The position numbers and the translations under genes were made by a program. A stretch of 64,000 bases of DNA from a virus. Shown here one piece after another: positions 1 to 64,000 of this stretch; position 1 is the stretch's first letter, and the number at the start of each line of letters is the position of its first letter. The notes below the pieces were generated by a model. The model did not search any database. It had not been told where the DNA came from and saw only the letters and a program-made list of their open reading frames with translations. The stretch is from positions 3,347 to 67,346 of the IMG/VR virus record IMGVR_UViG_3300043434_000871. One strand, given 5' to 3'.

Positions 1-285
1 GGCTTTGACGGGGATGTCGGCGAAAGCCGCCAAGGTCTGTTCGAAGTGCTGCAAGGCGGAGAGCAAGGCGTGCGGGTCGGTGTCGTCCGCCGCGTTGCTT
101 TGCAGGGCTGCTTGGGCTTCGGTGATCTCTTGCACGCGCTGGGCCATGTCGGTGCTGCCGGCAAGGTAGGCGGTGTTCCAAGTGATGTTGAAGATACGGC
201 GCACGCCTTCGGGGGTGAGCCGGGGGTCGGTGGAGAGTCCCGGATTTTCGCGGAGATAGATCTCCCAGAGTTTTTCTTTATTCAT
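1..285 (-). CDS. Hypothetical early protein (partial, runs off window)
   Basis: ATG at 285 overlaps the TGA of the upstream gene; open to the edge (MNKEKLWEIYLRENPG...). Confidence 0.6.
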   Translation of the reverse strand, partial: MNKEKLWEIYLRENPGLSTDPRLTPEGVRRIFNITWNTAYLAGSTDMAQRVQEITEAQAALQSNAADDTDPHALLSALQHFEQTLAAFADIPVKA

Positions 286-662
286 CAGGTCGAGAGCTTG
301 CGGTTGAGTTTGCGGGCGGTTTTTGCCGCCAAACGCTGCACCAAATAGCAGCAGGTTTCTTCGGCTTTGCGGATGTCTTCGCCGACATGGTCGCGCAGGA
401 AGCTCATGGCGACGTGCACGCACTCGTGCACGAGGGTCATCAAGTTGTCTTGCTCGTCGGACTCGGGCCACGACTCCAGCCAGATAAAGGCGCGGTCTTC
501 GTGGTGCAGGGTCCAGCCTTTGACTCCCGCCAAATCGGCCGGATTGCTGACTTCGCAGTCGGTGTAACGCTTGGCCGCAAGGGCGGCTTTGACCGGGCAC
601 CCCCCGACGACGACACGCATCTGCAAGCCGAACGTGCTTTCGGAGACGGTGACTTGGGCCAT
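285..662 (-). CDS. Small HExxH metallopeptidase-like protein
   Basis: MAQVTVSEST...TLVHECVH...AEETCCYL; start chosen downstream of the TAATAACC motif at 678-685. Confidence 0.6.
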   Translation of the reverse strand: MAQVTVSESTFGLQMRVVVGGCPVKAALAAKRYTDCEVSNPADLAGVKGWTLHHEDRAFIWLESWPESDEQDNLMTLVHECVHVAMSFLRDHVGEDIRKAEETCCYLVQRLAAKTARKLNRKLST

Positions 663-697
663 CGGGGAAGGTTGCACGGTTATTATTAAGGGGCAAC

Positions 698-943
698 TCA
701 TCGGATGGTGCGACCGACGGAAGGGTTGCGGGAGACGATGGACATCATGTGTTTGCGGACGACGGCGTTGAGTTCGTCGTAGACGGCGGGATCCAAGCGG
801 CTGAACTTGTGGTGCCGGGTCTGGTTGGCAAAGTCCATGAGGAATTGTTTGCACGCGGCTTTGTTGACGAAGAAGGAGACGCGGGTGCGGAGTCCTTTTG
901 CCAAGAGGACGCGGTCGTTGGTGGGTGTTTCGGGTAAGTTCAT
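698..943 (-). CDS. Small basic protein, candidate histone fold
   Basis: FFVNKAACKQFL...SRLDPAVYDELNAVVRKHMMSIVSRNPSVGRTIR resembles the helix1-L1-helix2-L2 pattern of bacterial histones. Confidence 0.5.
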   Translation of the reverse strand: MNLPETPTNDRVLLAKGLRTRVSFFVNKAACKQFLMDFANQTRHHKFSRLDPAVYDELNAVVRKHMMSIVSRNPSVGRTIR

Positions 944-947
944 ACAC

Positions 948-1289
948 TTAGAAGCTGTAAGGGTTGAAGGCCGGGCGTGGCAAGGTCGGAGGCGGGGCCA
1001 TCTTCCGCCCTGGGTGCGGCTGCACCCAGACCAAACTGTAGGCTTGAAACCCCGCGGGTTCCGCACTTGGCGGGGGAGGGGGCACGTTGCCACCCCCCTG
1101 CAACTGCGGCGGCACGCAGGCCAGCAAGAGGACCGCGGGGAGCCACGTCGCGAGGCGGTGCAGGAAGTTCCACGCCTTGTCGCGCAGAGACAGGCGAAGT
1201 TGCCGGGGTTTGGAGGCCGCACCCCACAGCGCGATGTAGGCAGCGGGATCGAGGCACGGATTGGATGGGTCGAATTCACGGTAGTTCAT
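948..1289 (-). CDS. Hypothetical membrane-associated, Pro-rich protein
   Basis: AAGGAAA RBS before ATG 1289; hydrophobic WLPAVLLLAC then Pro-rich tail; alternative start at 1394. Confidence 0.5.
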   Translation of the reverse strand: MNYREFDPSNPCLDPAAYIALWGAASKPRQLRLSLRDKAWNFLHRLATWLPAVLLLACVPPQLQGGGNVPPPPPSAEPAGFQAYSLVWVQPHPGRKMAPPPTLPRPAFNPYSF

Positions 1290-1421
1290 ACTTTTGGTTT
1301 CCTTTCTTGGGAGGACCACGCGGGGTTTGAACTTCGAGCCGTCATGCGAAATGACGACCCGAGTGCAAGGGGCCGCGGTGGTCGGTTTGTTCATGTTGGT
1401 TATTACGACAGTGTGGGGTTA

Positions 1422-1767
1422 TTATTCGTTCAAACTATTTGCCTCGTCGGCAAAGATTGTCTGCCACCGGATTGAGTCCCCGTGGTAGATGTGCCGCTCT
1501 TCGGCGTAGCGCAAGGCGTTGATGTGCTTGTCGTTGTTCGGCCAAGCGTTGCTCGCTCCCCGCTCGACGATCGCCGATCGCGTAATACCAACCTGGGCCT
1601 TCCGGCCACAGACTATCGGGATTGTCTTTCTCCTCGGGTGAGACCTCGAAGATCTCGTTGTTGCCAGTAGTGGCGATGTCGAGCAGTTCATCTTCAGTGC
1701 CGATGTAAAGATCGACGCCTCCAATGTGGTTGTTCTTTCCTAACAGGTGCAGTGTTTGTGTGTTCAT
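1422..1767 (-). pseudogene. Early gene frameshifted by a 7-bp tandem duplication
   Basis: CGATCGC x2 at 1568-1581; removing one copy joins the two ORFs into one 112-aa frame (WYYAIVERGASNAWP...). Confidence 0.6.
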
Positions 1768-1812
1768 AGTTCTTGGTTCCTTTCTACTTGGTTCATGGTT
1801 AAGAGGCCAGCA

Positions 1813-2475
1813 CTAGCCTATCGCATCCTCCTCCGCTTCTTCGGCCGTCTCGAACGGTCCGACCGCTTCGGAATCTGGGGCGCAACCGGGGGAGCAGGTC
1901 CACCAGTAATACCCGGCCAGCTTCTTCGCGGCCTCTTCGGTCGCCGGTTCCACTTCGGCCTGATCGTAGTCGCCGGTCAGGGCTTCTTTGACCGCCGCAT
2001 CGAGGAGGTCGGCTTGCCAAGATCCCGGTTCGCCTTCGAGGAATTCCTGAGAGTCCACGTAGAAAATCTCCACGTTCTTCAGCTTCGCCTCCCGGTGTTT
2101 GACCTTCCACTCCTCGAAGATGTCCTCGGCTTTGTCGCGATACCATTCGTTCACCTGTTGCTCGATCCAGTAATAGATCGCGGCCATGCCGTTGTTCTCG
2201 CGAGGGTTATTACCAACCCCGGCGTCTTCGTAGGCTTGCTCAAGCTCGCTGCCGTGGAGATACCAAGCATCGTTGATCTCCTTGGTATAGATCGGCACCG
2301 AACCGTCGATGATCTCGTGGATCGCCCCGGAATAGTTCAGATCGTTTTGTAGATCCGGAACAGAGTCGGGTTCGTTGTCGTCGAGATAACTCTCCAGTTC
2401 GTTCTTCACGTCCTCGATCGCGGACTCAAGCCGCTCTTCAAGGGTGTCGTCGATTTCGATGGTCTTCTTGCTCAT
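1813..2475 (-). CDS. Ocr-like acidic DNA mimic fused to a small C-terminal domain
   Basis: Very acidic; AIHEIIDGSVPIYTKEI...YEDAGV...AAIYYW resembles T7 Ocr AIHMAADNAVPHYYADI...FEDSGL...ARIYEQ; C-terminal GYYWWTCSPGCAPDSEAVGPF. Confidence 0.7.
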   Translation of the reverse strand: MSKKTIEIDDTLEERLESAIEDVKNELESYLDDNEPDSVPDLQNDLNYSGAIHEIIDGSVPIYTKEINDAWYLHGSELEQAYEDAGVGNNPRENNGMAAIYYWIEQQVNEWYRDKAEDIFEEWKVKHREAKLKNVEIFYVDSQEFLEGEPGSWQADLLDAAVKEALTGDYDQAEVEPATEEAAKKLAGYYWWTCSPGCAPDSEAVGPFETAEEAEEDAIG

Positions 2476-2508
2476 GGTAGTGTGTTTCCTTTCTTGGTTA
2501 CGGGGTTA

Positions 2509-2820
2509 TTACAATAGGTTGAGTTGATAGCCGTCTTGCGGCACGGTCTTCACGGTTGCGCGATGCACCACATGCCGAGCGGTGTGTAGCTCGGACGCTT
2601 CGTGATCGCGGAAGAGTTCGAGTAGTGAGGCCAACGCTTCATGCAGCCGTGGAGCCGCGGCCAGCAGATCGGCCTCTTGATGCACCCGCAACCCCGCATC
2701 GCGGAGCCGCAGGTAACGGCGGTCGTTCTCCCCGAGCCGCACGAGATACTCGTCAGCATACGCCGTGGCGGCAAAGCCGACCAACGAGACAAGCTGCGGG
2801 GTCAATGGTTCATGGTTCAT
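2509..2820 (-). CDS. Hypothetical early protein
   Basis: ADLLAAAPRLHEAL motif common in phage early proteins; stop overlaps the TAATAACCCC motif. Confidence 0.6.
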   Translation of the reverse strand: MNHEPLTPQLVSLVGFAATAYADEYLVRLGENDRRYLRLRDAGLRVHQEADLLAAAPRLHEALASLLELFRDHEASELHTARHVVHRATVKTVPQDGYQLNLL

Positions 2821-2832
2821 GGTTCATGGTTC
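2805..2832. repeat. Heptamer tandem repeat (ATGGTTC)x4
   Basis: Read directly; spans the start codon of 2509..2820. Confidence 0.9.
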
Positions 2833-2880
2833 AATCCGTTGGAGGTTGCTTTTGCCGTTTGCAACCTCCAAAGGTTGCTT

Positions 2881-3075
2881 TTAATACCAGCCTTCCGCGG
2901 CATAGAATGGGTGGTAGTTGTTGGACGTCTCGCGAAGCTCGATCACTTTCGCCTTCAACTTTTTAAGGATACGCATCACTTGTTCATCTTTGTTTTCCGG
3001 GTAATCAAATACCCGTTGGCGCATCCTCCTTAGTCGGATTTCGTAAGTCTGAAGTTTCGTGAGTTTCGTTTTCAT
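2881..3075 (-). CDS. Hypothetical basic protein
   Basis: 64-aa ORF filling the gene run. Confidence 0.55.
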   Translation of the reverse strand: MKTKLTKLQTYEIRLRRMRQRVFDYPENKDEQVMRILKKLKAKVIELRETSNNYHPFYAAEGWY

Positions 3076-3101
3076 AGGTTCAATAATAAGAGGCCAGTAG
3101 T

Positions 3102-3506
3102 TCAGGGTTCAGATGTTTCAGCCGCGAAATGGTTGCAGGCTTTCCGGAGTTCGGCCGCGAAGTCGATGTCGGAGCAACTCGCGTAATGCAGGAGGTTGCA
3201 GAGCAAATCGCAAAGCGCGTCTTCGTCGTCGGTGTTGGTCTCTTTGGCGAACCGATCGACAACCCGGATCGCGAGATTGGCGCGATAAGTGTTGTCGCCT
3301 CGGGGATCTTTGTAATAACCGCCGTGTTCCGGGATCACGACGACCGACTTGATGACTTCCGGCAGAAGCTCCTCGGCTTCGCGGACAAGCTCGATCGCAT
3401 CATCTATCGGGTCCGGGTGGTCTTCGTCGGGCTCGGCATCGAACAACGCAACCGCGCCTTCGATGGTGATCTTCAGTTCTTCGAGGATGGGTGTTTTGTT
3501 TTTCAT
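3102..3506 (-). CDS. Hypothetical early protein
   Basis: Acidic; DALCDLLCNLLHY motif typical of phage early proteins. Confidence 0.65.
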   Translation of the reverse strand: MKNKTPILEELKITIEGAVALFDAEPDEDHPDPIDDAIELVREAEELLPEVIKSVVVIPEHGGYYKDPRGDNTYRANLAIRVVDRFAKETNTDDEDALCDLLCNLLHYASCSDIDFAAELRKACNHFAAETSEP

Positions 3507-3520
3507 GGTGGTGTTCAGTG

Positions 3521-3877
3521 TTAAGAGGCCAGCAATGCGGGGTTATTACGCACGGGTTCACTGAAATCGGGTTGGTCAGAGTCAAAAACATCCCAAGCCG
3601 CAATCCAAAGAAGCCGGTGCCAGTTCTGCTCGTCATCGGCGAGTTCTTCGTCGTCCCATGCGCCATACTCGGCCAACTCACGCCGGATGGAGTCGGGAGT
3701 CGGGCCGTTGGGGAAGTTGTCACGCTCGGCTTGGTCGCGCACGGCGTCCACCCAAGCAGCGACGGCTTCGTCGTTGCGTCCCGACTGGGCGATGTCGAGG
3801 ATCGCTTCGCCGGGGATGCGGAATTCAAGGCCGTTGCCAGAGGCCCAGTAGAGTTTATTAGGTTCGATGTTTTTCAT
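3521..3877 (-). CDS. Hypothetical early protein
   Basis: AAAGGAAA RBS; IRRELAEYGAWDDEEL...RLLWIAAWD. Confidence 0.65.
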   Translation of the reverse strand: MKNIEPNKLYWASGNGLEFRIPGEAILDIAQSGRNDEAVAAWVDAVRDQAERDNFPNGPTPDSIRRELAEYGAWDDEELADDEQNWHRLLWIAAWDVFDSDQPDFSEPVRNNPALLAS

Positions 3878-3903
3878 GTGTCTGTTTCCTTTCCTGGTTG
3901 AGG

Positions 3904-4260
3904 TTATTCCAATTCTTTCATCGGCATGGGCGTGAACCACACGTCCACTTCGATGCCGATGCGGAGCGGGCCGGGGATGGAGGCCAACTCCCGCAGGCTG
4001 AAGTAGCCGTATTCTTTCTCGAAGCCTTGCACCAAGCCGAAGCACTCATCGGTGGAGGGATCCCATTCGCTGATGAACCATGTCCACGAGCCGCAGGGGT
4101 CGAAGAGTTTGACCTTGGCGGTCGGTGACTCGGTGCCGGTCGGCGGGACACCGCGCAACTCGCACGCTTTCCGCATGAGTTCGAGCTTCTTCGGGCCAAA
4201 GGTGATGCCGGCTTGGTCGATGTGTTTATCGAGGGTTTCGTTGTCGGGTATGGTATTCAT
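3904..4260 (-). CDS. DUF2958-family protein
   Basis: KLFDPCGSWTWFISEWD...FGLVQGFEKEYGYFSLREL...IEVDVWF. Confidence 0.8.
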   Translation of the reverse strand: MNTIPDNETLDKHIDQAGITFGPKKLELMRKACELRGVPPTGTESPTAKVKLFDPCGSWTWFISEWDPSTDECFGLVQGFEKEYGYFSLRELASIPGPLRIGIEVDVWFTPMPMKELE

Positions 4261-4289
4261 GTGTATTTCCTTTCTTGGTTACGGGGTTA

Positions 4290-4910
4290 TTACTCGGAGT
4301 CTTTGCTTGTCGGAATTCCGACAAGGGCTTCGGACTTCTTTGGTGTGTAGGGCGTGCCGCACGAGGGACACTCGTCGTCGTGCTGGCTGTCGCCTTCGGT
4401 TTGCCACTCAACCTCGCAGTCGAAGCAGTGGTAGACGTTGAGGTAGGAGACGGGGCTGTGTGCTTTTTGGGCTTTGGCGATGGCTTCGCAGGCGATTGTT
4501 TTCACGGCGTCGAGGGCATACCATGTCTTTTTCCCGGTCTCTCGTCGCTCAATGACCCCAGCCTCGCCGATAGCGGCTATCTGTTTAAGAGCAGCCAGCA
4601 ATTCGGGGGCGGCAGCTATAAGATGCGCGTTTGCTAACGCTTCGGGATGCCCTGACTCAATCCCAGAATCGTGAGTGCCAAGGTATTCTTTGATGGCTTC
4701 AAGATTCCAAGGGCCGGGTGTGTGGTGGCTTGTCGGAATTCCGACAATTTTGGCGATGGCTATCTTGAGTTCCTTGATGGTCAGCTTCACGCCTTCCACG
4801 TCCAACGTGACAAACGGATCGTTGGCTCTCTCGACTTCCAACGCACCCTGCAAATCAAGCAGGGCGCACTTGGCGGCGTTGAGAAGTTCTTGGTTGATTG
4901 TCTTTTTCAT
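4290..4910 (-). CDS. Hypothetical mosaic early protein with C-terminal zinc ribbon
   Basis: HTPGPW and ANAHLIAAAPELL motifs; CxxC...CxxC; VGIPT twice, each encoded by a 20-bp palindrome. Confidence 0.65.
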   Translation of the reverse strand: MKKTINQELLNAAKCALLDLQGALEVERANDPFVTLDVEGVKLTIKELKIAIAKIVGIPTSHHTPGPWNLEAIKEYLGTHDSGIESGHPEALANAHLIAAAPELLAALKQIAAIGEAGVIERRETGKKTWYALDAVKTIACEAIAKAQKAHSPVSYLNVYHCFDCEVEWQTEGDSQHDDECPSCGTPYTPKKSEALVGIPTSKDSE

Positions 4911-5200
4911 TGTTCGCTCTTCCTTTCGTTGTTGAGTTTCGGATGCTGTTGCACCCACTTGAGTTCCTTGTGCGCCCTGCTCATCTCAAGCAGGGTTCCT
5001 AACTTGCGCCACGCCTTGCGAGCATGGTCGTGGGCGATGCCATATTGGCAATCGTCCAAAGCGTGCGCTGCACGCTCCATCTCCGCATCAGCAGCATCAA
5101 AGTGCTCCACGATGCACGCTTCATGTTGCATGATGCGGTAGTCCAGCCACGGGATCATCTTGCCGCCCGTGTCGATCGGCTTGAGTAGGAATCGGCTCAT
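4907..5200 (-). CDS. Hypothetical early protein
   Basis: ATG next to palindrome 5205; stop overlaps the next start (ATGA). Confidence 0.6.
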   Translation of the reverse strand: MSRFLLKPIDTGGKMIPWLDYRIMQHEACIVEHFDAADAEMERAAHALDDCQYGIAHDHARKAWRKLGTLLEMSRAHKELKWVQQHPKLNNERKSEQ

Positions 5201-5220
5201 GGTGCTTGTCGAAATTCCGA

Positions 5221-6321
5221 CTACTCGATGCCGGGCATCGTGCGCTGGCTGGCCGGAACCCAGTCGCCCATGCCTTGCAAGCTCTCGGCTTCGGCATCCG
5301 CCGAACGCAGTGCTTTCCACTCGGCTTCGTCGAGGAGATCGTCGTCGAGGTTCTGCTGCGTCATGCCGACATCTTCGGAGCGTGCGGCCAAGCCGTCGTA
5401 ACTACCGCTCGGGACGGGGTAGGTGCGGTAACAGGAGGAGCCGCTCTTGCCGGAGGAATAGACCGAGAACTCGGAGCGGCGTGCTTCCCACGCTTCGTCG
5501 GCCAAGCTGCGGCCGAGGCTGCGCTGGCTGTGCTTGGCTTCGTGTCGGGTGACTTCGCCATGCTGCCATTTGGTGATCGAGTCGGGTTCGCCATGGCCCG
5601 CGGCAAACTCCATCCACGTCCACGGCTCGATGGCGAAGGCTTCGACACCTTTGCAGCCCCACGCATCGGCGATGGCTTCGATGATCGAGGGCTTGGTGCC
5701 GAAGATCCAACGGCCTTTCTTGGTGATGCCAGCGTAGAGCGAGGCCATGGCATCGACGGCAACGATGAGCCGCCCGCGGGGCGACAGGGCCAGAAAGGCC
5801 GCGTAGCCGGTGATGTGTTTCATCGCCGCTTGCTGCGCCTCGCGGTCGCCCGCATGGTCAACCAAGGCGTAGAGCAAGTGCTGCGAGTCGCACGTCGCCT
5901 TGCGGTGCTCCTTGGTTTGCTTGCCGTGCCAGGTGACGACGCCGTTGTGCGCCAACGTCCAGCCTTTGTGCCTGAACGGGTGCGTGTTGGCGAGGTTCAC
6001 GGCACATGTTGCAGTGCGACCATGGACGATGGTCGGCTTGTTGCGGTGGTAGTAACCGGTCTGCTCGCTGCGGTGCGCGGCGGTGAAGGCGGCGTAGCCA
6101 CGACCGGACAGGTCGTAGAGGGAGGGCAGGGTGTCGAGGGATCGGAAGTCCGATGGCTCGACAAATCTGCCGTGAAGCCCGCTCGGGCCGGACTGGGCGA
6201 AACCGAAGCCGCAGCGTTCGGTCTTGCTGATGGCTTCGCACGCCGCGATGAGGGCGCGGTCGGCGGAGTTGCGTGAGAGCGGGGAGTCTTTGCCCGCGGT
6301 CCATCCTGCTAATTTACACAT
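5221..6321 (-). CDS. Class II (Ntn) glutamine amidotransferase
   Basis: N-terminal MC; HGRTAT, NTHPF, LAHNG and CDS motifs. Confidence 0.85.
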   Translation of the reverse strand: MCKLAGWTAGKDSPLSRNSADRALIAACEAISKTERCGFGFAQSGPSGLHGRFVEPSDFRSLDTLPSLYDLSGRGYAAFTAAHRSEQTGYYHRNKPTIVHGRTATCAVNLANTHPFRHKGWTLAHNGVVTWHGKQTKEHRKATCDSQHLLYALVDHAGDREAQQAAMKHITGYAAFLALSPRGRLIVAVDAMASLYAGITKKGRWIFGTKPSIIEAIADAWGCKGVEAFAIEPWTWMEFAAGHGEPDSITKWQHGEVTRHEAKHSQRSLGRSLADEAWEARRSEFSVYSSGKSGSSCYRTYPVPSGSYDGLAARSEDVGMTQQNLDDDLLDEAEWKALRSADAEAESLQGMGDWVPASQRTMPGIE

Positions 6322-6377
6322 GATTTATTTTTCCTTTCGTTTGGTTGTTGGTTTTCTTGTCGGAATTGCGACAAGGG

Positions 6378-7718
6378 TTATTGGTCGGTGGCTTGGGTGG
6401 CGGGTTGGGCGAGGGGAGCGAGTCCGCCACGGCGGTAGCCGGGCAAACGGGTGTCGCTGGCCTCGAACTGCTGCACGAACTCGGCGCACTTGGCCGCGCC
6501 GAAGCGGTCGATGCTGCCGCGCTGGTTGCCGATGGTGCGGGCCTTGGCTTTCAGCGTGTTGAGCAAGGCACGCAACGTGCCGGGCTGGTGCAAGGCGGCC
6601 CACCGATAGAACGATTCCCACGCTTCGACGGCGGTCTCGTTATTGATGGGCGTGGCGCAGTCTCGCTCGGCGTTGTCTTCGCTCCAGAAGGCGATGGCTT
6701 GCATGAGCGAGGCGCGGAAACGCCAGTCGCTCGGCTTGCGGCTCGTGCCCCATAGACGCATCTCGACGGTGCCGGTGCGGCCGAAGGTGTTTGCGCTGAT
6801 GGCCGCAAACTTGACGCTCTGCGCGTCGACCCATGACCCGGTCGCCCCGATCGGGCACCAACGCGAGTGTCGGCGGGTGAGCGGTGCAAGGTAACGAGTC
6901 CACGACAGATGATACCGCAGGGCGTAATAGACGGCGCGGCCGATGGCCTCGTCGCGCTTGCAGTTGAGGTGGATGTGCCCGCCATTGCGCTCGATGGAGC
7001 CGAGGCGATGAACCAAGTTGCACGCAACCTCGGGGATGTTGGCGAAGATGCGGAACCTGATCTCATGCTGGCCGCCGCCGTCGCGGCCGACATCCCAGTA
7101 AGCGGCTTTGTATTGGCGGACAAGGATGGTCGAGACACACTGATCGTCGACGCGCTTGAAGGAACGCAGGCTCGTGGCCTCAAGCTCGCCGCTGCACTCA
7201 TAGAGCGGCAGCTTGTCCCAGTAAGACGGCTCGACTTTCTTCGGCGTGTGATCGCGGAGTATGTCGCGCTCCCATTTTTTGAAGTAAGGCCCAAGATTTT
7301 TGTCGAGTTGCCGTGCGTTGGCCCTGGACAGCCAATCCAACCCGAACTCATCGACGACTCGGGTGATGAGCGTGTCGAGGGTGATGCCGTCCTCGCGGAA
7401 GAGCTTGCGGAAGAACTTGCGCTTGCGGACATAGCGCAAGGCAATCTCAGCCATGAGCCGCCGCGACCGCTGGCGAACCTCGCTCTGCGCGAGTTCATAC
7501 TTGCCGCGAACCCGCTGATACGCCTTGCGGATGACCACTTTTTCGTCCCCTTCCAACAGCCCCCAGTTCGGGGCCATGTCGGGAGAAAAAGGATGCTCGC
7601 GATCCCCCTGGATATTCCATTGACGGCGGAGATACCAATAGGCATACCGCCCGTGATCCGAAAGTGGCATCGGCTTCGACGCGACCTCGGTGAGTGTGAG
7701 TGTGGAGTTATTATCCAT
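6378..7718 (-). CDS. Putative amidoligase (COOH-NH2 ligase type)
   Basis: GELEA, DGG..HEI, GGHIHLN and TVEMRL motifs; adjacent to the amidotransferase. Confidence 0.7.
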   Translation of the reverse strand: MDNNSTLTLTEVASKPMPLSDHGRYAYWYLRRQWNIQGDREHPFSPDMAPNWGLLEGDEKVVIRKAYQRVRGKYELAQSEVRQRSRRLMAEIALRYVRKRKFFRKLFREDGITLDTLITRVVDEFGLDWLSRANARQLDKNLGPYFKKWERDILRDHTPKKVEPSYWDKLPLYECSGELEATSLRSFKRVDDQCVSTILVRQYKAAYWDVGRDGGGQHEIRFRIFANIPEVACNLVHRLGSIERNGGHIHLNCKRDEAIGRAVYYALRYHLSWTRYLAPLTRRHSRWCPIGATGSWVDAQSVKFAAISANTFGRTGTVEMRLWGTSRKPSDWRFRASLMQAIAFWSEDNAERDCATPINNETAVEAWESFYRWAALHQPGTLRALLNTLKAKARTIGNQRGSIDRFGAAKCAEFVQQFEASDTRLPGYRRGGLAPLAQPATQATDQ

Positions 7719-7849
7719 GTTTGTTTCTTTCTTCTTTGGTTGTTTTGTTTTGCTTGACGCAATTCCGACAATTTTGCCGGAGGCGATTGGACAAGCCTTC
7801 CGCCCCCTCGCAGGGAAGGGGCGGTGTGGCTTGCACAGTTACAGGGTTA

Positions 7850-8209
7850 TTACTTGTCTTCGAACTGCGCGGCGTAGGTCTTGGGATTGATCCACCCATC
7901 CACCGGGACTTCGAGCGGATGATTCCACGCGAGGCGCAAATCCCCGTTGCGGGTGGACGTGTTCACCTTGGTCACTCCACGATCGCGGAACACGGCGAAC
8001 CCTCGCCGCTGGCCAACGCCGTTGATGCGCTCGCGGGTGATCACCGTGTCCCACCCGGCCAGCGTGATCTCGATCTCGCCATTGTCCGCATGGCGCACGA
8101 TCGGGTTGCCATGCAACCAAATCGTCGTGCCATCGGTGCGCGTGTTGCCGCACTTGCGGGGTCGCCGATTGCAAAACGCATCAGCTATCTCTCTCGTTAC
8201 TTTTCTCAT
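7850..8209 (-). CDS. Hypothetical early protein
   Basis: WLHGNPI...LAGWDTVITRERING, a recurrent phage early-protein pattern. Confidence 0.7.
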   Translation of the reverse strand: MRKVTREIADAFCNRRPRKCGNTRTDGTTIWLHGNPIVRHADNGEIEITLAGWDTVITRERINGVGQRRGFAVFRDRGVTKVNTSTRNGDLRLAWNHPLEVPVDGWINPKTYAAQFEDK

Positions 8210-8267
8210 GCTGTCTCTCTTTCTAATTGTCGGAATTCCGACAAGGTTACAGGGTTAATACTTTCAA

Positions 8268-8390
8268 TCACAAAGCCAGCAGCAACGCGCCGGCCAAGAG
8301 CAACCCCAAGACGAAGAAAATCTCGCCAAGGGTGTTGATAAGTTGCGCGACCGCCCGGCCGCGCTCAGTTTGAACTCGATGTTTTCTCAT
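8268..8390 (-). CDS. Small membrane protein (40 aa)
   Basis: MRKHRVQ...IFFVLGLLLAGALLLAL; follows the TAATAACCC motif. Confidence 0.5.
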   Translation of the reverse strand: MRKHRVQTERGRAVAQLINTLGEIFFVLGLLLAGALLLAL

Positions 8391-8404
8391 GGGTTACAGG
8401 GTTA

Positions 8405-8620
8405 TTACCCAAGTTTCGCCACCGAGGGAAGCAAATCCGCAAATGGTGTGAACATGTGCGGACGCTGCGCCGCCCGGTAATCCTGGCCGCCGATCAAATC
8501 GACAGCCGCCGCGCAACGCTCTTCCATTGACGGCCGCCGCGGATGCTTCTCCGCGTAACGCTCAAGCCGATAGTCTGTTTTTCTGGCACTCACCAGCATC
8601 ATGTGGATGGTCTTTTTCAT
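8405..8620 (-). CDS. Hypothetical early protein
   Basis: ATG downstream of palindrome 8639. Confidence 0.5.
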   Translation of the reverse strand: MKKTIHMMLVSARKTDYRLERYAEKHPRRPSMEERCAAAVDLIGGQDYRAAQRPHMFTPFADLLPSVAKLG

Positions 8621-8727
8621 TTTGTCTTTGTTTGGTTCCTTCACGGAATTCCGTGAAGCCTTGCCATAATGGGCAAGCCACACGCGCACAACCGCTGTCG
8701 GTTGTGGCGTGTCGTTTGCTCACTTGG

Positions 8728-8871
8728 TTAGAACTCCGTTTCAAGAACGGCGCGGATTTCTTCCGGTGAACGCCGCTCGCGCAAGGCTTGGCACACGTTC
8801 TCGTTCTCCAATGCCAGCGCGGGTTCTATTAACAACTCACCGCAAAGGGCGAGGAATTGCATCTTACTCAT
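8728..8871 (-). CDS. Hypothetical small protein
   Basis: MSKMQFLALCGELLIEPALALENENV. Confidence 0.55.
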   Translation of the reverse strand: MSKMQFLALCGELLIEPALALENENVCQALRERRSPEEIRAVLETEF

Positions 8872-9013
8872 GGTTCTTGCTTCATGGTTCATGCTGCACG
8901 TTGCGTGCGACACGCTTGTCGGTTCAATGGACAAGGCACAACACACGCGCAAGCGGATGGAACGCTTGCGGTGTGCTGGTGCTTTGCTCACTTAACGCAA
9001 TTGCGTGAAGCGA

Positions 9014-9445
9014 TTACTTGCTGGCTTTTTGTGCGAGCAAGTAGACGCGGCGAGCAACGGCGACAAGATCCTTGCCGCTGTAGCGTTTGCGTAGCGCGGC
9101 GAATTCCGCTTGTGCCTTGGCTTGCACTTTCGCGGACTCCGCGGCCTTGGCCTTGCTCGCCTTGCGGCGTCGCAAACCGAACGCGAGCATTTCACGGGAG
9201 ATGGCCTGTTGTTTCCATCCGTTAGCTTCCAGCGCGGCTTCGATTGCTTCAACTTTGATAGCCCCGGCATTGTCTTTGATGAAGCCGCGCAACTCTTCAC
9301 GCATGGCTTTTGCTCCTTGCTCTGCCGCGTTAATGGCGAGGAGTGTTGACGCAATTGCGTCTTCTATTCCTCCGGCGATTGCTTTGGGTGTTTCGCTCAC
9401 TCCGTAAGAGAATGAGATTGTCACGTTGCTCTGTTTCTTTTTCAT
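9014..9445 (-). CDS. First gene of the early run; Ala/Lys-rich basic protein
   Basis: 143-aa helical basic ORF. Confidence 0.6.
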   Translation of the reverse strand: MKKKQSNVTISFSYGVSETPKAIAGGIEDAIASTLLAINAAEQGAKAMREELRGFIKDNAGAIKVEAIEAALEANGWKQQAISREMLAFGLRRRKASKAKAAESAKVQAKAQAEFAALRKRYSGKDLVAVARRVYLLAQKASK

Positions 9446-9578
9446 GTTGTCTTTTTTCTTTTTTGTTAGGTTCACCGGAAGCTGTGATGCGCTCGCATCA
9501 ACTTTTCCGGCTCATTAGTAAGTGACCAGCGCTGCAATTTACTCTGTTAAATGGTGCGGGATTGTGCGATTATTAAGG

Positions 9579-10157
9579 ATGCCCAGACCGCCCCTTCCTA
9601 TTGATTGGCAAGCTGTCCGCGCTCTTTACTTAGGAGGCGCAAACCCGAACGCTATTGCAAAGCGTTTTGCAATAAGCATAAACACTTTAAGATCAAGAGC
9701 TTGCAGAGAAAAATGGAACGTCATAAGAGACGGAGGAAAAGAATCGAAAGCGCGACAGATAGAGAAAACAGCAGAGATAGCGCGTGACATTTGGGCTGAA
9801 CGTAGGGAAGCCATCCGGGAAAATATCCACACAATCGGCAGCAAAATGACAAGCTATGCCGCGCAACTTCCTGAGGATCAATTACTTGCAAAGGCTGACA
9901 AAATAAAGATTGCCGCAGAGATTGCGGGAAAAATCGTAGGACTCGATAGAATGGAGGATCGAAATGTTATCAACATTGCACTGTTAGGTGCAATCGACTC
10001 CCCGACAGAGACTTATGACGATTTTCGGGTGCATGATGAATTGCCACAATGCGGCACAATTTCACTCAATAACAGAGTAGGGCACAGAGATTGCGAAGCC
10101 GTGGACACCACCACCCACCCCACCACGGTAGATCCCACTGACCCGATTTCGCCCTGA
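9579..10157 (+). CDS. Terminase small subunit-like HTH protein
   Basis: IDWQAVRALYLGG...IAKRFAISINTLRSRACREKW is a TerS-type N-terminal HTH. Confidence 0.6.
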   Translation: MPRPPLPIDWQAVRALYLGGANPNAIAKRFAISINTLRSRACREKWNVIRDGGKESKARQIEKTAEIARDIWAERREAIRENIHTIGSKMTSYAAQLPEDQLLAKADKIKIAAEIAGKIVGLDRMEDRNVINIALLGAIDSPTETYDDFRVHDELPQCGTISLNNRVGHRDCEAVDTTTHPTTVDPTDPISP

Positions 10158-10220
10158 AATCTATCATTATCATGGGCGATAAATTTTTTGGATCAGTTTG
10201 GAATTATTAACTTCATCGGT

Positions 10221-10249
10221 TTGACAGGCTCGCAGATTCACTAAATAAT
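10221..10249 (+). promoter_or_regulatory. Sigma70-like promoter upstream of the tRNA
   Basis: TTGACA-N17-AATAAT. Confidence 0.65.
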
Positions 10250-10254
10250 AACCG

Positions 10255-10323
10255 CGCAGGAAAGGTTGGATCCTCGGCTAGTCTCATAAGCTGGCCTTCC
10301 GAGTTCGATTCTCGGTCCTGCTA
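10255..10323 (+). tRNA. tRNA with CAT anticodon (Met or Ile2), short D-arm, no encoded CCA
   Basis: Acceptor GCAGGA/TCCTGC; anticodon loop CTCATAA; T-arm CCGAG-TTCGATT-CTCGG. Confidence 0.75.
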
Positions 10324-10325
10324 AT

Positions 10326-10455
10326 GGACACCGACAGGGCAGACAAGACCTGGTTAAAGCTCTGTCCTGTTGGTGCTCCGCCTACAAATGACGGGGGTCG
10401 AGCAGTGGAAAGATAAACCACGAACGCTCGTTTACCGGCGATCCCGGACACCGTC
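10326..10455 (+). ncRNA. Candidate structured RNA downstream of the tRNA
   Basis: 15-bp stem with two G-U pairs, then nested stems GACGG/CCGTC, CGAGC/GCTCG and GTGG/CCAC. Confidence 0.45.
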
Positions 10456-10466
10456 CCACCTTTACC

Positions 10467-10688
10467 ATGAAAGCCCTCCTTGAATTCGAACTGCCGGTAG
10501 ACTCAGAGGCTCACCATGACGCGCTTCACGGTTCAGAGTGGCGGATGGCTTTGGTCGAGATCAGCGAGTATCTCCGGGGAGAGGTGAAGCACGGCAATTA
10601 TACCGCCGAGGAGTTCGCGGTGTTCGATAAAGTCCGGGAGGTCATCTACAAGACCCTCGAAGACCGGGGTCTCAACCTCTACGTATGA
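10467..10688 (+). CDS. Hypothetical phage protein
   Basis: MKALLEFELP...YLRGEVKHG, a common small phage protein pattern. Confidence 0.7.
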   Translation: MKALLEFELPVDSEAHHDALHGSEWRMALVEISEYLRGEVKHGNYTAEEFAVFDKVREVIYKTLEDRGLNLYV

Positions 10689-10805
10689 GGGTCATGGATT
10701 CAGCCAATGTCGTGTTTCAGGCATTCTTGGGTTTTAGATCGCCCGATCGCGACACCATGTCGCGAGAATTGTCGCGATACCTGTTTGGGACGCGAATCTG
10801 GGAGT

Positions 10806-10961
10806 CTGACCTTCTGGCCACTGCTAATAACGACAATACTTTATCTTATTACCGCGGCAGGTTGGTGGCGTGAGGGTAATACAGGACTTGCGATAGCTTT
10901 CGCAGGGTATGCCGCAGCCAACCTTAGGTTCTTGTATATCATACTTTTCGGCCAGCCTTAG
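10806..10961 (+). CDS. Small two-TM membrane protein (start uncertain)
   Basis: WPLLITTILYL...GLAIAFAGYAAAN; no ATG at the apparent N-terminus. Confidence 0.45.
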   Translation: MTFWPLLITTILYLITAAGWWREGNTGLAIAFAGYAAANLRFLYIILFGQP

Positions 10962-11026
10962 TCCAAGGCCGACGGCTAAATAGGGCGAATCTGCCCGAAT
11001 TACGCCCCGAAGGGGCGGGGTTGGAC

Positions 11027-11549
11027 CCAGTTCCCTACCAGTTCCCATAGGCAGTTCCCACCCCTTAAAGCCCGATGGATAAAGGGTTTACAGCCGAAAG
11101 GGAACTGGGGGTCAGACACATATCTTTTTTATAATAAAGAAAGTATATATGGGTGGTAAACCCGCCCCCGCCCGGCGGCACGTCCCCCGCGTCCCCCACG
11201 GGGTGCTCCCCCCGACCCCTGACCCCCCCAGTTCCCCCTCATCGGTTAAGTCCCTCTAAATCAACACTTTAAGGGTGGGAACTTGGGGGTGGGGTTTCCT
11301 TTTTGGTGGGGTTGGTCATTCTGACCCCCCTCCGTGAACCATGAACCGTGTATCGTTTTCCTCTGTAAGTCTGCTACACGCTTCATGCGACAAGGTGCAA
11401 ACGGTCGTGCGGAGTAGAAAGTGCTCCGTAGTTCAAGCCACGTTTGAGTTAATACCTAATTCGGTATGCGCCGGACGGTTTGCACTTAAATAAGACCTAC
11501 TCTGTTCGGGCCGTCTTTTAGCCTTCTCGGACGGTTTGCGCTTAAATAA
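11027..11549. other. Non-coding, repeat-rich origin-like region
   Basis: CAGTTCCC repeats, 17/18-bp inverted repeat around an AT-rich core, 22-bp direct repeat pair. Confidence 0.45.
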
Positions 11550-11625
11550 ACCGGACCGGAAGTCCGGATCGATGTCCTGATCGCGAAGTCGGTTTCGTGA
11601 TCTGCCCGAAATCTGTTTCGGGAAC

Positions 11626-12087
11626 CTAGAACCACCGAACCACGGTTCCTGCTTCATGGAACATGGTGCGTGCTGCATGGAACGACTCGGCCCAACGTGT
11701 CGAAGCCGTAGACATGTTTTCGGGACGTGTATACGAATCCTCGATTTTTGGACATATCACCTCGGTAATACCTGCCTGGATGATGGCGGCGGCGCATTGG
11801 GCGCACGGCTGGAAGGGGTAGACCACGATCGAGTAACCGTGGAGCGGCTCACGGGCAGCGAGGATCGCGTTAAGCTCTGCGTGGACCGTGTAGAGGAGTT
11901 TCTGGTCTCGGTCGGCCAGACGGGCCGGATCGTCGGAAACGCCCCTGGGGAGGCCGTTGAAGCCCACGCTGGCCACCGAGCGGTCCGGTCGGATAATAAC
12001 CGCGCCGACTTGGGAGGAGGGGTCACGTGACCAGGAGGCGACGTGTGCGGCAAGGTTAATAAACCGCAACGACCATTTAGGGTTCAT
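11626..12087 (-). CDS. dCMP deaminase
   Basis: GFNG, HAELNAI and PCAQC zinc motifs. Confidence 0.9.
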   Translation of the reverse strand: MNPKWSLRFINLAAHVASWSRDPSSQVGAVIIRPDRSVASVGFNGLPRGVSDDPARLADRDQKLLYTVHAELNAILAAREPLHGYSIVVYPFQPCAQCAAAIIQAGITEVICPKIEDSYTRPENMSTASTRWAESFHAARTMFHEAGTVVRWF

Positions 12088-12149
12088 AGGTTAATAACCG
12101 CGACGACCCTCGGGCACGCACAAAGGACATAGTTTTTAAGCTGTTTGTG

Positions 12150-14549
12150 TCAGAAAGGGTCGTCTGACACCTCGGCCTCCGGCTCGATCTCCGGCTTGGT
12201 GATCCGCCACTTGTGCACCTTGTCCTTGCCGAAGCGTCTCTTGAGAAGCGCGACATTGGCATCCCCGCGGGTGGCCAGTTGCGCGAGGCGTTGGGCCAAG
12301 AGCCGCACCGGCCATTCGCGAGTCAGGGAGGCATTGTCGAAGACATCATTGAACGACTGGTGCAGATCGACCGTCGTGCCTTCCCACGGCTCATCGAATC
12401 CGCGGCGTTCCCACCAAGCGTTGAGGGTGTCGCGCAGTTCGGCGTGGCGACCCGAGGCGTCGATCTTGTCGCGGACTTCCGAGGCGATGACTCCGCGGAC
12501 GAAGAAGCGGTTGGTCCGGTCGAGGTATTTCTCGGGGATGTCCCAGTTCTTGATCCAAGCAAGGAGGTAGGGGAGTTCGGTCTCCACGTCCTTGAGGTCT
12601 TCGATCGTCGGGCCTTCCTCGTAAGTCTTGAGGGCCAAGGCGATGATCTTGTCCTCGTTTGAGATGTCGAGAGCTGGGACGGCTTTGATGGAGACCGCGT
12701 CGTCGTTGGCCGCGATGACCACCCGGCCCCGCCATTCGACCATGATCGGGGTGAGATACTTCTCGTGATATTTGTGCTTCCCGTGGGCGACCAGCTTCTT
12801 CACGTAGGAGGCGTAGCGTTGCAGCGCGGACTCGGATTCCGCGGCACGGGAATCGTCGATGATGGCCAGCGGGCTTTGGAATAGGTCGGCATTGAAGCCA
12901 TTACCTTCGCCCGAGACGACCGAGGAGAGATCCGCGTAGCCGCCCATGGCTGGGTAGAGAAGTTTTTCGATCAGGAAAGTTTTATAGCAGTGCACCGGGC
13001 CGACCAAGATCATCGCCTGACCCATGCACAGTTTACCGGCTTCGGCGGATTCGTAGAACCGTTTGAGCCAAGCGAGGAAGACTTCCTTGTAGTCCGGATC
13101 GACGAAAACATTGTCGAGGATCATCGCGTAGCGTGGGAAACCCTCGCCCCAAGCCCCGGCAACGTCTGCCGCTTTAGTGATGCGGACATTCTTGCTCGTG
13201 TTGAGGAATTTCTTGCCGCCGTCGAACCACAGTTCGTGCGGGTTGTAGAGACTCGGGCCTGCCCCGTCCACGCGGCGGTGTTCACGGATGAAAGCTTTGG
13301 CCTTATCCATCGGCGACATGGCAGCACCCTTGGGGGCGCGGTCGCTGAACCCGCGGCATTTGAGTTCGCTGGAGAGCATCGCGACCATCTCGTATCTCCA
13401 GATGCCGTCATCCCCCTTCATAAAAAACGTCTTCCCGTCGTAGTAGATGTCATCAAACCGTCCACTCTTATCGGCTTTGGTGGATGACTTGGGCGTCTCC
13501 GGCGATTCGTTATTCCCGTTTTCGGTGGTTGCGGCATCCTTTGTGCTGCTATCTGGCGAATCCTGACAGTTCTCGGCAAGGGGGGTGACGTTTTGTCCCC
13601 CTCCTTCCAAAACCCTCGAAATCGAGGGGTTTAGAATTCCCGCCTCCGGGTTGAAGTAGATGAGTCGTTGTGCCTTGCCCGTGTCCTTGCGGATGCAGCC
13701 GGGGATGCGGGTGAGCCGCACCGCAGACATCGCGGCGGGGTCCGCGCCGAGCGGGACGAGGAGGTCGGCGATTTCCGAGGCTTTCTCCAGATACTCGGCG
13801 CGGTCTTTGGCTGAGACGCGGACGAGCGCGTGGGCCGACTTCGAGCCTGAGGTGGTCACCGAGACGATCGGGAGGTAGTTGGTAAGATTCGGGTTGAGAT
13901 GTTTAGACAGCACCCGCAGCCAGAGTTCCAGATCGACCGAGTCTGATTCGATGAGCGTGTATTCATAGGCGACCAAGTTTTCCTCGGCGCGTCGGGTTTT
14001 CTTGTTCAACCGCTCGACGAATTTCATCGGTCCCTCGATCGGGTTTACCATGATCCATGCTCCCTCCGTATTATCCGCCAGCGTGCGGTCCACGCGGAGG
14101 TCTTCCATCTTTTGCGACCAGACCAGTTGACCTTGTGATTCCTGCTTGGTGAATATGGCGTTGGCATACTTACCATAAAGGCGACGGAGAAACTCCGAGG
14201 GCGTGATGTCGGTCGGAGGAATCGGAGAGGTCGCGGTGAAATCCTCGATTGAGAGCGGACCTTCCGCAGTCAGGGAGAGCAGAGACTTTTCATCTTTCTC
14301 CCGCTTGAGCGAGACCTTCGGGCGCGGCTCGATAAGTCCTTCCGCCTCGGCGCGGACATTGGCCAGCGTTTCGGCGATCTCCCGCGGCTGCGGGGCACGT
14401 TGCAGGTAGCGCGTGATCCACTGTTCGATGAAGGGGTCATCATAGGTGTTAGCTACCAGCGCGTGCACCGCGCCAAACATCCAAGCGTGGCATCCTTGGC
14501 CGGAGGCGGGGCAGGGGTTCAGTCCGAGTTCTTCAGGTGTGGGATTCAT
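12150..14549 (-). CDS. Primase-helicase (AEP-like primase plus SF3-like NTPase)
   Basis: IESD, SGSKSAHA and RLTRIPG motifs; C-terminal GPVHCYKT, IIDD and IAAN. Confidence 0.75.
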   Translation of the reverse strand: MNPTPEELGLNPCPASGQGCHAWMFGAVHALVANTYDDPFIEQWITRYLQRAPQPREIAETLANVRAEAEGLIEPRPKVSLKREKDEKSLLSLTAEGPLSIEDFTATSPIPPTDITPSEFLRRLYGKYANAIFTKQESQGQLVWSQKMEDLRVDRTLADNTEGAWIMVNPIEGPMKFVERLNKKTRRAEENLVAYEYTLIESDSVDLELWLRVLSKHLNPNLTNYLPIVSVTTSGSKSAHALVRVSAKDRAEYLEKASEIADLLVPLGADPAAMSAVRLTRIPGCIRKDTGKAQRLIYFNPEAGILNPSISRVLEGGGQNVTPLAENCQDSPDSSTKDAATTENGNNESPETPKSSTKADKSGRFDDIYYDGKTFFMKGDDGIWRYEMVAMLSSELKCRGFSDRAPKGAAMSPMDKAKAFIREHRRVDGAGPSLYNPHELWFDGGKKFLNTSKNVRITKAADVAGAWGEGFPRYAMILDNVFVDPDYKEVFLAWLKRFYESAEAGKLCMGQAMILVGPVHCYKTFLIEKLLYPAMGGYADLSSVVSGEGNGFNADLFQSPLAIIDDSRAAESESALQRYASYVKKLVAHGKHKYHEKYLTPIMVEWRGRVVIAANDDAVSIKAVPALDISNEDKIIALALKTYEEGPTIEDLKDVETELPYLLAWIKNWDIPEKYLDRTNRFFVRGVIASEVRDKIDASGRHAELRDTLNAWWERRGFDEPWEGTTVDLHQSFNDVFDNASLTREWPVRLLAQRLAQLATRGDANVALLKRRFGKDKVHKWRITKPEIEPEAEVSDDPF

Positions 14550-14570
14550 ACAAAGGTGATGGGGTTATTA

Positions 14571-15950
14571 CTATTTACGATAAAATTTTGACACAATGGA
14601 TTCTGCTCCGAGGGGGAGGTCTTGGCACCAGTCCGGGGCGGTCGACATGATCTGTTCGACCTCTTGGCGCTTGGCTTCGGCGTCGGCTTCATTGACCAGT
14701 AGCACGACTTCGTCATGCACGCGCATGAGGATTTCATAACCAGCATCTTCCAGTGCCGTGCAGCGGTCCATAAACACATCACGCGCAAACGCTTGCGTGC
14801 AATTCTCGGCCAATAAGCCGCCGTAAAGTTTCACGTCCATCATCTTGCCGTTACGTGGCATCGAGGCCACGATCTCGCCGCGACCGAGGCGGCGCACGTT
14901 GCGGTAAACGAGTTCACGCCCAGAGGGCAGGGGAACGATCAACTCACGATCATTCGGGTCCGTCGAGACTTTCAGCGCCCGGTCGAGCTTGGCCCAGAGA
15001 GCGATGATTTTTGGGGAAGATGCGCGGTAGGACTGCACAATTTCTTCCGCTTCTTGCAAAGTTATGTCGAGTCCCGCCAGCATCTTGGCGACGAGGCAGA
15101 ACTTCGAGGGGCCGCAGCCGTAGCCGAGACCAAGAACACGGGCCTTGGCGAGGAAGCGCATCTTCGGGTCCACATCCTTGAGCGGACGCGGATCGGTGTA
15201 ACCCATCGTCGCCCTGGCGTGGGCTTCGTAGATGTCGATGCCGCTGGCGATTAGTTTGAGCAGATCAAAATCTTTGGCGAGGTAGGGGAGGCAGCGTGCT
15301 TCGATTTGAGCCAAGTCGCAAATGATGAGTGTCTTACCATCCGGTGCCTCGATGAGATTGCGGATGTCCACGCCGGCCACTTCGCCCTTCGGGATGTTCT
15401 GAGCGTTCCAGCCGCCACCTCCGGAGTCTCGTCCCGTCGTAGCGCCAAAAAACTTTAACTCGTAAGGCATCCGACCATCCGGTCGCGTGCGAGCGATCAT
15501 TGTTTGCACCGTCTTGAGGTGTTTGTTGGCTTTGCGATAGTCGCGCACCGCACGCACCCACGGGAACTTGTCGGCGAACTCGGCTTCCCATGCCGCTCCT
15601 TCGGGATCCTTCTCCGCGAAAGACTTCGGCTTGCGGATACCTTCCTTGTCACATTGATCCCGAATCGCCTGCAAGGAAAGCGGAGGGTATTCACCACCGA
15701 TCCACGGAAGGAGAGCCTCGGTCCGGCGCTTCTCCTCGATGAGCTTGGCTTCCGCAGCGCGGAGCTTCTCCAGATTCACCGGCACCCCGCGCATCCCCAT
15801 CTCGCGAGTCATCGCCGAGAGTCTCCATTCACGCTGCGGCATCCGGTGTCCGTGCTCCTGCCAGAGCAGAAACGTCGCCTTGGTGTCATAGAGCGCGTAG
15901 CGGGCGACTTCCTTTTTGAAGTCGTTGGTCATGTAAGGGGATTTAGGCAT
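14571..15950 (-). CDS. polA: Family A DNA polymerase, C-terminal part (ExoIII plus polymerase)
   Basis: YALYD; TTGR; motif A DLAQIEAR; motif B KARVLGLGYG; motif C VHDE. Confidence 0.9.
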   Translation of the reverse strand: MPKSPYMTNDFKKEVARYALYDTKATFLLWQEHGHRMPQREWRLSAMTREMGMRGVPVNLEKLRAAEAKLIEEKRRTEALLPWIGGEYPPLSLQAIRDQCDKEGIRKPKSFAEKDPEGAAWEAEFADKFPWVRAVRDYRKANKHLKTVQTMIARTRPDGRMPYELKFFGATTGRDSGGGGWNAQNIPKGEVAGVDIRNLIEAPDGKTLIICDLAQIEARCLPYLAKDFDLLKLIASGIDIYEAHARATMGYTDPRPLKDVDPKMRFLAKARVLGLGYGCGPSKFCLVAKMLAGLDITLQEAEEIVQSYRASSPKIIALWAKLDRALKVSTDPNDRELIVPLPSGRELVYRNVRRLGRGEIVASMPRNGKMMDVKLYGGLLAENCTQAFARDVFMDRCTALEDAGYEILMRVHDEVVLLVNEADAEAKRQEVEQIMSTAPDWCQDLPLGAESIVSKFYRK

Positions 15951-15959
15951 ATTTCTTTC

Positions 15960-16241
15960 CTAGTCTATATCCAATTTTAGCATCGCCAGCGCAGCCATCT
16001 CTACGGCGCACCGCCACTTGTTTTCCCACCCCTTAATCTGCTCCCGTGCCGCGTTTAGCTCTTTGCGTAACTCGTTAGCACACATGCGAGCATGGCACAA
16101 ATCCCCGACATATGAGACCTTCAGTCTGTCCTTGTCTGCGTAAACATAGGTTCCGCAATGGTAATACCAACGCCGCGATGGTTGCCACTCATTTGACTTA
16201 CCTCCGATGTTGCAATTAGGACATTTCTCAGGTGCGTTCAT
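15960..16241 (-). CDS. Hypothetical Cys-containing protein (within polA insertion)
   Basis: CPNC...HCG...C; ATGA-coupled to the upstream gene. Confidence 0.6.
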   Translation of the reverse strand: MNAPEKCPNCNIGGKSNEWQPSRRWYYHCGTYVYADKDRLKVSYVGDLCHARMCANELRKELNAAREQIKGWENKWRCAVEMAALAMLKLDID

Positions 16242-16525
16242 TTCGCGGCCTCCTCTCTGGCAATGTCGCTAATCTCCATGAGCAAACCGCGATGATCGGA
16301 CACTTTGAGATAACCCTCCGTGGCTAAAGTGCAGATACTCCGCAACGCCTCCCGCGCCTCGTCGCGCTCGCGGATAAGCCTGTCAATCGAGTTTAGTTCT
16401 GTGAGACTTCGCGCCTCGTCGCGCTCGCGTTCGAGACGCTCACACGTCTCCCGCAGCACAAACGACCACTGCCCGTTGCTGGCGATGACCGCCGCCGCCG
16501 TCTCTGGCGTGGGTCTGTCGCTCAT
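16238..16525 (-). CDS. ERERDEAR coiled-coil phage protein (within polA insertion)
   Basis: MSDRPTPET start; RERDEAR twice. Confidence 0.65.
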   Translation of the reverse strand: MSDRPTPETAAAVIASNGQWSFVLRETCERLERERDEARSLTELNSIDRLIRERDEAREALRSICTLATEGYLKVSDHRGLLMEISDIAREEAAK

Positions 16526-16857
16526 TTCGCGGCCTCCTCACCTAAAATTTTTGCGATGTCCTTTATTGCAGCATAAAAATCGCTGATTGCTTCCAAAGCT
16601 CCCGGCTTGCCATCAACCTCGTCGTAATCCTCAGCATACGCCTCTGCAAAACGGCGCAGTTCGTGGCCCGCTGAATACAAGTTTCGGGCAAGCTCCCGCG
16701 CCTCGTCGCGCTCGCGGATCAACGCCTCGCAGCCATCGCACACCGCATCGATCACCTCGCTAGTTTGTTTTGGGCACGGCATCTGCTGGTTCCAATCCTC
16801 GCCACGCCGCCATTTGTTAAACTCCCGCAAGCTAGCGATAGCTGCTAGTTCGTTCAT
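16522..16857 (-). CDS. ERERDEAR-type phage protein (within polA insertion)
   Basis: FNKWRRG and RERDEAR motifs; ATGA overlaps. Confidence 0.65.
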   Translation of the reverse strand: MNELAAIASLREFNKWRRGEDWNQQMPCPKQTSEVIDAVCDGCEALIRERDEARELARNLYSAGHELRRFAEAYAEDYDEVDGKPGALEAISDFYAAIKDIAKILGEEAAK

Positions 16858-17072
16858 TTTACCCCCTTCCATTTGGTTTTTTTTTTCTGCGGCCGGATGT
16901 AGGCGGTGATCTGTGCTTTGGCGCGTTGGGCGTCTTCGATCGCCCAGTTGATGCGTTCGATGCACTCGCTGAGTTCTCCGGAGATCCAGAGGTCTTGGGC
17001 GAAGCCCAGACTGGTTTTACCTGTGGTGATGTTCAGATAGGCGTGTTCGATAGGTGGGATTTTTCGTTTCAT
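16854..17072 (-). CDS. Hypothetical protein (within polA insertion)
   Basis: ATGA overlaps at both ends. Confidence 0.55.
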   Translation of the reverse strand: MKRKIPPIEHAYLNITTGKTSLGFAQDLWISGELSECIERINWAIEDAQRAKAQITAYIRPQKKKTKWKGVK

Positions 17073-17272
17073 CGTCTGACAAAGGATTGCCCGGCCAGCC
17101 AAGTGGCGCGGAGGTGTTCGTGACTGCCGTCGGCTTTCCAAAGGAAGGCTTCGCGGCGGTGGGTCTTAGGGTCGGTTTCGAAGGTCACATAGCCTTCGTT
17201 TTCGGCTCCGAAGTTTTGCGGCGTGAGCCAGCCGCTTACGGCTTCGAAAAGTTTACAGAGTTGCGGGTTCAT
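17069..17272 (-). CDS. Hypothetical protein (within polA insertion)
   Basis: Starts inside the last codons of the exonuclease ORF. Confidence 0.5.
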   Translation of the reverse strand: MNPQLCKLFEAVSGWLTPQNFGAENEGYVTFETDPKTHRREAFLWKADGSHEHLRATWLAGQSFVRR

Positions 17273-17672
17273 TCCATCTTAGTCCTTTCATGTTGGTTCG
17301 GGTGGTTTTCGACATTTCAATGCCGAGCAATTCTTTGGCGGCTTCTTTGAGTGAGCGCGGGTAGCCGAGGTAACTAGCCAAGTCGGCGGTGTCATAGACC
17401 GCCCGAGGTTGCACTCGTGGCACGATCTCGCTCTCGACCAACGCCTCGTAGAGGGTTAGGTCGAAGGCGGCGTTGTGCATGATCCAGTCGAGCCCGTCGC
17501 AGTCTTGCCACGGAGCGTCTTTCGGTGCACCGACGAAGCACATGCCGTCATCGAAATACATCGCGACCATGTAGATGTCGGTGGCGCGGGCGTAGTGCCA
17601 TGCGCCCATGGTGGTCACCGAGGTATCGGTGTCGTAGTAGCTCTCGAAATCGATGGCGACGGCTTGGTTCAT
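17253..17672 (-). CDS. Family A DNA polymerase, N-terminal 3'-5' exonuclease part (ExoI, ExoII)
   Basis: AIDFES (ExoI), HNAAFD (ExoII), YDT...SLK; no ExoIII. Confidence 0.85.
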   Translation of the reverse strand: MNQAVAIDFESYYDTDTSVTTMGAWHYARATDIYMVAMYFDDGMCFVGAPKDAPWQDCDGLDWIMHNAAFDLTLYEALVESEIVPRVQPRAVYDTADLASYLGYPRSLKEAAKELLGIEMSKTTRTNMKGLRWNEPATL

Positions 17673-17860
17673 AGTTCGTAGATTTGCGCGGGGAGATGTT
17701 CCTCCAGCCAGAGGATCTCGGTGAGCATGTTGCCGGCCAGCAGGCAGAGTTCCTCGATGAGGTCTTCTTGCCCGGAGATGTCGTCGATCAACTGCCCGAG
17801 GGTCGTGAACGAGTCACGAGGCCCGAAGCTGATGCGCCCGATTGTGAAGTCGTCGTTCAT
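17669..17860 (-). CDS. Hypothetical acidic protein
   Basis: Stop overlaps the exonuclease start (ATGA). Confidence 0.5.
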   Translation of the reverse strand: MNDDFTIGRISFGPRDSFTTLGQLIDDISGQEDLIEELCLLAGNMLTEILWLEEHLPAQIYEL

Positions 17861-18032
17861 AATACTTTTGTCTTCTTTTCTTGCTGAATTTTGCTTTGAC
17901 CCCCGCCGGTGTTGTCCGGTGCCACTTTCCGCAGAACAGGCAGAAGTAAACGTCCTGCCCCGGAAACTTGGCTTCCGCTTCGCTTGGATAAGCTCGCTTG
18001 GTTAAACAACCGGCGATGTAGTCGTGCGGCAT
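17814..18032 (-). CDS. Small basic putative zinc-binding protein
   Basis: CLTKRAY...YFCLFCGKWH. Confidence 0.6.
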   Translation of the reverse strand: MPHDYIAGCLTKRAYPSEAEAKFPGQDVYFCLFCGKWHRTTPAGVKAKFSKKRRQKYYERRLHNRAHQLRAS

Positions 18033-18035
18033 GAC

Positions 18036-18200
18036 TCATTCCTCCTCTGCCTCCTCCGGATCGCAGCGGCAGTCTTCGCCGAAGCGGTCGCACTCACGGC
18101 ACCAGTATTCACCCGGATCGGAGCGGCGGCTCCAGTAGTCATCGGCGTCGGCCATGAGCGTATGGCCCTCGTCGTAATCCTGATCGGGATCGCTGGGCAT
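18036..18200 (-). CDS. Small acidic Cys-containing protein
   Basis: MPSDPDQDY...CREC...CRC. Confidence 0.5.
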   Translation of the reverse strand: MPSDPDQDYDEGHTLMADADDYWSRRSDPGEYWCRECDRFGEDCRCDPEEAEEE

Positions 18201-18202
18201 GG

Positions 18203-18478
18203 TTACTTTATCCTCCACACGCGGATGCGCGGTCTTTTGCGTTGGTCTTTCACGATGCGTGTGGCGAACTGCCACCCGAGCCGTTTGCCTGTCGTGTAGG
18301 CACAAGAGCGCAGGCCGTTGAATTTGCTTTGGTCGGTCGCCGGATAGAGAAACGACTCCCCGGCCTTCAACTCCAGGCACAAGAAGCTCATGGGATTCAG
18401 GTAGCGTTCTTGCTTGCCCGGTCTTTTGGCCGTGAGCGGCACGTCGTCGTCGATTGTGATGGTGTAGGTGCGTTTCAT
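18203..18478 (-). CDS. Small putative DNA-binding protein
   Basis: IDDDVPL...LKAGESF...FATR...IRVWR pattern. Confidence 0.65.
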   Translation of the reverse strand: MKRTYTITIDDDVPLTAKRPGKQERYLNPMSFLCLELKAGESFLYPATDQSKFNGLRSCAYTTGKRLGWQFATRIVKDQRKRPRIRVWRIK

Positions 18479-18561
18479 TTCGACTGTTTTTCCTGCATGG
18501 CAAGCCAAGCCCCGAAGCCGATAAGTCCGAGCCACGAGAAGACGAGACCGATAAAAGGCAT
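18475..18561 (-). CDS. 28-aa membrane peptide
   Basis: MPFIGLVFSWLGLIGFGAWLAMQEKQSK; overlaps both neighbours at start/stop. Confidence 0.5.
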   Translation of the reverse strand: MPFIGLVFSWLGLIGFGAWLAMQEKQSK

Positions 18562-18914
18562 CACTTCCATTGCCCCCGGTGGCAGAGCAGGCCGATGACG
18601 CCGTAGTTGGCGATGTCGAGCCAAGTGTCCTCGACCTTCTCGTGTTCAGGTGATTTGTCGTTCCACACGAGCGTCTTGAGGCGCTCGATCTTGTCGTTCA
18701 TGCGAACGACGATGCCTTTTTCTCCGAAGGCGGAGATGTTGCCGCTTCCGTAGTCGCGTTGCTTGGTGTCGAGGAGAACAGCAGCCCGGCAGAATTCTTG
18801 GAACGCCTTGCGTCCCATCGCGGTGGTGAGGCCGAGAGCATCGGCGGTTTTTTCGATGAGTGCCTCGGCATCGTAGAGGTCGAGTGGATTGTATGTATTT
18901 ATTACAGTATTCAT
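18561..18914 (-). CDS. DUF1599 / nucleotide-modification-associated domain 1 protein
   Basis: KQRDYG...VRMNDKIERL...EDTWLDIANY. Confidence 0.8.
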   Translation of the reverse strand: MNTVINTYNPLDLYDAEALIEKTADALGLTTAMGRKAFQEFCRAAVLLDTKQRDYGSGNISAFGEKGIVVRMNDKIERLKTLVWNDKSPEHEKVEDTWLDIANYGVIGLLCHRGQWK

Positions 18915-19017
18915 AGAGAGTGGTTGGGGCGATGAAGTCCCCGGAGGAGGAAGAAAGGCCGGCACACGCCGGGCGGACACCCACAGTCCACGTAAGACCT
19001 CCTCCGGGGGTAATTCA

Positions 19018-19227
19018 TCAGTAGGTTTTCTTGCGTTGCCAGACTTCGACGCGCCCGAGGTAGCCGCTGAAAGCGGTCTCTTTTCCGGCGCTCTCTGCAT
19101 CCGCCAACAAGCGGCGCAGCATTCCTTGTTCGCGCACACTGCTGCTGTAAGGGCCGGCCAGCGGCACGAACCCGTCACAGTGCAGTTCGGTTTCCTTGCG
19201 AAGGGGAAGAGTCTTATAGTCCGGCAT
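19018..19227 (-). CDS. Hypothetical protein
   Basis: TAATG coupling with the upstream gene. Confidence 0.5.
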   Translation of the reverse strand: MPDYKTLPLRKETELHCDGFVPLAGPYSSSVREQGMLRRLLADAESAGKETAFSGYLGRVEVWQRKKTY

Positions 19228-19979
19228 TACAATACGGCTTTGATTTCTTCCTGAGTGTCGTCGTCCACGAGCCCGGCGCTACGCAGGGTCGGTTGCCACC
19301 ACGAGTTCTTCTGGTCTTTCACCAAAACCGAGCCGAGTTGCCAGAACCCGCCGATCAATCCGGTCGCGGCCAAGTGCCCGCGCAACGCGCTCGCCATAGT
19401 GACGGCTACCGCGGAGAACGACGTGCTGCTCGCCGTGTAGATCACACGGGCATACTTGTGTTCGCCGAACGTGTAGAAGAAAAGCGCCTCGGCATCGGCA
19501 CTCAAGCCACTGTGCGCTTGAATGAAGAACTCGATGTGCGCGATTTCGGCAAAGTTGCCCTCACCGCGGCGACGGCTGACGATGCCTCCATTCTCCCGCA
19601 CCTCGGCAGCGGTGTTGAACACCCGCGTCGGCACCGAGTCACGAAGCTCGTAGGGCACATTCTCTTGATATTGCTTCGCCATTCGCGCTCCGATCACGAC
19701 GACCGGCTCGCCCTTCTCGCGATTGTCCTTCGAGAGGTCGCTAATCTGATGTTCCTTTTGTATCACCCAGCAACCTGGGACGAACGAGTTGGAGAGGTCG
19801 CCGGACTTGTTGACCAAGCTCAAGCGAGGCAGGCGGAGATCTTGGGTGGTCCACTCACCGACCAGACCTTTTTCTGGATCAGCGATGGTCGGCATGGCCA
19901 GGGTGGTTTCCGCTTTCACGACGATTTCTTGTGTCGGTGTTTCTTCTTTTACAGCGTCTTCGAATGTTACTTTTCCCAT
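19227..19979 (-). CDS. Putative ssDNA-binding protein
   Basis: DLRLPRLSLV and SWWQP motifs; position between nuclease and polymerase. Confidence 0.5.
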   Translation of the reverse strand: MGKVTFEDAVKEETPTQEIVVKAETTLAMPTIADPEKGLVGEWTTQDLRLPRLSLVNKSGDLSNSFVPGCWVIQKEHQISDLSKDNREKGEPVVVIGARMAKQYQENVPYELRDSVPTRVFNTAAEVRENGGIVSRRRGEGNFAEIAHIEFFIQAHSGLSADAEALFFYTFGEHKYARVIYTASSTSFSAVAVTMASALRGHLAATGLIGGFWQLGSVLVKDQKNSWWQPTLRSAGLVDDDTQEEIKAVL

Positions 19980-19996
19980 ATTATTTGTTTAGGTTA

Positions 19997-22420
19997 TTAC
20001 TTTTGTCTCTTGAGGTAGTGATAAGTCCCTTCGGACTTGGCCGCATTGGCATCCACCAAGGCGTCACGAAGTTGGTCTTTGGTTTTCGCCATCTCGCCTC
20101 GTTGGGCCGTGCGGGCGATGACTTTTTCCAGATCACCGATTTTTACTTCGGCGCAGGCGGCAAAGGCTTCCGGCGAGATCCGGCCCTTCACTACGTCCCA
20201 TGCGGCCTGGGCGTCGGTGATCTTGAACGGCAGCTTGCGCTCGGCCAGTTCCCATCCCGGAATCTCGATGCCCTCGTTAAGCCGCATCTCCAACGCACGG
20301 GCGTCTACCTTCTCGGCCCAAGATTTCATGATCGGCGCGGCTTTCTTGGCTAGCGCCATCATATTCGGATCGGTGATGTTGGCTGGGTCGTATTGCGCCG
20401 GTAGTGCCAATTCGTCGGCCTTGTATTGCGTGGCGATGGTGAGTGCCAAACTGGAGAGTTTCGGGCAACTGGCCTGCCGTCCGCACCAAGCGCAGTGTGC
20501 TCCGGTCAAATAAGTCGAGGGGTCATCCCGCCTCGCGGCTGCGATGATGGCGGTGGTTTGCGCGGAGAGACGTTCGTAGTCTTTTTCCCGAGACCACGTC
20601 TCTTGGTCAATGACCCCCCGAAAGGGTAATAAAACATGCACGGTTATTAATTCAATGTCCCGATGAGCATCCCACAATCCGACGGCATACGCCCAGAATT
20701 GAGGAGAGTCCGCGACGTATTCGCCCCATGCAAACTTGTAGTCGATCAACTCCGCCGACGCCCCATGCAGGATGATGTGGTCGATGTGTCCGAATTGGTC
20801 TTGGATTTGATACCGCTGCTCCCGAAGCTCCCGATGCGGACCGAGGCGTTTTCTTAATGCTGCCAGATACTTCAGACACATACCCGCCGCCTCGCGCAGC
20901 TTTGGATCGTCCGGCGGGATCACGTCGAGATTTTCTTTCTCCACGGCGAGGTGACCGAGAGTCCCCCGGTCGGCGGCGCTTTTGTCGCGGGTTTGATCGT
21001 TGCGGAATCCTGGGCATTTGGCTTTCTCCTTGAGTGATGAGGGGCTGTGCTCGCTGTGAGCTTTCTCCTCGGGTTGTGGGGTTATTACCTTGGTCACGGG
21101 TATTGAGACATCACCCCATTGACTTACGTTCAAACTTTTTTCTCCCGCGTTGAGAATTTTTACATTGTCCCGTTTTTCCGCCGTGAGTTTGAGGGCGGCT
21201 TGCTCGATCGTCCCCCCGGCGTAGAGCCTTATCGCCAACGCCCGAGACTTCGCACCCACGCGAGAGATTCGTCCAACAGCTTGCTCCTCGACAGTGCCAG
21301 AGAACTGGGGACAAAGCAGTGCAACTCGTGGAAAACGTCCGTCAAGATCGTGAAGGTCGATACTTTGTCCTCCCGCGGCGATTTGCACGATGACGATGCG
21401 GAGATCGTTGCTCTGGAAGCGGGCTTGGATGCCTCGGCGTTTTTCCGCCGGCACGCGCCCGTCGAGCACGCAGTCTTCCTCGAAGTGGATTCGCGCTGCG
21501 TCGATCGACTCATGGAAGTTGAGAAAGAGCACGACGGAGCCTCCCGCCTCGATGATTTCTTTGGCTCTCTCGACGAGGTAGGGGACTTTGACTTTTTCAA
21601 TAGCTTGGCGCTGGCGGAGGTTTTTGACGCCGCCCGGATCTTTAGGATCTGACATTTCTTCATAAAGTTCTTTGATCGCAGTGCGGTCCTTCGGGTTCAG
21701 CCACAGCGGTTCATCCTCGGTCATAAGCTCCGGCAACTGCTCCCGCAGCACCTCCTCGGTCACGCGGTATCCGCGGTTCGCGAATACCGAATGGTGCAGC
21801 CGATCCATCGCCGCCTTGTTCTGCGGCAGATGCGGGTTCCATTCGAGGCCACCCCATCGGGATTCCTCGGCCCCCATCTCGCGCACCCACTTCCAGAAAT
21901 ATCCACCCGAGAACAACCGCAGATTCACCCCGATCGCCTTCATGCGGAGAGGGGATTCCGCTGCCGTCGCCGAGAGCATCAGCACGTAGTGCTCCGCCGC
22001 TGCCTCCAGCATCTTGCCGTTCTGCGAATTGTAAGCGCCATACATATGCGCTTCGTCGAAGATCATCAGACACCGCTCGGGAAGATTCCACGCAAACTTT
22101 GCGGAGTTTGCCCGTTTATTCCCGCCGGGTAATCTCTTCAGCCAATCGGTGTTCCCTGCCCGCAGCTTCTCGGGATTCAGCACAAAGAGCGGCTCGACTC
22201 GAAAAGCCCGCAGCGTGCTTTCCCATTTCGAAACGACACTTTTCGGACATATAACGCACGTTTTTAGCGAAAATCGTGCAGCTACCGCGCTGGCGATCAC
22301 CGTCTTGCCGCCACCGCAACCCGTGCCATCAAGACTCGCGCCTACGGAATCGAGGATTTTCAGATGCCGCTCCACGGCGTCTTTTTGATATTGAAAAAGT
22401 TTGAACGCTTTGGTTATCAT
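19997..22420 (-). CDS. SF2 (SNF2-like) helicase fused to a Cas4-like/DUF2800 PD-(D/E)XK nuclease
   Basis: GGGKT, DEAH, SAT, QAVGRISR; then SPSSL...CPG, GTLGH, IDYK and CAWC...C. Confidence 0.85.
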   Translation of the reverse strand: MITKAFKLFQYQKDAVERHLKILDSVGASLDGTGCGGGKTVIASAVAARFSLKTCVICPKSVVSKWESTLRAFRVEPLFVLNPEKLRAGNTDWLKRLPGGNKRANSAKFAWNLPERCLMIFDEAHMYGAYNSQNGKMLEAAAEHYVLMLSATAAESPLRMKAIGVNLRLFSGGYFWKWVREMGAEESRWGGLEWNPHLPQNKAAMDRLHHSVFANRGYRVTEEVLREQLPELMTEDEPLWLNPKDRTAIKELYEEMSDPKDPGGVKNLRQRQAIEKVKVPYLVERAKEIIEAGGSVVLFLNFHESIDAARIHFEEDCVLDGRVPAEKRRGIQARFQSNDLRIVIVQIAAGGQSIDLHDLDGRFPRVALLCPQFSGTVEEQAVGRISRVGAKSRALAIRLYAGGTIEQAALKLTAEKRDNVKILNAGEKSLNVSQWGDVSIPVTKVITPQPEEKAHSEHSPSSLKEKAKCPGFRNDQTRDKSAADRGTLGHLAVEKENLDVIPPDDPKLREAAGMCLKYLAALRKRLGPHRELREQRYQIQDQFGHIDHIILHGASAELIDYKFAWGEYVADSPQFWAYAVGLWDAHRDIELITVHVLLPFRGVIDQETWSREKDYERLSAQTTAIIAAARRDDPSTYLTGAHCAWCGRQASCPKLSSLALTIATQYKADELALPAQYDPANITDPNMMALAKKAAPIMKSWAEKVDARALEMRLNEGIEIPGWELAERKLPFKITDAQAAWDVVKGRISPEAFAACAEVKIGDLEKVIARTAQRGEMAKTKDQLRDALVDANAAKSEGTYHYLKRQK

Positions 22421-22438
22421 TTATGTCTAATTGAGCGT

Positions 22439-22693
22439 ATGAAAATTATTAACTCACTTCTCGTAACTCTATTCCTCACGGCGGGCGCAGCCTTGGCCGG
22501 TGATCGCAACGGGTCGTTTTACATTATCGACCTCTCCAAACCCAACGGCATCACGTATGTCCAGCGTCAGGGCAACTACTTCTACTACAACTCCGATCAA
22601 CTAAACGCGGTGCAGGAACGTCCGGAACGTCGTAAGAAGAGCGCGGCAAGTCAGGCGTTGGATCGTCAACTGCTTGGAGATCTTGCGCCGTGA
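22439..22693 (+). CDS. Small secreted protein, antisense to the replication operon
   Basis: Signal peptide MKIINSLLVTLFLTAGAALA. Confidence 0.55.
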   Translation: MKIINSLLVTLFLTAGAALAGDRNGSFYIIDLSKPNGITYVQRQGNYFYYNSDQLNAVQERPERRKKSAASQALDRQLLGDLAP

Positions 22694-23012
22694 CGTAATC
22701 CGACCGGCGGACCAGTTCCAGCCAATCAGCGGCGAGCATCGTGACCAACCACGGCTCGCCGTTTTTCTTGTGCGCGACGACTGGGGTCTTTTCCCCGCAA
22801 TCGGCGATCGCCTGTTTGACCGCGTTGAGGACGTTGAGATTCTGAACGCCCTTCACTTCGAAATGGAACGAAGGCAGTTCAGGACAAACCACGTCGGCAT
22901 TCCCCGCAGCACCGCAATACTGTTGCCCCCGAAATGCCTTGAGAAATCCGGCCTCGCGGAGTTGATCCCGCCAAAGCCTTTCGACGCGCTTGCCCTTCTG
23001 TCGAGAGTTCAT
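22551..23012 (-). CDS. Holliday junction resolvase (Hjc-like PD-(D/E)XK)
   Basis: SRQKGKRVER, ADVV and HFEVK motifs. Confidence 0.8.
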   Translation of the reverse strand: MNSRQKGKRVERLWRDQLREAGFLKAFRGQQYCGAAGNADVVCPELPSFHFEVKGVQNLNVLNAVKQAIADCGEKTPVVAHKKNGEPWLVTMLAADWLELVRRSDYVTAQDLQAVDDPTPDLPRSSYDVPDVPAPRLVDRSCSRSSCPDAGHT

Positions 23013-23299
23013 GGCAGCGCACTACCCAACCGGCCTTGCGCCCAGCGCACGATTTCATCCTCGGCGTAAACGATCTTCTTCTCACCCAGTCGCACGTAGG
23101 GGAGTCCCTGCTTCCGCCAATAGGTCAGGCAGTTGCGATTGAGAGGTTTTCCGAAGATCTCACTCAGACGGGCGATCGCTTCGCCAGCACCGTAGACCGC
23201 TTTGCGTGGTTGCGCCGGTTCAGCGATTTCCAACCGCACCCGTCCTTCCGAAATCGGTGTCGCCTTAAACGAGGCGCACTCGATTGTCATCGTAGTCAT
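23009..23299 (-). CDS. Excisionase-like HTH protein
   Basis: LTYWRKQGLPYVRLGEKKIVY...IVRW. Confidence 0.65.
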   Translation of the reverse strand: MTTMTIECASFKATPISEGRVRLEIAEPAQPRKAVYGAGEAIARLSEIFGKPLNRNCLTYWRKQGLPYVRLGEKKIVYAEDEIVRWAQGRLGSALP

Positions 23300-23312
23300 G
23301 GTTATGGGGTTA

Positions 23313-23492
23313 TTATCCTAACCCAAAGTATTTACGCAACGCAGCACGGATCACGCTGCTCATCGAGCGTCCCGAACCTTCAGACTCTTTCTTCAAGCGG
23401 TCTTCCAGTTCGGGATCGCTGGCGAATGAGCGTATCAACTTCGGGTTGCGAAGATTAGTCAGTTTCTCCGTTAAGAGTTCCTCGGAATTCAT
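23313..23492 (-). CDS. Ribbon-helix-helix (CopG-like) regulator
   Basis: IRSFASDPELEDRLKKES...GRSMSSVIRAALRKY. Confidence 0.7.
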   Translation of the reverse strand: MNSEELLTEKLTNLRNPKLIRSFASDPELEDRLKKESEGSGRSMSSVIRAALRKYFGLG

Positions 23493-23634
23493 CTTGATCC
23501 CTACCATACAACTCCAACCCATCCATAACAAATAACTCGCAAAGTTTTTCTGGCGGGAGGTTGCAATAGTGAGCTGCTTCCAGCAGTTTTTTTTGGGTCA
23601 CGTCGTTGAGTGTGAGGTGCATGGGCTTGTTCAT
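23455..23634 (-). CDS. Small RHH-like protein (59 aa, below ORF-track cutoff)
   Basis: MHLTLNDVTQKKLLEAAHYCNLPPEKLCELFVMDGL. Confidence 0.5.
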   Translation of the reverse strand: MNKPMHLTLNDVTQKKLLEAAHYCNLPPEKLCELFVMDGLELYGRDQDEFRGTLNGETD

Positions 23635-23686
23635 ATGGGTGTTGTCTGTGTGGTTATGGTGTTATGTTAGTATGATCTGGAGGGGT

Positions 23687-23717
23687 AAAAAAAGCCGCGG
23701 GGGGTTGAACCCCGCGG
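23687..23717 (-). terminator. Rho-independent terminator
   Basis: CCGCGGGG/CCCCGCGG hairpin followed by a T run on the minus strand. Confidence 0.7.
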
Positions 23718-23724
23718 GAGCGTG

Positions 23725-24018
23725 CTACTCTTTACGCAACTTGGCGACCACGCGGGCCAACGCAGCTTGGGTTTCGCGATCGATCTCTTCCTCTGGGCGC
23801 GATGTTCTGTCGTCCGACAGTTTGGCTCTCAAAACGGCCGCGACCTTTTGCAGTTCGCCATTGGGGTCGTGCTTGGCGAGATACGACTCCGTTGCCTCGC
23901 GCAAGATCGCCGACATGTTCGAGTCTTTGGCCGCGGCCAGAATATCGAGAGCCTTGTGAGTAGTGACGCTCTCGACATAAGAGACCCGTTTGGTTCCTTC
24001 TTTCAGTTTGTTTGGCAT
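23725..24018 (-). CDS. Ribbon-helix-helix regulator (candidate repressor)
   Basis: RVSYVES...ALDILAAAKDSNMSAILREATESYL. Confidence 0.65.
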   Translation of the reverse strand: MPNKLKEGTKRVSYVESVTTHKALDILAAAKDSNMSAILREATESYLAKHDPNGELQKVAAVLRAKLSDDRTSRPEEEIDRETQAALARVVAKLRKE

Positions 24019-24073
24019 GTGTGTCCTTTCTTTCTTTGGTTATGGTGTTGTATGGGTTCTGAAATCGTAGCGT

Positions 24074-25285
24074 CTACCAAGTTATTAACTGCGTCAAATT
24101 GTTATTTTCCGCATATTTACGAACATATAGTGGATTTATATTAAACCACTCCTCGGCTGCACGTTTGCTCACCAGCGTCACATAGTGGGCGTTGAGCATT
24201 TTGATCGACGTGCCCCCCACGTAAGCCGTCACGCCGGGATTCTCGTGCAAGGCCAAGTGGTAGCTCAAAAACGAGTGCCGCAAGATGTTCTGCTTCCATG
24301 CAAGCCCCACCTGGGCCAGCCGTGACTTGTCCCGCGAGATCGCAGCGATTTTCCGGTGGCTGATGAGATGCCCCTTCTCCGGCATCTCGGCAATATCGAG
24401 CCAATCGCGCAGACAAACCGGCATGTGCAAATTGCGCGGCAGCGTCTTTTTCGCGATCACCCGGTCGATCTTGGCCGTCTGCTCCTCGCTGTCGAAATGC
24501 GCGCTTGTCATGCGCGCAAACTCCGCCCGCCGCGACCCGCCGAAAGCCATCGTCGCCACGTAGGGGATCTCGTGCGGTCGCAGCAGGATGAAAAGCCGGG
24601 CCAATTCCTCCGGTGTAAACACGGGGTAATTCATCTTCGGCAGCGACGGCAGCGTTACCGCCTCCGTCACCGTGTCGTAATCCCGCGGCAGATACCGCCG
24701 CTTCTTCGCGAAGTTTTCCAACGACCGGTAAAAATTCAGCAACTTCCGTTTCGTGTAAGGTGAGAACGACGACTCCAGCAACTTCATCTCGATCTCCTTC
24801 GCCGTGATTGAAGGCAGCGTCTTCGGGCCGAACCACGCTTTCAGCACCTTCGACTGCGTCGTCACCGTGTGTGTGTAAACCTTCGACAAGTTCTTTTGCG
24901 TCAGCACCGCTTTGTATTCCTCGCACACCTCGTTGAGAGTTTTCTTAGGTCCGCCGACCACATGGAACTTGCGGAAAAAATCACACACCTCGTGCAGCTT
25001 GTGCGGATACACGCTCCGCTCGCACTCGCGCAGATACACCAAATGCTGCGTATCCACCGTGGTTCGCTCACCGTCGGCCCGCGACAAATGACGCACCTTT
25101 TCCTTCGCCATCTCGATGGCTTCCGCCTTGTTCGACCGCGCCTTGCGGAAAAAGCGGTCACCGACCTTCCAGTTGACGCGGTAACCCGTGTAGCGTCCAT
25201 TACGAAACGGCGTCACGCGCACCCGCGAGCCGTCCAAGCTCACTTCCACGCAATCCTTCGTCTCCAAGATTTTAATTTCGCTCAT
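24074..25285 (-). CDS. int: Tyrosine recombinase / integrase
   Basis: GSRRAEF (R), NILRHSF, AHY catalytic Tyr; second His position appears replaced (YVGGTS). Confidence 0.85.
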   Translation of the reverse strand: MSEIKILETKDCVEVSLDGSRVRVTPFRNGRYTGYRVNWKVGDRFFRKARSNKAEAIEMAKEKVRHLSRADGERTTVDTQHLVYLRECERSVYPHKLHEVCDFFRKFHVVGGPKKTLNEVCEEYKAVLTQKNLSKVYTHTVTTQSKVLKAWFGPKTLPSITAKEIEMKLLESSFSPYTKRKLLNFYRSLENFAKKRRYLPRDYDTVTEAVTLPSLPKMNYPVFTPEELARLFILLRPHEIPYVATMAFGGSRRAEFARMTSAHFDSEEQTAKIDRVIAKKTLPRNLHMPVCLRDWLDIAEMPEKGHLISHRKIAAISRDKSRLAQVGLAWKQNILRHSFLSYHLALHENPGVTAYVGGTSIKMLNAHYVTLVSKRAAEEWFNINPLYVRKYAENNNLTQLITW

Positions 25286-25540
25286 GTATTTTGTGACAGA
25301 ATTGTGCCAAAAGCGTTCAAAATTTATCATAACCGTGCATAAAAGTAATACACCTAAAAGCCATAAGTCCTTGATTTACAGAGAAATACCGAAACAAAAA
25401 AATCTGAAAATCACCCCACGTTCAAGGAATTCGAACGAATGTGTCATAATTTGTAAGTCTCTTTTGGAGAGGGTTTTGGGGGTTATCAGATTTGGAGTGT
25501 GCCGTGGTTTGGCGAGGGTTGTGGCACAAAGAGGAGGAAG

Positions 25541-27319
25541 ATGGGTGTTTTGATCCTTGGTCCGGGGCAGCAGGCTCCGGCCGGTTACTTCCCTCGCTAC
25601 GGCGCGTGGTGGGCTCCGCACACGGCGGATTGGGCGATCGAGTTGTATTGCTTCCGCGGGCTTCAGACGCAGGGGATGGAGGTGCTTTCCCGCGAGCAGC
25701 ACTTCAAGAACGCGGCGCAGATGTTTTTCCACAAGAAGTCGGAGAACTTCATTTGGCACCCTTGGGCGATGGATATGCTTTACGAGTGCTGCCATCACAA
25801 GTTCGTCGGCTTTGCGGGGTGCGGCTCCTCCGGTAAATCGGAGTTTATGGCGATCTGGGCGCTTTTGAATTGGTTGGCCGCGCCGTTTCACACGCTTTCG
25901 CTGGTGACGAGCACCTCGATCCGCGATGCGAAGAAGCGGGTGTGGGGCGCGGTGCAGCGGTATTGGCCGTGCATCAAGTCCGTGGCTCCGGGCAAGTTGG
26001 CGGACACGCCGACGCCGGCGATTTACGTGATTCGCAACGGCGAGCGGATGGAGCAGGCGGGGGTGTATCTGATTCCGGCGGAGGCGAAGAAGACGGCGGA
26101 GGTGACGGGCAAGATGCGCGGCATGAAGGCGCATCGGGTGATCGTGGCGGCGGATGAGTTGAGTGAGCTAGGCCACGCTTTTCTCGACACGGCGCTTTCG
26201 AACTTGTCGAACAACCCGGAGCTTCGCATCTGTGCAGCGGCAAATCCGGTGAGCTACTACGATCCGTTTGGCCGGTTTGCCGAGCCGAAGGACGGGTGGG
26301 GGAGCATCACGGTCAACGACGAGCGGTGGGAGACGAAGATCGGCGGGGTTTGTTTGCACCTCGATGCGCTCAAGAACCCGAACTATCTGGCCGGAGAGAA
26401 CAAGTGGCCGATCCAGAAATGGGAAAAAATCGACGAGGCCCGCGAGCGGTTGGGTGAGGACAATCCGATCTTCTGGCGTGACTATCGGGGATTCTGGCCT
26501 CCGCAGGCGGTCAGTAAGGCGATCTACTCCGAGGCCGAGATCGTCCGGTTCCAGGCCGATCAAAAGCCCGTTTGGAAGGGCCGAGTCGAGCGGGTAGCCG
26601 GACTCGACCCTTCCTTTGTGAGCGGCGGAGACAGATGTGTGCTTTATCTCGGGAGCTTTGGCCAGAATAAAGACGGAGCCGATCAGGTTTCGTTCGATGA
26701 GTTCCACTTCCTCGACGAGGAGGCGAGCAACCCCGAGCCGAGGACGTTCCAGATCGCACGGAAGATTCAAGACATCATCGTGAAGGCGGGCGTTCCGTGG
26801 CGAAATGTCGGTGTCGACGTGACGGGCGGCGGGGTGCCGTTCTGCGATGCGCTGGCGACGGTGTGTGGCTCGAATGAATTTCAGCGCGTCCACTTCGGCG
26901 GAGCCCCGTCGAGCCGATCGCTCTCGGCTTACGATTCCACGCCGGCCGACGAGAAATATGTCAACAAGGTCACCGAGCTTTGGTTCGGGGCCAAAGAGTT
27001 CTTGGCGAGCGGACAGCTTCGCGGGATCGGTCCGGATCTGGCGCGGGAGATGACCGGCCGGAACTACGACACAAGGAAGTCCGGTTCGATGAAGGTCGTG
27101 GTGGAATCGAAGACCGACATGAAGGCCAGGATCGGTCGGTCGCCGGACGTGGCCGATGCCGCCTTTGTCATGTTGGATGTCGTCCGCGAGCGGTTCGGGA
27201 TGCGGCCTCCGCAAGAAGGCGGCAGCAATCGACGTGGTGGATTGACCCGTTGGAAGCAGACCATGACGACCGGCAAGTTTGCTCCGCGGCGCGCGCCCAG
27301 TTTGTTGACGAACGCCTAG
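25541..27319 (+). CDS. terL: Terminase large subunit
   Basis: GAGGAGG RBS; GSSGKS, VAADE, GLDP and SPDVADA motifs. Confidence 0.85.
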   Translation: MGVLILGPGQQAPAGYFPRYGAWWAPHTADWAIELYCFRGLQTQGMEVLSREQHFKNAAQMFFHKKSENFIWHPWAMDMLYECCHHKFVGFAGCGSSGKSEFMAIWALLNWLAAPFHTLSLVTSTSIRDAKKRVWGAVQRYWPCIKSVAPGKLADTPTPAIYVIRNGERMEQAGVYLIPAEAKKTAEVTGKMRGMKAHRVIVAADELSELGHAFLDTALSNLSNNPELRICAAANPVSYYDPFGRFAEPKDGWGSITVNDERWETKIGGVCLHLDALKNPNYLAGENKWPIQKWEKIDEARERLGEDNPIFWRDYRGFWPPQAVSKAIYSEAEIVRFQADQKPVWKGRVERVAGLDPSFVSGGDRCVLYLGSFGQNKDGADQVSFDEFHFLDEEASNPEPRTFQIARKIQDIIVKAGVPWRNVGVDVTGGGVPFCDALATVCGSNEFQRVHFGGAPSSRSLSAYDSTPADEKYVNKVTELWFGAKEFLASGQLRGIGPDLAREMTGRNYDTRKSGSMKVVVESKTDMKARIGRSPDVADAAFVMLDVVRERFGMRPPQEGGSNRRGGLTRWKQTMTTGKFAPRRAPSLLTNA

Positions 27320-27338
27320 TGCGCTATAATAACCCCAC

Positions 27339-27530
27339 ATGCCTAGCTACTTTTCAGATGGCAACGAACCCAAGCTGACCGATTCTGCGGATCGTTTGCT
27401 CCACAAGTTTGCCTCGTTGGCCCGCCAATGGGCCGGCGCTTCATCGTCCTATGAGCCGACGCCGAACGATTCGCGTCAGCGTGTCCTAAACAAAGCCGTT
27501 CAATCCTTACTCGTCAAAGCCAATGCCTAA
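27339..27530 (+). CDS. Small protein made of two copies of a putative anchor motif
   Basis: NEPKLTDSADRLLHK and YEPTPNDSRQRVLNK; TATAAT 8 nt before the ATG. Confidence 0.6.
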   Translation: MPSYFSDGNEPKLTDSADRLLHKFASLARQWAGASSSYEPTPNDSRQRVLNKAVQSLLVKANA

Positions 27531-28881
27531 TTTCTTCCCAGAAGGTAATACACCACTGCCCACAGATTCCGAGGAGCGTTCGCTACTCAAAGCCGTTTCG
27601 CTTCTTGAGACCATAGCTTCCGGTGGCGGGGGCGGAGGTGGGGGTGGCAGTCACAGCGGAAGCACTTTTTACGAAATTAAGTCCGCCAATTTCACCGCAG
27701 AGATCGGCAAGAACTACGCAGTGGATACATCATCAGGCGTTGTTTCCGTTACTCTTCCAACCAATCCGCAGACCGGAGAGGTTATTGGATTCGCCGATGC
27801 CAAAGGCACCTGGGCGACGAATGCCATCACTATTATTCGCAACGGTAAGAACATCGAAGGCTCGGAGATCAACTTTTCAAACAACGCCTCTGGAACATTT
27901 TTTGTTGTTCTCTTCATCGACAACACGACCGGATGGCGCGTCCTCACTAGCGGCACCAAGCCACTTAACCTCACGCCTCCAACAGTCAGCGGAACCTACG
28001 AGTTTACTTCGACCAATGGAACGTGGACCGGAAGCCCGACATCTTACTCTTACCAATGGCAACTCTCGACCAATGGCACATCGGGGTGGGCCAATATCTC
28101 TGGGGCGACCTCATCGACCTACACAGGACTTGAAGCCGACGAAGGTAAATATGTTCGCATCGGTGTTATTGCGACCAACTCTAACGGTCCGAGCACCGTG
28201 GTTTATTCCGCCGCGAGCAGCGCGATTGACATTCCTGATTTTCCAACGAGTGGGCTTTTGGCCTTCTGGAAGCTGAACGACAACGGCAGTGGTGGGTTGG
28301 ATTTGACGGACGCAAGCGGCAACAATAGAACGCTGACAAATACAAATGCGGTATCTCTCGGAACTGGGAGAATTGGTGGCGCTGCTGAATGGCCGACCCC
28401 GAAAACTGCGAGGCGTATTTTGACCATAAGCAATGCCGCCTTTGCCTTGGCTACTAACAACTTTACAATTTCGTGTTGGTTTAAGCCATCTTCTTTTAGT
28501 AATGACGATTTCAAAACGCTTTTTACATACGGGAATTCCCCTCGGATTCTCCCGATCTTCAAACCTACTGGATACTTTGAGTTAATTTTAGACGGCTCAG
28601 TATTGACCACCAACGCGACAGTCACTTTTGGCCAGTGGAACTTCTTATGTATAACAAGAAATAGCGGAAGCCTTGTTGCTCGCCTAAACACTACTGATGT
28701 TATTACAACATCATATAACGAGTCGTTAGGGCCACAAATTTCTTTTGGTGTAGCGAACGATGTCAGCAACTCCAATTTTTTATATGAAGGACAAATAGAC
28801 GCTTTTGGAGTGTGGAATCGCGTCCTCGCCGCAGAAGAAATTACTCAACTTTACAACAGCGGCAACGGAGTGGAGCCGTAA
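27523..28881 (+). CDS. Virion appendage protein with Ig-like and LamG/concanavalin-like domains
   Basis: Gly linker; GTWTGSPTSYSYQW; FTISCWFK...WNRVL...EITQLYN. Confidence 0.75.
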   Translation: MPNFFPEGNTPLPTDSEERSLLKAVSLLETIASGGGGGGGGGSHSGSTFYEIKSANFTAEIGKNYAVDTSSGVVSVTLPTNPQTGEVIGFADAKGTWATNAITIIRNGKNIEGSEINFSNNASGTFFVVLFIDNTTGWRVLTSGTKPLNLTPPTVSGTYEFTSTNGTWTGSPTSYSYQWQLSTNGTSGWANISGATSSTYTGLEADEGKYVRIGVIATNSNGPSTVVYSAASSAIDIPDFPTSGLLAFWKLNDNGSGGLDLTDASGNNRTLTNTNAVSLGTGRIGGAAEWPTPKTARRILTISNAAFALATNNFTISCWFKPSSFSNDDFKTLFTYGNSPRILPIFKPTGYFELILDGSVLTTNATVTFGQWNFLCITRNSGSLVARLNTTDVITTSYNESLGPQISFGVANDVSNSNFLYEGQIDAFGVWNRVLAAEEITQLYNSGNGVEP

Positions 28882-28886
28882 TCATT

Positions 28887-29399
28887 ATGGACTTAACAGC
28901 GATCAATTCAGCTATCGATGCGGCTTACGCTGACGCTCTCGTCAACGGTGGTCAAATGACTTTACCTCAAACAATCGCACAAAACGTCACACTTAGAATA
29001 GACTCCTATGTTGCTCCCGGCGGTTCAGGGTTTCGAGTAGTTGCGTGTGTCGTAGTCCCTGAAGCCAACTACACGGCAGTTCGCGTGAAGAACCACGGCC
29101 CTGATACCGACAGCGAACGCGAGTGGCCGAGCGAAGGCATCGAAGCCGCCGCCCAAGCCCACGTTGCGCGGTGCATTGAAGCGGGAGCCGACTTTGTGAA
29201 CCGAAGCGGCTTTGACGCCGACCGCAAAGTGATTCTCTTGAATAAACTGCTCAAAGCCAAACAGGACGGCACGGTTGCCGATTTTCCGAAACTGACCGCG
29301 CTCTATGTGTGGATGGAAACGGTTCAGGCAATGGCCGTGAGCGGGCAGACCTTTTTCCCCAAGGCACCGCACACTTTCGAAGAAGTCATCAAGGAATAA
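28887..29399 (+). CDS. Hypothetical protein (possible assembly chaperone)
   Basis: Directly follows the LamG gene. Confidence 0.55.
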   Translation: MDLTAINSAIDAAYADALVNGGQMTLPQTIAQNVTLRIDSYVAPGGSGFRVVACVVVPEANYTAVRVKNHGPDTDSEREWPSEGIEAAAQAHVARCIEAGADFVNRSGFDADRKVILLNKLLKAKQDGTVADFPKLTALYVWMETVQAMAVSGQTFFPKAPHTFEEVIKE

Positions 29400-29429
29400 T
29401 AACCGCACACGCGCTATAGTAAGCGCATC

Positions 29430-29621
29430 ATGTCGTATCGAGTCACGGTTGAAGAACTTCGCAAAGGCGCACCGCCCTTGCGGATGATTTCGCTCACGGG
29501 TGCGGATTGGCTTCAGGCGATCGACGCGGTGACCGAAGTGCTCTCCCGCGAGGACGGCTACTTCAACCAGGACGAGGAAGACAACACGGCCACTGAGCCG
29601 GATGATGAATTACTTTCATAG
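29430..29621 (+). CDS. Small acidic protein
   Basis: 63-aa ORF in the operon. Confidence 0.5.
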   Translation: MSYRVTVEELRKGAPPLRMISLTGADWLQAIDAVTEVLSREDGYFNQDEEDNTATEPDDELLS

Positions 29622-30579
29622 CGGGGATCTGGGAGATGTAATTTATGCCCTGCCCGCGATCAGGGCGCTGGGTAAAGGGGATCTATATCTGAACTCCCGT
29701 CCGTGGACCGCGAAGATGACGCCCGAGCGGGCCAACGTGCTTCGTCCGCTCCTCGAAGCCCAAGACTACATCGGCAAGGTGATTCACGGAGATGCGCCGA
29801 AGTCCGAATACGTAGTCAACTTCTCCACGTTCCGGAATGGCGGGCTGCTCTACGGCGTTAGCCTCATGGAGCTTCAGAGTGATTGGGTCAATGCCAATGC
29901 GGAGCCGGAGCCTTGGTTGAAGGTCGCGCCGTCGGCCAAATCCCGTGGCCGCATCGTTTGTCATCGCAGCCCGCGATATCACAATCCTTACTTCCGCTGG
30001 GACGAGATCGGCGAGAAGTTTGGCACACAGCTTCTTTTTGTCGGTCTGCCGCACGAGGTCGAAGAACTGCGGCGGGTCAGCAAGGTTCACGCGGAGTATG
30101 CGATCACCCATGACTACCTCGAACTCGCCCGGCTGATTGCAGGGGCGGATCTTTTTATCGGCAACCAATCATCCCCGATGGGCTTGGCGATTGGCCTCGG
30201 GGTGCCGTTTATCCAAGAGACATGCCTCTGGACGCCGGACTGTCTGTATCCGCGCAAGAATGGTTTCTATTGCTACGACGGCGGAATCCCGAGCCTGGAT
30301 ATCCCTGAGTTTATCCCGCCGCCGGATGTCGACCGGAATGTCCTGCCGCCGGGCGGATGGCAAGTGATCTCCCGTCGCACGGGGGAGCGCGTCACCTTCA
30401 AGAGTCACCGGCTCGCGACCAAGCACCTCAAGGGTTACGACCGCTACCTCAACGACGAATCCGCCGCCCAAGAGGTCGATCGGCAGAATGCGGTGCGCGT
30501 TCCACATCTGGTCCGGCGCGACTCCACGTTCCAAATCTTCGGAAAGGTTAAGCCGCTCGTGGAGGCGGTCTCTAAATGA
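29602..30579 (+). CDS. GT-B glycosyltransferase (GT9/heptosyltransferase-like)
   Basis: HSGDLGDVIYALPAIRAL; ADLFIGNQSSPMGLA. Confidence 0.75.
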   Translation: MMNYFHSGDLGDVIYALPAIRALGKGDLYLNSRPWTAKMTPERANVLRPLLEAQDYIGKVIHGDAPKSEYVVNFSTFRNGGLLYGVSLMELQSDWVNANAEPEPWLKVAPSAKSRGRIVCHRSPRYHNPYFRWDEIGEKFGTQLLFVGLPHEVEELRRVSKVHAEYAITHDYLELARLIAGADLFIGNQSSPMGLAIGLGVPFIQETCLWTPDCLYPRKNGFYCYDGGIPSLDIPEFIPPPDVDRNVLPPGGWQVISRRTGERVTFKSHRLATKHLKGYDRYLNDESAAQEVDRQNAVRVPHLVRRDSTFQIFGKVKPLVEAVSK

Positions 30580-31004
30580 ACGACGCCTGTAAAACCGGAG
30601 ACATCTCCGAGTCGATCTTCGCCACGCAAGCTCTCCGTCGGGGCTGGTGGGTTTACACGTCCAATGGTCATGCGCGGCCGGCGGATGCGATCGTGGTCCG
30701 ACCGCCGATGCGTCCGGTTTCTATCCAGATCAAGACCGCCTCGATCTATGCCGATCGTGACAATACTTATGGTGTGATGGTCTGCCGGGGGAGAGGTCCG
30801 GTCAAAGTGTCCTACCTTAAAGGTGACTTCGATATCTTGGCCGCGTGGTTACCGGACGTGGAGAAGTTTGTCTTCTGGCGATTTGACGAGATCGCCGAGC
30901 GGAAGAAAATTAACTATTCGCCGCGGCTGCATCGTCAGCCGGACAACTGGGATTTGTTGGAGACCCCATTTGAAGATATAATAACCCCACAACCATGCTG
31001 CTAG
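30576..31004 (+). CDS. PD-(D/E)XK endonuclease
   Basis: GDISE...ADAIV...IQIKT...DFDILAAW. Confidence 0.7.
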   Translation: MNDACKTGDISESIFATQALRRGWWVYTSNGHARPADAIVVRPPMRPVSIQIKTASIYADRDNTYGVMVCRGRGPVKVSYLKGDFDILAAWLPDVEKFVFWRFDEIAERKKINYSPRLHRQPDNWDLLETPFEDIITPQPCC

Positions 31005-31750
31005 TCCTTCCTGTCTCCAAGGCCGACCTGAAGCTCGCCACCGCTCTGGCTGGCCATCTGGAGCTATTGGGCGGTCTGTCGCGCCACAAGCTCTTGGTCG
31101 TCGGAACCCTCCAGACCAAGGACGAAGCCGCCGCCTTGAAAGAGAGACTGGCCCCGCTCTTTGCCTCGGCTGACCTCTTTGTTCCGGATTCCGAGTGCGA
31201 ACTCGGCTGGCCCCAGAGTGCCAACCATCTCTGGGCGCGGACCGTCCGCCACCTCCAACACAGCGGGAACAAGGACATCTGGTATTGGTTCGAAGCCGAC
31301 AACACCCCGATCCGGGAAGATTGGCTCGACGCCATCGAGACCGAATACAATCAGGCTCAGAAGCCTTACCTCGGGGCGGTGCAGCCGACGCGGATGCTCG
31401 ATCGCAAGTCGGGCGAGTTCGTCAAAGTCGATGGCGAGCATGTCATCGGCACTTGTGTTTATCCGGCCGATTTCCACGGCCGCTCGCTCCTTTGGAGCTA
31501 TGTCCGTCTCGATGACGGCCCGAATGTCGAACCCTTCGACGTGTATCTCCGCCATGAGATGCGCCCGAACACGGCTGTATCACAGTTGATACACAACAAC
31601 TGGCGCACCAAGAATTACGAGATCGGCCCGAGAGGCGAGATTTACTGCGATCCGATCGACGACCTCTCGGTCTACGGACCCGTGCCGGCCGATGCCGCCG
31701 TCGTTCACGGCTGCAAAGACGGCTCCCTTATAGAAGCCCTGCAAAAATGA
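30995..31750 (+). CDS. Putative GT-A-like glycosyltransferase
   Basis: WYWFEAD (DxD-like), PFD and VVHGCKD. Confidence 0.5.
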   Translation: MLLVLPVSKADLKLATALAGHLELLGGLSRHKLLVVGTLQTKDEAAALKERLAPLFASADLFVPDSECELGWPQSANHLWARTVRHLQHSGNKDIWYWFEADNTPIREDWLDAIETEYNQAQKPYLGAVQPTRMLDRKSGEFVKVDGEHVIGTCVYPADFHGRSLLWSYVRLDDGPNVEPFDVYLRHEMRPNTAVSQLIHNNWRTKNYEIGPRGEIYCDPIDDLSVYGPVPADAAVVHGCKDGSLIEALQK

Positions 31751-34071
31751 CCAATTCCGAACTAGCACCCCTCGAAATCCTCGGCCTCGACGAAAATGGA
31801 AAGGCTCCGAAGATGCGCGTCGACAACGTCAATTCGGCGCGGTCGATCTACAAAGCGATCAAAGACAGCGACCAAGGATCCTCCAAGAACCGCGCCCTGG
31901 TCGATGCCATGTTCAACGGCGCACCTCCGTTCAACCAGCAGGATTTGATCGAGATGGGCCAAGGCGAGCGGACGAACCTCGACTTCGGTGAAGCGGCCGC
32001 ACTTAAGGAGCAAGCCCTGGCCGGATACTACGACCTGACGAGTTCGGTCGATGTCATGGCGCGGATCACGATCGACTACGGCTCCCCCGAGCAGAAGGTC
32101 GAATGGGAGCGGGTCTTGGCCGAAGAATTTCACCGCACGCTCAAAGAGTGGCAGGAGTTTGAGTTCAACCATCAGATGTTGGCCGACCAGTTCGTCTCGC
32201 ACGGTGTCGGCATCTGTTACTTCGAGGATGAAGTCGATTGGCGCTGGCGGGTGGCTGGGCTTTCCGAGTTCCGGATTCCACGGGGAACACGCGCCTCGGA
32301 GTGGGAGATCGAGGTGGCGACGGTCGACCGCGAGTATCAAGCCCACCAGTTATACAAATTTATCGAAGACCCGGAAGTGGCGAAAGATCTCGGGTGGAAC
32401 GTGAAGATGGTGAAGCAGGCGCTTATCCGGGCCTGTCGAGACTCCAGCTTCCAAGAGGCCGGTGAGTGGGAAAAACTCGAAGTCGAACTCAAGAACAACG
32501 ACCTCCTTTACGGCAACAGCCGCGGCAAGAAAGTGCATGTCGTGCACATGTGGGTCCGCGAGTTCGACGGCAAGGTCTCGCATCTGATTTTCCTCAAGGA
32601 TCCGATCGGCTCGGACGAGAACGCCAAGGGGGAAGATTTTCTTTTCAAGCGGGCCAACCGCTTTGCCGCCCCGACCAACTGCTTTGTTACCTTCTGCTAC
32701 GGGGTCGGCAACGGCACTTACCACGGCATCCGCGGCCTTGGATACAAGGTGTATCCGCACATCCAGCTACTCAATCGCCTCCGCTGCGGCATGGTCGATG
32801 GCGCTTTGCTCTCGTCGGCCTTGATCGTCCAGCCGGGCGACAACGGCTCCCGTGCCCTCGAAGACCTGACCCTTTCCTATTACGGCCCCTATGCGCTGTT
32901 CCCGCCAGGGCTGAAGATCGTCGACAAGGCGATCCCCAACTACCAGCAGAACCTCATCCCGGTCTTGAACGACCTGACGATGAACATGCAGAACCGCACG
33001 GTCGGCTACCAGTCGCGGGCGATGACGGGGGATGGTCAGGCACGGACGGCTTACGAGGTGCGGGCGCAACTTCAGCAGGAGGCGGTGCTCGGAGCGGCGG
33101 CGATCAATCTTTTTTACCATCCCTGGAAACGTCTCCTTCGTGAGGCATACAGGCGGTTAGTGGCGCGTGATTATGCCGCTAACGAGCCTGGCGGTCGCGA
33201 GGCTGTGGAGTTCAAGCGGCGGTGCATGGCGCGGGGAGTGCCGGAGGAGGCGATCCATCGGTTTAGCGCCGTCGAGCCCGTGCGGGCCATCGGCTACGGG
33301 AGTCCGGGGATGCGGAGTGCGGCCATCGACGAGACGATGCAAGTCTTTGGGTCGCTCGACGAAGCTGGCCGGATCAATCTTCTTCGCGATCGCATCGCTG
33401 CGAGATTCGGGCAGGAAGTGGTCGACCGCTATCTGCCGTCGCCGACCACGACGCTTCGCACGCCGATCGACGACAAGATTGCCCTCCTCGAAAACGCGAC
33501 GATGACGGCTGGCACCGGATTGCCGGTTTCCTCGGGCGAGAACCATTTCATCCACGCTTCGCGTCACCTGACCGCGCTCGATGGGTTGGATCAGGCGGTG
33601 TCCCAAGGCCAAGCCGATCCTGCCGCCGCGCTTCAGGCTTACCAGACCATGCTCCCGCATCTCGGCGAGCACTTGCAGTTGTTGGCCCCCGATGTGGCGC
33701 GGCAGGACCAGATCGCGCTCATGCGCCAGCGGTTCCAGCAACTCAATGCTTCGGCGCAGCGTTTGGCCGACGAGTTGCAGGCCGCTATCGAGCAGCAAGC
33801 CAAAGCGCAGGAGGCCGAGCAGATGCGGGCCATTGAGGCCGAGCGGGCGAGGATTGCCCAGATGGAGCAACAACTGGCCGAAGCGCAGATGCTTTCCCCC
33901 AAGGCGCAGGCCGATTTGATGGAACGCCGGGCCAAGTTGCAGATGCAGATCGAGAAACACCAAGCCGATATGCAGATGAAGCAGGCCAAGACGATGCAGG
34001 AGCTTGCCCTCAAGGATGCCAAAACCGCCGCGGAGATCACCCCGACCGCGGCACAACCGATGATGCCCTGA
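31747..34071 (+). CDS. Portal protein
   Basis: 774 aa; GxG motif, RTAYEV, coiled-coil C-terminus; position in the head operon. Confidence 0.7.
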   Translation: MTNSELAPLEILGLDENGKAPKMRVDNVNSARSIYKAIKDSDQGSSKNRALVDAMFNGAPPFNQQDLIEMGQGERTNLDFGEAAALKEQALAGYYDLTSSVDVMARITIDYGSPEQKVEWERVLAEEFHRTLKEWQEFEFNHQMLADQFVSHGVGICYFEDEVDWRWRVAGLSEFRIPRGTRASEWEIEVATVDREYQAHQLYKFIEDPEVAKDLGWNVKMVKQALIRACRDSSFQEAGEWEKLEVELKNNDLLYGNSRGKKVHVVHMWVREFDGKVSHLIFLKDPIGSDENAKGEDFLFKRANRFAAPTNCFVTFCYGVGNGTYHGIRGLGYKVYPHIQLLNRLRCGMVDGALLSSALIVQPGDNGSRALEDLTLSYYGPYALFPPGLKIVDKAIPNYQQNLIPVLNDLTMNMQNRTVGYQSRAMTGDGQARTAYEVRAQLQQEAVLGAAAINLFYHPWKRLLREAYRRLVARDYAANEPGGREAVEFKRRCMARGVPEEAIHRFSAVEPVRAIGYGSPGMRSAAIDETMQVFGSLDEAGRINLLRDRIAARFGQEVVDRYLPSPTTTLRTPIDDKIALLENATMTAGTGLPVSSGENHFIHASRHLTALDGLDQAVSQGQADPAAALQAYQTMLPHLGEHLQLLAPDVARQDQIALMRQRFQQLNASAQRLADELQAAIEQQAKAQEAEQMRAIEAERARIAQMEQQLAEAQMLSPKAQADLMERRAKLQMQIEKHQADMQMKQAKTMQELALKDAKTAAEITPTAAQPMMP

Positions 34072-34072
34072 T

Positions 34073-34291
34073 ATGGCCGAACGTAACTTTCGACGCGAAT
34101 ACGACACCTACCATGCCTCTCCGATCCAAAAGAAACGGCGAGCGCAGCGTAATGCGGCACGGCGCAAGATGACCAAGCTCGGCCATGTTCGTAAAGGCGA
34201 CGGCAAGGACGTGCACCATCAGAATGGCATGAGCAATCATCGCAGCAACCTCGCCGTGTTGCCCCGCAGCGTGAACCGGAGTATTAAATAA
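34073..34291 (+). CDS. Small HNH-type protein
   Basis: RAQRNAARR...GDGKDVHH...SNL...NRS. Confidence 0.75.
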   Translation: MAERNFRREYDTYHASPIQKKRRAQRNAARRKMTKLGHVRKGDGKDVHHQNGMSNHRSNLAVLPRSVNRSIK

Positions 34292-34292
34292 G

Positions 34293-34529
34293 ATGCCAGA
34301 TTATTATCCCGAAAATAACATCCCCTTACGCGAGGATTACACCGAGAGGTCGTTGCAGAAGATCAATGCCATCCTGCACGCGGCGAGTCCGGTATGGGAC
34401 GACATAAATCTGACCTACGACGGCAACGGCAACCTGACCCAAGCCGTCTTCAAGGCGGGGGGTTCGGTGATCCAGACGACCAACCTCACCTACACGAATA
34501 ATAACCTCACAAGAGTGCAACGTAGCTGA
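34293..34529 (+). CDS. Small virion protein with the shared N-terminal motif
   Basis: MPDYYPENNIP...ERSLQK; LTYDGNGNL. Confidence 0.65.
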   Translation: MPDYYPENNIPLREDYTERSLQKINAILHAASPVWDDINLTYDGNGNLTQAVFKAGGSVIQTTNLTYTNNNLTRVQRS

Positions 34530-35989
34530 TGCCCTTTAAGTTCAACATTTTTACCGGCAACCTCGACGTTGTCGAAGCTCCGCCCGATCAATACATCGAC
34601 GGCGAGGTCGAATACCATAGCAACCTGCCGGTGACGGTGGGCACCCCGTTGATCAATAGTGCCTTCCTCGTCCGCAAGGGCGAGGGGTTATACTTTGTGA
34701 ACCGCAAGCCGAGCGGGATCTGGGTGCGGGAGACGAACAACGGCAATTTGGACGACTGGAAATACGCGGGGACATTCAGTGATTTGTATCGTGATGCCAA
34801 TTTCCGCATCATCAACAATGCTGATGCCAGCAAAGAGTTGGCCTTCGATGTCAGCGGAGTTACCTCGGGGCAGACCCGCACTCTGACTGTGCCGGACAAG
34901 TCTGGCACGATAGCCACCACCGACGCCGCCGACCTCACCAGCGGCACCCTCGCCGATGCGCGGCTGTCGAGCAATGTCGCCCGCCGCGACGCGGCCAACA
35001 CCTTCAGCGCCAACCAAACGCTCAACGGCACCAACAACGTCGCGCCGAACCAAACGGCGGCGAGTGGCAGTTCGATCATGACGCGGGACTTGGCCGATGA
35101 GCGACTGTTCATGCGCTCCAATGCGCGGACGTGGCCGATTATTGGCTCCGCATTAACCACCTCCAACAGCGGCAGCGGTGGTGCAATCGCAAACGGGCCG
35201 ATCATTCTTGTAACGACCGGATCAACAGTCAACAGCGTTGGTTGTGGCAGTTTTATGAACACGCGAATGCCAGCGATGATTCCGCATGGGGTAATGAGTG
35301 CTGGCGGTTACGGCGGCATACCGGCGCAAAGGGGCGTTTTGTTCGATTTCGCAGTGACCATCGGGGCTTCCCCGGTCACTACGGGCGTCGTGCGGGCCGC
35401 AACACACCCCATGTCCGCGACGGATTTTATCTGCACGCAGGGTTGGCAGTTGCGGTTTGAATACACCAACACCTCCAACGTGCAGGCACGTTTTGCCACG
35501 CGCATCAATCCGTCGTTGCAGAACGCGCCGACCATCACAGGAGCGACCAACGCATCGCCAATCGTCATCACGACTAGCGCGGCGCATGGATTGAGCAATG
35601 GCGACACCGTGGAGGTCGGGCAAGTGGGCGGCAACACGGCAGCCAATGGCATCTGGACTGTGGCCAGCGTGACTGCCACGACCTTTGAGTTGCAAGGATC
35701 GACGGGCAACGGCGCTTACACATCGGGCGGGGGCGTGCAGCGCGTGAGCGGCGTTTTAGTTTCCGGTTTTACAGGGTTGTTTCGCGCATTTGTGCGATGG
35801 AATGGTGGGACGGCATCGCTGGTCATCGGCGACGACCCGCTGGCCAGTCCGGTGTCCAGCTTTAGCGTGAACACGAATTCAGGTAACTTTGCGCTAAACG
35901 GCCTTTCTCTCCGCGCCAACAACACGGTCGCGCAAAATATAGGCCATAACGGTATATGGCTTGGCCCGTGTTACGTGAGCGTTCGCTGA
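34529..35989 (+). CDS. Tail fibre/appendage protein with FCCH-like beta domain
   Basis: LTSGTLADARLS; ITGATNASPIVITTSAAHGL. Confidence 0.7.
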   Translation: MPFKFNIFTGNLDVVEAPPDQYIDGEVEYHSNLPVTVGTPLINSAFLVRKGEGLYFVNRKPSGIWVRETNNGNLDDWKYAGTFSDLYRDANFRIINNADASKELAFDVSGVTSGQTRTLTVPDKSGTIATTDAADLTSGTLADARLSSNVARRDAANTFSANQTLNGTNNVAPNQTAASGSSIMTRDLADERLFMRSNARTWPIIGSALTTSNSGSGGAIANGPIILVTTGSTVNSVGCGSFMNTRMPAMIPHGVMSAGGYGGIPAQRGVLFDFAVTIGASPVTTGVVRAATHPMSATDFICTQGWQLRFEYTNTSNVQARFATRINPSLQNAPTITGATNASPIVITTSAAHGLSNGDTVEVGQVGGNTAANGIWTVASVTATTFELQGSTGNGAYTSGGGVQRVSGVLVSGFTGLFRAFVRWNGGTASLVIGDDPLASPVSSFSVNTNSGNFALNGLSLRANNTVAQNIGHNGIWLGPCYVSVR

Positions 35990-35994
35990 TTTTT

Positions 35995-36381
35995 ATGACC
36001 CTAAAACTCTCACAAAACACCCTCACCCGCTACGTCACCCGATCGGGCTACGCCGCTGCCGAGAACGTGCCGCTAGTCGGCGACCTCGCCGCTGTGGCCG
36101 ATGGACTGCTCGCATGGCTCTCGGCACAACTTGCGGAGGGCGAGGCGTTGGCCGATGTGGTCCTCGAGCCATCGGGCCAAGTGGCGACCGCCTACGAGGT
36201 CGGCACGGACGACGAGGGCAACGAAGTGCAGACGCCGGTGGAGTTCCGCAGCGTGTTGAGCGCGGCGGTTTCCGTGACGGCTCCGCAGGGGGCAAGGACT
36301 TTTGTGGCGTCGAGTGAGAGCCTGCCGACCGAATTGCGTGATAACTTGATCTTAGCTTGGGGACATTTGCTTCAACCCTAA
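35995..36381 (+). CDS. Hypothetical protein (possible fibre chaperone)
   Basis: Follows the fibre gene. Confidence 0.5.
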   Translation: MTLKLSQNTLTRYVTRSGYAAAENVPLVGDLAAVADGLLAWLSAQLAEGEALADVVLEPSGQVATAYEVGTDDEGNEVQTPVEFRSVLSAAVSVTAPQGARTFVASSESLPTELRDNLILAWGHLLQP

Positions 36382-36399
36382 CCCTGCCGCATATTAGCA

Positions 36400-36699
36400 A
36401 TGAATGTTTCCGACCCGCTCAACTATGGAATCGACCCGACGGGAGGCATGGCTTCCGGTCGGCGCAGTGCTGGCTTGGCCAAGATGAGTCTCGAAGGTGA
36501 GAGGCTGGCGCGGTTGGAGACCAAGGTTGATCTGATCTTGGAGCACCAAGAGATGTTCCGGAAGTTGTTTGAGAAGCACGACGACCGCCTGAAGCACCTG
36601 GAGAATACCAAGGCGAGCATCTACGGCATCGCGGCGGCGATCGGGGCGATGTCGGCCTTTGTGATGGACTCGGCCAAAACTTTTTTTCTGCATAGATAA
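36400..36699 (+). CDS. Coiled-coil protein with C-terminal TM (XhlA/holin-like)
   Basis: RLARLETKVD...IYGIAAAIGAM; start may be further downstream. Confidence 0.55.
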   Translation: MNVSDPLNYGIDPTGGMASGRRSAGLAKMSLEGERLARLETKVDLILEHQEMFRKLFEKHDDRLKHLENTKASIYGIAAAIGAMSAFVMDSAKTFFLHR

Positions 36700-36722
36700 T
36701 AACCCCATAACCAAAACTTAAC

Positions 36723-36899
36723 ATGGACATCCTACACCTCCTACACACCCTGCAATCCCTCAACTGGCTCGAAGTGCTGGGCGCGGTGAACACGCTTTTG
36801 GCGGCGTTGATCGTGATCTTTGCTTTGATCCCCGGCGAGCAACCGGAAAAGGCGCTGCGAGCTTTGGCCGCATTCATCGGCCGGTTCTCCCGCAAATGA
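36723..36899 (+). CDS. Holin candidate (58 aa)
   Basis: Hydrophobic helix VNTLLAALIVIFALIP, basic C-terminus; in the lysis cluster. Confidence 0.6.
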   Translation: MDILHLLHTLQSLNWLEVLGAVNTLLAALIVIFALIPGEQPEKALRALAAFIGRFSRK

Positions 36900-37078
36900 A
36901 AGACCGCTCGCTCGTCTGGATCGCGGCCCTCGTGGGAGCCACCGCGGCGGTGCTGCTGCTCACGGGCTGCGCCACGCCGAAGATCGGCTTCGGCTACGAC
37001 TTTTTGAACAAGCGCATTACGATGACCGTCGAGCCGCAATACCGTGACGGGAAAACCGTGGTAGCCCCGAGCCGGTGA
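36896..37078 (+). CDS. Small lipoprotein (spanin-like)
   Basis: Lipobox LTGC. Confidence 0.6.
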   Translation: MKDRSLVWIAALVGATAAVLLLTGCATPKIGFGYDFLNKRITMTVEPQYRDGKTVVAPSR

Positions 37079-37656
37079 ACCAGACGCAGATCAAGATTAT
37101 TCAGGAAACGGTCGGCACGGAGCCCGATGGGTTCTGGGGACCGAAGTCTATTGCCGCGACTCAGCGGTATCTGCGGTCGCTGATGCCGAAGCCGAATCCT
37201 TGGCCGAAGCAGGATCAGATAAGTCTCACGATGTTCTACGGTTCGGCGGGCAATGTGCCTCTGGCCAAGGTCGGTGTGCCGTATAAGATGTATCTCTACA
37301 ACGGGCCGGAGACGGTGCGGTCGCTCACGATTCACGAGAAGCTGGCGGCAAGTCTGGAGCGTATCCTGCAAGAACTCGGCAAGCGGTATAAGACTGAGGA
37401 GGACCGCACGGCGGCGGGGATCAACAGGTTCTTCGGGACGTATGTGGTCCGCAATATGAGGGGCGGCAGCTTGCCGAGTCTGCACGCTCGGGCGGCGGCG
37501 ATTGATTTTGACTACAATCGAAACGGCAACCACACCCACTGGCCGACGAGGTCGAACATGCCTTTGGCGGTGATGGAAATTTTTGCAAGAGAAGGCTGGC
37601 TTTCGGCGGGGGCGTTCTGGTCCAGGGACGCGGCTCATTTTCAAGCTACCACGTAA
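37075..37656 (+). CDS. Endolysin, peptidase M15 family
   Basis: DGFWGPKS peptidoglycan-binding motif; SLHARAAAID and DAAHFQ. Confidence 0.85.
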   Translation: MNQTQIKIIQETVGTEPDGFWGPKSIAATQRYLRSLMPKPNPWPKQDQISLTMFYGSAGNVPLAKVGVPYKMYLYNGPETVRSLTIHEKLAASLERILQELGKRYKTEEDRTAAGINRFFGTYVVRNMRGGSLPSLHARAAAIDFDYNRNGNHTHWPTRSNMPLAVMEIFAREGWLSAGAFWSRDAAHFQATT

Positions 37657-37665
37657 TAACTCCAC

Positions 37666-37953
37666 ATGAAACATACGCCTAACAGCTACCGCAGGTCGGA
37701 GCTCCTCCAAGCCTCACTGGCCGAAACGCTTAAACAGAACCACGTCCAGATCGCACTCCAAGTGCTCCGCGAACTCGGGGAGCCGGCCGAATTGCCCGTG
37801 CCGGGCGAGGTCGATTTTTTGATTTTCAACGCGATGCAGAACGCCCGGCGCGAGGGCTTCTTCCACGCGCTGCGTTCCCTCGAAGCCTTGGCCACGCCGA
37901 TCAAGGTGGCCCCCTCGACCAAAGATCTCATGCCGAATCTGGTCGAAGAATAA
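37666..37953 (+). CDS. Hypothetical head-associated protein
   Basis: Precedes the scaffold gene. Confidence 0.6.
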   Translation: MKHTPNSYRRSELLQASLAETLKQNHVQIALQVLRELGEPAELPVPGEVDFLIFNAMQNARREGFFHALRSLEALATPIKVAPSTKDLMPNLVEE

Positions 37954-37956
37954 TTT

Positions 37957-39249
37957 ATGGCAGAAAACCAAACGCCGAGTAACCAGTCTGCACCGGCGGC
38001 AGACGCCAACAAAACCGTCAGCCCGGAACTTACCGAGACCGGCGGCACCATGACCTTCGACGCGGCACGTTCGTTGTCGGAGGCATTCAACAGCTTGGGC
38101 AAAGAGCCAGCGGCTCCTGCGCCCGAGGCACCGAAGGCGGAAACGAAAGTTTCCGAGCAACCCATCAAACCCGCGGCAACAGAAGCGAAAGTTTCCGAAC
38201 CCGCCGCGCCGGAGGCGAAAAGTGAAGCCGAAGAAGTAAAAACCGCCACGGCGGATGATCTGGCCGAGCTTCTCGGCGGACCGAAGAAGGCCGAAGCCAA
38301 GCCGGACGCCGATGACGAGCCGCCCGCGGAGATCGCGGCGACCGATAAGGCGAAGAACGCTTGGGCCGAGCAGCGGAAGGCTCTCAAGGAAGAGCGCCGT
38401 CGCCGCGAGGAGCTTGAGGCCAAGGTCGCCGAGTTGGAGAAACGCAGCACCGATGTCGCCCCCGACGAGGTGAAGGCGCTTCGGGAGACCGTGGATGCCT
38501 ACGAGCGCGAGCTTCAGGTTGCCCGTGTCGAGGCGACCAAAGAGTTCAAAGATGCGGTGGCGATTCCCCGCGAGCGGATCAACAAGCAACTGGAGACCTT
38601 CGCCAAGAAGTATGAGTTCCGCGAGGCGGATGCCCGTGTGGCCTTTGCCGAAGCCGATCCGGAGAAGCAGACCGAGCTACTCGTCGACATGGCCAGCGGG
38701 ATGAACGACCGCGACCGGTTTCGTTTCTACGAGATGGCCGAGGAGTGGCAGAAGGTCGAAGGCATCGCCAACAAAGTGCGGCACAATGCGAAGCTGGCCT
38801 TGGAGAAGATCCAAGAGCACCACGCCGAGCAGCAGAAGGCGTTTGTCGAACAGCGGCAGAAGCAATACCGCGGGGCTCTCGAAAAGATCTGGACCGATGT
38901 TTCCGAGAAGGCTCCGCTCTTCCGCCGCCGCGAAGGCGACGAGGCGTGGAATGCCAAGATCGGGGAGATCGAGCAGTTTGCCACTGGGCTGGATTGGAAT
39001 GTGGTCGCCGAGAACGACACCGCACGGGCCGAGTTGGCCTTACGGGCGGCGGCTTCACCTTTCCTCTACGGCATGGTGCAGAACCTCTTTGCCAAGACGC
39101 AGGAGCTACAGAAGACGCTCGCCAAATACCAGTCGGCCAAACCCGGCGCGGGTGGGGGAGCTCCGGATCCTGCCATTGGCACGGGCACAGCCGAGAAGGT
39201 GGAGCATGAAGACTTCTTCAGCGCCATCAAGTCGGGGTTGGCGGGTTAG
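37957..39249 (+). CDS. Capsid scaffolding protein
   Basis: Disordered acidic N-terminus, coiled coil, upstream of the capsid gene. Confidence 0.65.
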   Translation: MAENQTPSNQSAPAADANKTVSPELTETGGTMTFDAARSLSEAFNSLGKEPAAPAPEAPKAETKVSEQPIKPAATEAKVSEPAAPEAKSEAEEVKTATADDLAELLGGPKKAEAKPDADDEPPAEIAATDKAKNAWAEQRKALKEERRRREELEAKVAELEKRSTDVAPDEVKALRETVDAYERELQVARVEATKEFKDAVAIPRERINKQLETFAKKYEFREADARVAFAEADPEKQTELLVDMASGMNDRDRFRFYEMAEEWQKVEGIANKVRHNAKLALEKIQEHHAEQQKAFVEQRQKQYRGALEKIWTDVSEKAPLFRRREGDEAWNAKIGEIEQFATGLDWNVVAENDTARAELALRAAASPFLYGMVQNLFAKTQELQKTLAKYQSAKPGAGGGAPDPAIGTGTAEKVEHEDFFSAIKSGLAG

Positions 39250-39294
39250 AGTTTAGTTAAGCAAGCAGGGGCGATCGGATGGTCGCTAAATCAC

Positions 39295-39344
39295 ACCCCG
39301 CCCGATACGCCGATTTGACGCGGCCTCGGGCGGGGTTATTTTTT
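39295..39344 (+). terminator. Terminator after the scaffold gene
   Basis: 11-bp stem ACCCCGCCCGA/TCGGGCGGGGT plus T run. Confidence 0.65.
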
Positions 39345-39558
39345 GAACGTGACCCGCCATGCCTCGGTTCGCAGTAATCGGGCTTGAAGGCCAAAAGCCC
39401 GAGAGAACATGCACACTTTGGCGGGTATTCTTTAGGACAGCGGTCACCATGCCGCTGCCCCGCCCGTGAATAAATTCTAAAATAGCGGGCAACACCCCTC
39501 CGGAAGCCTCGGCGACCGGACGCGAGGCGGTTCCTTTCGGGGAGCCGCCTCTGCATTT

Positions 39559-39624
39559 GGTAGGGCGGGGCGTCTCCGACCCGCCGCTGGGGTGACACGG
39601 CGCGTCCGGAGGCCGCGCCCTACC
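39559..39624. repeat. GTAG-type REP-like inverted doublet
   Basis: GGTAGGGCG...CGCCCTACC enclosing two related GC-rich arms. Confidence 0.5.
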
Positions 39625-39879
39625 TCAATTAACTAGCGCCAAATCCCCGCTGTTTTTGGCGCTGGTCAATTCTACCTATTTATACCGGGGTATAGCGAGA
39701 AACGGATAGAAAAGGCTACAGATCACCATAAGTAGTGCCTCGTTGTGACAACTCCTAGGACTTCGAGCGGCGAAGTCCTGTTAAACGATACTACACCCGA
39801 TCGGGACACTACACTGCACGGGTGTAGTGTCGGACGCTACACTGCTGCCCCGATCGGGGAAAAATCATAACCCCACAAT

Positions 39880-39907
39880 TTGACAACCGCATAACTGCGC
39901 GTAATTT
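39880..39907 (+). promoter_or_regulatory. Putative capsid-gene promoter
   Basis: TTGACA-N16-TAATTT. Confidence 0.5.
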
Positions 39908-40097
39908 AGCCTTACGTTTTACGGGTCGCGGCAAGAATCCGGTAGAAATCAAAATCAGTTAGGCATCGCGTGTAAAGCCTGTTCCGCGGCGGGGTCAAAA
40001 AGAAGCTCAGTCATTCGCTGTGCTCGGACCCGTCTATGCGGCCTCCGATACAAGCACAGGTAATAACTGTGTAACCAATAAGGAGAATACAAGCACT

Positions 40098-41273
40098 ATG
40101 GCTTGCAACAACATCGAAGCACTCTTCGTCGAGCACGCCGGACTGATCCGGAACAACGTCTCGAAGAACATCATCAACTCTGATTTCTACCTCAAATACC
40201 TTCCCCGCGAACAGTGGATGGACGGTCAGGGGACAGAATATCAATACCCCATCTACGAGCGCACGCTCTCGTCCAGCCCTGTGACCTTTTCGGCATGGGA
40301 GTCTTCGGACGGTGAAGAAGGGGGCCAGTGCCAAGTGGCCGGTCAGTCGATCGACAATTTCGGCATCACCCTGCGTTCCACAAGCCTCAAAAAGGCCGCA
40401 CTCAACTCGCCCGACATCTGTTTGGACGATTTGCAGTTCGCCTGGCAGGTGGAAGATCAGGTCAAAAACATCGTTCGCGTTCTTTCCGAGAACACGAAAT
40501 GGGTGTGGACCAACGCTTATCAAGACGAATACATCGCCGCGGCCGGCAGCAAGATTGTCGCCGCGCCGAACCTTCCGACTGGTAGCTCGTCCTTCCCCGT
40601 GACTCCCGCGACCTCCAAGCTCACTTGGGGAATCTTGGAGCACGTCTACGAGCAACTCGGCTACGCTGGCGGCGGCATCAATCCGTTTGCCCGTGTGGAT
40701 GAGATGACGCCCATCTACGCGGCGGTCGGGGAACGGTTTACGTTCCATGATCTGAAGCGTCAGGATGCCAACACCCGTGACGATTTCCGTTACGCTTTCG
40801 AGGGTTCGGAGACCCAGTCCCCGATGCTCGGAGCGCCCGGTCTTTCCGGTGTGTATCGTGGCTTCCGTTTCTTCACGGTCGAATTCCCGCCTCGCTACGA
40901 CTTCGTCGGCGGCGCGTGGGTTCGCCGTCAGCCGTTTGCCTCGACCCCCACGACCAAGGGCGACAAATGGGAAGTCTCCGACGAGTATAAGAACGCGGAA
41001 TACACCGACACCGTGATTTATCACGCCGACGTGTTGAAGATCCTCGTGCCCAAGCCGAAGACCCGCGCTCCGATGACTTACAACCCGCAGTATAGCTGGG
41101 CGGGTGAGTTCGTGTGGCGGAACATCCCCGACCGCGACTGCAACGTCGACGGCAACGTGGGCTTCTTCCGTGCGCTCTTCGCCTACGGCCCGAAAGTTGA
41201 GCGTCCTGACCTCGGCTTTGTGGTTCGCCACAAACGCTGCGCTCGCGCCCTCGACCTCGTGGCCTGCTACTAA
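40098..41273 (+). CDS. Major capsid protein
   Basis: 391 aa, AAGGAG RBS, position after scaffold; assignment by synteny. Confidence 0.7.
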   Translation: MACNNIEALFVEHAGLIRNNVSKNIINSDFYLKYLPREQWMDGQGTEYQYPIYERTLSSSPVTFSAWESSDGEEGGQCQVAGQSIDNFGITLRSTSLKKAALNSPDICLDDLQFAWQVEDQVKNIVRVLSENTKWVWTNAYQDEYIAAAGSKIVAAPNLPTGSSSFPVTPATSKLTWGILEHVYEQLGYAGGGINPFARVDEMTPIYAAVGERFTFHDLKRQDANTRDDFRYAFEGSETQSPMLGAPGLSGVYRGFRFFTVEFPPRYDFVGGAWVRRQPFASTPTTKGDKWEVSDEYKNAEYTDTVIYHADVLKILVPKPKTRAPMTYNPQYSWAGEFVWRNIPDRDCNVDGNVGFFRALFAYGPKVERPDLGFVVRHKRCARALDLVACY

Positions 41274-41340
41274 GCGGTAGCCTCTCATCCTGCCTTGGGG
41301 GTGCAAGCCCCCTCGGCAGCAGAGAGGTTACACTTTTTGC

Positions 41341-41643
41341 ATGAACATCCCTTCACCGAATCCCATCGTCTTCCCGGCTGCACCGGAGAAGACGTTTCCC
41401 CATCTGTGGATCAAGCGGCTGCTCTTGGAGAGTCCGAACGTGGACAACGGCAAAATGGAAGCACATTTTGCTCCCTACAACGCCGACACCAAAGAGATCG
41501 GCCCCTCGGCCTACGACACGACTTTTACGACCGATGAACTCTGGCAGGCGGTGGCTGAAGTTCCGGAGGTCGCGGCGGCATATGCTGCTATATTAGAATC
41601 TGTGGGTCCGATGCAAACGTGGCTCGCCAATAGAAACCAATAA
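41341..41643 (+). CDS. Hypothetical protein
   Basis: 100-aa ORF in the structural operon. Confidence 0.6.
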   Translation: MNIPSPNPIVFPAAPEKTFPHLWIKRLLLESPNVDNGKMEAHFAPYNADTKEIGPSAYDTTFTTDELWQAVAEVPEVAAAYAAILESVGPMQTWLANRNQ

Positions 41644-41648
41644 ACACT

Positions 41649-41876
41649 ATGAAATTCGCAATCCCTGAAGGAATGGTCCCGCCTGATGGCGTGGAAGTCG
41701 GCTCCACATTCGACGCACTCGCCACGCTCAAACTCGGTGAAGGTGAGCTTGAACTCATCGCGGTTGACGGTCTCCCCGTCGCCACGTCCGAAGCTCCCGA
41801 AGCCAAAGAAGCCGAGGAGATGGACGAAGAGATGGGCTTCGATGAAGCCATCCGCGCCGGAATGACGGAGGAGTAA
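41649..41876 (+). CDS. Small acidic protein
   Basis: 75-aa ORF. Confidence 0.6.
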   Translation: MKFAIPEGMVPPDGVEVGSTFDALATLKLGEGELELIAVDGLPVATSEAPEAKEAEEMDEEMGFDEAIRAGMTEE

Positions 41877-41892
41877 CCGGAGGCCCGAAGCG

Positions 41893-42402
41893 GTGGATAT
41901 TCCCGCAACCTCCGACAACATTCCGGGGACTTTGGTCCTTCGGGATGCCAGTGGCGGCGCTGCACTGAATTCAGTAACGGCGGCGGGAAACTATCCTAGT
42001 GGAAACGGGCCGTGGGTGTTTGTCACCAACACGAACGGCGTCACTCCAGGCACATTCGGTCCGGGCGTCGTTATCAATAACTCGGTCAGCGGATCATTTC
42101 CATTTATAATCACTCAACACCAAGACTCATCTTCTCGACTGAGTATAAGTAGGTATACATTTCCGTTTACTGAATTGTTTACAATCACCCAGTCAGGCAA
42201 CGTCGGAGTCGGGACGGCTGGCTCGATAAACGGAGCAGCACAGCTAGATGTATCTAGCACTACACGAGGATTCCTTCCACCGCGCATGACAACGACCGAA
42301 CGTGACGCCATCACCAGCCCACCCGCGGGTTTGATGCTCTACAACAGCACAACGAACAAACTCCAAGTCCGCACGGACACTACATGGGTCGACCTCCACT
42401 AA
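41893..42402 (+). CDS. Tail-fibre-like protein
   Basis: GNVGVGT...STTRGFLPPRMTTTERDAI...YNSTTNKL. Confidence 0.7.
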   Translation: MDIPATSDNIPGTLVLRDASGGAALNSVTAAGNYPSGNGPWVFVTNTNGVTPGTFGPGVVINNSVSGSFPFIITQHQDSSSRLSISRYTFPFTELFTITQSGNVGVGTAGSINGAAQLDVSSTTRGFLPPRMTTTERDAITSPPAGLMLYNSTTNKLQVRTDTTWVDLH

Positions 42403-42403
42403 G

Positions 42404-44512
42404 ATGATCGCCGATACCGAAAGGCTCATCGACGGCTTCCGCGGCCTTCCTGCGGGTATGGACGGCTCCAAGGAGCCGCCGCAAACGCCAAGCGAAGCCG
42501 CTTGGTATGCCACCAATGTCACCTTCCGAGGCGGCAACGGCCCGACGACACGTCCGGGATTCCGTGAGATCCCACCGGATTACTGGCGCAATCCCGCACC
42601 GGGCGATACGGACTACAATCAAGACTTGGTCGATGGCACGACCAGCCGTCAAAGATTTGCCACCGACATCCTCGGTGGCACTTACGTCCAAGGGGTCGTC
42701 CTCTACCAAGATCCCCGCGAGGGAAACCCGACGCAGATGATTGTCGTGGTTGATGGGAAAATCATGGCCCTTGATTTCGGGGCGGCGTCTTGTTACCGGC
42801 TCAATCCGACCGATGGGATTTCCAGCGATGTGCCGGTCTACATGACGCAGGCCGAGAAGTTCCTCATCATTCAGACGGGGCAGGATGAACCACGGATTTA
42901 TGACGGTTACGTGTTGCGTCGTGCGAGTGAGTATGGCGACCAAGTGGTTCCGATTGGTAAGCAGATGGCCTATGGGCAGGGGAGGTTGTTCGTCACCGTC
43001 AATGAAGGTGCCGAAATTGTCGCGGGGGATCTGGTCTTTGGTGGTTCAACAACTAATGTCGGAATCACCAGTTCCAGCGCGGCGAACCCGACGGTTATCA
43101 CGACATCAGCAAACCACGGGTTTTCTACCGGCGACCAAATAACAATCAGCGGACACAGCAGCACACCCACGGTAAACTCAACTTATGTGATTGGGACCGC
43201 ACCTAGCGCGACGACATTCACAATTCCGGTCGCAGTAACCAGTGCAGGAAGCGGCGGCTTTGTCGCCCGGTTTAATGCAGGAAAAGACAGCGACCTTTTA
43301 CGCTTCACCGAGAACACTTTCCTCAACGAAGGCGGCAGCTTTGCTCCGACCGGAAAAGTCGGTCGCGTGACAGCGTTGGCGTTCTTACCCGTGCAGGATA
43401 CGGCGACAGGGCAGGGTGACTTGATTGCTTTCTGCGAACGCGGCGCGGTGACGTTCCAAGTCTCGGCTCCACGAGACCAGTGGAAAAACACACAGGGTTT
43501 TCAGCGTGTGCTTTTCGACAACATCGGGGCGACAAGTGACAGCATCTTGCCAGTCAACGGCGATTTGTTTTTCCGCAGCCGTGAAGGTAACGGCATACGC
43601 TCTTACCGCAACGCCAGAGCCGAGGCGGATAACTATGGACAGACGCCGCTCTCGGCAGAGATTGATCCCGTGTTGAAGCAAGACACGCAATGGATGCTTG
43701 ACCAAGTGAGCATGGTCAACTTCGACAACCGTCTGCTGATGACGTGCCTGCCGCGACAATTTCCCAGACGGGCTACGGATCAAACCCAAGCCGACCTCTT
43801 TGCTGCCGAACCCATCCCGACGCTCTACGAAGGCATTGCCGTGCTCGACTTTCAATCCGTCTCGGCAGGACGAGGTAAAGCTGCCGCGGTGTTTGATGGT
43901 GTGTGGACGGGGCTTCGTATCATCAAACTCGTGCAAGGCACTTTCGACGGCGAACCGCGCTGCATGGCGGTGTGTTTCCATGAGGACGAAACCGGACGCC
44001 GGGTGGAAATCTGGGAGATCACACGGCGCGACGAGTATGACACGCCGGTCGAAGGTAAGCGCCGGATCAAGGCAGGCATTGTCACGAGAGCCTTTAACTT
44101 CGGCGACATGATGGGGCTCAAGAAACTGATCCGCTGCGACCTGTGGTTCGACGACTTGGGCGGCGGAACGGATTTTCCCTTCGAGTGCGAGTTGGCATAT
44201 CGCCCCGACGACTACCCGAACTTCACGACATGGCAGCGGTTTGAACGGGCCTTTGAGACGGAGTTCAACATGACCTATGCCGCACCGCCCGATGACACCG
44301 CACCCATCGAACCCTACAACTACGAACGCGGCTACGCCCCTCAAGTCCGCTTCCCCGTGCCGCCTTTAACCGCGAACATTGCCACCAGTGTCCCTGCTTA
44401 TCTGGGCCATGACTTCACGTTGCGGGTCAACTGGGAAGGGCGGGCTCACCTTGGGCGGCTCATGCTGCACGGTTCACGGCTCACGGAAGCGGTGAATGGA
44501 GGAACCCTGTAA
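42404..44512 (+). CDS. Tail tubular/nozzle-like protein with FCCH-like insertion
   Basis: 702-aa beta-rich protein; AANPTVITTSANHGF insert; synteny. Confidence 0.6.
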   Translation: MIADTERLIDGFRGLPAGMDGSKEPPQTPSEAAWYATNVTFRGGNGPTTRPGFREIPPDYWRNPAPGDTDYNQDLVDGTTSRQRFATDILGGTYVQGVVLYQDPREGNPTQMIVVVDGKIMALDFGAASCYRLNPTDGISSDVPVYMTQAEKFLIIQTGQDEPRIYDGYVLRRASEYGDQVVPIGKQMAYGQGRLFVTVNEGAEIVAGDLVFGGSTTNVGITSSSAANPTVITTSANHGFSTGDQITISGHSSTPTVNSTYVIGTAPSATTFTIPVAVTSAGSGGFVARFNAGKDSDLLRFTENTFLNEGGSFAPTGKVGRVTALAFLPVQDTATGQGDLIAFCERGAVTFQVSAPRDQWKNTQGFQRVLFDNIGATSDSILPVNGDLFFRSREGNGIRSYRNARAEADNYGQTPLSAEIDPVLKQDTQWMLDQVSMVNFDNRLLMTCLPRQFPRRATDQTQADLFAAEPIPTLYEGIAVLDFQSVSAGRGKAAAVFDGVWTGLRIIKLVQGTFDGEPRCMAVCFHEDETGRRVEIWEITRRDEYDTPVEGKRRIKAGIVTRAFNFGDMMGLKKLIRCDLWFDDLGGGTDFPFECELAYRPDDYPNFTTWQRFERAFETEFNMTYAAPPDDTAPIEPYNYERGYAPQVRFPVPPLTANIATSVPAYLGHDFTLRVNWEGRAHLGRLMLHGSRLTEAVNGGTL

Positions 44513-44691
44513 TGGCTGCCCTGCAAGAAATCCCTAAGCTCGACACGGCGATCGAACCAGCGATGAACTCATGGAGCACGCCTCCGGCGGGGATTTTGCT
44601 CTTGATTAAAGCCAGCGACGAAAGCCCGGACATCGGCACGGAGTATTACCTCCTCATCGACAACAACGGCAACCGTTTGCTCATCCAGTAA
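44512..44691 (+). CDS. Small protein (59 aa)
   Basis: TAATG coupling; YLLIDNNGNRLLIQ. Confidence 0.5.
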   Translation: MAALQEIPKLDTAIEPAMNSWSTPPAGILLLIKASDESPDIGTEYYLLIDNNGNRLLIQ

Positions 44692-44711
44692 TAACCCTGT
44701 AAAATAATAAA

Positions 44712-46139
44712 ATGTCCTACACTGCCAACAGAAAGCCCGGTGCGCTGAACCAAGCGACGGTGCTGGGAGACAACGACAACGTCGTGGTCGAGCAAAGCGG
44801 AGCGGTCAACCGTGCTACGCTGGCCCAAGTCGAAGGCAAAGTGTTTGCCGCCAAGACGGCTTTGACGACCCCGAGCGGCACAGAAGTGACGATTGTTCGA
44901 CAGACGGACGGAAGCCTCCGCCAAGTGCCGCTGGCCAATATCGTCCCAGCGGGCAACATCACCAACGCCTCGATCAGCGACTCTGCGGCGATCGCCGATA
45001 CCAAACTGGCGACAATCAATACGGCCGGCAAGGTGACCAATCAAGCGGTTCAGGCGGTCTCGACCAATACGGCCAACCGCATTGTGACCCGCGATGGTAG
45101 TGGAAACTTTGAGGCGGGAACAATCACGGCAAGTCTTTCGGGGAATGCGACGACGGCGACATTTGCCAGCAGCGTGGCTGATTCGTCGATTTCGACAGCC
45201 AAAATAGTCGATGGTGCGGTGACCAGTGCCAAGATTGCCGATGGCACAATCGTCAACGCCGACATCAATGGCTCTGCTGGTATTACTGATGGCAAGTTAG
45301 CCACGATCAGCACGGCTGGAAAAGTTTCCAATAGCGCGACCACAGCCACCAGCGCCAACACGGCCAGCGCCATTGTCGCGAGAGATGCCAGCGGAAATTT
45401 CAGCGCCGGAACGATTACTGCATCTCTAACCGGCAATGTCACTGGAAACGTCACTGGAAATGTTACCGGCTCATCTGGATCGACAACTGGTAATGCGGCG
45501 ACCGCAACCGCATGGCAAACAGCCCGCAACTTGTCTCTGACTGGAGATGTAACGGCGACACTTTCAAGTGTAAATGGTTCGGGCAACGTATCTGCGGCAG
45601 CGACTATCGCGAATAATGCCGTGACCACGGCGAAGATTTTGGACGCCAATGTGACCACAGCGAAGATTGCCGACGCTAACGTGACCACGGCGAAGATTGC
45701 CGACGCTAACGTGACCACGGCGAAGATTGCCGATGCAGCGGTCACGACCGCCAAGATTAACAACGCCGCCATTACCGCCGCCAAGCTCGACGGCGCACAG
45801 ACCGGCTCGGCGCCGATCTATGGGTGCAGGGCTTGGGTAAATTTTAGTGGAACAAGCGTGACCAATGTTGACGGCGAGTACCGCTGCACGATCCACGCAA
45901 GCGGCAATGTAAGTAAGGTGGTTCGCGTGGCGCATGCTGAGTTTGACGTTCATTTTTCTACGGCGATGCCAGATGACAAATACTCAATATCTTTTGGCGC
46001 AACACAAGGCAACGGTCGTTTTTTTTGCCTAAGAGGAACCTCTTTGCCGACAGCAAACAAGTTTACCATGTTCTTTATGGAAAGCGATACCTCGTCACGA
46101 ATAAACCCCCCTTATGCGTGCGCTCAAGTCTTCCGATGA
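44712..46139 (+). CDS. Tail fibre protein with VTTAKIADAN repeats
   Basis: 30-bp tandem repeats at about 45620-45780; RAWVNF C-terminal domain. Confidence 0.8.
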   Translation: MSYTANRKPGALNQATVLGDNDNVVVEQSGAVNRATLAQVEGKVFAAKTALTTPSGTEVTIVRQTDGSLRQVPLANIVPAGNITNASISDSAAIADTKLATINTAGKVTNQAVQAVSTNTANRIVTRDGSGNFEAGTITASLSGNATTATFASSVADSSISTAKIVDGAVTSAKIADGTIVNADINGSAGITDGKLATISTAGKVSNSATTATSANTASAIVARDASGNFSAGTITASLTGNVTGNVTGNVTGSSGSTTGNAATATAWQTARNLSLTGDVTATLSSVNGSGNVSAAATIANNAVTTAKILDANVTTAKIADANVTTAKIADANVTTAKIADAAVTTAKINNAAITAAKLDGAQTGSAPIYGCRAWVNFSGTSVTNVDGEYRCTIHASGNVSKVVRVAHAEFDVHFSTAMPDDKYSISFGATQGNGRFFCLRGTSLPTANKFTMFFMESDTSSRINPPYACAQVFR

Positions 46140-46185
46140 CCCCATTGCAAGAGGAGAACGACGCTAACCAAACTTTCTAAATAAT

Positions 46186-46602
46186 ATGGCACTCATCCCA
46201 GGAACACTCCCAACTGGAACCAAGTATCCTAACGACCCGCAGTCGTTGCTCGATACCTTTGCTTCCTATCTCACGGCACCGGAAGCCAAGAAGAATCGGC
46301 CGACGGTGTCGGTCTACTCTTCCGTTGCGGGAGCCACGATCACGGCACGACCTGATGGGTTGGACGAAACCGTGTTCCTCGATCACGGCAGCACGGCGGC
46401 GACCGCGACTTTCGTTTTCCCGAGCAACGCGAACAGTGTCACGGGGCAGATCCTTCGGTTGTTTGCCCGCAGCGCGGTGACCGCGTTGACGGTTTCTTCT
46501 TCGGGGCTGACTTTACGCGGGACCGCGCTGACTGCTCTTACGGCAAACCAACATGTTGCATGGCAGAAGGTGGCGGCGAATACTTGGATTAGACTGCAAT
46601 AA
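46186..46602 (+). CDS. Putative tail protein
   Basis: Beta-rich 138 aa ending NTWIRLQ. Confidence 0.55.
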   Translation: MALIPGTLPTGTKYPNDPQSLLDTFASYLTAPEAKKNRPTVSVYSSVAGATITARPDGLDETVFLDHGSTAATATFVFPSNANSVTGQILRLFARSAVTALTVSSSGLTLRGTALTALTANQHVAWQKVAANTWIRLQ

Positions 46603-48947
46603 TGGCGACTTACCTCGAAGCGCGTAACTTGTTAGCGCCCTACGTCGACAATGGCGTGGCGGTGAGTGATACGACGCGCATCGACCAGAGGATTGACGAA
46701 GCCCAGCGGCGGCTGATCGACCACTACAATTTCCTCTCACGCCGTGAGGAGAGCGCCCGCCCTTCTTTAGTCTGGCAGCGAGGCGGCACGACGGGTGTGC
46801 CGACGACAGGCAGTCTTATCCTGCCGAACCTCGACGCGACCAAGAACATGATCTTGGCGCTGTGGCGTGAGGAGAATAACCAGCTTGAACTGGCCACGGG
46901 TCTTGAGACCAAGGCGTATAGCTACATCGAGCGCAATATCACCAACGAGGTGGAGCGCGAGCGCCGGACGGCTTACGAGGCGTTGACGGTCAACGGGCAG
47001 AATACTTTCGGCGGGATGGTCGGTCGGGTCGGCTTGGAGACGCTTGTCCAATACCGGATGCCTGTGTCGCGGATCCGGAGCATCGTCAATCGCGCTTACC
47101 AACAGGCGATCGATCATCACAACTTTGTCTCTCGTCAGGAGAATCTGGAGCGTAATACGATCACCTATAATGCGCTGACTTCCGACGTGGATACCTTCGA
47201 CGCGTTGCTTCCCGATGAAGTCGTCCGCCTCCTCACGCTGGCCAATGTGGCGACCGACAATGGGGCTGACGGAGGCGGGCTCAAGGCCCAAGCGTTCGAG
47301 CTTATCCAGCGCAATGTCACTTCGGTCGTCGAGCGTGCCCGCCGGATTGCGGCCGGAACCGAGGGCCGTCTGCACAACGAACTTCCCGGAGGGTTGCAAA
47401 TTCCCACGGCGCGGCTGACCCAGTTTCTTTCCCAAGCGGCGACCGAAGCCGGAGCGCACTACGACTTCTTGGCCCGGCGTGAGGACTACTCCTCGGGAGT
47501 GAAGCCCAATCCCTTCACTTACGAAGTGCTCAAGCCTTTGGTTGAGGCTTACATTGCTACCACAACCGGAGCGGTTGATGTGGCCGCTGCGAAAAAGGGT
47601 GAATCCTTCCAGATCATCGAACGCGATTTGATGCAGAACGTCGAAGCGGCCCGCCGTAACGCGGCGGGGGAAGAGGGTCGTCTGCATAATGAACTTCCGG
47701 AAGGTGTGCGGATTTCCACGACGCGCCTGACGCAGTATTTGAGCCAAGCCGCCACGGAGGCTGGCACTCACTGGGACTTCTTGGCCCGACGTGAGGATTA
47801 TTCCAGTGGAACCAAACCCAATCCTTTTACCTATGAAGTGCGGAAAAAATACGTGGAGTCCTATGTCGCGACCTCAAGTGGTGCGGTCGAAGTCGCGTCG
47901 GCCCTCAAAGCCGAAGCGCAAGCGTTGATCGAACGGGATCTGATGACCCAAGTCGAGGCGGCTCGGCGTGCGGCGGCGGGCGATGAAGGTCGTCTCCACA
48001 ACGAGTTGCCCGGCGGATTGCAGACTTCGACTTCCCGCCTGACCACGCATCTGGCTCAAGCGACCTCGGAAATCGGGGCGCATCAAGCGTTTCTGCAACG
48101 CCGTGAGGACTACAACGGGGCGGTCCCTGCGGTGACCTACGAGCAGCGCAAGCTCTTGGTTGAATCTTACATCGCGACTCTGGCGGGTCAGGTGGAAGTC
48201 GCCGCGAACCTCAAGCAGCAAGCCTTGGCCTTGATTGAGCGGGATGTGATGGCCGGAATCGAGGCAACCCGCCGGGCGACCCGTGAGGCGCTTCTCGCTT
48301 CGGCCAACGACACTTTTGGGTATCACTGGGGCCGGATAGGGCTGGAGCTTCCGGAGGCTTACAAGCTCTCGGACTCGGCGGTCAAACGCATGGTCAATGC
48401 GGCCGAGGAGCAGTTGATGCTGGCGGGCAAGTGGGTTGGGACGGTGGCTGAGTATACCCTTTCCGTGAACGCCACGGGCGAGTTCTTCCTACCGGCCGAG
48501 GTGGAGACGATTCTTTACATGTCCTTCGACGGCGACCCGAAGCCCGTCCACGATCGCCTCAACGAATGGCTCCGCGGGGGCACAGGCTACCGTGAGACTG
48601 ATGACGCTTGGCGGCAGGGGGCGGTCGATCGCGGCGAGTCGATCGATCCGGCGGACAATGTCCTGAAGCGGAAGTATTGGATTACCCTGCCTGGCACGGG
48701 TAGCCAACCTGTAGTCCGGATTCTGGCCAAGCGCCGTTTTGTGCCGCACAGTGTCAACTCGGAGAAGATGTATCTCCGCAACTACCAAGCGATCTTCGAG
48801 GCGACCAAGGGCATCCTCCTCGGGGGCGACCAGATCACCCCGCATATCGACAAGGCCAAGGAGATGCTGGCTTCCCAGATCGCGCAGCAGAGCTTCACCG
48901 GAAACCGCGGAGCCGCGCACACTCGTCGCGTTCTTCAGTTTCGGTGA
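46602..48947 (+). CDS. Adaptor/tail tubular A-like protein with amplified ~104-aa repeats
   Basis: EGRLHNELP repeats with a 312-nt period; C-terminal VNAAEEQL...LPAEVETI. Confidence 0.55.
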   Translation: MATYLEARNLLAPYVDNGVAVSDTTRIDQRIDEAQRRLIDHYNFLSRREESARPSLVWQRGGTTGVPTTGSLILPNLDATKNMILALWREENNQLELATGLETKAYSYIERNITNEVERERRTAYEALTVNGQNTFGGMVGRVGLETLVQYRMPVSRIRSIVNRAYQQAIDHHNFVSRQENLERNTITYNALTSDVDTFDALLPDEVVRLLTLANVATDNGADGGGLKAQAFELIQRNVTSVVERARRIAAGTEGRLHNELPGGLQIPTARLTQFLSQAATEAGAHYDFLARREDYSSGVKPNPFTYEVLKPLVEAYIATTTGAVDVAAAKKGESFQIIERDLMQNVEAARRNAAGEEGRLHNELPEGVRISTTRLTQYLSQAATEAGTHWDFLARREDYSSGTKPNPFTYEVRKKYVESYVATSSGAVEVASALKAEAQALIERDLMTQVEAARRAAAGDEGRLHNELPGGLQTSTSRLTTHLAQATSEIGAHQAFLQRREDYNGAVPAVTYEQRKLLVESYIATLAGQVEVAANLKQQALALIERDVMAGIEATRRATREALLASANDTFGYHWGRIGLELPEAYKLSDSAVKRMVNAAEEQLMLAGKWVGTVAEYTLSVNATGEFFLPAEVETILYMSFDGDPKPVHDRLNEWLRGGTGYRETDDAWRQGAVDRGESIDPADNVLKRKYWITLPGTGSQPVVRILAKRRFVPHSVNSEKMYLRNYQAIFEATKGILLGGDQITPHIDKAKEMLASQIAQQSFTGNRGAAHTRRVLQFR

Positions 48948-48966
48948 TATAATAACTGTGCAACCA

Positions 48967-49425
48967 ATGACAAAAGACTTTCAAAAGAGACGCGAGGAGT
49001 TCATCGGCTATGTCGGCGATCCCGAGGCAATCGAATTCTTGGAGTTAATTTTTGACATTACCGACATTTGGGACGACTTGGTCGACCAAGACCGGGAAGT
49101 GACCGAAGACCAGATCAACAGCACCTTTACCAAATGTCTGGTTCATCTCCCCGGAAATCTTTTTTATCGCAAAAATTACACGGTTTTGGCCCCTCAGTTG
49201 ATGTTGGTGATCAACGCTTGGCAGGATGCCAATGAACTTCAAAAAGGCGACGACGCTGACCGTATTTATGCGTGCGGACTTCGGTTTCTTTTGATCCAAC
49301 TCATTGCTACAGCCGTTAGTCTGATCAAAGGCCCGGATGCGGCCAGAGAGATCAGCGTCGAAGTATGGCGAAAGTATACGAGCAAAGAACAAACCCTTGA
49401 TTGGGTAAAGAAAGGGGGAGAGTAA
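48967..49425 (+). CDS. Helical protein with DDxxD motif
   Basis: IWDDLVDQD...LPGNLFY. Confidence 0.6.
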   Translation: MTKDFQKRREEFIGYVGDPEAIEFLELIFDITDIWDDLVDQDREVTEDQINSTFTKCLVHLPGNLFYRKNYTVLAPQLMLVINAWQDANELQKGDDADRIYACGLRFLLIQLIATAVSLIKGPDAAREISVEVWRKYTSKEQTLDWVKKGGE

Positions 49426-49426
49426 A

Positions 49427-51328
49427 ATGGGCTGGGTTGGCGGAGGTGGGGGAGGTGCTCCCGCGTATCCAATCGATAAAATTAACCGATTGGCGGATCA
49501 ATACGTAAAAGATACGGAAGCGGATATTAAACCGTATCTCAAAGATATATCTGATTTCGGAGAAAAGCTGACCGCCAAAGTCGATGACCTCGTAGCCAAA
49601 GGCGCTCTTAAAATAGACAGGGAAGAAACGGAACTCCTCGGGCGGTTGAATGATTTCAACGAGAGGATGGCCGATTTTCAAAAAACAGAAAACGCTTCTG
49701 TTCTTAGGGATTTGGGAGGTATCACCGATGATTTCAGGGCGGCGATGTCGCTGTTGGACGCTGAAGATCGGGCGGAGTTTCAAGGGCAACTCAAATCGTT
49801 TGAAGCGGATGCGGCGAGACTGACCGCTGAGTTTGATAAGCGAGCGTCGGACACAATCGCTGCTGGCGACGTAGAGCAAAAGCAGTTTCTCGACGATTAC
49901 GAGACAAAAGGTATATCGCTCGGAGATCGCTACCTCGAAGCTACAGGGGCGGCGAAAACTGAGTTTGACTCGGAATGGTTAAAGTCTCTGGACCTTACTC
50001 CGGAGAGGTTGTCGACGTTTACGCAAGCCGCTGACTTCTTGTCTCGCGCTGCGGTAGATACCCGAGCGGCCATGATCGACGCTGCCGACCCTCGTGCCCG
50101 TGAGCTTTCCGCGATCGCCGACGAGAACGCCGCGGCGATGATGAGCGGTCGGATCTCGGCCGACATGCAAGCGAACCTGGCGCGGTCCAGCGCCATGCGT
50201 GCTTTGCAGGGCGGGTTCGGGGCTTCAAGCGAGATGGGACGCGGCCTATCGGCGCGTGACCTCGGGCTGACTGCGATGGATCTGCGGGCGCAGGGAACCC
50301 AAGATTACGAAAGGCAGCGGGCGCTAAACTTCAATACTCGGGTGGTTGGCTTGCAAGCCGATGCGGGATCCCTTCTGACTAACGACATGTCGGCCCGCCA
50401 GCGCCAAGCTCTGACAAACTACGAGGTCGGGCTGAAGACTGCGGAAAGTGATCGCGACCAACGCCAGAATGTTTTTGCTACAACTTTGGCCGGTAACATC
50501 GCACGGGTCGATAGCCGGGTCGGCCGCGACCTTGGCGTGGCGGGGGCTGTCTTTGATGCGGGCTTGGATACCAACCGCCTTGGGTTCGCCTCAAAACAAA
50601 ACAATCTCGCCCAGCGCACTCGTCGCCAAGCGGACACAGCAACGAACATTTGGGATCGCGACTTTCAGGCGAGACTCGGCATTTACAATACAAACATCGG
50701 AACGGGTCGCTCGCTTTATGCGACCAACGTCAATTCTGCCGGAAATATTTACAGCACGAATACTGGTTATATTGGGAATATGACCGGAGCGCAGATCAAT
50801 AATGCCGGAAACGTCTACGGTGGAGATACACGAGCCAGAGAAAATGCTTTCAACACGTTAAACCGCGCCCGCGGATCAGCGACAGGCACCAAGATCGACG
50901 CAACACAAAAAGCGTGGGAAGTCGACCAAGCTAACTGGGCGTCTGGAAAAGACAGCAGTAATGCCATGTGGGGTAGCCTTGTAAATATGGGTGCACAAAT
51001 TGCTGGGACGGCTGTCGGAACCGCAATGGGAAATCCCATGGCAGGATACCAAATTGGAAGTGCTCTGGGTAGCGCGGGCAGCGCCGCGATCACCGGAAAC
51101 ACCGCAGGTGGGGGTGGAGGTAGTGGAGGTAGTGGCGGCGGAATGTTCGGAAACCTCTTCGGCAGTGGCAGTAATTCCTCCGGTCTGTTCTCGGCTTTCT
51201 TAGGTGGGCGCTCTACGGCCGGAACTACTTACAACTCCCTCGCTGCCGCCCAAAACGCGGCACCTTACGCGAGCATCTTCTCCAATAATTCAGGACTAGG
51301 CTACGTGCCCGTAGCCGCAAGAGCGTAG
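49427..51328 (+). CDS. Internal virion/ejection protein
   Basis: Helical, Gly-rich hydrophobic C-terminus; synteny. Confidence 0.55.
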   Translation: MGWVGGGGGGAPAYPIDKINRLADQYVKDTEADIKPYLKDISDFGEKLTAKVDDLVAKGALKIDREETELLGRLNDFNERMADFQKTENASVLRDLGGITDDFRAAMSLLDAEDRAEFQGQLKSFEADAARLTAEFDKRASDTIAAGDVEQKQFLDDYETKGISLGDRYLEATGAAKTEFDSEWLKSLDLTPERLSTFTQAADFLSRAAVDTRAAMIDAADPRARELSAIADENAAAMMSGRISADMQANLARSSAMRALQGGFGASSEMGRGLSARDLGLTAMDLRAQGTQDYERQRALNFNTRVVGLQADAGSLLTNDMSARQRQALTNYEVGLKTAESDRDQRQNVFATTLAGNIARVDSRVGRDLGVAGAVFDAGLDTNRLGFASKQNNLAQRTRRQADTATNIWDRDFQARLGIYNTNIGTGRSLYATNVNSAGNIYSTNTGYIGNMTGAQINNAGNVYGGDTRARENAFNTLNRARGSATGTKIDATQKAWEVDQANWASGKDSSNAMWGSLVNMGAQIAGTAVGTAMGNPMAGYQIGSALGSAGSAAITGNTAGGGGGSGGSGGGMFGNLFGSGSNSSGLFSAFLGGRSTAGTTYNSLAAAQNAAPYASIFSNNSGLGYVPVAARA

Positions 51329-51330
51329 TT

Positions 51331-51783
51331 ATGCTGACATCCGTTCTATCTCCCATCCAAATTGCCCAACCAGATCCCGCGCCACCTTGGGGCTGGAACC
51401 CCGCGGCGACGTTTTTAACCGCATACAGGGCAACACAAGAAGAGCGTCGGGCACAAGAGGAGTTTGCGATGCAGGCTGAACTCAACAAGATCTTGTTTCC
51501 GGTAAAGAAAGCTCAAGCTGAGTTCAACCTGAAAGAACTGGCCTACGCTTCGGAAAGTTTAGCTGGCCAATATAAACTGATGGGCGAAGCCAGAGATGCT
51601 CAACGCCGTATGCTCAGATCCGGTTCAGGCAGCAATGCTGCGGGGAGCGGGGTTGGTGGGACAGGGCAGCAGGCTCCTCAGACCCCGACACGAAGTTACT
51701 TTAATACTCAGCCAGTTTCTTCAGCACCTTCATCTAACCAAAACTCCAGCGGTATGACGCTCGGGTCTGGAATTACGCCATGA
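51331..51783 (+). CDS. Putative internal virion protein
   Basis: Coupled to the next gene by ATGA. Confidence 0.5.
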   Translation: MLTSVLSPIQIAQPDPAPPWGWNPAATFLTAYRATQEERRAQEEFAMQAELNKILFPVKKAQAEFNLKELAYASESLAGQYKLMGEARDAQRRMLRSGSGSNAAGSGVGGTGQQAPQTPTRSYFNTQPVSSAPSSNQNSSGMTLGSGITP

Positions 51784-53345
51784 ACGAGTTCGAACAGTTT
51801 ATCGCTAACGAATACGGGCTTAAAGCTGGAGACGATGTCAGCGGAATCATCGATGATGCTCGCGCCCGTTTTCGCGCAATGAAGAGTGCGCCAACAACCC
51901 AGCAGACGGAACCATTTCTTCAAAGGGAGATGGCCAAGATTCCGGAGACGCCAAATGCTCAATCCGTGCAGCAGTCACGGAGTCAGCCAGCCGATGATGG
52001 GTTGTTCGAAATGGGGTTTATCGGTCGACAAAACGTGAACCCTGTTTACGTGTTTGCTGATGAAGTGGCACAGCAAGAGGCCAAAGCGCCGGCTCAACCG
52101 CAACAGCAGCAAAAGCCCTCCCTCGACGTGAATGCCTTCTTAAAGGCGACTAATGCCCGTCAAATGGAGCTAGAAGCGGTCCGTCCACTGGCGACAAACA
52201 ACTACCGCCGCAAGGAAACGGATGAGGCGCTCAATAACGCCAATAATGAACTACTCCGTCGGTATGCTACAGACGCCGATCTTCTCGCTCAATATGGAGT
52301 CAATGATGTTAAGACATTTAACCAGGTGTCCGAAGAGCCTTTTGAAGTTCGGGCGAAGGCGTGGCAGATAGTTCAGCCTAAGTTGGACCGTGGCGAAGTG
52401 CCGGATTGGCTGGGTGCAATCGAGCAGGTCAAAAAATCGAATAGTCTGCCGAGTGCTACGGGAGCGTCCAACGAGGCTGGAATGCCGAAAGCGCCTGATG
52501 ATCTGAAAAGATATGAGACTAGGGAGATCGCGGCGGCTCGGGCTGCGGAAAGCCCGACTCCTGATAATTTAATGAAGGTTGAGGCTTTGGACCGTGAGAT
52601 CAATCAAACTGATGGTAATGAGAGGTATGTCAAACAGGTCGGGTTCATCGACAATAAGCTGAACAACCTCCGGGACATGATGGCGACCCCAAACAACTTA
52701 ATCGCTTCGGGATATACCAACCCTTTTACAGGACAGCCGATTCAAGATCTCGATGAAGCGAAGGAAGTTGAAAACCGTTTGGTAGCTTCTCGTGCTCGAA
52801 CTGTTGTCGAAATGAAAAATGCCGGACCTGAGTTCTGGCAAGGCTTACCTTCCCCCGCGACTTTCCCGTATAAAACAACAATCAAAGATGCGGCCGAAGA
52901 TCTCCGCAAGGCAGGCGTAACCAACCTCAAACCTAGAGAACACCTCGAAACTTTACGGCGCAAAGAGTGGGTGGACTACGAGAAAAGTCGCGGCCCAGGT
53001 TTCCTCTATGTTGCGCCGACAGCGGACGGAAACCTCAACTTAATTGAGAGCACGCCTGTCGTAAGTAAGTCCGACCCCAACGCGATTTCTCCAGATAATC
53101 CTCTAGCCGGAGCAGTGGCCGAGGAGGAAATGGCAGCGACTCGTAATAATGAAGCCGCTTTCCGTAGCCAATTAGATGCTGCACAACGCCGCGTTGCCAG
53201 ACTCGCTGATACAAGCAAGCCAATGCAATTTGAGGTTTCCCCGACGCAGTCTCGGAATTTTACGGCTAGGGAGCGTGCGCTTGAGATTGAGGGTTTGCAG
53301 AAACAAATCACGGCACTCCAAGAAAAACTGAGTAAACTCCAGTAA
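51780..53345 (+). CDS. Putative internal virion protein
   Basis: 521-aa helical ORF before the giant gene. Confidence 0.55.
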   Translation: MNEFEQFIANEYGLKAGDDVSGIIDDARARFRAMKSAPTTQQTEPFLQREMAKIPETPNAQSVQQSRSQPADDGLFEMGFIGRQNVNPVYVFADEVAQQEAKAPAQPQQQQKPSLDVNAFLKATNARQMELEAVRPLATNNYRRKETDEALNNANNELLRRYATDADLLAQYGVNDVKTFNQVSEEPFEVRAKAWQIVQPKLDRGEVPDWLGAIEQVKKSNSLPSATGASNEAGMPKAPDDLKRYETREIAAARAAESPTPDNLMKVEALDREINQTDGNERYVKQVGFIDNKLNNLRDMMATPNNLIASGYTNPFTGQPIQDLDEAKEVENRLVASRARTVVEMKNAGPEFWQGLPSPATFPYKTTIKDAAEDLRKAGVTNLKPREHLETLRRKEWVDYEKSRGPGFLYVAPTADGNLNLIESTPVVSKSDPNAISPDNPLAGAVAEEEMAATRNNEAAFRSQLDAAQRRVARLADTSKPMQFEVSPTQSRNFTARERALEIEGLQKQITALQEKLSKLQ

Positions 53346-56300
53346 TGGCAGCATCTATGAACTGGTGGGAAGACGAAGAACAGATTGCCGCATATTTACA
53401 GGAGCGCGAAGCTCCCGTAGAGACCGCGCAACAATCTGAAGCCGTCCGTCCCACGGATGTTGATCTAGGACTAAGCCCGGAAGCCCCCGAGCAAGCGTTA
53501 CAAGAGCCAGCCGAAACAGCGACTCCTTGGTGGCAAGACACGACTCAGTTAGCCGCTTATCAAGAGGATCTTCGGAGTATCGGTCGGGCGGCGACTTCCG
53601 CCGGGTCTGTGGACGCACGAGTTCAGAGGGGTTTGGTGGATGAATTTAGCGCCGGGCTTTCTCGCGGCATCGACCAGACCCAAGCCCTTGGATATGGGTT
53701 GCTCGGTCTCGTGGGTGAATCGCTCGGGGTGGACGCTGTTTCTGATTTTGGTATCGAGGGCTATGTCCGCAACATGGAGGAGGCGGCGAAGAATCAAGCC
53801 TCGGTGCAAGATCCTTTCGAGGAGATCGGCGGGGTGGGTGACGCAGGGCTTTACGCGGCGGGGATTCTCGGCGAGCAGTTGCCACAGCTTTTGCTTTCGG
53901 TCGCGGGCGGCGGCATCGGCGGTTACGCGGCGAAGACGGTGGCGAAGAAAGTCGTGGCCAATGAGATCGGCAAGCGGGTGGCCGCGGGCATGGCCAAGGA
54001 TGAAGCCGAGGAAGTCGTGGCCAAGCTCGTCGCCCAGAAGGCGCTTCGGGGATTTGATGTGCCTTTTGCCCGTGCTGGCGGTGGCGACCCGCGTATCGTC
54101 GGCGGCATCGGCCAAGAAGCCGTGCAGCAAGCGACCCGTGCCGGTGCTCTCGGTGGCGCGTATGTCGCCAACGTGGGGCAGATCGCGGGCGGCAGCTTTG
54201 GTGAGATCGAGCAGGAGACGGGACTTCGTGATCCGGTGAACGCACTCGGCTTTGCTTTGATCGGCGGTGCAGTGGAGACGGCGGGTGAAGCGGTCTTGGC
54301 GGCACCGATTGCGCGGAAGCTGATCGGCTCGGCGGCGCGTAGTGTGGAGGCTAAACCTCTCGGCTTTGCGCTCGGACCGAAGGCGAAGGTGGCGGGTCAA
54401 CTCGCCGCGGCTCCGGCGGCGGAAGGTGCGACGGAGTATGTGCAGACGGGCTTGGAGCAAAGTGCCGTGGCTTCGGCGGACCCGAACAGATCTTTTGAGG
54501 AAGTGGTGCTCACCCCTGAAGCGGCTCGTGAGCGGCAGATTGCGGCCGCAGCGGGAGCCGTGGCCGGCGGCGGCTTCGGAGCCGTGAGCCAGGCAGCGAG
54601 TTTCTTGATCCCCGAAACACGAAACGCGGTTCAGCGTAAGTTGGCTCAACGGCAAGCGGAGCAGGGGGCGACGGAGGAAGATCAATCTGCCGCTGGGATG
54701 CTGACGGGTGACTGGTCGCAGCCGGTGCAGGTGGATGATGTGACGATGCAGCGGAATTCCTCCGGTGTATGGGTCGCGGTGAATCCAGGGGAGAATCTTT
54801 TCCAAGGTGTCCCTCGGGTGCAGACGGAGGACGGCACGTCGCTGTTGGTGGTGAGCCCCGAGGCTGACGAGCAAGGGCGGGCAGCTTTCTTGGTGGCTCG
54901 GGCGGAGAAGGCGTTGAGTGATCTCGATGAGGGCGAGGTTGCTACAGAATTTCAATCACAAGAGGAGCCCGCGGCGGAGGCTGACGATGAACTCGGTGAA
55001 CCTGTTGAACTTGATGAGGAGACCGAAGCTACGAGGTTGCGTCAGAGCCCGATGGGCGCGACGGCGTTGCGCGAACAGTTGGCAGAGGAAGAGGAGGTTT
55101 CGGCGGCTTTGGCCGATCCGGTTGTCTCTAGTGTAGAACCTCCCGCGCCACAGCCGCTCAAGTCAGCAGCGGAATCAGCGCAAACAATCGCCGCAGAGTT
55201 GGAGCGTGAGGAGGAATTTCGTCGTAGTGATGAGGGAGCCCAAGCCTTGCGCGAGCAGTTGGCGGAGGAAGAGGAGGTGTCGGCGGCTTTGGCTGACCCG
55301 GCGACGAGTGAGGAAAGAGGCGAAGCTACCGTCTTAAAACCAGCTTCAGAATCCGCAGCGGCCATCCAAGCTGCCGAGAATGCCGAGCGCACGACCGCTA
55401 ACAATCCTGTCGAAGCATCCTATCTCCGTCGCCGTTTGGCTTACGAAGAGTCACAGAGCGAAAGGCAGAAAGGTAATGACGAAGCTCTGGCCCGTCCTCT
55501 AACTCAGTCAGCGGCGTTTGTTGATGGATTGCAGACGGGCCAGCGGGTTGGGCTGTTGCTTGGCGGTATGCCTGAGGCTCTGGCTGGGACGACGGGTGTC
55601 TTTGTCGGACGCCGCAAGAACGGAAATGCAGTTTTCGAGGCGAGTGATTTGTCCCCAGTGAGCGGAGACCCGATCGGGCAAAAGACTCGCGTCGAGTTAA
55701 AGCCTTCGCAGTTTAACCGCGTGATCTTGGCTCCACCCCCGCAGCCGACACGCACTCCGCTGGAGCAAGCCTTCGACGACGCGCTCGGACCGAACCCGAC
55801 CAAGCAGCAAGCCGAACGTGTTCTTGGACCGCCCTACACGGGAACCCGCGGGGCGCAGGAGTCGACTTTCCAAGATGGTCTAGGCTCGGAGCCGTTTCCG
55901 GTGTTGATTAGCTGGTTCAATAAGAAGGGTGAGAAGGGGACAATCATCCCCTCGATCAAAGGTAAGTTCACCAATTCTGCGCTGACCACGGTGCGTCAGA
56001 TGAACCAAGGTCTTGAGATTGTGGTGCCGGATGACCAACTTGGGAAAATAAGCAAAGACATCCAAGTTGAGGCAGTGAGCGACAAGAAAGGTGGCCGAAA
56101 GAACATCGTGACGGGCGTCAACCTATGGGGCCGCACCTATCGCCGCAGCCTTCGCTCGCCAAAAGATTTCAGCGTCGATATCCCGCTGACCAAACGCGGT
56201 GCCGGAGCTCGCAAACAAGGGCTGCTGCTTTTCGACAACATCTACAAGAACTCGCCGGAGCGTATCGCCCGCAGCGAAGCCGCAGTCCGCGGAGCCAAGG

Positions 56301-59300
56301 AACGCCAGACTCCTCCGGAGCAAATGCTCCGCGAGTGGGAACTGGTGCAGGCTGGGCTTAATCCGGTCGAATACGCTTTCTACGAGGACGCTCTCGGCCG
56401 GGCGACTGATTACATCAATCGATCGAACCTTCCAGAAAACGTAAAGGACGAAGCGCGGTTTGAGGCGCAGAACAATGTGGTCAAAGCCTTTGCCAACCGG
56501 AAGAAGCGGCGCGGCAAACAACCCGCGGAAGGCACAGCCGCATTGGCCAAGACTTACTTGGAAGAGTTGGCCAAGCTGCGTGATGGCCGCTTGGAGAAAA
56601 CACGCGAACGCTCGACACGGCTGATCGGCAACGTCGAGCGCAACCGTGGGCGCATGTCGGATCTTGAAATCGAGCGCGGCTCCATCGATCCGCAGCGTGC
56701 GGCCGAAATTGAAGAGCGCGTCATCGATGAGGCGATGAAGGGCAACGAGGTCGATCTCGATCGCGCCGTCGAAGCGACTCTCAAGCGTCTGGCCACTGAA
56801 CAGCCGAACCGCAAAGCCCGAGAAGTTTTCGATACACGCAAGGCTCTTCGTTCGATCGCCGAAAGCTACAAGAACATCGGCAAGTTCAACCCGATCTACA
56901 CGGCGATGAATGCGGTGCGGACGGCCGACCGTTCGATCCGCCGCCGCGAAATGAACGAGCAGACCGAGCTCATCACCGACCGCGAGGCTCGGGAGTTGGC
57001 GGGTCGTCAGCGGGCTGAAGAGCCGGAGACGATCCAGCAAAACGTGCAGGGTGAGATCGACCGCGCTCTCCAAGCTGAGACAGTCCAAGCCGTCGACCGC
57101 GCCGTGCTTCCGGAACAAGCCGAGCCTGAAACAACCGACGAGGCACCGGAGATCAGTCCGGATGATCCGATGCTCGATCAAGTCTCAGACGCGAGAGAAC
57201 GCTTTTTCAATTTGACCGAAGAAGATCAAGTTCTTGTATTGAGTAATCGACGGCTGAATTTAGATGAACGCGGACGGCCTATTCGCGGTCAAAAGAGTAA
57301 CCTAACCCAAGCGCAAAAGCGTCGGGCCAAACAGATCGAACAATACCTTCAAAGGAAACAGACCTATGCAAACCTCTACCCAGAAAGCCCCGTCGCGCCC
57401 CAACAGCCAAGACGAGGAGATCAGTCCGCCGCTCAAATCCCTGTTAGCCGGTTTAGCTCTGGAGAAGTTCTCGCCGGAGTTGCTGAATCGGGTGCCCGAG
57501 GCAGACCGCGAACGGATACGCAAGGGCGACCCGAAAGTGTGGGCCGACCTGATCGCGCAGGAACCGGAACTGTTCAGGGAGCCGATAATGTCCGAGATGG
57601 AGGACCTGGCGTTCGAGCATCTCTTGCGCCGCAAACCGTCCGCAGACTCAGCCGATCAGCCAAGTCCCGCTTCGTCCAGTCCTTCGGTCGCCTGACCGAT
57701 GCCGAGGCTTCGGCGTTGACCGAGGCCGAAATCGATCGCGCCTACGAGGCGATCGTCACCCGCAAAAACGCCGCCACGGTGCGGGCCAACCGTATCGTCT
57801 CCGGCGAAACTCCGCGCTCGCTGGCCGATCTCGGCACGATGTCCGGCTCGGAGCTCTTGGCCGGAGCCGTCGATGCGATGCGGACTTACGAAGCCGACCG
57901 CGCTCGGGTGCAAATCGTCCGCGACAATGTCGGCGCTCTCCTCCGTGCCCGTGCCTTTGCCGATGTCTCGACCTTCCTTGGTTCGGTAGCCGGAAGCAAT
58001 GCACCGCAGGACGTGAAGCTGCGTGCCCGTGAGTTCTCCAAGCTCCTCGGACGCGGCGTCGATCTCAACGCGGTCGGCGTGCAAATCGGACGCTTCGGTG
58101 ACAACACATCTTGGGCCGGACTCTTTACCCGCGACAACAGCAACACTTACAACATCGCCCTCAACTTGGATGCACAGCACGACCGCGAAAGCGCGATCAA
58201 CACGATGCTCCATGAGCTGTCGCACGTCGTTACTTCCAAGAAGATCCGCGGTGAGGTGCGGCTCAACAATGTCGAGCAAAACGCGATCAACCGCCTCGAA
58301 GCCTTGCGCCGTGAAGCACTGGTCGCCGCAGCACGCGATGTCGGTCTGGATGTTCCGACCGACCTGACCGATGCCGACTACGAGCGTCTGGCCAATGACC
58401 TCGATCAGCGTGCCTTGCCGCAGAACGATCCGGACGGCACCAACCGGGTCTATGCCAGCTTGGGCAGTCTCGAAGAATTCACGGTCGAAGTTTCCAGCAG
58501 CCCCGAACTGGCCGGACTGATGGCGCGGCTTGGTTTCGGTCAGGCGAGGGGACGGGTCACTTTGCTCAACGCCATCCGCGATGCGTGGAATGCCTTGGTC
58601 GAATTGGTCTCCGGCGTCAAAGCCGATCCGAACTCACCTCTGGCCCGTGCCTTCAAGGACTCGTGGATCCTCAACTACTCCAACGCGGGCGGTGAGGTGA
58701 ATCTCGGCGACTACACCATGCCGGAGATCCGCCGCTCGGCGATCAACCGCGAACTGGCCCGCCGCCAAGGGATCGAGGACGAGATCACCCGCGAAGTCGA
58801 AGCCCGCAACTTGGCCGGCACGACGGCAGAACGTGAAGCGATCTTGGCCGAGTTGTTTGATCCGAGCGTGACGGCCAGCGCAGCCAGGGTGCAGCGTGCA
58901 GCCAATCGCCTGTCCCAAGCCGACTTCGTCCAGTGGGCGCGGAAGAATGGATACAACTTCACCGATCCCGTTGCGGTCTACAATAATAACCGCACAACGG
59001 ATCAAGCTACAGGCGACACGGTTCAGGGTGCAGAGAGCCGTGCCGTAGCTCAACCGAGTGGCCGAGATCCTGAGAGAAGCATAGGGAAGCAACTCGCAGA
59101 GCTACGAGCAGCTAATCGGAGAAAAGCTGGCCTCGGGCTTCTCCAACTAGCTGAAGCCCGTGGAGAAAATCTTTTTCAACTTCCGAGGAACCTTTCAAAT
59201 AGTGAAGACCTATTGACTGTTTTAGATTCGACGGGTGCTCAATTTGCCTTGGTAAATATGAGACCTCCGGAGCAGGTGGAGTCTGGAGAATTACGTGAGA

Positions 59301-62300
59301 TCATCCTCGGCTCACGCAATTCTGTGATTGTAGGACGACAAGCACTCTACCAAAAGAATGATGGTGGAGTTGCTTCTGGAACTGTTGTCCGCAAGACAAA
59401 CCGTTCGATCTTCATCCAAGACGGCGACAATGTAGTCAACGTCCCCGCAAAAAACGTGGTTGGGTTGAACGGAACCATAATGATTAAAGAGGAGCCTGAT
59501 CCTTATGGCGCTGTGTGGCCGGGGAAAGTATGGGCTGTCGATTCCTCTGACGGTAACCGTGACCCGATCATTGACTCCACGCGCATGTATCAAGGGTTGT
59601 ATCAGTGGGCTGCAAATACTGGTCAGAAGATAGTCCCAGACAGTGCGGGGACTTCTCCGACCGGAAGCTATCGCCGCAACGCGCAGCAGATCTCAAGTGC
59701 GCTGCGGTTGAAGTCAGCCGAACATTTCATCCCTACAGACGAACAGTTGGACTTAATGTTCCCCGAAGTAAATTCGGACTCCGAAAAAGTAACAAAGTGG
59801 TTGAAATCGGATTTGGAAGAGAAAGTCGGGGCTCTGGCACTGGCGGAGGTCGGCTTTGTTGAACAACTTCTACCAGATATTGTCACACTTAAATATGACC
59901 CAAATACCAATAGCTTCTTGGGAGAAGGCGAATCCATTAGTAGAGACGAAGCAAGAAAACGACTTGATAGTCTCCTTGCGGACCCAGAAGCCCAAGACCC
60001 AACTGAACCTATCCGAATCGGAGAGGCAACTCTTGTGCGGTATCTTGCGTCGAGATCCGCGCTTCAAGGCAGCTTCGGAGCAGACGCTCCGGTCTTGCGC
60101 TCTGAATCTGCTTCTTTAGACAAGATCGCCTACAGCCGTGCGCGTGGGTGGGTGACGCCGCAGCAAGACGCCGACTACCTCGCAGCCGTCGAGCGCGGCG
60201 ACATGGAGACGGCGCAGAGGATGGTGGATGAGGCGGCGAGGGCTGCGGGATACGCGACACCAGCAGTCCACGGGAGTTCTTCGGACAAGGAGTTCACAGT
60301 ATTCGACACCGACACAAGCCCATACGGACGAGTTCAAGGAAGCTATTTCACGCAGAACGCTCGCGGCACTTGGTCTGAGTGGCTGAAAAATCGACGCCCG
60401 ATGCGTGTATTTCTTCGCTTCAACAACCCTGCTACCCGCGAAACATTGGACGAAATGGGTTACCGCCTCACAGGGGTAGCTGCGAAACAGTGGTTGTCAG
60501 ACCGCGGTTACGACGGAGTCGTTGATGATTCTATGGACGAGGTTGTGGCCTTTTACCCCAACCAAATCAAATCCGCCGACCCCGTAACCTACGACGATAG
60601 GGGCAATGTCATCCCGTTGAGTCAGAGGTTCAACGAAACCAGCCCCGACATCCGCTTCAGCCGTGCGCGTGGGAGGGTCTGGCGTCCGATTACGAAGACG
60701 ACGCCGACGGGTGGCAAGATCACTCAGGGCGGCATGTTCTCGGTCGATGAGCTTCTCGATGTGCGAGCAGGAGATGCGTATCGCAAGAGCCGTATGGCGA
60801 TCAAGGTCGATGTTTCGGTAATCCAAGAGCTTTCCCGGCAGTTGGAGCGGCAGATGAAAAGTCTCTACAAAGGGCAGACGCCGCCGCTGGAGACGCTCAA
60901 CACGGCGCTGGGTAACCTTGAGAACCCGTTGACGACGCAGCAACTCGATGAGATCGAGGCGCTCGTAGCGGCGGGGCGTCCGAAACAAGCGGGGGAGAAG
61001 AAGGATCAATTCTTGCGCGAGAATCGCAAGCGGTTCAAGGAGGTCACACAACCTGCCGCCTTGGCGCAGTTGCCGGAGGAGATTGCCACGACGATCCGCG
61101 AGATGTCGGCGCATATCGAATCTCTTTCCCGCCGGTTGCCGAACGAAGGTCTGGTGAACGGGGACTTGGCGATCTCGGTGGATGAGGCGCTCGGCACCTA
61201 CCTGAACCGTAGCTATGCGATCTTCGATGATCCGCAGTGGGCTGACCGCGTTCGCAAGAACGCGAAGGTGATGGACGCGGCGCGGAAGTTTATCCGCAAC
61301 GGGATGGTAAAGGATAAGGCGAATGAGTTGATCGTGGCGGCGCAGACGGAAGGTCGCACCGTCTCTACTCAGGAGGCGTTGGCGCGGGCCAATGACTCGG
61401 TGACGGAGGATCAAGTGGAAGGGATGTTGGAGAGTTATCTGGCGATCGGTGATGAAGCGCCTTCGGTGGAGTTGCTCTCGGGTCGCATTCCAGGGCAAAA
61501 GAATCTCTCGATTTTCTACAAACGCGGCAATATCGCGCCGGAGATCCAGGATCTCTGGGGGCGTTATGAAGACCCGGCGGTGAACTACGCGAAGACGGTG
61601 ATGAAGCTGTCAAGTCTGGTGGCCAATGACAGATTTTTGAAGGAACTCCGTGATATGGGGCTGCAAGAGGGGTGGCTGTGGAGTCGGGAGAATAACCCTG
61701 ATGATCTGCGGCATCCTCCGGGATATATCCGTATTTCAACGGATAATAACCCCACACTCGCGCCGATTGCGGGTATGTATGCTCATCCGATGCTGGCTGA
61801 AGGTCTCTTCAAGATGTTCCCAGTCGGATCGACGGAGGAGCATTATTGGTGGTTGCGCTCGGCGATGAAGTTGACGGGGGTGTCGATGGCGATGAAGACG
61901 GTCGGCTCGGTGGCTTCGCAAGTGCGTAACTATCTGGGTAACTACCTGAATCTGATCGCGGGTGGCAACCTCGGCCTTGGCGACATCGCCAGTGGGGACT
62001 TCGCCAAACGCTTCCGCAACTCGACCGACTTGGTGCTGGCCAATACCTTCAACAAATACCGCAACGCGACCCGCGCCGAGTGGCGGGCGAAGATCGACGA
62101 TTATATCCGCCGCGGTGTCGTCGGTGAGTCGATCACGACGGGGCTTCTTGAAGATCTGCTCACGGCCAGCCGCCGTGCGGGTAGCCCCGATTGGGGTGAT
62201 TATGTGTGGGGTAAAGTTTCCGAGCCCGTAAAGAGGGTGGCGGACTTTGCCACGCGCACTTACTCAGCGGGTGACGACTGGTTCAAGGTGATGATCTACG

Positions 62301-63574
62301 AGGCGGAGCAGGACAAATACCGCAAGGCGTATCCGGATTGGTCGGACGATCAGGTGAAGCAGAAAGCTGCCGAGATCGCCCGTGACATTCACTGGACTTA
62401 CTCGCTGGCTCCGGCGGTGGTCGATGATTTGAAGAAGTTTCCGTTTGTCGCGCCGTTTGTGACGTTCACAACGGAGGTCATCCGCACGACCTACAATCTG
62501 CAAAAACTCGCCCGCCAAGAAATCATGGAAGGTCGGGCGACGGGGAACAAGGAGTTGGAGAATATCGGATGGAAACGGGTGCGCGGTATGACCACGGCGG
62601 CATTTTTACCGGCGGCTGTGGGATCAGCTTCGATGGCTATTGCCGGTATTTCCGGGGAAGATGAGGAAGATCTCCGTCGCTTCCTGCCCGACTGGCAGAA
62701 GAATAGCCAGCTTCTTGTTTTCCGCAAAGCCGACGGGCAAGTGAGCTTCGTGGATGTGAGCTTCCTCGATCCTTACGAGTATTTCAAAAAGCCGTTGGTG
62801 GCGTTTGCCCGGTCGCTCCGTAATGCGGAAGGCGCGGACGAGATCCTCCTTGGCGGCACGATGGCAATGGTGCGCCAAGCGGTTGACCCGTTCACCAGTG
62901 AGCAAATCTTCTCGGGCGCAATCCTCGATGTGATGCGTAACCGCGATGCGGCCGGCCGTCAGGTTTACAATCCGCAAGACACCGGAGCCAACATCGGCAC
63001 GGCAGTCGCCCGCAAGATCTTCATCGAGCCTTTCACTCCTGGAACTTTCACCAGCCTCGACCGCATCGGTAAAGCCGCCTTCGGTATCCAGAGCGAGACC
63101 GGCCGTGCCTACGGGCTTTTCAACGAATTGGCCAGCGTCATGGCCGGCCAGAGGGTCTCGGAGATGGATGCTCAACAAGCCTTGCAATTCAAAGGCTCGG
63201 GATTCATGCGGGAGATCCGGGATGCCTCGGCGCTGTTCAACAAAGAGTTCGTCTCCCGCGGCACGCGCTCGGCTTCGGATGTCGTGAGCGGATACGAACG
63301 CTCAAACGCAGCGCGTCGTGCTTTGATCGAGGGCATCCGCAACGATTATCTCGCGGCGATTCGCCTCGGTGTGCCAGTGGCGCGTGCCAAAGCTATCTTG
63401 CGGGATGCAGGTCTCGGTCGCGACACGTTGCGAATGGTGACAACGGGGATATACAAACCCTTCGAGGCCAGCGAGCAGAGCCTCGACTTGGTGCGCTCCC
63501 GCGGGAATGCCGACCGGATCAGTGCTTACAACCAAGCCAAGCGAAACGCGCCGCCGCGTGAAGTCCTGCCGTAA
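53345..63574 (+). CDS. Giant polyvalent/ejection protein (3409 aa) with zincin and ART-like domains
   Basis: HELSH...EEF metallopeptidase motif; AVHGS...GSYFT...GYDGV...EVVAF..NQIKS ART-like module; Gly/Ala-rich N-terminus. Confidence 0.8.
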   Translation: MAASMNWWEDEEQIAAYLQEREAPVETAQQSEAVRPTDVDLGLSPEAPEQALQEPAETATPWWQDTTQLAAYQEDLRSIGRAATSAGSVDARVQRGLVDEFSAGLSRGIDQTQALGYGLLGLVGESLGVDAVSDFGIEGYVRNMEEAAKNQASVQDPFEEIGGVGDAGLYAAGILGEQLPQLLLSVAGGGIGGYAAKTVAKKVVANEIGKRVAAGMAKDEAEEVVAKLVAQKALRGFDVPFARAGGGDPRIVGGIGQEAVQQATRAGALGGAYVANVGQIAGGSFGEIEQETGLRDPVNALGFALIGGAVETAGEAVLAAPIARKLIGSAARSVEAKPLGFALGPKAKVAGQLAAAPAAEGATEYVQTGLEQSAVASADPNRSFEEVVLTPEAARERQIAAAAGAVAGGGFGAVSQAASFLIPETRNAVQRKLAQRQAEQGATEEDQSAAGMLTGDWSQPVQVDDVTMQRNSSGVWVAVNPGENLFQGVPRVQTEDGTSLLVVSPEADEQGRAAFLVARAEKALSDLDEGEVATEFQSQEEPAAEADDELGEPVELDEETEATRLRQSPMGATALREQLAEEEEVSAALADPVVSSVEPPAPQPLKSAAESAQTIAAELEREEEFRRSDEGAQALREQLAEEEEVSAALADPATSEERGEATVLKPASESAAAIQAAENAERTTANNPVEASYLRRRLAYEESQSERQKGNDEALARPLTQSAAFVDGLQTGQRVGLLLGGMPEALAGTTGVFVGRRKNGNAVFEASDLSPVSGDPIGQKTRVELKPSQFNRVILAPPPQPTRTPLEQAFDDALGPNPTKQQAERVLGPPYTGTRGAQESTFQDGLGSEPFPVLISWFNKKGEKGTIIPSIKGKFTNSALTTVRQMNQGLEIVVPDDQLGKISKDIQVEAVSDKKGGRKNIVTGVNLWGRTYRRSLRSPKDFSVDIPLTKRGAGARKQGLLLFDNIYKNSPERIARSEAAVRGAKERQTPPEQMLREWELVQAGLNPVEYAFYEDALGRATDYINRSNLPENVKDEARFEAQNNVVKAFANRKKRRGKQPAEGTAALAKTYLEELAKLRDGRLEKTRERSTRLIGNVERNRGRMSDLEIERGSIDPQRAAEIEERVIDEAMKGNEVDLDRAVEATLKRLATEQPNRKAREVFDTRKALRSIAESYKNIGKFNPIYTAMNAVRTADRSIRRREMNEQTELITDREARELAGRQRAEEPETIQQNVQGEIDRALQAETVQAVDRAVLPEQAEPETTDEAPEISPDDPMLDQVSDARERFFNLTEEDQVLVLSNRRLNLDERGRPIRGQKSNLTQAQKRRAKQIEQYLQRKQTYANLYPESPVAPQQPRRGDQSAAQIPVSRFSSGEVLAGVAESGARGRPRTDTQGRPESVGRPDRAGTGTVQGADNVRDGGPGVRASLAPQTVRRLSRSAKSRFVQSFGRLTDAEASALTEAEIDRAYEAIVTRKNAATVRANRIVSGETPRSLADLGTMSGSELLAGAVDAMRTYEADRARVQIVRDNVGALLRARAFADVSTFLGSVAGSNAPQDVKLRAREFSKLLGRGVDLNAVGVQIGRFGDNTSWAGLFTRDNSNTYNIALNLDAQHDRESAINTMLHELSHVVTSKKIRGEVRLNNVEQNAINRLEALRREALVAAARDVGLDVPTDLTDADYERLANDLDQRALPQNDPDGTNRVYASLGSLEEFTVEVSSSPELAGLMARLGFGQARGRVTLLNAIRDAWNALVELVSGVKADPNSPLARAFKDSWILNYSNAGGEVNLGDYTMPEIRRSAINRELARRQGIEDEITREVEARNLAGTTAEREAILAELFDPSVTASAARVQRAANRLSQADFVQWARKNGYNFTDPVAVYNNNRTTDQATGDTVQGAESRAVAQPSGRDPERSIGKQLAELRAANRRKAGLGLLQLAEARGENLFQLPRNLSNSEDLLTVLDSTGAQFALVNMRPPEQVESGELREIILGSRNSVIVGRQALYQKNDGGVASGTVVRKTNRSIFIQDGDNVVNVPAKNVVGLNGTIMIKEEPDPYGAVWPGKVWAVDSSDGNRDPIIDSTRMYQGLYQWAANTGQKIVPDSAGTSPTGSYRRNAQQISSALRLKSAEHFIPTDEQLDLMFPEVNSDSEKVTKWLKSDLEEKVGALALAEVGFVEQLLPDIVTLKYDPNTNSFLGEGESISRDEARKRLDSLLADPEAQDPTEPIRIGEATLVRYLASRSALQGSFGADAPVLRSESASLDKIAYSRARGWVTPQQDADYLAAVERGDMETAQRMVDEAARAAGYATPAVHGSSSDKEFTVFDTDTSPYGRVQGSYFTQNARGTWSEWLKNRRPMRVFLRFNNPATRETLDEMGYRLTGVAAKQWLSDRGYDGVVDDSMDEVVAFYPNQIKSADPVTYDDRGNVIPLSQRFNETSPDIRFSRARGRVWRPITKTTPTGGKITQGGMFSVDELLDVRAGDAYRKSRMAIKVDVSVIQELSRQLERQMKSLYKGQTPPLETLNTALGNLENPLTTQQLDEIEALVAAGRPKQAGEKKDQFLRENRKRFKEVTQPAALAQLPEEIATTIREMSAHIESLSRRLPNEGLVNGDLAISVDEALGTYLNRSYAIFDDPQWADRVRKNAKVMDAARKFIRNGMVKDKANELIVAAQTEGRTVSTQEALARANDSVTEDQVEGMLESYLAIGDEAPSVELLSGRIPGQKNLSIFYKRGNIAPEIQDLWGRYEDPAVNYAKTVMKLSSLVANDRFLKELRDMGLQEGWLWSRENNPDDLRHPPGYIRISTDNNPTLAPIAGMYAHPMLAEGLFKMFPVGSTEEHYWWLRSAMKLTGVSMAMKTVGSVASQVRNYLGNYLNLIAGGNLGLGDIASGDFAKRFRNSTDLVLANTFNKYRNATRAEWRAKIDDYIRRGVVGESITTGLLEDLLTASRRAGSPDWGDYVWGKVSEPVKRVADFATRTYSAGDDWFKVMIYEAEQDKYRKAYPDWSDDQVKQKAAEIARDIHWTYSLAPAVVDDLKKFPFVAPFVTFTTEVIRTTYNLQKLARQEIMEGRATGNKELENIGWKRVRGMTTAAFLPAAVGSASMAIAGISGEDEEDLRRFLPDWQKNSQLLVFRKADGQVSFVDVSFLDPYEYFKKPLVAFARSLRNAEGADEILLGGTMAMVRQAVDPFTSEQIFSGAILDVMRNRDAAGRQVYNPQDTGANIGTAVARKIFIEPFTPGTFTSLDRIGKAAFGIQSETGRAYGLFNELASVMAGQRVSEMDAQQALQFKGSGFMREIRDASALFNKEFVSRGTRSASDVVSGYERSNAARRALIEGIRNDYLAAIRLGVPVARAKAILRDAGLGRDTLRMVTTGIYKPFEASEQSLDLVRSRGNADRISAYNQAKRNAPPREVLP
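57366..57695 (+). CDS. Candidate overprinted gene in the +1 frame of the giant gene
   Basis: AAAGGAAA RBS 7 nt before ATG; GC-rich third positions; host frame is R/G/P-rich here. Confidence 0.55.
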   Translation: MQTSTQKAPSRPNSQDEEISPPLKSLLAGLALEKFSPELLNRVPEADRERIRKGDPKVWADLIAQEPELFREPIMSEMEDLAFEHLLRRKPSADSADQPSPASSSPSVA

Positions 63575-63579
63575 CAACT

Positions 63580-64000
63580 ATGATAGTAAAAGACCCCAGC
63601 TTGGCTCCTCCCGGAGGGTGGCGATATGTCCAGCCGGAGACGGGCTTCGAGTTCTCGGCGTCGACGTTGCGAGCCGTAGTGCAGCAAGTGACTGAACACC
63701 GGAAGGCTAATGACTTAACGATGGGTGATCCCTCGGCGGATATTCAAGACTTCGTCTGTGCCCAGCTTCCCATCGGCAGTGACAACTGCACCCAAGTCCT
63801 TGAGGGTGATTACGCGCTTAAGACGCACTTCACGATGGAAGATGTGAAGCGGTTTATCCAAGCGGCTATTTCCGCGCTCGGCTCCCGTGGCTTGGCGGAC
63901 CAGACCGAAGCCGAACGGCGTGCCGCGATCTGTGCCGCCTGTCCCCTGAACACGACCGTCGGTGGATGTTGGCGGTGTAAGGGGTTAGCCGATTGGCTCT
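63580..64000 (+). CDS. Cys-rich protein with PPGGW motif (partial)
   Basis: MIVKDPSLAPPGGWRY...ICAACPLN...CWRC; open to the edge. Confidence 0.7.
   Translation, partial: MIVKDPSLAPPGGWRYVQPETGFEFSASTLRAVVQQVTEHRKANDLTMGDPSADIQDFVCAQLPIGSDNCTQVLEGDYALKTHFTMEDVKRFIQAAISALGSRGLADQTEAERRAAICAACPLNTTVGGCWRCKGLADWL

Follow-up and report, generated by a model that had tools for sequence, protein, structure and literature searches.

Does the gene for a giant virion protein of this phage also encode, on the same strand and one base out of frame, a second and much smaller protein? The source phage is uncultured and of freshwater origin, with a genome of ~67 kb, of which a contiguous stretch of 64 kb (hereafter the window) was analysed. 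The first-pass annotation had described an apparent overprinted gene inside a 3409-aa protein, and this proposal is upheld by the conservation of the frame among relatives, by frame-specific selection, by small homologues (one of them free-standing) and by a confidently predicted fold. On this comparative sequence evidence, we put the probability that 57366–57695 is a genuine same-strand, +1-frame protein-coding gene nested in the giant polyvalent-protein gene at about 0.85. The word overprinting suits the locus in that two genes overlap there; the direction that it implies may well be reversed, as the linker of the giant protein has seemingly been laid over the small gene. The following features define the gene and its surroundings.

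53345–63574, plus strand: giant gene P0001, encoding a 3409-aa virion-associated polyvalent protein, as judged from the ORF and from Pfam and PHROG matches.
57303–57305, plus strand: TAA, the closest upstream stop in the +1 frame, read from the sequence; it limits any frameshift region.
57351–57358, plus strand: Shine–Dalgarno (SD)-like sequence AAAGGAAA, 7 nt 5′ of the nested ATG.
57366–57695, plus strand: nested +1-frame gene P0002, 109 codons plus TGA, with an ATG start.

The 109-aa ORF was recovered as first described, beginning with ATG at 57366 and ending at 57695 on the plus strand inside the 3409-aa ORF. Its frame lies one base 3′ of that of the giant ORF and is free of stops over 57306–57695, and the deduced product has a mass of ~12.1 kDa, a pI of 4.9 and no cysteine. 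Translation probably starts at AAAGGAAA-N7-ATG. The ribosome-binding site (RBS) had been recognized as one used by early genes, in agreement with its distribution in the window, where it occurs once on the plus strand (at 57351) and six times on the minus strand, five of the latter copies being situated 5–9 nt 5′ of the ATG of small minus-strand ORFs; the nested gene and the early genes have identical RBSs, and an SD sequence is missing from most late genes of this phage. The duplex energy calculated with a generic anti-SD was −5.8 kcal/mol at the nested ATG, a value equalled or bettered at 25% of the other ATGs of the giant gene. Of the 15 distinct sequences available, the same measure gave a strong SD-like signal in 6 and a moderate one in 4, the window among them; in the other 5 (L006, L007, L010, L015 and L016) the signal was weak or absent. 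Promoter and terminator scans of the region returned nothing relevant and no promoter-like site.

Stops or a lost start in the +1 frame of relatives were looked for among the related loci of IMG/VR, and the frame proved to be open throughout. A tblastn search with the 109-aa protein gave a match inside the giant gene in all 16 loci, which represent 15 distinct sequences and which we grouped into ~8 lineages; the homologous ORF was always in the host +1 frame, open for 92–139 codons and provided with a start codon. The first start codon was ATG in 14 of the 16 loci and GTG in L004 and L015, where an ATG follows a few codons later, and L004 additionally has a TTG preceded by GAAGGGGG. The N-termini of the nested proteins were similar across loci (MKTST, MQTST, MTKST and MSKST), +1-frame stops flanked the ORF on both sides in every locus, and the gene was present in a single copy per genome in each of the six records searched. 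Contigs from four DNA runs contained relatives 98% and ~91% identical over the stretch, with 174 differences and zero indels. No RNA run was among the sequencing runs found to contain the stretch. Separately, one X10 contig joins position 57329 to 57512. GenBank phages yielded neither a DNA nor a tblastn match, and representative bacterial and archaeal genomes contained no relative of the giant or the small protein.

The two frames were compared with respect to codon usage and selection. The predominance of G/C at third positions of the +1 frame, noted from the window sequence, is confirmed by the frame-specific check: GC3 over the overlap was 0.74 in the +1 frame versus 0.47 in the host frame, and the same pattern was found in 15 of 15 sequences (0.68–0.80 versus 0.34–0.47). 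Codon usage of the +1 frame showed the higher correlation with the rest of the gene in 13 of the 15 sequences, and over ~57360–57600 the codon-usage log-likelihood favoured the +1 frame, with positive values there and negative values in the host frame. Nucleotide diversity was then measured along the whole giant gene in 2769 sliding windows of 30 codons each, using a codon alignment built on the host frame, and averaged 0.38, 0.32 and 0.56 at host codon positions 1, 2 and 3. The only clear cluster of windows with less diversity at position 3 than at position 1 spans 57428–57697 (minimum −0.166), and the 15 windows with the lowest host position-3 diversity all fall inside 57491–57640. When the overlap was counted by codon position of the +1 frame, the order of diversity was 3 > 1 > 2 (about 0.44, 0.37 and 0.29). 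Two segments of the nested gene are distinguished below.

57426–57629, plus strand: core of the nested protein (residues 21–88), a predicted six-helix domain in which the +1 frame dominates selection.
57644–57695, plus strand: C-terminal tail of the nested protein (...SSSPSVA*), overlapping the host motif RFVQSFGR, in which the host frame dominates.

Over 13 pairs, which are few and phylogenetically related, the core contained 158 differences, with 79 nonsynonymous in the host frame and synonymous in the +1 frame (2.16-fold the expectation) and 30 in the reverse class (0.62-fold), whereas the mutation classes of the flanks were opposite to those of the core (3.0-fold and 0.4-fold). A dN/dS-type check across homologues had been proposed, and it favours the nested frame: pN/pS in the core was 0.06–0.66 for the +1 frame versus 0.7–6 for the host frame over eight pairs, again few and related. 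For the pair L001–L002, the respective pN/pS values were 0.110/0.049 in the host frame and 0.052/0.205 in the +1 frame, and for the window and L004 they were 0.329/0.151 and 0.230/0.431. Furthermore, for 21 of 28 lineage pairs the +1 frame exceeded the host frame in amino-acid identity over the same alignment columns. Within the overlap core it is chiefly the small protein that is under purifying selection; beyond staying open, the host frame drifts there. These roles are reversed in the final ~50 nt of the overlap; from window 57644 onward the host third position is again the most diverse, and the host-frame motif RFVQSFGR is conserved among homologues. The tails SSSPSVA, SSSPSQG and SSSPLPA recur among homologues of the nested protein.

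The helical character attributed to the nested sequence is reproduced by AlphaFold2 (AF2), which, from an alignment of 20 sequences, predicted a confident six-helix domain (mean pLDDT 78.9; 56 residues at 90 or above), with block means of 82–94 over residues 21–90. Searches for known relatives returned zero Pfam families for P0002 (best E-value among 20 members 0.053), no significant PHROG (best E-value 0.0022, in 2 of the 20 members), a best E-value of 0.13 in a profile search of the PDB, zero Foldseek matches of the P0002 model at E ≤ 0.001 in the PDB and BFVD, and no usable match for the small protein in the ESM Atlas. An immunity family was sought in Pfam and PHROGs, and none matched. The first-pass annotation had proposed an inhibitor, chaperone or immunity partner of a domain of the polyvalent protein, prompted by the nearby HExxH motif; none of the family or fold searches points to a function for P0002. 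P0002 represents a new family of small, acidic and, on the predicted model, helical proteins.

To define this family, we compared P0002 with 1.84 billion representative proteins using phmmer, which gave 22 matches at E ≤ 1e-3 and 9 at E ≤ 1e-10. Twenty-one of the 22 are 57–153 aa long, mostly begin with methionine and have in common the motif PEL..VP.EL..R..GDP.VWADL...PELFR...MEDLAFE.LL; none of them sits within a larger protein. The remaining match, P0037, is a 493-aa protein with five identical repeats and was dismissed as a family member; alignment A2 was made without it and without the N-terminally truncated P0020 and P0031. On one 1056-bp metagenome contig (L018), the homologue (580–927) is free-standing, the sole such copy recovered, as stops close the host-like frame and no frame resembles the giant protein. 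A PHROG scan of its three neighbours returned nothing. Viral contigs queried singly with the small proteins P0030 and P0032 gave no match, and the search with P0041 gave a weak, unrelated match inside a 341-aa ORF (L029), which was dismissed. A degenerate DNA pattern for WADL....PELFR retrieved seven loci on already known contigs and three new contigs; the latter were rejected, two of them carrying the same unrelated 176-aa scaffold-like protein and the third being a chance match. Most database entries of the family come from short contigs (0.5–6 kb), although P0041 is encoded on one of 18.3 kb, and the family is invisible on full-length phage contigs because gene callers forbid nested genes.

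The host gene lies at the end of the structural module. Its product contains the Pfam domains LPD37 (residues 2079–2233; E = 2.9e-12) and ART-PolyVal (residues 2309–2412; E = 1e-8), matches PHROG 22602, 'virion structural protein' (E = 8.9e-31), and has 17 homologues of 2066–3786 aa. Two further features of the host frame are relevant here.

57392–57616, plus strand: linker of the giant protein (residues 1350–1424), rich in R, G, P and S and predicted by AF2 to be disordered; it occupies the same bases as the nested core.
58211–58225, plus strand: HELSH (HExxH) motif of P0001, a candidate metallopeptidase.

The main frame had been said to turn here into an R/G/P-rich linker with atypical codons, and it does: among the 110 residues 1341–1450 there are 16 R, 14 G, 12 A, 12 S, 10 P and 10 V (pI 11.5), and the codon log-likelihood of the host frame is negative. 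In an AF2 model of host residues 1251–1650 based on a 13-sequence alignment, model residues 100–174 had pLDDT values below 50 (block means 28–34), and most blocks in the flanks reached 80–95, with some at 56–66. The host frame over the overlap is accordingly modelled as an Arg/Gly-rich, disordered linker joining two folded regions of the giant protein. The other frame accounts for much of this unusual composition, because a GAR (Glu) codon of the +1 frame reads NGA (Arg/Gly) one base earlier. The HExxH peptidase domain reported downstream is only partly substantiated: the HELSH motif lies ~520 nt downstream with H1623, E1624 and H1627 invariant across 12 homologues, while for the identity as a peptidase there is a single sub-threshold match to Peptidase_M78 (E = 0.045; 14 bits versus a cut-off of 22). 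A split form of the giant protein was sought using residues 900–1340 as the query, and none was found among 8000 scored candidates. That the frame of the small gene is the older or dominant one, and the linker of the giant protein the overprinted part, is suggested by codon usage, by structural order and by the direction in which selection acts.

Other explanations were weighed against that of a nested gene. A programmed +1 ribosomal frameshift near 57310–57420, terminating at the stop at 57695, would attach the helical domain to a 1340-residue N-terminal fragment of the giant protein. The domain is indeed on the strand and mRNA of the giant gene; +1 shifts can be promoted by an SD-like sequence inside a gene, as happens in prfB; and that signal as an initiation site is weak or absent in one third of the distinct sequences (5 of 15). 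We nevertheless regard a frameshift as improbable, as a +1-frame stop is found 1–20 codons 5′ of the first ATG in every locus (immediately adjacent in six), and a start codon exists in 16 of 16 loci while its identity and place differ between lineages. The N-termini resemble real ones, and the stretch in which ribosomes would have to shift is variable and without a common slippery motif; the free-standing homologue on L018 has its own start, and in-frame fusions of the domain are absent from the representative proteins. It is likewise very unlikely that the ORF is a chance 'shadow' of a GC-rich gene, conserved merely through the host protein. Its length is not unusual, given that the giant gene has four stop-free +1 runs of at least 109 codons, covering 17% of the gene, and the opposite strand has long ORFs as well; but the comparative evidence goes far beyond chance: in this part of the 10 kb alone, the synonymous sites of the host frame are conserved more than any other positions, and host pN/pS values of 0.7–6 stand against values below 1 in the +1 frame. 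A mere shadow would also be at odds with the existence of a free-standing homologue, with the confident fold of the +1 protein and with the fact that the junk-like segment is that of the host frame.

Reduced synonymous variation alone is silent on the type of element that causes it, and an embedded RNA structure, a packaging or replication site or an antisense gene might constrain the bases and leave the open frame incidental. RNAalifold on 12 sequences gave −2.14 kcal/mol with 10 pairs and almost zero covariation, however; there was no noteworthy Rfam match or promoter-like site, and the ranking of diversity (position 3 > 1 > 2) is the one expected of coding in the +1 frame, all of which leaves this explanation with a very small probability. 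The antisense candidate is a minus-strand ORF of 110 aa (57302–57634) whose third positions coincide with those of the +1 frame; it was rejected, as all 16 loci have stops in the codon-for-codon frame (1–8 each) and in the second frame (1–4 each), and the third frame is free of stops in L004 only. The codon statistics change frame for ~250 nt and then revert, as they would after two compensating indels, so that the helical peptide might belong to the giant protein and the linker be an artefact of a private or ancient double frameshift or of an assembly error. This is extremely unlikely: the linker is conserved as protein in 16 of 17 giant homologues at 95% to 31% identity (the seventeenth, P0016, begins past the segment), none of the 17 has an in-frame +1 peptide, no indels occur in the independent contigs that span the region in other runs, and stops close the +1 frame on both sides in all loci.

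If the nested gene is expressed as we propose, the small protein would be made by internal initiation on the late mRNA of the giant gene at AAAGGAAA-N7-ATG. Because both proteins would be made from the same mRNA, the likeliest role of P0002 is that of a co-expressed cytoplasmic helper of the giant protein, acting in folding, packaging or restraint before packaging; this assignment is tentative, and a role directed at the host and independent of the giant protein is about equally likely. A joint account of origin and function, which we consider rather doubtful, is that the giant protein was built by read-through of the older small gene and that the small protein docks on the resulting linker. 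Two virion-protein genes flanking a free-standing gene for a helical protein would have fused, the −1 frame of the small gene would have become the disordered, Arg/Gly-rich linker, and the swallowed gene would have stayed functional and would still dictate the sequence. The genetic code makes the two readings complementary in charge, with an acidic product (pI 4.9) and a basic linker (pI 11.5), and the small protein may therefore dock on the linker encoded by the same DNA. Once docked, it could serve as a built-in chaperone or clamp that keeps the 3409-residue protein packaging-competent or inactive until ejection.

Known overlapping genes provide partial parallels. In phage lambda, Rz1 is wholly embedded in the +1 frame of Rz. 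As in the present locus, a small +1-frame gene lies inside a larger late gene on the same strand of a tailed phage; the inner gene has its own start in lambda and putatively here too. The two lambda genes encode the two spanin subunits (PMC5295617). Rz is a lysis gene and Rz1 an outer-membrane lipoprotein that binds Rz, whereas the host gene here is a 10-kb gene for a virion polyvalent protein, and P0002 has no cysteine, lipobox or hydrophobic signal. A test of P0002 for an Rz1-type spanin was accordingly negative, with no cysteine, no hydrophobic N-terminus and a host gene for a virion polyvalent protein. In hepatitis B virus (HBV), a long multidomain polymerase similarly crosses the gene for a structured protein, preS/S, in another frame by way of a tolerant spacer. 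From the codon usage of this overlap, Pavesi proposed that the single polymerase arose from two genes formerly separated by a short one (PMC8227390). The same logic fits a +1 frame with genome-like codon usage and a fold opposite a host frame that encodes a disordered linker; HBV, however, is an animal virus with an extremely compressed 3-kb genome, whereas a phage of 67 kb has little need of compression, and engulfment of the small gene would here be our own proposal.

The classical out-of-frame genes of phiX174 (B in A, E in D, and K) were found by sequence and confirmed genetically. Microvirus genomes are tiny and their inner genes are taken to have arisen de novo, whereas the inner gene described here looks dominant or older and has a free-standing relative; overlapping genes of the phiX174 type appear among the references of PMC8227390. 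Polyvalent proteins of phages and conjugative elements are described as being packaged and delivered together with DNA and as having embedded peptidases that free their domains (Iyer et al. 2017, PMC5512222). The giant gene has LPD37 and ART-PolyVal, both among the signature domains of such proteins. In the main text of that article, a word search gave no reference to overlapping genes, and 'embedded' and 'nested' occur there in other senses; our literature searches turned up no second gene inside a polyvalent protein gene.

Taken together, the comparative support for this out-of-frame nested gene of a tailed phage is unusually clean, and the locus offers a phage parallel to the HBV polymerase-spacer/S case. 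Embedded genes are usually assumed to be the newcomers; here it is the inner gene that has a fold, genome-like codon usage and the stronger selection, which inverts that assumption. Conserved residues of the linker are shadows of the other frame and should not be taken as functional motifs, and the finding suggests the disordered linkers of giant virion proteins as places in which to seek more nested genes. For the phages themselves, it reveals a family conserved in ~8 lineages of abundant freshwater phages and predicted to be co-produced with a giant protein that is probably injected into the host.

The virus record (67,346 bases, judged 97% complete, 64 kb of it in the window) is split by strand, with the replication genes (primase, DNA polymerase, helicase-exonuclease and an integrase-like gene) on the minus strand at 1-27000 and the structural genes on the plus strand at 27500-64000. 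The two overlapping reading frames considered here are the following:

53345-63574, plus strand: the giant gene, last large plus-strand gene, with a 3409-aa product
57366-57695, plus strand: the nested ORF, 109 codons, starting with the ATG at 57366 and closing with a TGA whose last base is 57695; its frame is shifted by one base in the 3' direction from that of the giant gene

The giant protein matches a PHROG of virion structural proteins, contains the Pfam domains LPD37 and ART-PolyVal, and has 17 homologues with 34-92% identity over residues 1100-1800; by analogy with the polyvalent proteins described in the main text of PMC5512222, it is probably a packaged protein that is delivered along with the DNA. 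Its HELSH motif (58211-58225) is invariant in 12 homologues; family support for this motif consists of one sub-threshold match to Peptidase_M78 (IrrE-like; E 0.045), and a search of PDB sequences with the region returned no relative.

The first-pass annotation had proposed a nested 109-aa gene with mostly G/C third positions, lying over an R/G/P-rich host-frame stretch of atypical codons, and the composition of the overlap bears this out. The +1 frame has a GC3 of 0.74 and the host frame one of 0.47, and a codon-usage log-likelihood, with 15 other genes as training set, is positive for the +1 frame and negative for the host frame at about 57360-57600. R, G, A, S, P and V abound in the host-frame peptide, whose pI is 11.5; that of the +1 peptide is 4.9. 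Stop-free +1 runs of at least 109 codons occur four times in the giant gene, so that ORF length alone is not evidence for a nested gene.

A profile search of IMG/VR yielded 16 loci with a related giant gene, and tblastn with the 109-aa query found a match inside that gene at every one of them. Stops or a lost start in the +1 frame of these relatives were looked for; all 16 loci retain the nested frame as host +1, open over 92-139 codons, with a start present and a stop 1-20 codons before it. The first start codon is ATG in 14 loci; the other two, L004 and L015, begin with GTG and have an ATG shortly after it, within a few codons, and L004 has an additional TTG behind a strong GAAGGGGG. Three loci are identical, and the 15 distinct sequences, window included, were grouped by us into about eight lineages. 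Each of six phage records estimated to be 95-100% complete holds a single copy, the nested one. One metagenome contig, from sequencing run X10 (depth 4.5, shorter side 39 letters), joins 57329 to 57512, omitting 182 bases; it could be a divergent relative aligning in parts or a deletion variant breaking both frames.

Selection in the two frames was then resolved by measuring diversity per codon position in a codon alignment made on the host frame. Across 2769 windows of 30 codons, mean diversity at host positions 1, 2 and 3 was 0.38, 0.32 and 0.56, and the only clear cluster with position 3 below position 1 spanned 57428-57697 (minimum difference -0.166); the 15 lowest position-3 windows all fall within 57491-57640. 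Read in the +1 frame, diversity at the overlap follows the normal coding order of position 3 > 1 > 2. Single differences were classed in 13 pairs (divergence up to 25%): in the core (nested residues 21-88, 57426-57629), 79 of 158 were host-nonsynonymous and +1-synonymous (2.16 times random expectation) and 30 were of the reverse class (0.62 times), the same classes standing at 0.4-0.5 and 2.8-3.1 times in three flanking regions. Nei-Gojobori proportions in eight close pairs give the same picture, with host pN > pS in six and +1 pN < pS in all eight over the core, a pattern reversed in the flanks; when both frames are compared over the same alignment columns, 21 of 28 lineage pairs show higher conservation of the +1 protein than of the host protein. 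From about 57644 on the host frame is dominant again, which explains why an SSSPS tail recurs in the small protein: it shadows the host motif RFVQSF. The stretch is thus dual coding, with selection partitioned along the overlap and the small protein as the constrained reading in the core.

The sole other dip of third below first position in the giant gene is marginal (-0.011; 59852-59983). A low-GC patch (0.47-0.53) was seen at 59150-60050; both lie within a segment (roughly residues 1900-2440) without conservation among homologues, for which domain swapping is one possible cause.

Predicted structures divide along the same DNA. AlphaFold2, given an alignment of only 20 sequences, predicted a six-helix domain for the small protein (block-mean pLDDT 82-94 over residues 21-90). 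In the model of giant residues 1251-1650, made with 13 sequences, residues 1350-1424 (57392-57616), which share DNA with the helical core, had pLDDT 28-34, and on either side of them most blocks reached 80-95. The small protein found no naming match in Pfam, PHROGs, PDB sequences or the ESM Atlas, nor with Foldseek against PDB and BFVD.

It does have a family of its own: phmmer against 1.84 billion representatives gave 22 matches at E <= 1e-3, of which 21 are proteins of 57-153 aa with a common clear motif, mostly Met-initiated, and one, a 493-aa repeat protein, was set aside; among these matches the domain never occurs in frame within a larger protein. Ten further members came from a word-indexed profile search. 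Nearly all derive from 0.5-6 kb contigs, and this probably accounts for their having been reported by gene callers in the first place. The one homologue recovered with its DNA stands free:

L018 (1056-bp contig), 580-927: free-standing homologue
L018, 924-1055: downstream ORF with a CxxC motif, its ATG overlapping the homologue's stop (ATGA)

On this contig the host-like frame over the homologue is closed by stops, blastx of its 1056 bp found no similarity to any giant protein, and neither the downstream ORF nor two small upstream ORFs matched a PHROG. Separately, an identical coiled-coil, scaffold-like protein of about 176 aa, ending in ...WADLKKLAPELFR..., was observed on two other viral contigs (L022, oriented 10257-10805; L027, 7782-8330); as a relative of the nested protein it was rejected, being a pattern match with no evidence of homology.

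Other readings of the overlap fare less well. A private frameshift in this phage was rejected, the host-frame R/G/P segment being kept as protein in 16 of 17 giant-protein homologues (the 17th, P0016, begins beyond it) and the +1 peptide occurring in frame in none of the 17. A programmed +1 frameshift fusing the N-terminal part of the giant protein to the helical domain is disfavoured: a +1-frame stop is adjacent to the start, the start codon is conserved among relatives, the region where the slip would be needed is variable, and the L018 homologue stands alone. Antisense ORFs were checked because their third positions coincide with those of the +1 frame, and every antisense frame has stops in relatives, except one frame in L004. 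Conserved RNA structure was also rejected (-2.14 kcal/mol, 10 pairs, almost no covariation), and the overlap contains no Rfam family or promoter-like site. Frame conservation, frame-specific selection, a family of its own and a predicted fold support the earlier view that the nested gene is genuinely overprinted with the giant gene, and we put the probability that it is a real overlapping gene at about 0.85.

As the first-pass annotation had noted, the ribosome-binding site is one common to early genes: AAAGGAAA lies 7 nt before the nested ATG, and this exact 8-mer, the early-gene site of the phage, precedes small minus-strand ORFs. The window has one plus-strand and six minus-strand copies, five of the six lying 5-9 nt before small-ORF ATGs; plus-strand structural genes mostly have no SD-like sequence, and the nested gene is the only plus-strand gene with the early-type site. 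Generic anti-SD energy at its ATG is unremarkable, and the SD-like signal is weak or absent in 5 of the 15 distinct sequences. Translation of the small protein would start at the internal AAAGGAAA-N7-ATG of the late mRNA, the same mRNA that yields the giant protein. Another 8-mer, TAATAACC, has 12 plus-strand and 14 minus-strand copies in the whole window (against an expectation of about 0.5 per strand, estimated from base composition), often 8-30 nt upstream of start codons in the orientation of the gene, and could serve the phage as a promoter or leader motif; example copies are:

34499, 44689 and 30979, plus strand: TAATAACC
14570, 19999 and 4292, minus strand: TAATAACC

Because GAN codons (Glu, Asp) of the +1 frame become NGA (Arg/Gly) when reading begins one base upstream, it follows from the genetic code that the basic Arg/Gly-rich linker is largely a by-product of the acidic helical protein. 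Codon usage in the +1 frame is genome-like in 13 of 15 sequences and GC3 is high in all 15; judged by the codon-usage criterion described in PMC8227390, this, together with the fold and the free-standing relative, suggests that the small gene's frame is the older of the two. The case described there that most resembles it is the overlap of the HBV polymerase spacer with the S gene. A split form of the giant gene was searched for and not found, so that engulfment of a pre-existing small gene by the giant gene is offered as a hypothesis.

Out-of-frame genes embedded in phage genes have long been known (Rz/Rz1, microviruses), and the nested gene, being of the same kind, is filed with them. In literature searches, no case came up of a gene nested within one for a polyvalent or giant virion protein, nor did a word search of PMC5512222 (main text) reveal any. 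What is new is the protein family, and the polarity is unusual. That the small protein helps the giant protein is a natural guess, to be held tentatively; it is about as likely that the small protein acts on the host, independently of the giant protein, and this would fit the early-type ribosome-binding site and the fact that the free-standing homologue lies in an unrelated context.
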